From NCBI GenBank assembly GCA_000004985.1, contig GG739113.1: a stretch of 7,723 nt of DNA; one strand, given 5' to 3'. Both the position numbers and the translations under genes were made by a program. The DNA is from Naegleria gruberi. Lineage: Eukaryota. The notes under the pieces were generated by a model. The model had not been told where the DNA came from. It worked only from the letters and a program-made list of their open reading frames with translations, and did not search any database. Positions 1 to 7,723 of this stretch are shown piece by piece. Positions within the stretch are counted from its first letter, which is position 1; each line of letters begins with the position of its first letter.

Positions 1-1
1 T

Positions 2-250
2 ACCACAAGACCAATTTCTATTGAAACTCCTGAAAAGCCTCCTCCACCAATGTTCAGTATTGATAGAAAGAAGTACTTGTGCAATTTATACATTAGAAAA
101 TACGATCAAGAATTGTTGACCCAAGTCAGGGAAGGTCATTTCGATAAAGATGACTTTTGGGAAACAATCCTTCCAAAGAGAGGACAGATTGAAGATACAT
201 TCTACAAATCAATTATGCAATATTTTTATGTGGATACAAATGTCGACTAA
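2..250 (+). CDS. 3' end (about 82 C-terminal codons) of a protein-coding gene whose 5' part lies upstream of the window; product not recognised
   Basis: The frame is open from base 2 (TTRPISIETPEKPPPPMFSIDRKK...) to TAA at 248-250 with no in-frame stop upstream, so the ATG at 50 is probably an internal Met. Composition is protein-like (mixed charged and aromatic residues), and an AT-rich 3' flank follows. Confidence 0.5.
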   Translation, partial: TTRPISIETPEKPPPPMFSIDRKKYLCNLYIRKYDQELLTQVREGHFDKDDFWETILPKRGQIEDTFYKSIMQYFYVDTNVD

Positions 251-454
251 GATATTAATTCATTTTGTAAGATCATCATAGATCCACTTGATCGTTCTTC
301 TCTGATTTCATGCATTCCACATTGATGGGCGTATGTCAATTCTACAATACTCAAACTTCCCAACTGGGTCAAGGTAAGCAATACCAGAGTCAAATGACTG
401 ATTTTTCCATTTCAACCTGGTAGTATAGCTTGTATTTCCCAACTAGTAATTCAA

Positions 455-466
455 TAAATATAGAAT
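455..466 (+). promoter_or_regulatory. TATA-like element (TAAATATAGAAT) about 55-65 bp upstream of the ATG at 519
   Basis: AT-rich TATA-like sequence lying in the 268-bp intergenic spacer between two same-strand genes. Positional inference only. Confidence 0.2.
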
Positions 467-518
467 AGTATTTATTGAAGAGATTAATTGTAAAATATTA
501 AAGTACATTTCAAAAAAA

Positions 519-1019
519 ATGAATAAGCCACAAAAGAGAAACAAATTGCAAGAAATTTTAAAAGCGTGCGAAATACTTCAAGACGACTCGGATAAGATCC
601 AATTGGTGGTCGAATACATCACCAAACAATTATATATCAATGTGAAGAAAACACAATATCCGTCGATTGAAAAAGAGGACACCTTAAAGTTCTTATTTGC
701 TCTAAACATTACACCAAAAGAAACTCATCCACTTCCCATATGTGAATCCACCTTAGATATTCTTGTGGATTGCTACTACCAATTTATAGATACCGATAGC
801 ATCAAAGATTTATCAGAATCATTCGAAAAGGCAGCAAAACACCTTTCCGAGAGTACGAAACAAAGAGTTCGGGCTCATCACATATTTTCATTAGTATCAA
901 GTTTGCAAAGATTAGATTCAATGCAAAGAAAAGATCTGGGTGAAATAGTCGTTTCCAGTGCCATTTCTTCTTTACTAGATGTCATTTGTTGCATTAAGGG
1001 CCACGTTCAAAATGGGTAA
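519..1019 (+). CDS. hypothetical protein, 166 aa as a single ORF; possibly only exon 1 of a longer gene (exon 1 would end at 1015)
   Basis: The ATG at 519 is in an A-rich context (AAAAAAATGAAT, A at -3). It is followed by 166 sense codons of non-repetitive, Leu/Ile/Asp/Ser-rich, probably helical composition, with one in-frame CTG codon (936-938). The stop TAA at 1017-1019 is embedded in GTAAGT (1016-1021). Confidence 0.6.
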   Translation: MNKPQKRNKLQEILKACEILQDDSDKIQLVVEYITKQLYINVKKTQYPSIEKEDTLKFLFALNITPKETHPLPICESTLDILVDCYYQFIDTDSIKDLSESFEKAAKHLSESTKQRVRAHHIFSLVSSLQRLDSMQRKDLGEIVVSSAISSLLDVICCIKGHVQNG

Positions 1020-1060
1020 GTTGGAGTTGATTTTTGATTGTTATTGGAATTTAGTTTTAG

Positions 1061-1150
1061 TGATCAACGAATAGATATACACTTGGATGATAGTGACTTG
1101 TCAATCTTTCATGTTCAAAGTGATGGAACTATTTCCACTGATTTTTCAAC
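1061..1150 (+). CDS. possible downstream exon continuing the 519 ORF in the same frame, running into the N gap
   Basis: The same frame as the 519 ORF is stop-free from 1038 to the gap edge (.DQRIDIHLDDSDLSIFHVQSDGTISTDFS), which is notable for about 70% AT sequence. AG acceptors at 1053-1054 and 1059-1060 would both restore phase after a GTAAGT donor at 1016. No TACTAAC branch point is visible. Confidence 0.2.
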
Positions 1151-4100
1151 NNNNNNNNNNNNNNNNNNNNNNNNNNNNNNNNNNNNNNNNNNNNNNNNNN
1201 NNNNNNNNNNNNNNNNNNNNNNNNNNNNNNNNNNNNNNNNNNNNNNNNNNNNNNNNNNNNNNNNNNNNNNNNNNNNNNNNNNNNNNNNNNNNNNNNNNNN
1301 NNNNNNNNNNNNNNNNNNNNNNNNNNNNNNNNNNNNNNNNNNNNNNNNNNNNNNNNNNNNNNNNNNNNNNNNNNNNNNNNNNNNNNNNNNNNNNNNNNNN
1401 NNNNNNNNNNNNNNNNNNNNNNNNNNNNNNNNNNNNNNNNNNNNNNNNNNNNNNNNNNNNNNNNNNNNNNNNNNNNNNNNNNNNNNNNNNNNNNNNNNNN
1501 NNNNNNNNNNNNNNNNNNNNNNNNNNNNNNNNNNNNNNNNNNNNNNNNNNNNNNNNNNNNNNNNNNNNNNNNNNNNNNNNNNNNNNNNNNNNNNNNNNNN
1601 NNNNNNNNNNNNNNNNNNNNNNNNNNNNNNNNNNNNNNNNNNNNNNNNNNNNNNNNNNNNNNNNNNNNNNNNNNNNNNNNNNNNNNNNNNNNNNNNNNNN
1701 NNNNNNNNNNNNNNNNNNNNNNNNNNNNNNNNNNNNNNNNNNNNNNNNNNNNNNNNNNNNNNNNNNNNNNNNNNNNNNNNNNNNNNNNNNNNNNNNNNNN
1801 NNNNNNNNNNNNNNNNNNNNNNNNNNNNNNNNNNNNNNNNNNNNNNNNNNNNNNNNNNNNNNNNNNNNNNNNNNNNNNNNNNNNNNNNNNNNNNNNNNNN
1901 NNNNNNNNNNNNNNNNNNNNNNNNNNNNNNNNNNNNNNNNNNNNNNNNNNNNNNNNNNNNNNNNNNNNNNNNNNNNNNNNNNNNNNNNNNNNNNNNNNNN
2001 NNNNNNNNNNNNNNNNNNNNNNNNNNNNNNNNNNNNNNNNNNNNNNNNNNNNNNNNNNNNNNNNNNNNNNNNNNNNNNNNNNNNNNNNNNNNNNNNNNNN
2101 NNNNNNNNNNNNNNNNNNNNNNNNNNNNNNNNNNNNNNNNNNNNNNNNNNNNNNNNNNNNNNNNNNNNNNNNNNNNNNNNNNNNNNNNNNNNNNNNNNNN
2201 NNNNNNNNNNNNNNNNNNNNNNNNNNNNNNNNNNNNNNNNNNNNNNNNNNNNNNNNNNNNNNNNNNNNNNNNNNNNNNNNNNNNNNNNNNNNNNNNNNNN
2301 NNNNNNNNNNNNNNNNNNNNNNNNNNNNNNNNNNNNNNNNNNNNNNNNNNNNNNNNNNNNNNNNNNNNNNNNNNNNNNNNNNNNNNNNNNNNNNNNNNNN
2401 NNNNNNNNNNNNNNNNNNNNNNNNNNNNNNNNNNNNNNNNNNNNNNNNNNNNNNNNNNNNNNNNNNNNNNNNNNNNNNNNNNNNNNNNNNNNNNNNNNNN
2501 NNNNNNNNNNNNNNNNNNNNNNNNNNNNNNNNNNNNNNNNNNNNNNNNNNNNNNNNNNNNNNNNNNNNNNNNNNNNNNNNNNNNNNNNNNNNNNNNNNNN
2601 NNNNNNNNNNNNNNNNNNNNNNNNNNNNNNNNNNNNNNNNNNNNNNNNNNNNNNNNNNNNNNNNNNNNNNNNNNNNNNNNNNNNNNNNNNNNNNNNNNNN
2701 NNNNNNNNNNNNNNNNNNNNNNNNNNNNNNNNNNNNNNNNNNNNNNNNNNNNNNNNNNNNNNNNNNNNNNNNNNNNNNNNNNNNNNNNNNNNNNNNNNNN
2801 NNNNNNNNNNNNNNNNNNNNNNNNNNNNNNNNNNNNNNNNNNNNNNNNNNNNNNNNNNNNNNNNNNNNNNNNNNNNNNNNNNNNNNNNNNNNNNNNNNNN
2901 NNNNNNNNNNNNNNNNNNNNNNNNNNNNNNNNNNNNNNNNNNNNNNNNNNNNNNNNNNNNNNNNNNNNNNNNNNNNNNNNNNNNNNNNNNNNNNNNNNNN
3001 NNNNNNNNNNNNNNNNNNNNNNNNNNNNNNNNNNNNNNNNNNNNNNNNNNNNNNNNNNNNNNNNNNNNNNNNNNNNNNNNNNNNNNNNNNNNNNNNNNNN
3101 NNNNNNNNNNNNNNNNNNNNNNNNNNNNNNNNNNNNNNNNNNNNNNNNNNNNNNNNNNNNNNNNNNNNNNNNNNNNNNNNNNNNNNNNNNNNNNNNNNNN
3201 NNNNNNNNNNNNNNNNNNNNNNNNNNNNNNNNNNNNNNNNNNNNNNNNNNNNNNNNNNNNNNNNNNNNNNNNNNNNNNNNNNNNNNNNNNNNNNNNNNNN
3301 NNNNNNNNNNNNNNNNNNNNNNNNNNNNNNNNNNNNNNNNNNNNNNNNNNNNNNNNNNNNNNNNNNNNNNNNNNNNNNNNNNNNNNNNNNNNNNNNNNNN
3401 NNNNNNNNNNNNNNNNNNNNNNNNNNNNNNNNNNNNNNNNNNNNNNNNNNNNNNNNNNNNNNNNNNNNNNNNNNNNNNNNNNNNNNNNNNNNNNNNNNNN
3501 NNNNNNNNNNNNNNNNNNNNNNNNNNNNNNNNNNNNNNNNNNNNNNNNNNNNNNNNNNNNNNNNNNNNNNNNNNNNNNNNNNNNNNNNNNNNNNNNNNNN
3601 NNNNNNNNNNNNNNNNNNNNNNNNNNNNNNNNNNNNNNNNNNNNNNNNNNNNNNNNNNNNNNNNNNNNNNNNNNNNNNNNNNNNNNNNNNNNNNNNNNNN
3701 NNNNNNNNNNNNNNNNNNNNNNNNNNNNNNNNNNNNNNNNNNNNNNNNNNNNNNNNNNNNNNNNNNNNNNNNNNNNNNNNNNNNNNNNNNNNNNNNNNNN
3801 NNNNNNNNNNNNNNNNNNNNNNNNNNNNNNNNNNNNNNNNNNNNNNNNNNNNNNNNNNNNNNNNNNNNNNNNNNNNNNNNNNNNNNNNNNNNNNNNNNNN
3901 NNNNNNNNNNNNNNNNNNNNNNNNNNNNNNNNNNNNNNNNNNNNNNNNNNNNNNNNNNNNNNNNNNNNNNNNNNNNNNNNNNNNNNNNNNNNNNNNNNNN
4001 NNNNNNNNNNNNNNNNNNNNNNNNNNNNNNNNNNNNNNNNNNNNNNNNNNNNNNNNNNNNNNNNNNNNNNNNNNNNNNNNNNNNNNNNNNNNNNNNNNNN

Positions 4101-6059
4101 NNNNNNNNNNNNNNNNNNNNNNNNNNNNNNNNNNNNNNNNNNNNNNNNNNNNNNNNNNNNNNNNNNNNNNNNNNNNNNNNNNNNNNNNNNNNNNNNNNNN
4201 NNNNNNNNNNNNNNNNNNNNNNNNNNNNNNNNNNNNNNNNNNNNNNNNNNNNNNNNNNNNNNNNNNNNNNNNNNNNNNNNNNNNNNNNNNNNNNNNNNNN
4301 NNNNNNNNNNNNNNNNNNNNNNNNNNNNNNNNNNNNNNNNNNNNNNNNNNNNNNNNNNNNNNNNNNNNNNNNNNNNNNNNNNNNNNNNNNNNNNNNNNNN
4401 NNNNNNNNNNNNNNNNNNNNNNNNNNNNNNNNNNNNNNNNNNNNNNNNNNNNNNNNNNNNNNNNNNNNNNNNNNNNNNNNNNNNNNNNNNNNNNNNNNNN
4501 NNNNNNNNNNNNNNNNNNNNNNNNNNNNNNNNNNNNNNNNNNNNNNNNNNNNNNNNNNNNNNNNNNNNNNNNNNNNNNNNNNNNNNNNNNNNNNNNNNNN
4601 NNNNNNNNNNNNNNNNNNNNNNNNNNNNNNNNNNNNNNNNNNNNNNNNNNNNNNNNNNNNNNNNNNNNNNNNNNNNNNNNNNNNNNNNNNNNNNNNNNNN
4701 NNNNNNNNNNNNNNNNNNNNNNNNNNNNNNNNNNNNNNNNNNNNNNNNNNNNNNNNNNNNNNNNNNNNNNNNNNNNNNNNNNNNNNNNNNNNNNNNNNNN
4801 NNNNNNNNNNNNNNNNNNNNNNNNNNNNNNNNNNNNNNNNNNNNNNNNNNNNNNNNNNNNNNNNNNNNNNNNNNNNNNNNNNNNNNNNNNNNNNNNNNNN
4901 NNNNNNNNNNNNNNNNNNNNNNNNNNNNNNNNNNNNNNNNNNNNNNNNNNNNNNNNNNNNNNNNNNNNNNNNNNNNNNNNNNNNNNNNNNNNNNNNNNNN
5001 NNNNNNNNNNNNNNNNNNNNNNNNNNNNNNNNNNNNNNNNNNNNNNNNNNNNNNNNNNNNNNNNNNNNNNNNNNNNNNNNNNNNNNNNNNNNNNNNNNNN
5101 NNNNNNNNNNNNNNNNNNNNNNNNNNNNNNNNNNNNNNNNNNNNNNNNNNNNNNNNNNNNNNNNNNNNNNNNNNNNNNNNNNNNNNNNNNNNNNNNNNNN
5201 NNNNNNNNNNNNNNNNNNNNNNNNNNNNNNNNNNNNNNNNNNNNNNNNNNNNNNNNNNNNNNNNNNNNNNNNNNNNNNNNNNNNNNNNNNNNNNNNNNNN
5301 NNNNNNNNNNNNNNNNNNNNNNNNNNNNNNNNNNNNNNNNNNNNNNNNNNNNNNNNNNNNNNNNNNNNNNNNNNNNNNNNNNNNNNNNNNNNNNNNNNNN
5401 NNNNNNNNNNNNNNNNNNNNNNNNNNNNNNNNNNNNNNNNNNNNNNNNNNNNNNNNNNNNNNNNNNNNNNNNNNNNNNNNNNNNNNNNNNNNNNNNNNNN
5501 NNNNNNNNNNNNNNNNNNNNNNNNNNNNNNNNNNNNNNNNNNNNNNNNNNNNNNNNNNNNNNNNNNNNNNNNNNNNNNNNNNNNNNNNNNNNNNNNNNNN
5601 NNNNNNNNNNNNNNNNNNNNNNNNNNNNNNNNNNNNNNNNNNNNNNNNNNNNNNNNNNNNNNNNNNNNNNNNNNNNNNNNNNNNNNNNNNNNNNNNNNNN
5701 NNNNNNNNNNNNNNNNNNNNNNNNNNNNNNNNNNNNNNNNNNNNNNNNNNNNNNNNNNNNNNNNNNNNNNNNNNNNNNNNNNNNNNNNNNNNNNNNNNNN
5801 NNNNNNNNNNNNNNNNNNNNNNNNNNNNNNNNNNNNNNNNNNNNNNNNNNNNNNNNNNNNNNNNNNNNNNNNNNNNNNNNNNNNNNNNNNNNNNNNNNNN
5901 NNNNNNNNNNNNNNNNNNNNNNNNNNNNNNNNNNNNNNNNNNNNNNNNNNNNNNNNNNNNNNNNNNNNNNNNNNNNNNNNNNNNNNNNNNNNNNNNNNNN
6001 NNNNNNNNNNNNNNNNNNNNNNNNNNNNNNNNNNNNNNNNNNNNNNNNNNNNNNNNNNN
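1151..6059. other. run of 4909 N (scaffold gap of estimated size, or masked sequence); content cannot be assessed
   Basis: Uninterrupted N characters. The three more-than-1600-aa ORFs in the track (1038-6074, 1087-6081, 1115-6136 minus) exist only because N translates to X. Confidence 0.99.
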
Positions 6060-6079
6060 TTTAAAAGAAAATAGTGTCT

Positions 6080-6084
6080 AAAAA
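6080..6084 (-). terminator. T5 run (AAAAA on the plus strand) 11 nt downstream of the tRNA-Gly 3' end; candidate pol III terminator
   Basis: The minus strand reads ...TCGACGCA TCAGCTTATAA TTTTT. Its position and composition fit a pol III terminator of the interrupted tRNA gene. Confidence 0.4.
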
Positions 6085-6095
6085 TTATAAGCTGA

Positions 6096-6115
6096 TGCGT
6101 CGACCGGGAATTGAA
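6096..6115 (-). tRNA. 3' portion of an interrupted tRNA-Gly(GCC): T-loop, 3' half of the T-stem, 3' half of the acceptor stem, and discriminator A
   Basis: The reverse complement is TTCAATT-CCCGG-TCGACGC-A. TCGACGC pairs perfectly with the acceptor 5' half GCGTCGA found at 7484-7490 on the minus strand, and CCCGG pairs with the T-stem CCGGG at 7441-7445 on the minus strand. Confidence 0.8.
6108..6115. repeat. left copy of the 8-bp direct repeat GAATTGAA (target-site duplication in the tRNA T-loop)
   Basis: The identical octamer recurs at 7432-7439. Each copy supplies the same T-loop nucleotides (TTCAATTC) to one tRNA fragment. Confidence 0.75.
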
Positions 6116-6140
6116 ATTTCCTTTTTTGGAATTCATTTAA

Positions 6141-6251
6141 CTTTTAATTTTATGATGAAATTATGAATTTTAATATTATTCATGATGTGAAACATCATGT
6201 TGAATTCTGTTCATTATTTTTAATTCATGATGTGAAACATCATGTTGAATT
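6141..6251 (+). repeat. tandem repeat: three copies of a ~45-bp unit (TTTTTAATTCATGATGTGAAACATCATGTTGAATT). The first copy is shortened. Copies 2 and 3 each carry a perfect hairpin palindrome, CATGATG-TGAAA-CATCATG.
   Basis: Identical 29-mers occur at 6178-6206 and 6223-6251, and a shorter variant at 6141-6171. The palindromes lie at 6181-6199 and 6226-6244 (7-bp stems, 5-nt loop). Confidence 0.7.
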
Positions 6252-6287
6252 ATTAACAAATGTTGTTCTTCAATTTTTAATTGAATG

Positions 6288-6333
6288 TTGGAAATATCGG
6301 AAATATTGGAAAGTTGGAAATAAAAGTTGGAAG
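6288..6333 (+). repeat. degenerate microsatellite of about five or six octamers: TTGGAAAT, TCGGAAAT, TTGGAAAG, TTGGAAAT, TTGGAAG
   Basis: Seen directly in GTTGGAAATATCGGAAATATTGGAAAGTTGGAAATAAAAGTTGGAAG. Confidence 0.6.
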
Positions 6334-6336
6334 TTA

Positions 6337-6377
6337 GGTAACGGGTTTTGGAATTACCTAATGTGGAAATTGAATTC
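6337..6377 (+). repeat. dispersed motif copy B: GGTAACGGGTTTTGGAATTACCTAATGTGGAAATTGAATTC
   Basis: Alignable to copies at 6704-6731 and 7358-7395, and to the tRNA-insertion junction at 6104-6122. The shared core is AACGG(G)-W4-G(R)AATT(M)CC...AAATTGA. Confidence 0.5.
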
Positions 6378-6446
6378 AATTTTGAAATTGAATAAAAGTG
6401 AATTGTTTCAATAAATTTAAAAAACAAGTATTATTTTAAAATTGTA

Positions 6447-6704
6447 TTGAATGATTTAAGTAACACATATTTTGATAAGAATGAAATTATTCAATATAAA
6501 ATTGAAATTATGCCATCAAATATTATTCAACAATATTCTAAACGAAAGTTTCTTGTTAGAAAAGATAGTCAAAAGAACTCAAGATTTATTACATATCAAC
6601 CTGACGCTCAATCACCATCAAAGAAAACAAAGAAGAATAACATTATTGAAAGTGATATTGAAGATTTCGATTGCAATATTAAAGATATTGATGATTGGGT
6701 ATAG
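6447..6704 (+). CDS. doubtful 85-codon ORF (Lys-rich, acidic C-terminus, SPSKKTKK NLS-like patch) inside the insertion
   Basis: ATG to TAG with no stops, which is unlikely by chance in 70% AT DNA. However, the region is purine-rich and a second overlapping 92-codon ORF is open in another frame, so the absence of stops may be compositional. No recognisable domain. Confidence 0.2.
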   Translation: MNDLSNTYFDKNEIIQYKIEIMPSNIIQQYSKRKFLVRKDSQKNSRFITYQPDAQSPSKKTKKNNIIESDIEDFDCNIKDIDDWV

Positions 6705-6731
6705 GGGAACGGAATTTCCTAATTGGGAATG
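6704..6731 (+). repeat. dispersed motif copy A: GGGGAACGGAATTTCCTAATTGGGAATG, which abuts the stop codon of the 85-codon ORF
   Basis: Same family as 6337-6377 and 7358-7395. It also aligns with the junction sequence CCGGGAATTGAAATTTCCTTTTTTGGAATTCAT (6104-6136). Confidence 0.5.
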
Positions 6732-6853
6732 TCATCACACAATAAATTAAATTTATTATTTATTCATTGATGTTCACAAACTGTGAATTAACACATTACA
6801 TGATGAAACAATTCAAACATTTACTCAAACTTTAAACCTTAACATTAACCATC

Positions 6854-6872
6854 GGGTAACGGATTTTAATAC
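6854..6872 (+). repeat. shorter motif copy C: GGGTAACGGATTTTAATAC
   Basis: Shares GGTAACGG plus an A/T tract with copies A, B and D. Weaker than the others. Confidence 0.3.
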
Positions 6873-6890
6873 ATGTACTAGTATGTTGAT

Positions 6891-6904
6891 AATTGGTCGA
6901 CGCA
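6891..6904 (+). pseudogene. tRNA-Gly 3'-end-like fragment in the opposite orientation (AATT-GGTCGACGCA; the CCC of the T-stem is missing), inside the insertion
   Basis: The GC-rich 10-mer GGTCGACGCA is identical to the last 10 nt of the reconstituted tRNA and is preceded by the T-loop AATT. It is very unlikely by chance in an AT-rich context, though no BLAST was possible. Confidence 0.4.
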
Positions 6905-6918
6905 CAGAAATTTAAATA

Positions 6919-7313
6919 CAGCACGTTTACTTCAAATTTGACGCGTTTTTTGAAAGAAAATAAATTATTTAGAAAAAATTTTGTTGTTCTTCTGCTGTCA
7001 AATCCAAAATAAGCATTTCAATAGAACAACACCTAACCACTCGTTCTTACTCATTTCTACATATTTTTGAGAATGCTGCCACCCCAAGGGGTATGTCAAT
7101 GCAAGGATTCATAATTTGAAGTCAGATTTCAAAACTACCTTAATTCCATCGAGAAATTAGCATTTTGTTGAATAAAATATTATCGTTACAGATTCTTTTC
7201 AAATGAAGTTGAGTTTACTTGCCAAATCAAAATTGAAAGATGAAATACTTTAAATTTTAAAAAAAACAATTTTAATTTCCCCAAATCTTGTCAAACTTGA
7301 AGTAAACGTGCTG
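6919..7313. mobile_element. nested 395-bp MITE-like element with 24-bp terminal inverted repeats (CAGCACGTTTACTTCAARTTTGAC, 1 mismatch), flanked on both sides by TA (6917-6918 and 7314-7315); Tc1/mariner-like signature
   Basis: Left terminal inverted repeat at 6919-6942; right terminal inverted repeat at 7290-7313, which is the exact reverse complement apart from one A/G difference. The inverted repeat stops precisely at the TA dinucleotides. The interior is AT-rich and non-coding. Confidence 0.5.
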
Positions 7314-7357
7314 TAAACAGAATTAACAAGAATAAAAGCAAAATCCTACATAGAGTT

Positions 7358-7395
7358 GGAGAACGGGAAATGAAATTCCCACAAATTAAATTGAG
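7358..7395 (+). repeat. dispersed motif copy D: GGAGAACGGGAAATGAAATTCCCACAAATTAAATTGAG, containing the near-palindrome GGGAAATGAAATTCCC
   Basis: It matches 14 of 16 positions of the junction sequence GGGAATTGAAATTTCC (6106-6121) and aligns along its length with copy B. Confidence 0.5.
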
Positions 7396-7431
7396 AAGCA
7401 ACACAATCACAATAATTCATACTATCAAAAT

Positions 7432-7439
7432 GAATTGAA
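7432..7439. repeat. right copy of the 8-bp direct repeat GAATTGAA (target-site duplication)
   Basis: Identical to 6108-6115. This is the point where the tRNA 5' fragment stops matching tRNA sequence (7431 is T where the tRNA requires G on the plus strand). Confidence 0.75.
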
Positions 7440-7490
7440 CCCGGGTCACGGCGATGGCAACGCCGTATTCCACCACTAAACCATCGACGC
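7432..7490 (-). tRNA. 5' portion (about nt 1-61) of the interrupted tRNA-Gly(GCC): acceptor 5' half, D-arm, anticodon arm with GCC anticodon, variable loop, T-stem 5' half and T-loop
   Basis: The reverse complement is GCGTCGATGGTTTAGTGGTGGAATACGGCGTTGCCATCGCCGTGACCCGGGTTCAATTC. The anticodon stem CGGCG/CGCCG is perfect around the loop TTGCCAT (anticodon GCC). An A-box TGGTTTAGTGG is present, and there is an AT-rich TATA-like upstream flank (7491-7540 on the minus strand). Confidence 0.85.
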
Positions 7491-7723
7491 TTCTTAGTCT
7501 ATCAAATATAATAATAATAGATAGTGTAATTTAATAAACTGTCATCAATGAAGTGTGAACCAATGAATGGAACGCCACATTACCAAAAAAAAATATCAAC
7601 CCTAAACGGTGTATTTATCGTTTCAACATGCAGCCAAATTTTTCAACAAGAACAAAAAACAATAATTTATCACCAACAAGAATATAATGAGAATGATAAA
7701 TCAAGTTAATAGTAATAATGAAA

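Follow-up and report, generated by a model that had tools for sequence, protein, structure and literature searches.

A tRNA-Gly(GCC) gene of Naegleria gruberi split in its T-loop by a 1.3-kb insert, probably a decayed non-autonomous DNA transposon

The stretch of DNA analysed here (the window) is an entire scaffold of 7723 bp in which two contigs are joined across an assembly gap, and the contig carrying the locus described below is just 1664 bp long. The flanking gene, P0001, is 100% identical to a predicted protein of Naegleria gruberi, so the yeast frame of reference adopted in an earlier, sequence-only reading of this DNA was wrong. On the minus strand, a tRNA-Gly(GCC) gene of N. gruberi lies in two parts, one of 59 nt (7490->7432) and one of 20 nt (6115->6096), as read directly from the sequence. 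The features of the locus are the following.

1151..6059, no strand: assembly gap of 4909 N joining the two contigs of the scaffold; its right edge is 36 bp from the split tRNA
6080..6084, minus strand: T5 run, 11 nt past the tRNA 3' end, likely the original Pol III terminator (the run is read from the sequence, its role is taken from what is generally known of Pol III termination)
6096..6115, minus strand: tRNA-Gly(GCC) 3' fragment, 20 nt, composed of TTCAATTC, CCGG, TCGACGC and the discriminator A, with a copy of the octamer at its start
6108..6115, no strand: left copy of the 8-bp target-site duplication, GAATTGAA on the plus strand, equal to TTCAATTC in tRNA sense (direct read)
6116..7431, no strand: inserted element, 1316 bp, 27% G+C, a MITE-interrupted member of a dispersed repeat family, with no Pfam domain; further copies at the NAEGRDRAFT_66102 locus and on the metagenome contig L005
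7432..7439, no strand: right copy of the 8-bp target-site duplication, GAATTGAA on the plus strand (direct read)
7432..7490, minus strand: tRNA-Gly(GCC) 5' fragment, 59 nt (direct read), comprising the acceptor 5' strand, D arm (A box), anticodon arm, variable loop, T-stem 5' strand and T-loop, with a copy of the octamer at its end; the 5' part of the 71-nt ARAGORN cloverleaf once the insert is removed

The minus strand reads GCGTCGATGG...GGGTTCAATTC from 7490 to 7432 and TTCAATTCCCGGTCGACGCA from 6115 to 6096, and the octamer TTCAATTC (in tRNA sense) is common to the edges of both parts. When 6116-7439 was deleted, as proposed in the sequence-only reading, ARAGORN called a 71-nt tRNA-Gly(gcc) in which the acceptor stem (7 bp) and the T stem (5 bp) pair perfectly and the anticodon arm is standard. 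On the intact window the program's sole call was a degenerate structure (7420-7491) whose acceptor stem and T stem are mispaired, and no tRNA was reported by an Rfam cmscan of the window at E<=1. The direct read and the cloverleaf on the reconstituted DNA bear out the earlier proposal of a tRNA-Gly(GCC) gene split by an insert in its T-loop; the 1316-bp spacing, the octamer shared by both fragment ends and the T5 run 11 nt downstream of the tRNA (6084->6080) also turned out as described. As to the fragment lengths given previously, the 20 nt of the 3' part was right, whereas the 5' part, put at about 61 nt, measures 59 nt. The region around the tRNA halves has a G+C content of 27%, and at this composition the 12 nt past the octamer (CCGGTCGACGCA) fit the T stem and the acceptor stem of the 5' fragment exactly, so chance cannot explain the match between the two halves. 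The insertion is confirmed to lie inside the tRNA gene body, at the T-loop and B box. In the 5' fragment the A box is retained and the B box is nearly complete (GGTTCAATTCa); since the fragment abuts ATTTTG at the edge of the element, a predicted Pol III transcript would end after about 64 nt. The tRNA-Gly(GCC) gene at this locus is now a transposon-made pseudogene.

The direct repeat bordering the insert is A+T-rich and exactly 8 bp long, without extension on either side, and the perfect 8-bp target-site duplication claimed earlier (6108-6115 and 7432-7439) stands. It spans T-loop positions 54-60 and one base more, the first of the 3' T stem. Duplications of this length are typical of the hAT, P, Merlin and some Mutator-like superfamilies (PMC3706591; also established knowledge), and since they are ordinary in these DDE superfamilies, the earlier suggestion of a "possibly undescribed element or mechanism" does not follow. 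A point against a DDE transposase is that the octamer is almost exactly the 7-nt T-loop; a whole loop would be covered by about 6% of random placements in a tRNA gene.

The T-loop is the classic crossover position of tyrosine integrases. The octamer could accordingly be read not as a duplication but as the crossover core common to a circular element and the T-loop, joined through site-specific recombination by a tyrosine recombinase (Crypton-like or prokaryote-integrase-like). The repeat, consisting of the 7-nt T-loop and one base between symmetric T stems, has the geometry used by tyrosine integrases in prokaryotic tRNA genes (established knowledge), FLP-type spacing is compatible with an 8-bp core, and the element is missing good terminal inverted repeats (TIRs). 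One enzyme should, however, bind similar arms, and those of the reconstructed attP (...GGAAAT TTCAATTC ATTTTG...) are A+T-rich, as opposed to the G+C-rich arms of the tRNA (CCGGG / CCGG). Moreover, the tRNA 3' end is not restored by the element, and a recombinase gene was not found in it by Pfam searches or a six-frame query. We know of no eukaryotic Cryptons aimed at tRNA genes, and we consider site-specific recombination very unlikely here.

Within the insert, the following features were recognised.

6116..6132, plus strand: left terminus ATTTCC-TTTTTT-GGAAT, copy 1 of the motif ATTWCC-N6-GGAAW
6178..6251, plus strand: tandem duplication, two perfect 29-nt copies 45 bp apart, each with the hairpin CATGATG-TGAAA-CATCATG
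6353..6370, plus strand: motif copy 2, ATTACC-TAATGT-GGAAAT, kept in L005
6402..6704, plus strand: open frame resembling NAEGRDRAFT_66102 (XP_002678484.1, 100 aa), 98% identity over 85 aa
6714..6730, plus strand: motif copy 3, ATTTCC-TAATTG-GGAAT, kept in L005
6895..6904, plus strand: GGTCGACGCA, the last 10 nt of the tRNA in the opposite orientation; L005 has GGTCGACACA at the equivalent place
6919..7313, no strand: nested Tc1/mariner-type MITE, 395 bp, with TIRs CAGCACGTTTACTTCAA(A/G)TTTGAC and flanking TA at 6917-6918 and 7314-7315
7403..7431, minus strand: right terminus, reading inward ATTTTG-ATAGTA-TGAAT..., an inverted, degenerate version of the terminal motif

Cut-and-paste elements usually bear terminal and subterminal binding motifs. 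The first base of the insert is the start of the motif ATTWCC-N6-GGAAW, and two further copies lie inside the insert. Of 5000 Markov-1 simulations run on the contig alone, with the N run of the gap left outside, none reached the three copies seen (6116, 6353 and 6714), for a pattern that had been picked post hoc from the same data. All three clear copies are on the plus strand, and this single orientation speaks against a DDE transposase. The two ends form a weak TIR in which 16 of 29 positions match, and 2.4% of random interior pairs are as similar (empirical p ~0.024). The ends of the element have the form ATTT...AAAT (...CAAAAT and, as the reverse complement, ...AAAAAAGGAAAT), and its outer sequences are ATTTCCTTTTTTGGAATTC... 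at the start and ...ATTCATACTATCAAAAT at the finish; the termini were set by the duplication alone, since L005 falls short of them, and this too counts against a cut-and-paste transposon. AACGG as an Ac-like subterminal hexamer was rejected, its enrichment not going beyond chance. A match to the tRNA of at least 10 nt, such as that at 6895-6904, appeared in 6% of simulations (p = 0.06). With this value, and with GGTCGACGCA kept in L005 with one change, we rejected its reading as the remnant of a second tRNA or as a primer-binding site; by sequence comparison it is part of the element family and not a local tRNA remnant.

We then compared the insert with its other copies. A paralogous stretch with 98% amino-acid identity is found at the NAEGRDRAFT_66102 locus, on a scaffold of 507,294 bp. 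L005, a 559-bp metagenome contig (k127_78230, ERR1078381, PRJEB11402), has 91-97% DNA identity to the insert over 6265-6918 plus 7314-7350. It lacks the MITE: the equivalent of 6918 is joined directly to 7314 with a single TA, which makes it an empty site. With this empty site elsewhere, the TA duplication and the inverted repeat (26 nt including the TA, 96% identical), the segment 6919-7313 has the features of a Tc1/mariner MITE. Only the window copy of the element has visible flanks. Further searches added nothing: a junction 20-mer gave four chance matches among metagenome contigs, all in unrelated contigs of 41-66% G+C and without a tRNA; element and tRNA patterns had no match in viral and prokaryotic genome collections; exact-protein look-ups with P0001, P0002 and four ORFs of the window returned no record and no added copy; and nothing relevant was found in the literature on Naegleria transposons tied to tRNA genes or on the metagenome project PRJEB11402.

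These copies bear on whether the locus was assembled correctly. The two junctions might come from different loci or reads that were falsely merged on the 1.66-kb contig beside the gap, and the tiny scaffold with its 1664-bp contig, an insert that is repetitive and exceeds the length of a Sanger read, and a gap only 36 bp away would all suit such an artefact. Yet L005, although assembled independently, is collinear with the interior of the insert from about 6265 to about 7350, which places both junctions within 150 bp of sequence that is contiguous elsewhere, and a chimeric join within the insert thus seems unlikely. The tRNA halves, for their part, are complementary and share the exact octamer; had they come from two loci, both would still be insertions at the same site. 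No second copy of P0001 was found, and the scaffold is therefore not just an allelic version of the NAEGRDRAFT_66102 locus. We regard an assembly artefact as highly improbable.

The insert seems to have no coding capacity of its own. A Pfam search of every ORF in 6116-7431 gave nothing over noise, and a 1600-aa concatenation of the six-frame segments of contig B had no homologue at all; among the separate reading frames, P0002 alone has one. The frame at 6402-6704 is without the start codon of NAEGRDRAFT_66102, no Pfam domain was found in it, and in L005 it is cut by a 204-bp deletion; judged by these features of the sequence, it is probably not a functional gene. The absence of coding capacity makes the element a non-autonomous one. 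No transposase gene lies in the insert and no autonomous partner was seen, which counts against a DDE transposase.

The same data bear on an origin by retrotransposition, either target-primed (non-LTR or SINE-like) or as a solo LTR, and on an unusually large tRNA intron. Target-primed insertions vary in the length of their duplications, and the minus-strand sequence TGCGTCGACC (6904->6895) is complementary to the 3' end of tRNA-Gly and could pass for a primer-binding site. This look-alike, however, has no TGG to match CCA, carries a mutation in L005 and falls within the range of chance (p = 0.06). Neither end of the insert has a poly(A) or simple-repeat tail, and Pfam searches found no remnants of RT, EN, gag or integrase, which led us to reject a non-LTR retrotransposon or SINE. 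An LTR retrotransposon or solo LTR was rejected on the absence of long terminal direct repeats and of TG...CA ends, the ends being ATTT...AAAT, and on the 8-bp duplication and the site within the gene. A tRNA intron was rejected too, as neither dispersal as a repeat nor a flanking 8-bp direct repeat would be expected of one, and the insert is 1.3 kb long with a nested MITE. For this group of explanations together we see only the slimmest chance.

A further possibility is a one-off duplicative insertion, in which repair of a staggered break in the tRNA gene would have copied in about 0.9 kb from the NAEGRDRAFT_66102 locus, the MITE arriving later. Just two copies of the element are documented in the NEG-M genome, which favours such an event and is a point against a cut-and-paste transposon, and tRNA genes are fragile or replication-pause sites (general knowledge). 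Against it, a clean 8-bp duplication without filler or microhomology is a signature of transposition, the insert opens exactly at an internally repeated motif, and the indels of L005 relative to the window copy are of the kind seen among decaying transposon copies. We hold a one-off duplication to be quite improbable.

Taken together, the element is probably an old, decayed, non-autonomous cut-and-paste DNA transposon that makes 8-bp duplications, and we infer a transposase of the DDE type. Such a transposase, acting in trans, would have mobilised the element copy, cutting the target with an 8-bp stagger over the T-loop, inside the B box, and joining the element ends to it; gap repair would then have duplicated TTCAATTC. 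In its later decay the element probably lost one internal inverted-repeat arm and gained the small tandem duplication, and a Tc1/mariner-type MITE landed in it. With respect to hAT elements in particular, the 8-bp target duplication agrees, while the ends, ATTTCC... and (reverse complement) ATTTTG..., are not short TIRs with a YARNG start; this and the weakness of the TIR are points against the DDE assignment. A hAT transposase (BED finger, DDE, hATC dimerisation domain) was not found in this copy by the Pfam search.

Whether a DNA transposon of this kind would have been aimed at the tRNA gene is a separate matter. A chance, untargeted insertion, tolerated in a redundant multicopy tRNA gene, is plausible and is our default reading, and with one flanked copy only, targeting is without support. 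The precedent for targeting is Dada, whose transposons are inserted within multicopy tRNA, U1, U6 and 5S genes with a short duplication, the numerous copies of a family sharing one site in one kind of gene, and are known from protists too, namely Perkinsus marinus, a tRNA-Gly family included (PMC3706591, PMC8869645). Insertion inside the gene body, which together with an 8-bp duplication was called atypical in the sequence-only reading, is already described for DNA transposons in tRNA and snRNA genes. The element could belong to a target-specific lineage aimed at the T-loop or B box of tRNA-Gly(GCC), with a Dada-like strategy, be it as a divergent Dada or as a new lineage, whose transposase would recognise a target resembling the element's own end motif. 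Like Dada, the element sits in a multicopy small RNA gene and has no strong TIR; the target's ATTCCC, which straddles the 3' edge of the duplication, resembles the ATTWCC half-site of the element terminus, and a 17/20 look-alike of the left junction GACCGGGAATTGAAATTTCC lies within the element, at 7361-7380. Apart from these and the weak TIR, we found no pair of target-like and end-like sequences at equal distance. The A+T-rich 8-mer here contrasts with the G+C-rich duplications of 6-7 bp made by Dada (GCGCAA, TAGCTC, TGGCGG), although some Dada duplications appear as 8 bp (PMC3706591). A Dada-type DDE transposase (DDE + DxxH, CCCC and CCHC zinc fingers) was not found in the ORFs of 6116-7431 by Pfam or the six-frame query. 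Naegleria is unmentioned in both Dada papers (PMC3706591, PMC8869645), and Table 1 of the 2013 paper, from a BLAST survey of eukaryotic genomic and EST databases, has no Naegleria family (PMC3706591). Further against targeting, about one untargeted hit would be expected by a rough calculation (tRNA genes as 0.05-0.1% of a 41-Mb genome, about a thousand transposon copies), and the locus came from a scan that selected for exactly such cases. Targeted insertion of this kind strikes us as unlikely.

To our knowledge, target-specific DNA transposons are rare, and Dada is the sole established superfamily. It is doubtful, if conceivable, that the element represents an undescribed Naegleria DNA transposon lineage specific to the T-loop or B box of tRNA-Gly(GCC), with an 8-bp duplication and a T arm whose ATTCCC mimics ATTWCC-N6-GGAAW. 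If so, Dada would be joined by another, independent case of DNA transposons with safe havens in multicopy small-RNA genes, the first in Heterolobosea; were other copies also to lie in tRNA-Gly T-loops, this would be relevant to the evolution of transposons and to tools for safe-harbour integration. As known now, the pseudogene, with its insert from an uncharacterised non-autonomous family and the nested MITE, is helpful for annotation and unsurprising.

Among known systems, Ty1/Ty3, the Dictyostelium TRE elements and DGLT-A share with the element a tie to a Pol III-transcribed tRNA gene. They insert upstream or downstream of that gene, whereas the element lies within it, and they have duplications of 4-6 bp (LTR elements) or of variable length, LTRs or poly(A), as well as RT; the element shows none of these features. 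The earlier contrast with Ty1/Ty3 therefore holds (no LTRs, no TG...CA ends, an 8-bp duplication, a site within the gene), even if yeast was the wrong reference. The element resembles prokaryotic integrative elements and Cryptons in having a repeat at a tRNA loop with symmetric stems, and poor TIRs; it differs from them in its lack of a recombinase, of arm similarity between element and target, and of a restored tRNA 3' end. With Dada it has in common the insertion into a small-RNA gene with a short duplication, the absence of clear TIRs and ends that may echo the target sequence; the differences are the A+T-rich 8-mer at the T-loop in place of 6-7 G+C-rich bp, and the Dada transposase, which is not seen here, no Dada being reported from Naegleria. 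Non-autonomous hAT, P and Mutator-like elements are like it in the 8-bp duplication, the A+T-rich non-coding body of about 1 kb, the subterminally repeated terminal motif, internal deletions and nested MITEs, while its very weak TIR (16/29), one-way motif copies and lack of a linked transposase set it apart. The nested MITE, finally, is similar to Stowaway-like Tc1/mariner MITEs in its TA duplication, its 24-nt TIRs starting from CAG, its 395-bp length and its non-coding nature, and differs from them in no notable respect.

The split tRNA-Gly(GCC) gene lies on the minus strand of a 1664-bp contig (6060-7723), which is preceded within the scaffold by a gap of 4909 N (1151-6059); the 7723-nt window is the whole of this small N. 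gruberi scaffold. Its 5' fragment (7490 to 7432, GCGTCGATGGTTTAGTGGTGGAATACGGCGTTGCCATCGCCGTGACCCGGGTTCAATTC) is 59 nt long, not ~61 nt as first given in the sequence-only reading, and its 3' fragment (6115 to 6096, TTCAATTCCCGGTCGACGCA) 20 nt. Exactly 8 nt, TTCAATTC, are common to both; on the plus strand this octamer is GAATTGAA, with copies at 6108-6115 and 7432-7439, and between them lies the insert, 6116-7431 (1316 bp). A T5 run stands 11 nt downstream of the tRNA end. The split, the direct repeat, the insert length and the T5 run were all as claimed when the sequence was read directly. The prediction that removal of 6116-7439 would restore an intact Gly-GCC was borne out as well: ARAGORN then called a 71-nt tRNA-Gly(gcc) with the acceptor, anticodon, and T stems fully paired, and in the window as given it found a degenerate structure at 7420-7491 and nothing else. 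An Rfam search of the window returned no tRNA. Chance is excluded for the tRNA match, since the 12 G+C-rich bases past the octamer are exactly those pairing with the 5' fragment. The locus is a tRNA pseudogene, in which the insert splits the B box and leaves the A box and a near-complete B box (GGTTCAATTCa) in the 5' fragment. Because ATTTTG follows GGTTCAATTCa directly (7426-7439), Pol III, if still recruited, should stop after ~64 nt, giving a truncated transcript.

The left contig carries two host features.

Host features of the left contig
1-250, left contig: 3' end of a host gene running off the window start
519-1016, left contig: host ORF NAEGRDRAFT_76734

The second is 100% identical to the N. 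gruberi predicted protein XP_002668353.1 (166 aa), which has no Pfam domain and, in a word-indexed search, no homologue beyond N. gruberi. The insert has a G+C content of 27% and no ORF with a Pfam match above noise. All six-frame segments of the contig, concatenated and compared with 5.8 billion proteins, gave no homologue, with the single exception of frame 6402-6704, which shows 98% identity over 85 aa to N. gruberi NAEGRDRAFT_66102 (XP_002678484.1), a 100-aa protein without a Pfam domain, located on a 507,294-bp scaffold. Since the flanking host gene P0001 has no second copy, the window scaffold is not simply an allele of the NAEGRDRAFT_66102 locus, and the insert sequence is present at no fewer than two genomic loci.

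An exhaustive HMMER search with XP_002678484.1 as the query led to a 44-aa ORF (P0003) carried by a 559-bp ENA metagenome contig, L005 (ERZ929261 / ERR1078381). L005 turned out to be collinear with the insert interior; it reaches neither element terminus, and flanks are visible for the window copy only.

Alignment of L005 with the window
L005 7-127: window 6276-6403, 91% identity
L005 none: window 6404-6607, missing from L005 (204-bp deletion)
L005 123-343: window 6608-6825, 93% identity
L005 388-494: inverted copy of window 6689-6791, second inverted-repeat arm, lost from the window copy
L005 496-525: window 6889-6918, 97% identity
L005 524-559: window 7314-7350, 95% identity

The 204-bp deletion destroys the open frame, so frame 6402-6704 is probably not a gene. 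The annotated NAEGRDRAFT_66102 sits within a copy of the insert repeat and is probably a transposon-derived ORF and not a host gene. The inverted repeat of L005 (205-264 / 436-493) is near-perfect (29-nt and 18-nt arms, each 100%) and may be a foldback trait of the family, or else one more nested inverted-repeat element. The tRNA-like GGTCGACGCA at 6895-6904, inverted relative to the tRNA, was rejected as anything special: it belongs to the repeat family (in L005 as GGTCGACACA), and simulation gives P = 0.06 for a tRNA match as long as this, which is within chance. A perfect 29-nt sequence occurs twice in 6178-6251, 45 bp apart, each copy containing the hairpin CATGATG-TGAAA-CATCATG.

L005 lacks 6919-7313 and shows the empty site in its place, with a single TA. 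In the window this segment, 395 bp long, is bounded by 24-nt inverted termini, CAGCACGTTTACTTCAA(A/G)TTTGAC (TIR, CAGCACGTTTACTTCAARTTTGAC), with TA on both sides (6917-7315); it is a Tc1/mariner-type MITE, inserted in the window copy later than the arrival of the element itself.

The insert begins with ATTTCC-TTTTTT-GGAAT (6116-6132), an instance of the palindromic motif ATTWCC-N6-GGAAW, which recurs at 6353-6370 and 6714-6730, all three on the plus strand and both internal copies conserved in L005. When the contig was simulated 5000 times under a Markov-1 model, no run reached three copies, for a pattern picked post hoc; a separate shuffle control was diluted by the N run and was not relied upon. 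The motif may serve to bind the transposase. The right end, taken in the inward direction (ATTTTG-ATAGTA-TGAAT), is a degenerate inverted copy of the motif, and the termini are alike at 16 of 29 positions, which just 2.4% of random interior pairs equalled. Long terminal direct repeats, TG...CA ends, an A-rich tail on either side, and the hAT YARNG start are all absent. Ty-like, non-LTR, and intron readings were rejected, as the defining features of each are missing; the yeast Ty elements used earlier as a yardstick are beside the point, the host being N. gruberi. Entry by a tyrosine recombinase, whether prokaryote-style into the tRNA loop or in the manner of a Crypton, would agree with where the 8-bp core lies; it fails because the arms are dissimilar, a recombinase is absent, and the tRNA is not restored.

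Most likely, the insert is a non-autonomous cut-and-paste (class II) DNA transposon, as argued by the clean 8-bp duplication, the subterminally repeated terminal motif with weak inverted termini, the A+T-rich non-coding DNA (~0.9-1.1 kb discounting the MITE and indels), and the deletions and nested MITE that distinguish the copies. The insertion, duplication, repeat family, and nesting are directly visible in the DNA. No transposase could be linked to the insert; we infer a DDE enzyme, which would have mobilised it in trans by cutting the target with an 8-bp stagger, typical of the hAT, P, Merlin, and some Mutator-like superfamilies (PMC3706591; established knowledge).

We also asked whether the element might represent a T-loop-specific lineage targeting tRNA-Gly. 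The duplicated octamer and the T-loop nearly coincide, ATTCCC in the tRNA T arm resembles the ATTWCC half-site, and 7361-7380 (GAACGGGAAATGAAATTCCC) agrees at 17 of 20 positions with the left junction (6102-6121, made up of the T arm and the insert's first 6 nt), which may be target mimicry or chance. Such a lineage nevertheless seems unlikely: a single case proves nothing, the first-stage scan picks out exactly such cases, and about one untargeted tRNA hit is expected by our rough estimate, if tRNA genes make up ~0.05-0.1% of a 41-Mb genome and transposon copies are of the order of a thousand. A metagenome scan for further copies gave chance matches only.

Among eukaryotic DNA elements known to sit inside tRNA genes, the closest precedent is Dada, whose families target specific sites in tRNA, U1, U6, and 5S genes, lack TIRs, echo the target in subterminal repeats, and occur in protists such as Perkinsus (PMC3706591, PMC8869645). 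Dada duplications, however, are 6-7 bp and G+C-rich, against 8 bp here, the insert lacks the large DDE transposase encoded by Dada elements, and Naegleria appears in neither Dada paper (PMC3706591, PMC8869645); on these mismatches, the insert is not classed as Dada. The suggestion of a possibly undescribed element or mechanism is borne out only in part. The insert belongs, as far as determined, to an uncharacterised family. Insertion inside tRNA genes is already known for DNA transposons, and the insert behaves as expected of a non-autonomous one making 8-bp duplications.

Follow-up and report, generated by a model that had tools for sequence, protein, structure and literature searches.

A motif repeated within an insertion in a tRNA-Gly(GCC) gene of Naegleria gruberi: a candidate junction signature of elements that integrate in the T loop

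Introduction

Strict targeting of multicopy RNA genes is rare among mobile elements that move at the DNA level; Dada is the only superfamily described (PMC3706591). Within multicopy small RNA genes, tRNA-Gly included, Dada elements occupy sites that are fixed in position and orientation. As autonomous copies they encode a DDE transposase combined with zinc fingers and a DEDD exonuclease. They have no terminal inverted repeats (TIRs), and their internally deleted, non-autonomous derivatives keep both ends. The target-site duplications (TSDs) are 6-7 bp long and GC-rich (GCG...), the tRNA-directed lineages hit nt 8-13 or the anticodon loop, and termini which mimic the target can give apparent TSDs of 8 bp. 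The hosts possess very many tRNA genes, and protists (Perkinsus) are among them (PMC3706591; PMC8869645).

Here we describe an insertion in a tRNA-Gly(GCC) gene of Naegleria gruberi and a motif which recurs within the inserted DNA. Other systems share single properties with this locus. hAT elements produce TSDs of 8 bp and carry short TIRs with 5'-YARNG; in Ac/Ds, subterminal AAACGG words are transposase-binding motifs. For some bacterial integrative elements the attB site reportedly lies in the T-loop region of a tRNA gene (Williams 2002). Such elements possess an integrase gene and leave the tRNA with a complete 3' end. The TRE and DGLT-A elements of Dictyostelium and Ty3, retroelements that possess LTRs or have variable 5' ends, integrate up- or downstream of tRNA genes via Pol III factors.

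Sequences and methods

The window, i.e., the whole stretch of DNA analyzed (7,723 nt), is a complete 7.7-kb scaffold of N. gruberi. The open reading frame at 519-1016 is 100% identical to a predicted N. gruberi protein, so the first-pass annotation's framing of the insertions as yeast elements is abandoned. A run of N at 1151-6059 represents a gap of 4.9 kb. N. gruberi has about 924 tDNAs (PMC2888827), a target pool which resembles that of Dada hosts (PMC3706591).

A second copy of the insert interior, L002, was reached via protein P0003 in metagenome DNA (ENA contig ERZ929261 k127_78230, run ERR1078381). It is 91-97% identical to the insert interior, i.e., the two copies differ by 3-9%, and it reaches neither element end. 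The interior is also present, at 98%, in the N. gruberi protein P0002, which is encoded on a 507-kb scaffold. Three weak HMMER matches (P0004-P0006) are repetitive proteins apparently unrelated to the element. The analysis covers a single fresh junction and a single further DNA copy.

The region 6060-7723 was compared with itself without gaps, with composition-weighted scores, against dinucleotide shuffles. Motif patterns were defined post hoc, and all P-values derive from alignments picked after inspection. Because of the AT bias, aligning the empty site to the insert by BLAST with uniform scores was uninformative.

Results

The split tRNA-Gly gene

The following features define the locus.

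6060-6095, minus strand: tRNA-Gly 3' trailer, adjoining the run of N that ends at 6059
6096-6115, minus strand: 3' part of tRNA-Gly(GCC), i.e., T loop and 3' strands of T stem and acceptor stem (ARAGORN), holding TSD copy 1 (6108-6115)
6116-7431, plus strand: insert E, a composite non-autonomous element of 1,316 bp, bounded by the 8-bp duplication, with an interior that recurs in L002 and P0002
7432-7490, minus strand: 5' part of tRNA-Gly(GCC), opening with TSD copy 2 (7432-7439)

Insert E interrupts the gene in the T loop. Joining 6115 to 7440 yields a canonical tRNA-Gly(GCC) of 71 nt with perfect stems (ARAGORN), which together with the 8-bp duplication bears out the earlier assignment of the first motif copy to a T-arm/insertion junction. 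The octamer GAATTGAA is found only at 6108-6115 and 7432-7439 and corresponds to tRNA nt 54-61. It had been taken for a target-site duplication, rightly so; it flanks the insert exactly, and excision restores the tRNA. The tRNA halves (79 nt) are intact on both sides. As it stands, the truncated gene scores 17.6 bits against an Rfam gathering score of 29; the insertion explains the truncated tRNA-Gly call which tRNA predictors make at this locus.

The left end of insert E reads ATTTCCTTTTTTGGAAT, the right end ...CATACTATCAAAAT; the ends may also be written ATTTCC...TACTATCAAAAT. In inverted orientation the ends ATTTCC... and ...CAAAAT share ATTT only, the left 200 nt compared with the reverse complement of the right 200 nt contain no TIR (P=0.18), and a YARNG-type hAT TIR is absent from both ends. 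The insert has no long ORF, and no transposase (Dada-type or other), integrase or recombinase gene was found; an 83-aa ORF across the left-terminal arm A of the insert and the motif copy c1 (see below) had no homologue in a protein search. Insert E is best read as an unclassified non-autonomous element without terminal inverted repeats.

Like Dada, the Naegleria insert lies within a small RNA gene, at what appears to be a fixed site, lacks TIRs and contains sequence that resembles its target. Unlike in Dada, the apparent TSD has 8 bp and the site is nt 54-61 in the T loop. Since Dada can show apparent 8-bp TSDs, TSD length alone is not decisive against it. The insert is similar to hAT elements in that its target duplication has 8 bp and that (T/G)AACGG words recur within it, yet it has neither a TIR nor a hAT transposase. 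The single-strand AACGG words are better explained as decayed tRNA sequence than as binding motifs of the hAT type. As for TRE/DGLT-A and Ty3, tRNA genes would serve as safe landing sites in a compact genome; in contrast to these, the Naegleria insert lies inside the T loop, both its ends are fixed, and short derivatives resemble deletion products. A tRNA-like head with a Pol III promoter, as in tRNA-derived SINEs, had no covariance-model match in the insert or in L002.

The resemblance to bacterial integrative elements comprises a dyad-symmetric site in the T arm, orientation specificity and direct repeats of tRNA 3' fragments which accumulate at the boundaries. In Naegleria, by contrast, insertion destroys the tRNA, the host is eukaryotic and an integrase was not seen. 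One might consider a tyrosine or serine recombinase, as in Crypton-like elements or tRNA integration of the bacterial type, with the T arm as an attB-like site and the 8-bp repeat as crossover core. The T arm CCGGG-AATTGAA-CCCGG is an inverted repeat about a 7-nt spacer, a palindrome with 5-bp arms and a similar spacer (GGGAA..TTCCC) is present in the motif copy c3, the insertion is orientation-specific, the element lacks TIRs and the 8-nt core is identical at both junctions. We regard this explanation as improbable: on its element side the right junction, ...ATCAAAAT followed by GAATTGAA, lacks a GGG/CCC half-site, insertion does not restore the 3' end of the tRNA, a recombinase gene was not seen, and the short derivatives resemble the internal-deletion products typical of cut-and-paste elements.

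A non-random, strand-specific motif family

The pattern GGG-N7-ATTNCC(-N6-GGAA) has four copies on the plus strand (6106, 6343, 6704, 7365) and none on the minus strand; GGG-N7-ATTNCC is expected about 0.006 times per shuffle. ATTNCC-N6-GGAA occurs three times (6116, 6353, 6714) against 0.005 expected. All four AACGG words of the insert are on the plus strand (P=0.0005), and clustered GGAA words are over-represented (P=0.0045). The recurrence of CCGGGAATTGAAATTTCC (6104-6121) as GGGAAATGAAATTCCC, 14 of 16 positions identical, stands, except that the second copy lies at 7365-7380, one base off the position first given.

In the self-comparison one 29-bp tandem repeat ranks first, and the strongest direct matches below it all connect motif sites. 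Of the dinucleotide shuffles, 2% attain the score of c1 (6334-6368) against c2 (6695-6729), 5% that of the fresh left junction J_L (6102-6121) against c3 (7361-7380, 17/20), and 7 and 20% those of J_L against c1 and c2, respectively. When each copy in turn was omitted from the PWM, it was recovered as the top non-training site among about 5,600 positions on both strands, at 18.7-27.9 bits; the next-best background site reached at most 12.6 bits. Alignment of the five copies, which had been proposed as a check, is gapless over 43 columns, and copies align without indels over 27-43 nt.

Some details of the initial description need correction. The short copy placed at 6854-6872 is a half-copy at 6851-6867 and weak as a motif member (5-7 bits). 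The AAATTGA ending is a property of c1 and c3, not of the other copies. Near-palindromic character is mainly a property of c3. That the motif is in essence a hairpin common to all copies was discarded, since the folds vary from copy to copy and for the most part do not surpass those of shuffles.

These data confirm that the motif family is non-random and strand-specific. Chance resemblance in AT-rich, low-complexity DNA is effectively refuted: borderline as single pairwise matches are against the shuffle maximum (2-20%), the joint patterns occur about 500-700 times more often than expected, the strand bias is strict, every copy is recovered in the leave-one-out scans, and the family is conserved in L002. 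The junction 20-mer is matched exactly in a bacterial metagenome contig, which could speak for chance origin; this contig has no tRNA and no similarity past 21 nt, the match is apparently coding, and it was dismissed as fortuitous. Scans of viral contigs and prokaryote genomes with motif and TIR patterns returned nothing or chance matches only.

Motif copies, arms and putative fossil junctions

The motif copies and the longer segments around them are as follows.

6102-6132, plus strand: J_L, fresh left junction; tRNA T stem/T loop GACCGGGAATTGAA, then the element start ATTTCC-N6-GGAAT
6116-6255, plus strand: arm A, the left-terminal ~110-140 nt of insert E, homologous to arms B and C
6334-6369, plus strand: c1, following GGAAA(T/G) repeats with a period of ~9 bp (6286-6335); can form a hairpin with 9-bp arms
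6695-6730, plus strand: c2, putative fossil left junction (self-comparison, PWM, L002 counterpart)
6714-6842, plus strand: E' (arm B), probably an older, short family member, between c2 (fossil tRNA 3' side) and c4 (5' side)
6843-6870, minus strand: c4, putative fossil right junction, truncated in the window; T-loop relic ATTAACC plus CGGGTAACGG, compared with CGGGTCACGG in the tRNA
6889-6918, plus strand: remnant of the putative inverted fossil junction C with trailer ATAATTGGTCGACGCACAGAAATTTAAA (L002 alignment)
7354-7391, plus strand: c3, GAACGGGAAATGAA followed by ATTCCC; matches the fresh junction at 17/20, flank-only P=0.005
7375-7431, plus strand: arm D, the right-terminal 57 nt of insert E, resembling a miniature member with both ends (ATTCCC...CAAAAT)

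The tRNA-side half of J_L scores 8.2 bits on a PWM of the other copies (P~4e-4 to 8e-4). It lies in exact register with the internal copies and is the best-scoring position within the tRNA. The motif itself is the core of homologous arms of ~110 nt (A, B and C, in the window and L002). Using insert sequence only, arm A matches C at P=0.003 and B at P=0.02, and no unrelated real segment reaches either score. Arm A holds two 29-bp hairpin repeats (6178-6206 and 6223-6251).

The outer side of each arm is either a true tRNA 3' part or what appears to be its decayed look-alike. The alignment of A with C runs unbroken from the arm through the tRNA part into the trailer (z=8.3). In L002, the sequence next to the inverted fossil junction matches the trailer at 6074-6096 at 18 of 23 positions, a trailer-only score reached by none of 1000 shuffles and none of 126 unrelated real segments. 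In the remnant of junction C, GGTCGACGCA equals the tRNA-Gly 3' end, an alignment which is ambiguous between acceptor end and trailer word. The homology of the fresh gene's trailer with the fossil one could instead reflect a local inverted duplication.

E' shows both kinds of boundary. Its start ATTTCCTAATTGGGAAT matches the start of insert E at 14/17 positions, and its end with flank is colinear with the right junction of E (7385-7451 against 6795-6862, P<=0.001); when only the element side is compared, the similarity of the right ends is borderline (P=0.06). Past the truncation, c4 continues in L002 (345-378) as an apparently decayed tRNA body, CGGGTAACGG...CCACAACT against CGGGTCACGG...CCACCACT (P<=0.006). 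The look-alikes are ~50-70% similar to this particular tRNA-Gly. At E<=10 the Rfam covariance model detected no fossil tRNA or tRNA-like module: in the insert only the split gene, in L002 none. For c1, which is kept in L002 at 57-92, and for c3, neither a trailer nor a tRNA body lends support. c3 constitutes a target-like sequence within the element (12/14), in direct orientation and at a distance unlike that of Dada. Its interpretation as the TSD twin of J_L, i.e., a duplication of 14-20 bp, was rejected, as 3 of its 20 positions are changed while the 79 nt of the tRNA halves are intact. A model of tandem units (right end, TSD, next left end) was likewise rejected, because the internal copies are not preceded by the true right end, ...CAAAAT.

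From these alignments, the most plausible reading of the internal copies is that they are fossil filled sites left by insertions of this type. Of the origins initially considered, repeated insertion at T-loop-like sites and a tRNA-derived module come closest, in that the left halves appear to be decayed tRNA-Gly 3' sequence; a tRNA module recognizable to the covariance model is not part of the picture. Subterminal transposase-binding repeats, which had also been considered, are borne out only in part. In the corresponding explanation the copies are iterated binding sites of one element, the T arm mimics them via target choice, as has been speculated for the sub-terminal repeats of Dada, and there are no fossils. 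The gapless alignment of the copies and their single orientation would suit binding sites, as would one copy at the exact terminus, another 51 nt from the opposite end, and the over-represented GGAA words. In L002, c2 pairs with an inverted twin as a TIR that is perfect over 29 bp, and target-like subterminal repeats have a precedent in Dada (PMC3706591). Nevertheless we consider this unlikely: the homology extends over arms of ~110 nt, which exceed the motif, reaches a trailer homologue at C and tRNA body at c4, none of which binding would need; the copies are scattered across the whole insert rather than subterminal, and the right-end copy is direct, not inverted.

A nested MITE and a MITE-like structure

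Next to the remnant of junction C lies a further element.

6919-7313, no strand assigned: MITE-1, nested, 395 bp, TIR CAGCACGTTTACTTCAA..., TA flanks at 6917-6918 and 7314-7315

Apart from its TIR (23/24 in a core of ~24 bp, weaker to 33 nt), the region holds no significant inverted repeat. L002 has a precise empty site with a single TA. TA duplication, TIRs and precise empty site are those of a MITE of the Tc1/mariner type. MITE-2, a candidate MITE in L002, has 289 bp, inverted arms identical at 29/29 and 18/18 positions, of which c2 is the outer part, and flanks that share ATA only. Its right arm is missing in the window (two copies seen in all).

Discussion

We propose, with a probability of about 0.55, that the motif is the left-junction signature of small non-autonomous elements which integrate at one set position, and in one direction only, in the T loop of tRNA-Gly(GCC). 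In each copy, the left half would be the 3' side of the tRNA T stem/T loop (GACCGGG-AATTGAA) or its decayed remains. The right half would be the left terminus of the element (ATTYCC-N6-GGAAT), presumably bound by a putative transposase or integrase. Upon integration tRNA nt 54-61 would be duplicated. Besides the fresh junction at 6102-6132, at least three old junctions may lie within the inserted DNA, and c2, the short element E' and c4 would together make up a complete fossil filled site. The 1.3-kb insert would thus be a composite bearing pieces of earlier tRNA-Gly targets, which an unrelated, TA-flanked MITE probably entered later.

Because the tRNA halves are intact while the window and L002 copies differ by 3-9%, the insertion at this gene should be younger than the composite, which implies at least two independent events at one site. 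From at least two events at one nucleotide, a very small sample, we infer site specificity; the fresh T-loop insertion and the fossil junctions in the same register agree, within this small sample, with the fixed site of Dada elements. The composite appears to be mobile as a block.

Local processes could imitate such a history. A single ancestral insertion into tRNA-Gly, whose junction was multiplied by local duplications (segmental, inverted and tandem) and by gene conversion while the outer tRNA halves were preserved, would dispense with a site-specific element. The fossil trailer within the insert is indeed an inverted homologue of the fresh-gene trailer, the identity of arms B and C across 29+18 nt of L002 points to recent homogenization, and the scaffold is small, unplaced and next to the 4.9-kb gap. 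This scenario is nonetheless decidedly unlikely, considering that the 8-bp duplication flanks the whole block precisely, that perfect outer tRNA halves coexist with internal fossils diverged by ~35-50%, and that the composite exists elsewhere (L002; P0002 on its 507-kb scaffold).

Whether the elements represent a class of their own is a more doubtful matter. Tentatively, and with less confidence than for the junction signature itself, we suggest an undescribed, TIR-less Naegleria family which would be specific for the T loop (nt 54-61) of tRNA-Gly(GCC), oriented, would generate an 8-bp duplication and carry along earlier targets, a decayed target having become joined into the functional-looking TIR of MITE-2. 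Next to Dada, it would constitute a second class of DNA transposons aimed at small RNA genes, with a different mechanism. A word search of the text of PMC3706591 and PMC8869645 found no mention of Naegleria, and in the literature searched neither MITEs nor tRNA-targeting elements are described for Naegleria.

Should the family already be present in Repbase, or the locus be a single, locus-specific rearrangement, the observations would amount to ordinary repeat biology. If the proposal is correct, a T-loop-specific heterolobosean family would extend safe-harbour transposition both phylogenetically and mechanistically. Such a family would illustrate how pieces of the target travel with an element and are reused in its termini, and the family's autonomous partner would be a naturally targeted integration system worth seeking.

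Architecture of the split tRNA-Gly(GCC) gene

The tRNA-Gly(GCC) gene is interrupted within its T loop. ARAGORN calls a tRNA-Gly(GCC) at 7420-7491 on the minus strand (Rfam 17.6 bits, gathering score 29); this complete tRNA recruits element sequence, ATTTTGATAGTA, for its T stem and acceptor stem. The octamer GAATTGAA, corresponding to tRNA nt 54-61, has just two occurrences, at 6108-6115 and 7432-7439. Joining 6115 to 7440 yields a canonical 71-nt tRNA-Gly(GCC) in which all stems are perfect.

Parts of the interrupted gene
7490..7432, minus strand, tRNA 5' part
6115..6096, minus strand, tRNA 3' part, T loop to final A
6116-7431, 1,316 bp, the insert E

Terminal inverted repeats of E were not found when the left 200 nt were compared with the reverse complement of the right 200 nt (P=0.18); the ends have only ATTT in common in inverted orientation. 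On the tRNA strand the element opens with TTTT directly after the T loop, a look-alike of a Pol III terminator. The trailer (6060-6095) holds TTATAATTTTTAGACAC (tRNA strand), which weakly resembles the tRNA's own sequence from T loop to 3' end, TTCAATTCCCGGTCGACGC (6096-6115). It may be left over from a yet older event, or be a coincidence. The trailer ends 36 bp past the tRNA 3' end at the edge of a run of 4,909 N (1151-6059), which splits the real sequence of the scaffold into two parts (1-1150 and 6060-7723).

Beyond this run lies the sole annotated gene of the scaffold (519-1019, 166 aa). Its ORF, 519-1016, is 100% identical to an N. gruberi 'predicted protein'; no Pfam domain and, among 5.8 billion proteins, no homologue except itself were found. 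The window is thus one entire small scaffold of N. gruberi and does not stem from yeast. The stop codon is overlapped by GTAAGT, which resembles a 5' splice site, thus the gene model may be truncated.

The motif family

The first-pass annotation had described dispersed motif copies resembling the T arm and the insertion junction. The family is real, its pairwise matches being jointly far beyond chance, and the copy coordinates were correct within one base.

Motif copies
6102-6132, J_L, fresh left junction
6334-6369, c1, internal copy
6695-6730, c2, internal copy
7354-7391, c3, internal copy
6843-6870, c4, read below as a fossil right junction

The region 6060-7723 was compared with itself, ungapped and composition-weighted, with the maximum over dinucleotide shuffles as null; all alignments given here and below were picked after inspection. 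Apart from one 29-bp tandem hairpin repeat, which ranks first, the top direct matches all link the same five places. c1 (6334-6368) pairs with c2 (6695-6729), and J_L (6102-6121) with c3 (7361-7380, 17/20) as well as with c1 and c2. Single pairs are borderline at 2-20% against the shuffle maximum. GGG-N7-ATTNCC occurs four times on the plus strand (6106, 6343, 6704, 7365) and never on the minus strand (expected 0.006), ATTNCC-N6-GGAA three times (6116, 6353, 6714; expected 0.005), and AACGG four times in the insert, exclusively on the plus strand (P=0.0005). The copies align gap-free across 43 columns. In a leave-one-out PWM each of four copies is the best non-training site on both strands of the whole window, with 18.7-27.9 bits versus a background of at most 12.6 bits. 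The proposed fifth copy (6851-6867) exists as a half-copy; at 5-7 bits it is no full member. The suggested near-palindrome is apparent in c3, yet no hairpin is common to the copies, so this appearance does not define the motif.

Two sequence features flank c1. A GGAAA(T/G) cluster with a spacing of about 9 bp lies just upstream (6286-6335) and is reminiscent of arrayed protein-binding sites; the word GGAA is commoner than expected in the insert (P=0.0045). Directly after c1 a perfect 16-bp palindrome, AAATTGAATTCAATTT (6367-6382), holds two T-loop-like AATTGAA words.

A second copy and nested elements

The ORF 6447-6704 (85 aa) has a 98%-identical counterpart, P0002 (XP_002678484), a predicted protein encoded on a 507-kb scaffold of N. 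gruberi. With P0002 as query an exhaustive HMMER search retrieved P0003, a 44-aa ENA metagenome protein encoded on a 559-bp contig, L002. At 91-97% identity this contig covers window 6276-6403, 6608-6825, 6889-6918 and 7314-7350, and it stops short of both ends of E. Conserved in it are c1 and c2, the 16-bp palindrome (91-106) and, minus one unit, the GGAAA(T/G) cluster (14-53). The middle of the 85-aa ORF is deleted in L002; probably this is a spurious ORF within a repeat and not a gene.

Window 6919-7313 is precisely absent from L002, where a single TA marks the site. It is therefore a nested, TA-flanked MITE, a separate Tc1/mariner-like insertion which, given the exact empty site, is later than the formation of the composite. 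Its TIR, the region's only significant inverted repeat, has a near-perfect core of about 24 bp and extends with weaker matching to 33 nt. In the L002 copy, c2 forms the outer portion of inverted arms that match perfectly over 29 bp and 18 bp. The flanks of this L002 structure have only ATA in common, and the window copy lacks its right arm (63 bp versus 152 bp in L002). The outermost 24 nt of these arms correspond to the tRNA-like half of the motif; it seems that a TIR was formed here partly from decayed target sequence.

Nested structures
6919-7313, 395 bp, MITE-1, TIR CAGCACGTTTACTTCAA(A/G)TTTGAC, TA at 6917-6918 and 7314-7315
L002 205-493, MITE-2, 289-bp structure bounded by inverted arms
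L002 205-233/465-493 (29 bp) and 247-264/436-453 (18 bp), MITE-2 arms

Arms and proposed fossil junctions

Gapped, composition-aware alignments identify the motif as the core of homologous arms of about 110 nt.

Homologous arms
6116-~6255, arm A, left end of E
6714-6825, arm B, within E' (6714-6842), an older short family member
L002 ~385-470, reverse complement, arm C
7375-7431, arm D, short

Two identical 29-bp units, ATTCATGATGTGAAACATCATGTTGAATT, sit in arm A (6178-6206 and 6223-6251, 45 bp apart), each folding as a hairpin with an 8-bp stem (DNA fold z=-3.1); diverged counterparts are in arms B and C. The final codons of the 85-aa ORF, DDWV*, fall within arm-B/TIR sequence.

On the outside, every arm is flanked by tRNA sequence or by a stretch resembling decayed tRNA sequence. 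Arm A adjoins the genuine tRNA 3' part. The A-C alignment is unbroken: beyond the arm it crosses a stretch roughly 50% identical to the tRNA 3' part and then enters a homologue of the real trailer, where GTGTCTAAAAATTATAAGCTGAT (6074-6096) pairs with GTGTCGACCAATTATATGATGAT of the arm C flank. The score of the trailer match by itself is attained by 0/1,000 shuffles and 0/126 unrelated real segments. This homology could instead reflect a local inverted duplication, or flanks common to tRNA-Gly paralogues; in the region of the N run the similarity to the element's internal 'trailer' might go on. The flank side of c3 agrees with the tRNA in 12 of 14 positions (P=0.005). A PWM built solely from the flank-side halves of c1-c3 gives the real tRNA flank 8.2 bits, exactly in the register fixed by the junction (P~4e-4 against window background, 8e-4 against tRNA-like composition), and this is the best position inside the tRNA. 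For c1 and c3, trailer or tRNA-body support was not found.

Across arm B, c4 reads CGGGTAACGG versus CGGGTCACGG in the tRNA, and in L002 the similarity to the antisense tRNA body continues for 36 alignment columns, as far as the D arm (P<=0.006). From 7385 to 7451, across element end, TSD and T stem, the right junction of E aligns colinearly with 6795-6862 (P<=0.001); the element side by itself is borderline (P=0.06). Accordingly c2, E' and c4 are read as a fossil of the present configuration: tRNA 3' part, element and tRNA 5' part in today's orientation and register. AATTGGTCGACGCA (6892-6905) aligns ambiguously, either with the acceptor end (10/10) or with a trailer word.

Interpretation

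The best reading makes the internal copies old left junctions of the element family to which E belongs. Each would consist of the 3' side of the tRNA-Gly T arm, the T-loop duplication and the left terminus ATTYCC-N6-GGAAT, the element-side half presumably being the binding site of a putative enzyme. The old junctions would ride inside a composite element, itself inserted into a tRNA-Gly T loop. Both tRNA halves are intact, while divergence is 3-9% between the composite copies of window and L002 and 35-50% for the fossils; hence the present insertion is younger than the composite. The first-pass interpretation is supported in part. A general tRNA covariance model detects no fossil tRNA.

At least two independent events share both target nucleotide and orientation, which argues, from very few events, for site-specific integration. 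Fixed ends and the short derivatives E' and arm D, which resemble internal deletions, favour DNA-level cut-and-paste or a recombinase over target-primed reverse transcription. No transposase was found in the sequence analysed.

In behaviour the element is closest to Dada, which lacks TIRs, inserts at a fixed site and in fixed orientation into multicopy small RNA genes, among them tRNA-Gly in the protist Perkinsus, and carries target-like sequences. However, the Dada TSD is 6-7 bp long and the lineages that target tRNA genes enter at nt 8-13, against 8 bp at nt 54-61 here, so Dada membership is not supported. hAT elements share only the 8-bp TSD, whereas the TIRs of hAT are lacking here. Bacterial T-loop integrases use the same tRNA sublocation but restore the tRNA. 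In the literature searched, neither an element of this kind nor any Naegleria MITE is described; the element may already be recorded in Repbase.

We consider E most likely, with a probability of about 0.55, to be a DNA element targeting small RNA genes, and the motif to be the signature of its junction. N. gruberi has about 924 tDNAs (PMC2888827), so losing single tRNA copies should be cheap, an argument made likewise for Dada hosts (PMC3706591).

Follow-up and report, generated by a model that had tools for sequence, protein, structure and literature searches.

Elements that reside inside multicopy RNA genes are, to our knowledge, rare outside the non-LTR retrotransposons. Such elements exemplify "safe-harbour" strategies in compact genomes and serve as models for sequence-specific integration. 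The closest known behaviour to that described here is that of Dada, a superfamily of DNA transposons (Kojima and Jurka 2013, PMC3706591; PMC8869645) described as the first target-specific superfamily among them (PMC3706591). Dada elements are devoid of TIRs, are found inside tRNA and snRNA genes, and carry subterminal repeats that are also present in the target gene; three Perkinsus families are inserted in the A box, and some apparent 8-bp duplications have been reinterpreted as 6 bp (PMC3706591). The Dictyostelium elements TRE5 and TRE3, DGLT-A, and the yeast Ty3 resemble the insert described below in using tRNA genes as landmarks within the compact genomes of protists or yeast. However, they integrate at fixed distances up- or downstream of tRNA genes and not inside them (PMC9012585), and, unlike our insert, they are retroelements with coding capacity or A-tails. 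A literature search for Naegleria transposons within tRNA genes retrieved nothing relevant.

The window, that is, the whole stretch of 7,723 bp analyzed here, is a complete scaffold of Naegleria gruberi, including a 4.9-kb N gap. An exact 8-bp direct repeat borders a segment at 6116–7431, and removal of this segment together with one copy of the repeat yields a 71-nt tRNA-Gly(GCC) on the minus strand, with a perfect cloverleaf. The components of the locus are as follows:

6096–6115, minus strand: 3′ part of tRNA-Gly(GCC), tRNA nt 52–71, including the left copy of the duplication; joined to 7440–7490, it gives the cloverleaf
6108–6115, unstranded: 8-bp target-site duplication, left-hand repeat, GAATTGAA, which reads TTCAATTC in the tRNA orientation
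6116–7431, unstranded: inserted element, 1316 bp, 26.6% GC, without recognizable coding capacity
7432–7439, unstranded: 8-bp target-site duplication, right-hand repeat, GAATTGAA
7432–7490, minus strand: 5′ part of tRNA-Gly(GCC), tRNA nt 1–59, with the A box, anticodon arm, 5′ T stem, and T-loop

The limits of the duplication are fixed, with no alternative placement possible, and the coordinates that the first-pass annotation had given to the insert and its 8-bp duplication were correct. The T-arm of the gene reads CCGGGTTCAATTCCCGG, and the duplicated 8 bp comprise the 7-nt T-loop and one base of the stem (C59). An exact 8-bp duplication with exact restoration of the 71-nt tRNA is the hallmark of integration at a staggered cut, and the interruption of the tRNA-Gly(GCC) T-loop by a genuine mobile-element insertion was confirmed.

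The interrupted copy is a dead gene. Neither its T stem nor its acceptor stem is able to form, and TTTT lies directly past the junction in the transcript. Since the A box survives, along with 10 of the 11 positions of the B box, RNA polymerase III could still initiate. In the intact window, all that ARAGORN produced here was a 72-nt call whose T stem is broken and whose acceptor stem is weak, and the Rfam scan was without a tRNA match. The sole Rfam match over the whole window was a sub-threshold snoRNA within a coding region.

The insert had been described as AT-rich, non-coding, and free of LTRs and of a poly-A tail, and all of these properties were upheld. Its GC content of 26.6% compares with 32–34% in the flanks; among ORFs with a start codon, the longest has 92 aa, in line with the claimed maximum of 92 codons; neither LTRs nor TG...CA termini were found; and its ends have no A-tail or simple-repeat tail. 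When the stop-free translations of at least 25 aa from the six frames were joined and compared with 5.8 billion proteins, no match was obtained at E<=0.1, and no Pfam family was matched by the translations of the insert in all frames. The termini are ATTTCC... on the left and ...CAAAAT on the right. Elements of the hAT superfamily have short TIRs beginning with YARNG, and the reported absence of the canonical hAT terminal sequence agrees with ends that are not of this type. The terminal inverted similarity is indeed weak (14/25, slightly above background, P about 0.014–0.027), and the repeat search returned no inverted pair at the insert termini. The sequence GGGAAATGAAATTCCC, which had been placed at 7366–7381 as one arm of this similarity, is actually at 7365–7380, a displacement of one position.

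The interior, as anticipated, is repetitive and composite, with 45-bp units, GGAAAT runs, junction-like motifs, and a nested MITE:

6103–6132, plus strand: left junction, ACCGG-GAATTGAA-ATTTCCTTTTTTGGAAT, belonging to repeat family D1
6176–6265, plus strand: two 45-bp units, 35/45 identical, each with the perfect hairpin CATGATGTGAAACATCATG
6287–6335, plus strand: run of degenerate TTGGAAAT units from the repeat search
6340–6369, plus strand: internal junction-like motif, AACGG-GTTTTGGA-ATTACCTAATGTGGAAA, with an 8-bp stem hairpin (z −2.6)
6402–6704, plus strand: longest stop-free frame, 100 codons, containing the ORF 6447–6704, without a homologue
6704–6730, plus strand: internal junction-like motif, GGGGAACGGAATTTCCTAATTGGGAAT, also of family D1, with 74% identity to the copy at the junction
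6858–6870, plus strand: partial motif, AACGG-ATTTTAAT
6919–7313, unstranded: nested Tc1/mariner-type MITE, TIR CAGCACGTTTACTTCAA..., TA at 6917–6918 and 7314–7315
7361–7380, plus strand: closest internal match to the left junction, GAACGG-GAAATGAA-ATTCCC

The tandem 45-mers amount to two units with 35 of 45 positions matching and exact 29-nt cores (6178–6206 and 6223–6251), and their DNA fold reached −15 kcal/mol (z −3.56). The proposed microsatellite is present but short, with a 9-nt period and 2.6 copies (6290–6312). GGAAAT, the reverse complement of the initial six bases of the element (ATTTCC), occurs five times in the insert (P about 0.001). The nested MITE is bona fide, with a TA duplication and terminal arms matching at 26 of 27 positions, as in Tc1/mariner-type MITEs.

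The junction-like motifs link the element to its target. At the left junction, the initial 13 nt of the recurring motif come from the T-arm of the tRNA, and the best internal copy, at 7361–7380, lies about 51–57 bp short of the right end of the element. The tRNA-arm-like motifs mentioned in the first-pass annotation exceed chance, with P values that are optimistic because the pattern was defined after the sequence had been inspected: the left-junction 20-mer (T-arm, 8 bp, and element start) matched 7361–7380 at 17/20 positions (0/500 shuffles, maximum 15), the 14 nt of the junction that lie fully outside the element matched the same copy at 12/14 (P 0.008, shuffles), the pattern A[AC]CGG-N8-ATTNCC had two internal occurrences (0/1000 shuffles), and AACGG was found four times on the plus strand versus none on the minus strand (P about 0.001). 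All the internal copies have the same orientation and are scattered along the element, not inverted at its two ends. This echo of the left junction hints at T-arm-related targeting, and the one insertion, together with the near-copies that the element has of its own tRNA junction, is suggestive, though no proof, of a targeting of the T-loop.

Starting from what was observed directly (the insertion, its duplication, its non-coding status, the internal motif family, and the match of this family to the junction), we estimate at roughly 50% the probability that the insert belongs to the non-autonomous class II (DNA) transposons, mobilized in trans by a transposase with an 8-bp staggered cut and with a preference for T-loops. 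The insert would be a non-coding copy, degenerate or internally deleted. A transposase acting in trans would have cut the target with an 8-bp stagger, the copy would have integrated into one of the N. gruberi tRNA-Gly(GCC) genes, and gap repair would have duplicated the T-loop and one stem base. The ∼30-nt family CGGGWWWYGRA-ATTTCCTAATKKGGAAT, the GGAAAT runs, and the two perfect hairpins are likely protein-binding sites; many DNA transposons have protein-binding repeats that resemble such strand-biased motifs and hairpin repeats. Because the ∼30-nt motif is matched in its first half by the T-arm, we infer that a single protein may recognize the element as well as a T-arm-like target, and this shared recognition would in turn create the preference for T-loops.

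A DNA transposon is favored because the insert is without an A-tail, LTRs, or TG...CA ends and has a terminal inverted similarity of 14/25. It is disfavored because there is no convincing TIR and the ends are unlike those of hAT (YARNG), MULE, Merlin, or P, and it is weakened because an 8-bp direct repeat also fits target-primed reverse transcription or the crossover region of a recombinase. Also counting against it, a single copy was observed, on one scaffold, where neither a transposase nor an autonomous partner came to light; the internal motif copies share one orientation, and the right end lacks the motif. The insert is like hAT and P elements in its 8-bp duplication, in resembling their non-coding, internally deleted derivatives, and in its short internal repeats. 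It is unlike them in its ends (ATTTCC.../...CAAAAT), which are not of the YARNG type and form no P-like TIR (inverted similarity 14/25), and nTnnnnAn is matched by the duplicated 8 bp on neither strand. Protein and Pfam searches of every frame of the insert detected no hAT transposase or remnant. A possible resemblance of the internal CATGATG..AAA..AT hairpins to the TIR of the Drosophila P element was set aside, the hairpins not being terminal. The degenerate repeats and the nested MITE fit the suggestion of an old composite element; the particular insertion, however, may be recent, to judge from its perfect duplication and from the absence of mutations in the two tRNA halves.

Like Dada, whose targets include tRNA-Gly, the insert lies within a multicopy small-RNA gene, has no TIRs (here only a similarity of 14/25) and a short duplication, and contains short repeats also found in the target gene. 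Dada has been reported in tandem or composite arrangements, and the Naegleria insert is likewise composite; moreover, Dada occurs in protists too (Perkinsus and Monosiga). The two may differ in the duplication, which reads 8 bp here versus 6–7 bp in Dada, and they differ in that the T-loop is used here, whereas the located tRNA sites of Dada are elsewhere in the tRNA. At a Dada-tG-like locus of Perkinsus olseni, for example, we found that the tRNA-Gly(TCC) fragment begins at tRNA nt 7. In addition, unlike in Dada, the target-like copies are direct, not inverted, and their distance from the right end differs from that in the target. With a Dada transposase profile built from the sequences in the supplement of PMC3706591, a word-index protein search retrieved Perkinsus only, and a full HMMER search gave 125 matches, in records without organism names, none of which could be attributed to Naegleria; the same was true of the ten AT-rich candidates among them. 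Membership of the insert in Dada is not shown.

Rather unlikely, in our estimate, is a more specific version, in which the insert represents an undescribed TIR-less family of Heterolobosea that integrates specifically in tRNA T-loops, its protein reading a CGGG-loop T-arm-like sequence that is also in the motif of the element. With such "target mimicry," every insertion would recreate a motif copy at the left junction. If true, this would be a second, independent case, besides Dada, of a DNA element that targets the interior of tRNA genes, with an 8-bp duplication, and specificity for the T-loop would mean that this behaviour reaches into a deep-branching eukaryotic lineage and uses a new tRNA site.

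It is possible, if somewhat unlikely, that a generic non-autonomous element (a diverged hAT-, P-, or MULE-like one) landed in the tRNA gene by chance, the resemblance of its internal repeats to the T-arm being a coincidence favored by an AT-rich, GGAA/TTCC-rich composition. An 8-bp duplication is common to several superfamilies, only one insertion was observed, and the locus was selected for its odd look, which introduces an ascertainment bias. When the tRNA was aligned with the element allowing gaps, the scores did not exceed the shuffle null, and the 10-mer GGTCGACGCA at 6895–6904 was equalled in 8% of the shuffles. Chance, on the other hand, accounts poorly for the ungapped matches at the junction (17/20) and in its flank only (12/14), which are beyond the shuffles, for the coincidence of the T-loop with the duplicated 8 bp, and for the ACCGG-N8-ATTNCC spacing found twice within the element. 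A chance landing would leave an ordinary pseudogenised tRNA copy, of value for annotation only, since ARAGORN still calls a tRNA.

We consider improbable a circular element inserted by a site-specific tyrosine-type recombinase (Crypton-like, or as in the prokaryotic tRNA-integrating elements), for which the 8-bp repeat would be the crossover region and the T stems the binding arms. Integrases that target tRNA loops use a geometry of a loop between inverted stems, and the repeat here is the 7-nt T-loop plus one base, of crossover size and located between the symmetric, inverted T stems. Like Cryptons and tRNA integrators, the insert has no TIRs and has short direct repeats at its ends, and the copy at 7361–7380 resembles an attachment site whose right half is the left end of the element. 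An attachment site at this position predicts, however, a right end of ...GAACGG, while the actual one is ...CTATCAAAAT, where the junction motif is absent. Moreover, classical tRNA-integrating elements restore the tRNA gene, which did not happen here, protein and Pfam searches of the insert revealed neither a recombinase gene nor a remnant of one, and the terminal repeats of Cryptons are usually shorter than the 8 bp seen here.

The chances are similarly slim for a retroelement placed by target-primed reverse transcription, as a 5′-truncated non-LTR or SINE-like RNA without poly-A, possibly specific for tRNA genes. Short duplications, of which 8 bp is a possible length, also arise from target-primed insertion, and the minus-strand end is A-rich (...CCAAAAAAGGAAAT). 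Unlike in non-LTR elements and SINEs, both an A-tail and a simple-repeat tail are absent, protein and Pfam searches of all frames gave no reverse-transcriptase or endonuclease remnant, and no pol III head was evident, given that no tRNA-like head or A/B boxes were seen at either end and the tRNA and Rfam scans of the insert were empty. The insert also differs from an LTR retrotransposon or solo LTR (no TG...CA ends, 4–6-bp duplication, or long terminal direct repeats). Helitrons make no duplication, insert between A and T, and have the ends 5′-TC...CTRR-3′, whereas here there is an 8-bp duplication and the ends differ. In favor of a retroelement, site-specific insertion in multicopy RNA genes had, before the description of Dada, been seen among non-LTR elements only (PMC3706591).

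That the insert is no mobile element but the product of a rearrangement at this locus, of filler-DNA capture, or of faulty assembly is highly improbable, as neither misassembly nor filler capture is expected to give a perfect 8-bp duplication and exact tRNA restoration, and a bona fide MITE is nested within the insert, even with one copy in view on a small scaffold (7.7 kb) with a 4.9-kb gap.

Two further features were considered inside the insert and rejected. A decayed second tRNA-Gly at 6836–6904, which would include GGTCGACGCA, had gapped alignment scores within the shuffle null, and reading 7375–7431 (57 bp) as a separate nested insertion, with GAAATGAA and GAATTGAA as flanks (7/8), is speculation, such 8-mers being common here. 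An exact scan of prokaryotic genomes for the 20-mer at 7361–7380 gave one match, in a GC-rich MAG, with about one chance match estimated from the database size, and an exact scan of metagenomes for the right-junction 21-mer gave one chance match within a bacterial ORF. In exact-pattern scans of viral contigs, the 29-nt repeat core had no match and the 17-nt TIR of the MITE had 10. The 3-base periodicity of the frame at 6402–6704 is the strongest within the insert, and this frame may represent an orphan ORF, the remnant of a gene, or a product of chance.

The octamer GAATTGAA is present twice, at 6108-6115 and 7432-7439, and removal of positions 6116-7431 together with one octamer copy rebuilt a 71-nt tRNA-Gly(GCC) gene on the minus strand, which confirmed the 8-bp duplication reported around this insert by the first-pass annotation. 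The acceptor, anticodon and T stems of the rebuilt tRNA are all perfect, and a T5 run lies 14 nt downstream. Read on the tRNA strand, the octamer is TTCAATTC, comprising the 7-nt T-loop (nt 52-58) and C59. The two parts of the gene are placed as follows:

7490 to 7432, minus strand: tRNA-Gly(GCC) nt 1-59
6115 to 6096, minus strand: tRNA-Gly(GCC) nt 52-71

The insertion is genuine: a non-coding mobile element interrupts the tRNA-Gly gene within its T-loop. Because the short duplication and the restoration of the target are both exact, integration at a staggered break is indicated, and a recent event is suggested by the perfect duplication and by the absence of mutations in the two tRNA halves. 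The interrupted copy is inactivated. Its A box is kept, as are 10 of 11 B-box positions, but the T and acceptor stems have their 3' strands displaced by 1.3 kb. Directly past the junction the tRNA strand reads ATTTTG, possibly a pol III stop. In the uninterrupted window ARAGORN still called a 72-nt "tRNA-Gly" at 7420-7491 (minus strand), whose T and acceptor stems, borrowing element sequence for their 3' strands, are largely mispaired, and the Rfam scan reported no tRNA there. The ARAGORN call is an annotation trap, passing off an interrupted gene as an intact tRNA-Gly.

As first described, the insert is AT-rich (26.6% GC versus 32-34% in the flanks), and neither long terminal direct repeats, TG...CA ends nor an A-tail on either strand were found. 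When the element's first 25 nt were compared with its last 25 nt in reverse complement, 14 positions agreed, slightly more than its internal background (P about 0.014-0.027) but well short of a clear TIR, in keeping with the weak terminal inverted similarity noted earlier. The longest start-codon ORF is 92 aa, as the earlier limit of 92 codons had implied, and stop-free stretches reach 100 codons at most. The joined six-frame stop-free translations (at least 25 aa) had no match at E<=0.1 among 5.8 billion proteins, and a Pfam search of the insert translations gave nothing near threshold. With no coding capacity, the element would be non-autonomous. Signatures of LTR elements, Helitrons and poly-A retroposons were tested and were absent, and the missing tail, LTRs and reverse-transcriptase remnant favour a DNA transposon. 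We give a probability of roughly 0.5 to a non-autonomous DNA transposon mobilised by a transposase acting in trans, which would cut the target with an 8-bp stagger at which the non-coding element would integrate.

Internally, the tandem 45-mers and the nested MITE of the first description were both recovered, together with further features:

6176-6265, plus strand: two 45-bp units, 35/45 identical
6287-6335, plus strand: run of degenerate TTGGAAAT units
6447-6704, plus strand: 85-aa ORF, its tail first lysine-rich and then acidic (stop-free 6402-6704, 100 codons), strongest periodicity in the insert
6919-7313: nested MITE, 395 bp, flanked by TA at 6917-6918 and 7314-7315

Each 45-bp unit carries the perfect hairpin CATGATGTGAAACATCATG inside a 29-nt exact repeat, the copies being 45 bp apart (6178-6251). 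Folding of this region as single-stranded DNA gives -15 kcal/mol (z = -3.56), far better than shuffles, and the hairpins might serve in replication or as binding sites. GGAAAT, the reverse complement of the element's first six bases, occurs five times (P about 0.001). The terminal inverted arms of the MITE match at 26 of 27 positions, starting CAGCACGTTTACTTCAA (CAGCACG...), and with the TA flanks form a Tc1/mariner-type signature; its terminal 17-mer has ten exact matches in viral contigs. Without the MITE, the host element measures 921 bp. Four stop-free runs of at least 80 codons are unusual for the composition of the insert (0/1000 shuffles), the longest by itself not being so (P = 0.09). 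Three-base periodicity is highest at 6476-6715 (chi-square 18.4, p = 0.005 uncorrected, about 19 windows tested). The ORF at 6447-6704 had no homologue, no Pfam match and no positive protein evidence, and may represent an orphan ORF, a gene remnant or captured fragment, or chance.

Only five A[AC]CGG pentamers occur within 6060-7500, all on the plus strand, and a family of junction-like motifs (M0-M4) is centred on them:

6103, plus strand: M0, ACCGG-GAATTGAA-ATTTCCTTTTTTGGAAT, the left junction
6340, plus strand: M1, AACGG-GTTTTGGA-ATTACCTAATGTGGAAA
6704, plus strand: M2, GGGGAACGGA-ATTTCCTAATTGGGAAT
6858, plus strand: M3, AACGG-ATTTTAAT, partial
7362, plus strand: M4, AACGG-GAAATGAA-ATTCCC

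AACGG was counted four times on the plus strand and never on the minus strand (dinucleotide-shuffle mean 0.56, P about 0.001), and A[AC]CGG-N8-ATTNCC has two copies inside the element versus 0/1000 shuffles. The left junction, taken as the 20-mer GACCGGGAATTGAAATTTCC, agrees with 7361-7380 at 17 of 20 positions, where 500 shuffles reached at most 15, and its 14 nt lying wholly outside the element (tRNA flank and duplication) match 7361-7374 at 12 of 14 (P = 0.008). From these matches, a motif already internal to the element gains a further copy at the left junction, made complete by the tRNA T-arm. Although the P values are optimistic, since the patterns were defined after inspection, the effect is well beyond shuffles. 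A motif previously placed at 7366-7381 was found at 7365-7380; judging from the checks on duplication, ORFs, ends and composition, this one-base shift is the sole correction to the first-pass annotation. Two other candidates were dropped: GGTCGACGCA at 6895-6904, identical to the tRNA 3' end but equalled in score by 8% of shuffles, and a tRNA-like stretch at 6836-6903, whose gapped alignment to the tRNA was no better than null.

Because the T-arm matches the element's repeated motif, one protein might read both, and such a protein would prefer T-loops. The internal junction-like copies, at a single locus, are one new support suggesting a novel T-loop-targeting family; a truly T-loop-specific family, judged from one locus, is nevertheless unlikely. 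That a generic element struck the tRNA gene by chance is a less likely reading, counted within the probability given above to a DNA transposon and differing on target preference only. In a tyrosine-recombinase type of integration, the 8 bp would be the crossover region between symmetric T stems, and the octamer repeat does equal the loop; however, the element's right end mismatches the attachment-site-like internal copy and the insertion leaves the tRNA broken, making this improbable. Target-primed reverse transcription, set against the missing tail and reverse-transcriptase remnant, is just as improbable.

The closest known behaviour is that of Dada, a superfamily of DNA transposons that lack TIRs, leave 6-7-bp duplications on entering tRNA, snRNA and 5S genes, and carry subterminal repeats that recur in the target gene (PMC3706591, PMC8869645). 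The Naegleria element likewise lies inside a gene, lacks TIRs and carries target-like repeats. In contrast to Dada, its duplication is read as 8 bp, its T-loop site is new, its target-like repeats run in direct, not inverted, orientation and do not lie at the matching distance, and it has no transposase. A Dada transposase profile, built from sequences in the PMC3706591 supplement, retrieved Perkinsus proteins, and the full library gave 125 proteins carrying no organism names; none of these matches was attributable to Naegleria. One locus carries a Dada-tG-like gene:

L012 11024-11091 (Perkinsus olseni JABANN010000560.1): truncated tRNA-Gly(TCC) region, 3' of a 5'-truncated Dada-tG-like transposase gene

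The adjoining tRNA fragment starts at tRNA nt 7, its first six bases missing. Read from the right junction only, this arrangement would fit Dada-tG cutting near nt 7, hence on the D-arm side and not in the T-loop. A CT-rich low-complexity tract separates the transposase gene from the truncated tRNA, which is itself clustered with other genes for tRNA-Met, Leu and Gly. With the hAT and P superfamilies, the Naegleria element has only the 8-bp duplication in common. Searches for the junction and motif patterns in viral, metagenomic and prokaryotic DNA gave chance matches only, and a literature search found no description of Naegleria elements inside tRNA genes.

An artefact or non-mobile rearrangement is very improbable beside the exact duplication and restored target, the insertion being backed by just 1,664 bp of real sequence in a 7,723-bp N. 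gruberi scaffold, spanning the whole window, of two short contigs bridged by a gap. A 4,909-nt N run, presumably an assembly gap, fills 1151-6059, so that real sequence is confined to 1-1150 and 6060-7723, with the insertion in the second block. In the first, the ORF at 519-1016 (plus strand) matches an N. gruberi predicted protein with 100% identity across 166 aa and reads into GTAAG at 1017, a probable intron donor shortly before the gap. At the scaffold edge, 2-250 (plus strand) encodes the C-terminal end of a second gene, and neither gene has a recorded known domain. Inside a coding region, 131-173 (plus strand) gave a sub-threshold Rfam match to the plant snoRNA R79 (22.6 bits, E = 0.54, where the gathering score is 80), almost certainly by chance.

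Follow-up and report, generated by a model that had tools for sequence, protein, structure and literature searches.

MITEs derived from Tc1/mariner transposons include the Stowaway-like elements of plants, human MADE1 and the 'submariner' of Pandoravirus salinus. Tc1/mariner/pogo elements and the MITEs related to them are recognised by their specificity for TA, the obligate target of Tc1/mariner, and by ends that begin with 5'-CAG, as Tc1 and pogo/Tigger ends usually do. Other target-site duplications are expected of other groups: 8 bp for hAT, 3 bp (TWA) for PIF/Harbinger and TTAA for piggyBac. ISL2EU and Mirage-type elements also make 2-bp duplications, but these superfamilies show no specificity for TA and usually end in sequences other than those of the element described here; CACTA and CACTG are the typical ends of CMC elements. 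Insertion into tRNA genes is known from the Dada DNA transposons, which enter tRNA and snRNA genes, make duplications of 6-7 bp and target nucleotides 8-13 or the anticodon stem region of the tRNA (PMC8869645). For Naegleria, a literature search on MITEs, on Tc1/mariner and on tRNA-targeting elements found nothing specific. The locus analysed here supports a genuine TA-duplicating, non-autonomous inverted-repeat transposon insertion, an element of a well-known kind, which is nested in a repeat that itself splits a tRNA-Gly gene.

The window, that is, the whole stretch of DNA that was analysed, is a complete 7.7-kb (7723 bp) scaffold of the Naegleria gruberi draft genome. A run of N at 1151-6059 makes up 4909 bases (64% of the scaffold) and is presumably a sized gap separating a pair of short contigs; the inner element thus sits in a readable contig of 1664 bp at 6060-7723, with 27.8% G+C. 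The contig to the left of the run is protein-coding and the one to the right is repeat-rich. In the left contig, the ORF at 519-1016 matches 'predicted protein [Naegleria gruberi]' EFC35609.1 (NAEGRDRAFT_76734) at 100% identity. For this 166-aa predicted protein (519-1019) neither a Pfam domain nor a homologue besides itself was found. Its stop falls within GGGTAAGT, which resembles a 5' splice site, so that an intron that went unrecognised beside the gap may have cut the gene model short. The neighbouring ORFs gave nothing above threshold against Pfam, and the window matched no Rfam family, the split tRNA not being reported there.

A related copy of the repeat around the inner element was reached through an exhaustive phmmer search, by way of a 44-aa product (P0003) encoded on a metagenome contig (L007; ENA ERZ929261, run ERR1078381, 559 bp). 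No mention of the metagenome project, PRJEB11402, was found in the literature searched. This contig is 89% identical to the window overall and 91-97% identical within the aligned blocks, with internal indels, and it is to be read as a related copy at ~89-97% identity, not demonstrably as the same locus.

The inner element and its boundaries consist of the following features.

6917-6918, no strand: left copy of the TA target-site duplication; read directly, with a single TA at the related empty site in the metagenome contig.
6919-6942, plus strand: left terminal inverted repeat, CAGCACGTTTACTTCAAATTTGAC; from the sequence as read, inverted-repeat comparison and shuffles.
6943-7289, no strand: non-coding, AT-rich interior of 347 bp; from reading frames, six-frame protein search and subterminal complementarity.
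7290-7313, minus strand: right terminal inverted repeat; its reverse complement is CAGCACGTTTACTTCAAGTTTGAC.
7314-7315, no strand: right copy of the TA target-site duplication; read directly, with the empty site in the metagenome contig.

The preliminary description of this DNA had proposed a MITE-like element bounded by 24-bp terminal inverted repeats and by TA, and these boundaries are borne out. The right arm reads GTCAAACTTGAAGTAAACGTGCTG on the given strand, and the two arms are reverse complements at 23 of 24 positions, with a single A/G mismatch; TA lies directly outside both of them (6917-6918 and 7314-7315), so that the arms together with TA form an inverted repeat of 26 nt with 25 matching positions. 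The ends of the element are CAGCACGTTT and start with 5'-CAG (CAGCAC). Beyond the TA, only 3 of 30 flanking positions are complementary, and subterminal complementarity inside the arms is no better than in 169 of 500 shuffles. This abrupt loss of complementarity on both sides of the arms points to the limits of a recombination substrate and not to a diffuse palindrome.

The agreement of the arms was also said to lie beyond chance, and the shuffles uphold this: in none of 200 dinucleotide-preserving shuffles did the 24-mer of the arms occur twice with up to three mismatches, and while the longest inverted repeat in the 1664-bp contig, one mismatch being allowed, measures 26 nt, its counterpart in 100 shuffles averaged 14.2 nt and never exceeded 19 nt. 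A chance inverted repeat, or an artefact of assembly or cloning in a 1664-bp contig of an unplaced scaffold, could be suspected here, given that the contig is short and repeat-rich and adjoins an N run of 4.9 kb, but such an origin is hardly credible: the shuffles never come near 26 nt, the one-base difference between the arms argues against a fold-back chimera, and the metagenome contig independently shows both flanks to be contiguous.

An empty TA site in a related copy had been set beforehand as a test of the proposed insertion, and the metagenome contig contains such a site, colinear with the window and with a single TA. Its positions 496-525 align with window positions 6889-6918 (29/30) and its positions 524-559 with 7314-7350 (35/37), and the only bases common to both alignments are the TA at 524-525 of the contig. 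Through the insertion point the contig thus reads ...CAGAAATTTAAA-TA-AACAAAATTAAC.... When 6919-7315 is removed from the window and one TA is kept, the result aligns to the metagenome contig without gaps across the junction, and this model with one TA reaches a score of 113; leaving out the TA lowers the score to 102, and keeping both copies lowers it to 106. The TA is therefore a target duplication, as had been claimed, and not part of the repeat. It follows from the single TA and the gapless junction that 395 bp plus one TA represent an insertion relative to the related copy.

The same comparison could be read in the opposite direction, as a loss in the lineage of the metagenome contig, in which a palindrome-bounded segment native to the host repeat would have been deleted between two TA dinucleotides, either mediated by a hairpin or by microhomology. 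Two sequences cannot polarise the difference between them, and further indels separate the metagenome contig from the window. A deletion of this kind, however, would have to match the outer limits of the 24-bp inverted repeat to the base with a homology of only 2 bp available; the other indels between the two sequences are not bounded by inverted repeats, and a deletion this precise would equal the excision of a transposon. Loss is accordingly regarded as very unlikely.

The element itself (6919-7313) is 395 bp long and has 29.6% G+C. Its 347-bp interior is AT-rich and contains no ORF, as had been noted, the longest frame from stop to stop being 48 aa, and a six-frame translation of the element gave no match at E<=10 against 5.8 billion proteins. 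Two details of the preliminary description fared less well. The run of six T is present but lies at 6946-6951, three bases into the interior and not at its first base, and the long stem-loop that had been expected is absent, the centroid structure pairing the terminal 26 bp only. Folded as single-stranded DNA, the element has a minimum free energy of -46.9 kcal/mol, compared with -33.2 +/- 4.2 kcal/mol for shuffles (z = -3.3).

Considering the TA duplication and the 5'-CAG ends, it is probable that 6919-7313 is a non-autonomous class II (cut-and-paste) transposon of 395 bp, most likely a deletion derivative or a look-alike of an N. gruberi element of the Tc1/mariner/pogo type. The superfamily, the transposase partner and the membership of a multi-copy family are what we infer for an element known here from one copy. 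MITEs of the hAT, PIF/Harbinger and piggyBac groups do not fit, as none of the flanking 8-mers (TTTAAATA/TAAACAGA), 3-mers (ATA/TAA) or 4-mers (AATA/TAAA) form a matching pair and the expected duplications are thus missing. The earlier label 'Stowaway-type' stands if it is taken loosely, for a MITE that duplicates TA; in the strict sense of the plant family it does not, since the conserved end CTCCCTCCGT is absent and there is no long hairpin.

A second possible origin is a non-autonomous transposon of another superfamily that makes 2-bp duplications (ISL2EU/IS4EU, or the Mirage branch of CACTA-Mirage-Chapaev), for which TA would be one of several possible targets. In favour of such an origin, the TA specificity rests on one insertion, and a RepeatModeler table for N. 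lovaniensis reports CMC-EnSpm together with PiggyBac, LINE, DIRS and Gypsy and lists no Tc1/mariner class (PMC6125883). A random 2-bp duplication, however, would be TA in only ~1/9 of cases at this base composition. The duplicated dinucleotide is exactly the one that Tc1/mariner requires, and the ends are CAGCAC, not CACTA or CACTG. An origin in one of these superfamilies is therefore considered unlikely, and assignment to the Tc1/mariner/pogo type is preferred.

Scans for the end pattern were made in collections that hold no Naegleria genome and therefore say little about copies. The 24-nt end pattern had no match in viral contigs, and the 19-nt end with TA had three chance matches in JGI metagenome contigs and three in prokaryotic genomes; none of these six extends past the 19-mer and none has a partner arm.

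If the element moved in the manner of its presumed relatives, a DD(E/D) transposase encoded elsewhere would bind both 24-bp terminal inverted repeats, excise the element and integrate it at a TA dinucleotide, and repair of the 2-nt staggered cut would then duplicate the TA. In the order of events proposed for this locus, the host repeat would first have entered the T-loop of a tRNA-Gly(GCC) gene and duplicated 8 bp, and the inner element would have landed in the host repeat later.

The element had been described as nested, and this proves correct on two levels: it sits in a repeat that has other copies, and this repeat is itself inserted in a tRNA-Gly gene. The outer insertion comprises the following features.

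6096-6115, minus strand: 3' part of tRNA-Gly(GCC), tRNA positions 52-71, 20/20 match.
6108-6115, no strand: left copy of the 8-bp duplication, GAATTGAA; tRNA positions 52-59, T-loop.
6116-7431, no strand: host insertion of 1316 bp, a repeated element that interrupts the tRNA gene and is bounded by the two tRNA-Gly parts.
7432-7439, no strand: right copy of the 8-bp duplication, GAATTGAA; the same 8 bp as at 6108-6115.
7432-7490, minus strand: 5' part of tRNA-Gly(GCC), tRNA positions 1-59, 59/59 match.

The two tRNA parts (7490 to 7432 and 6115 to 6096) have eight T-loop bases, TTCAATTC, in common, and removal of 6116-7439 yields a 71-nt tRNA-Gly(GCC) with a perfect cloverleaf. The exactness of both parts and the restored cloverleaf together indicate that the 1316-bp segment was inserted in the T-loop with a duplication of 8 bp. 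ARAGORN reports a tRNA-Gly(GCC) on the minus strand at 7420-7491, the 3' part of which is wrong, so that the prediction is a malformed hybrid; since the gene that tRNA finders report at this locus is malformed, the nested split tRNA-Gly serves as a warning for annotation.

Apart from the inner element and its extra TA, the host insertion measures 919 bp. At least three copies of this repeat are known, namely those in the window, at the locus of a paralogue and in the metagenome contig, and insertion in a tRNA gene is seen for one of them. The paralogue (P0002, XP_002678484, NAEGRDRAFT_66102), on a 507-kb N. gruberi scaffold, is 97% identical to the product of the ORF at 6402-6701 (100 aa). The metagenome contig lacks window positions 6404-6607, which make up most of this frame, so that the frame is unlikely to be a real gene; the host repeat as a whole (6116-7431) is probably non-coding. 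The host insertion itself showed no terminal inverted repeats of significance, 66 of 300 shuffles scoring as well.

Several further observations were made in and around the host repeat. In the metagenome contig, positions 205-493 form a second unit bounded by inverted repeats, with a perfect arm of 29 nt (205-233 / 465-493), a further arm of 18 nt (247-264 / 436-453) and ATA as the flank at either end; of this unit, the window retains the left arm alone, at 6689-6750. The unit could be a further small element with inverted repeats, or else a part of the host repeat that folds back. The motif AACGG occurs five times in the window, always on the plus strand (6340, 6708, 6858, 7362 and 7605), compared with an estimate of ~0.7 expected from base composition. 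Its contexts are alike (GGTAACGGG, GGGAACGGA, GGTAACGGA and AGAACGGGA), it is often followed by a palindrome resembling GGAATT..CC, and two of the sites are conserved in the metagenome contig. An exact direct repeat of 29 nt is present at 6178-6206 and 6223-6251, 45 bp apart, and each copy holds a small palindrome, CATGATG-TGAAA-CATCATG.

Another observation concerns positions 6895-6904, 12 bp to the left of the inner element, which read GGTCGACGCA and are identical to the last 10 nt of tRNA-Gly, in opposite orientation. The metagenome contig has GGTCGACACA at this place, from which it follows that the segment is part of the host repeat rather than a remnant left locally. The match to the end of the tRNA may be due to chance (BLAST E = 0.37).

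What does this locus add to the picture of mobile DNA in Naegleria? The repeat content of Naegleria genomes is only ~2.5-5% (PMC6125883). On the one hand, a sparse catalogue gains one verified insertion of the cut-and-paste type, together with the corresponding empty site, and if the inner element belongs to a multi-copy family, the transposase that moves it would be traceable through the ends, which could also be put to use as a genetic marker or tool in Naegleria. On the other hand, the T-loop insertion of the host repeat is a more unusual lead than the inner element, and the split tRNA-Gly locus offers a starting point for asking whether a Naegleria repeat targets tRNA T-loops. It could even be imagined, as a long shot, that two layers of mobility meet in this Pol III gene, the host repeat representing a Naegleria family that inserts specifically in the T-loop of tRNA-Gly and duplicates 8 bp there, and the inner element belonging to a still active TA-specific family moved by an undescribed Naegleria transposase. 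A host family that targets the T-loop would, if true, have no described counterpart among the target-specific elements of Heterolobosea.

Compared with known systems, the host insertion shares with Dada DNA transposons its position inside a tRNA gene and the short duplication of tRNA sequence. It differs from them in that the duplication is 8 bp long and lies in the T-loop at positions 52-59, and in that the host element of 919 bp lacks both a transposase and clear terminal inverted repeats; Dada is ruled out by the length and the position of the duplication. The inner element has a 2-bp duplication and terminal inverted repeats in common with ISL2EU and Mirage-type non-autonomous elements. 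Unlike plant Stowaway it lacks the end consensus CTCCCTCC..., and unlike many Stowaway MITEs it does not form a long, nearly perfect hairpin. With the MITEs derived from Tc1/mariner, the inner element shares its size of 395 bp, its non-coding sequence, its terminal inverted repeats of ~24 bp, the TA duplication and the CAG ends.
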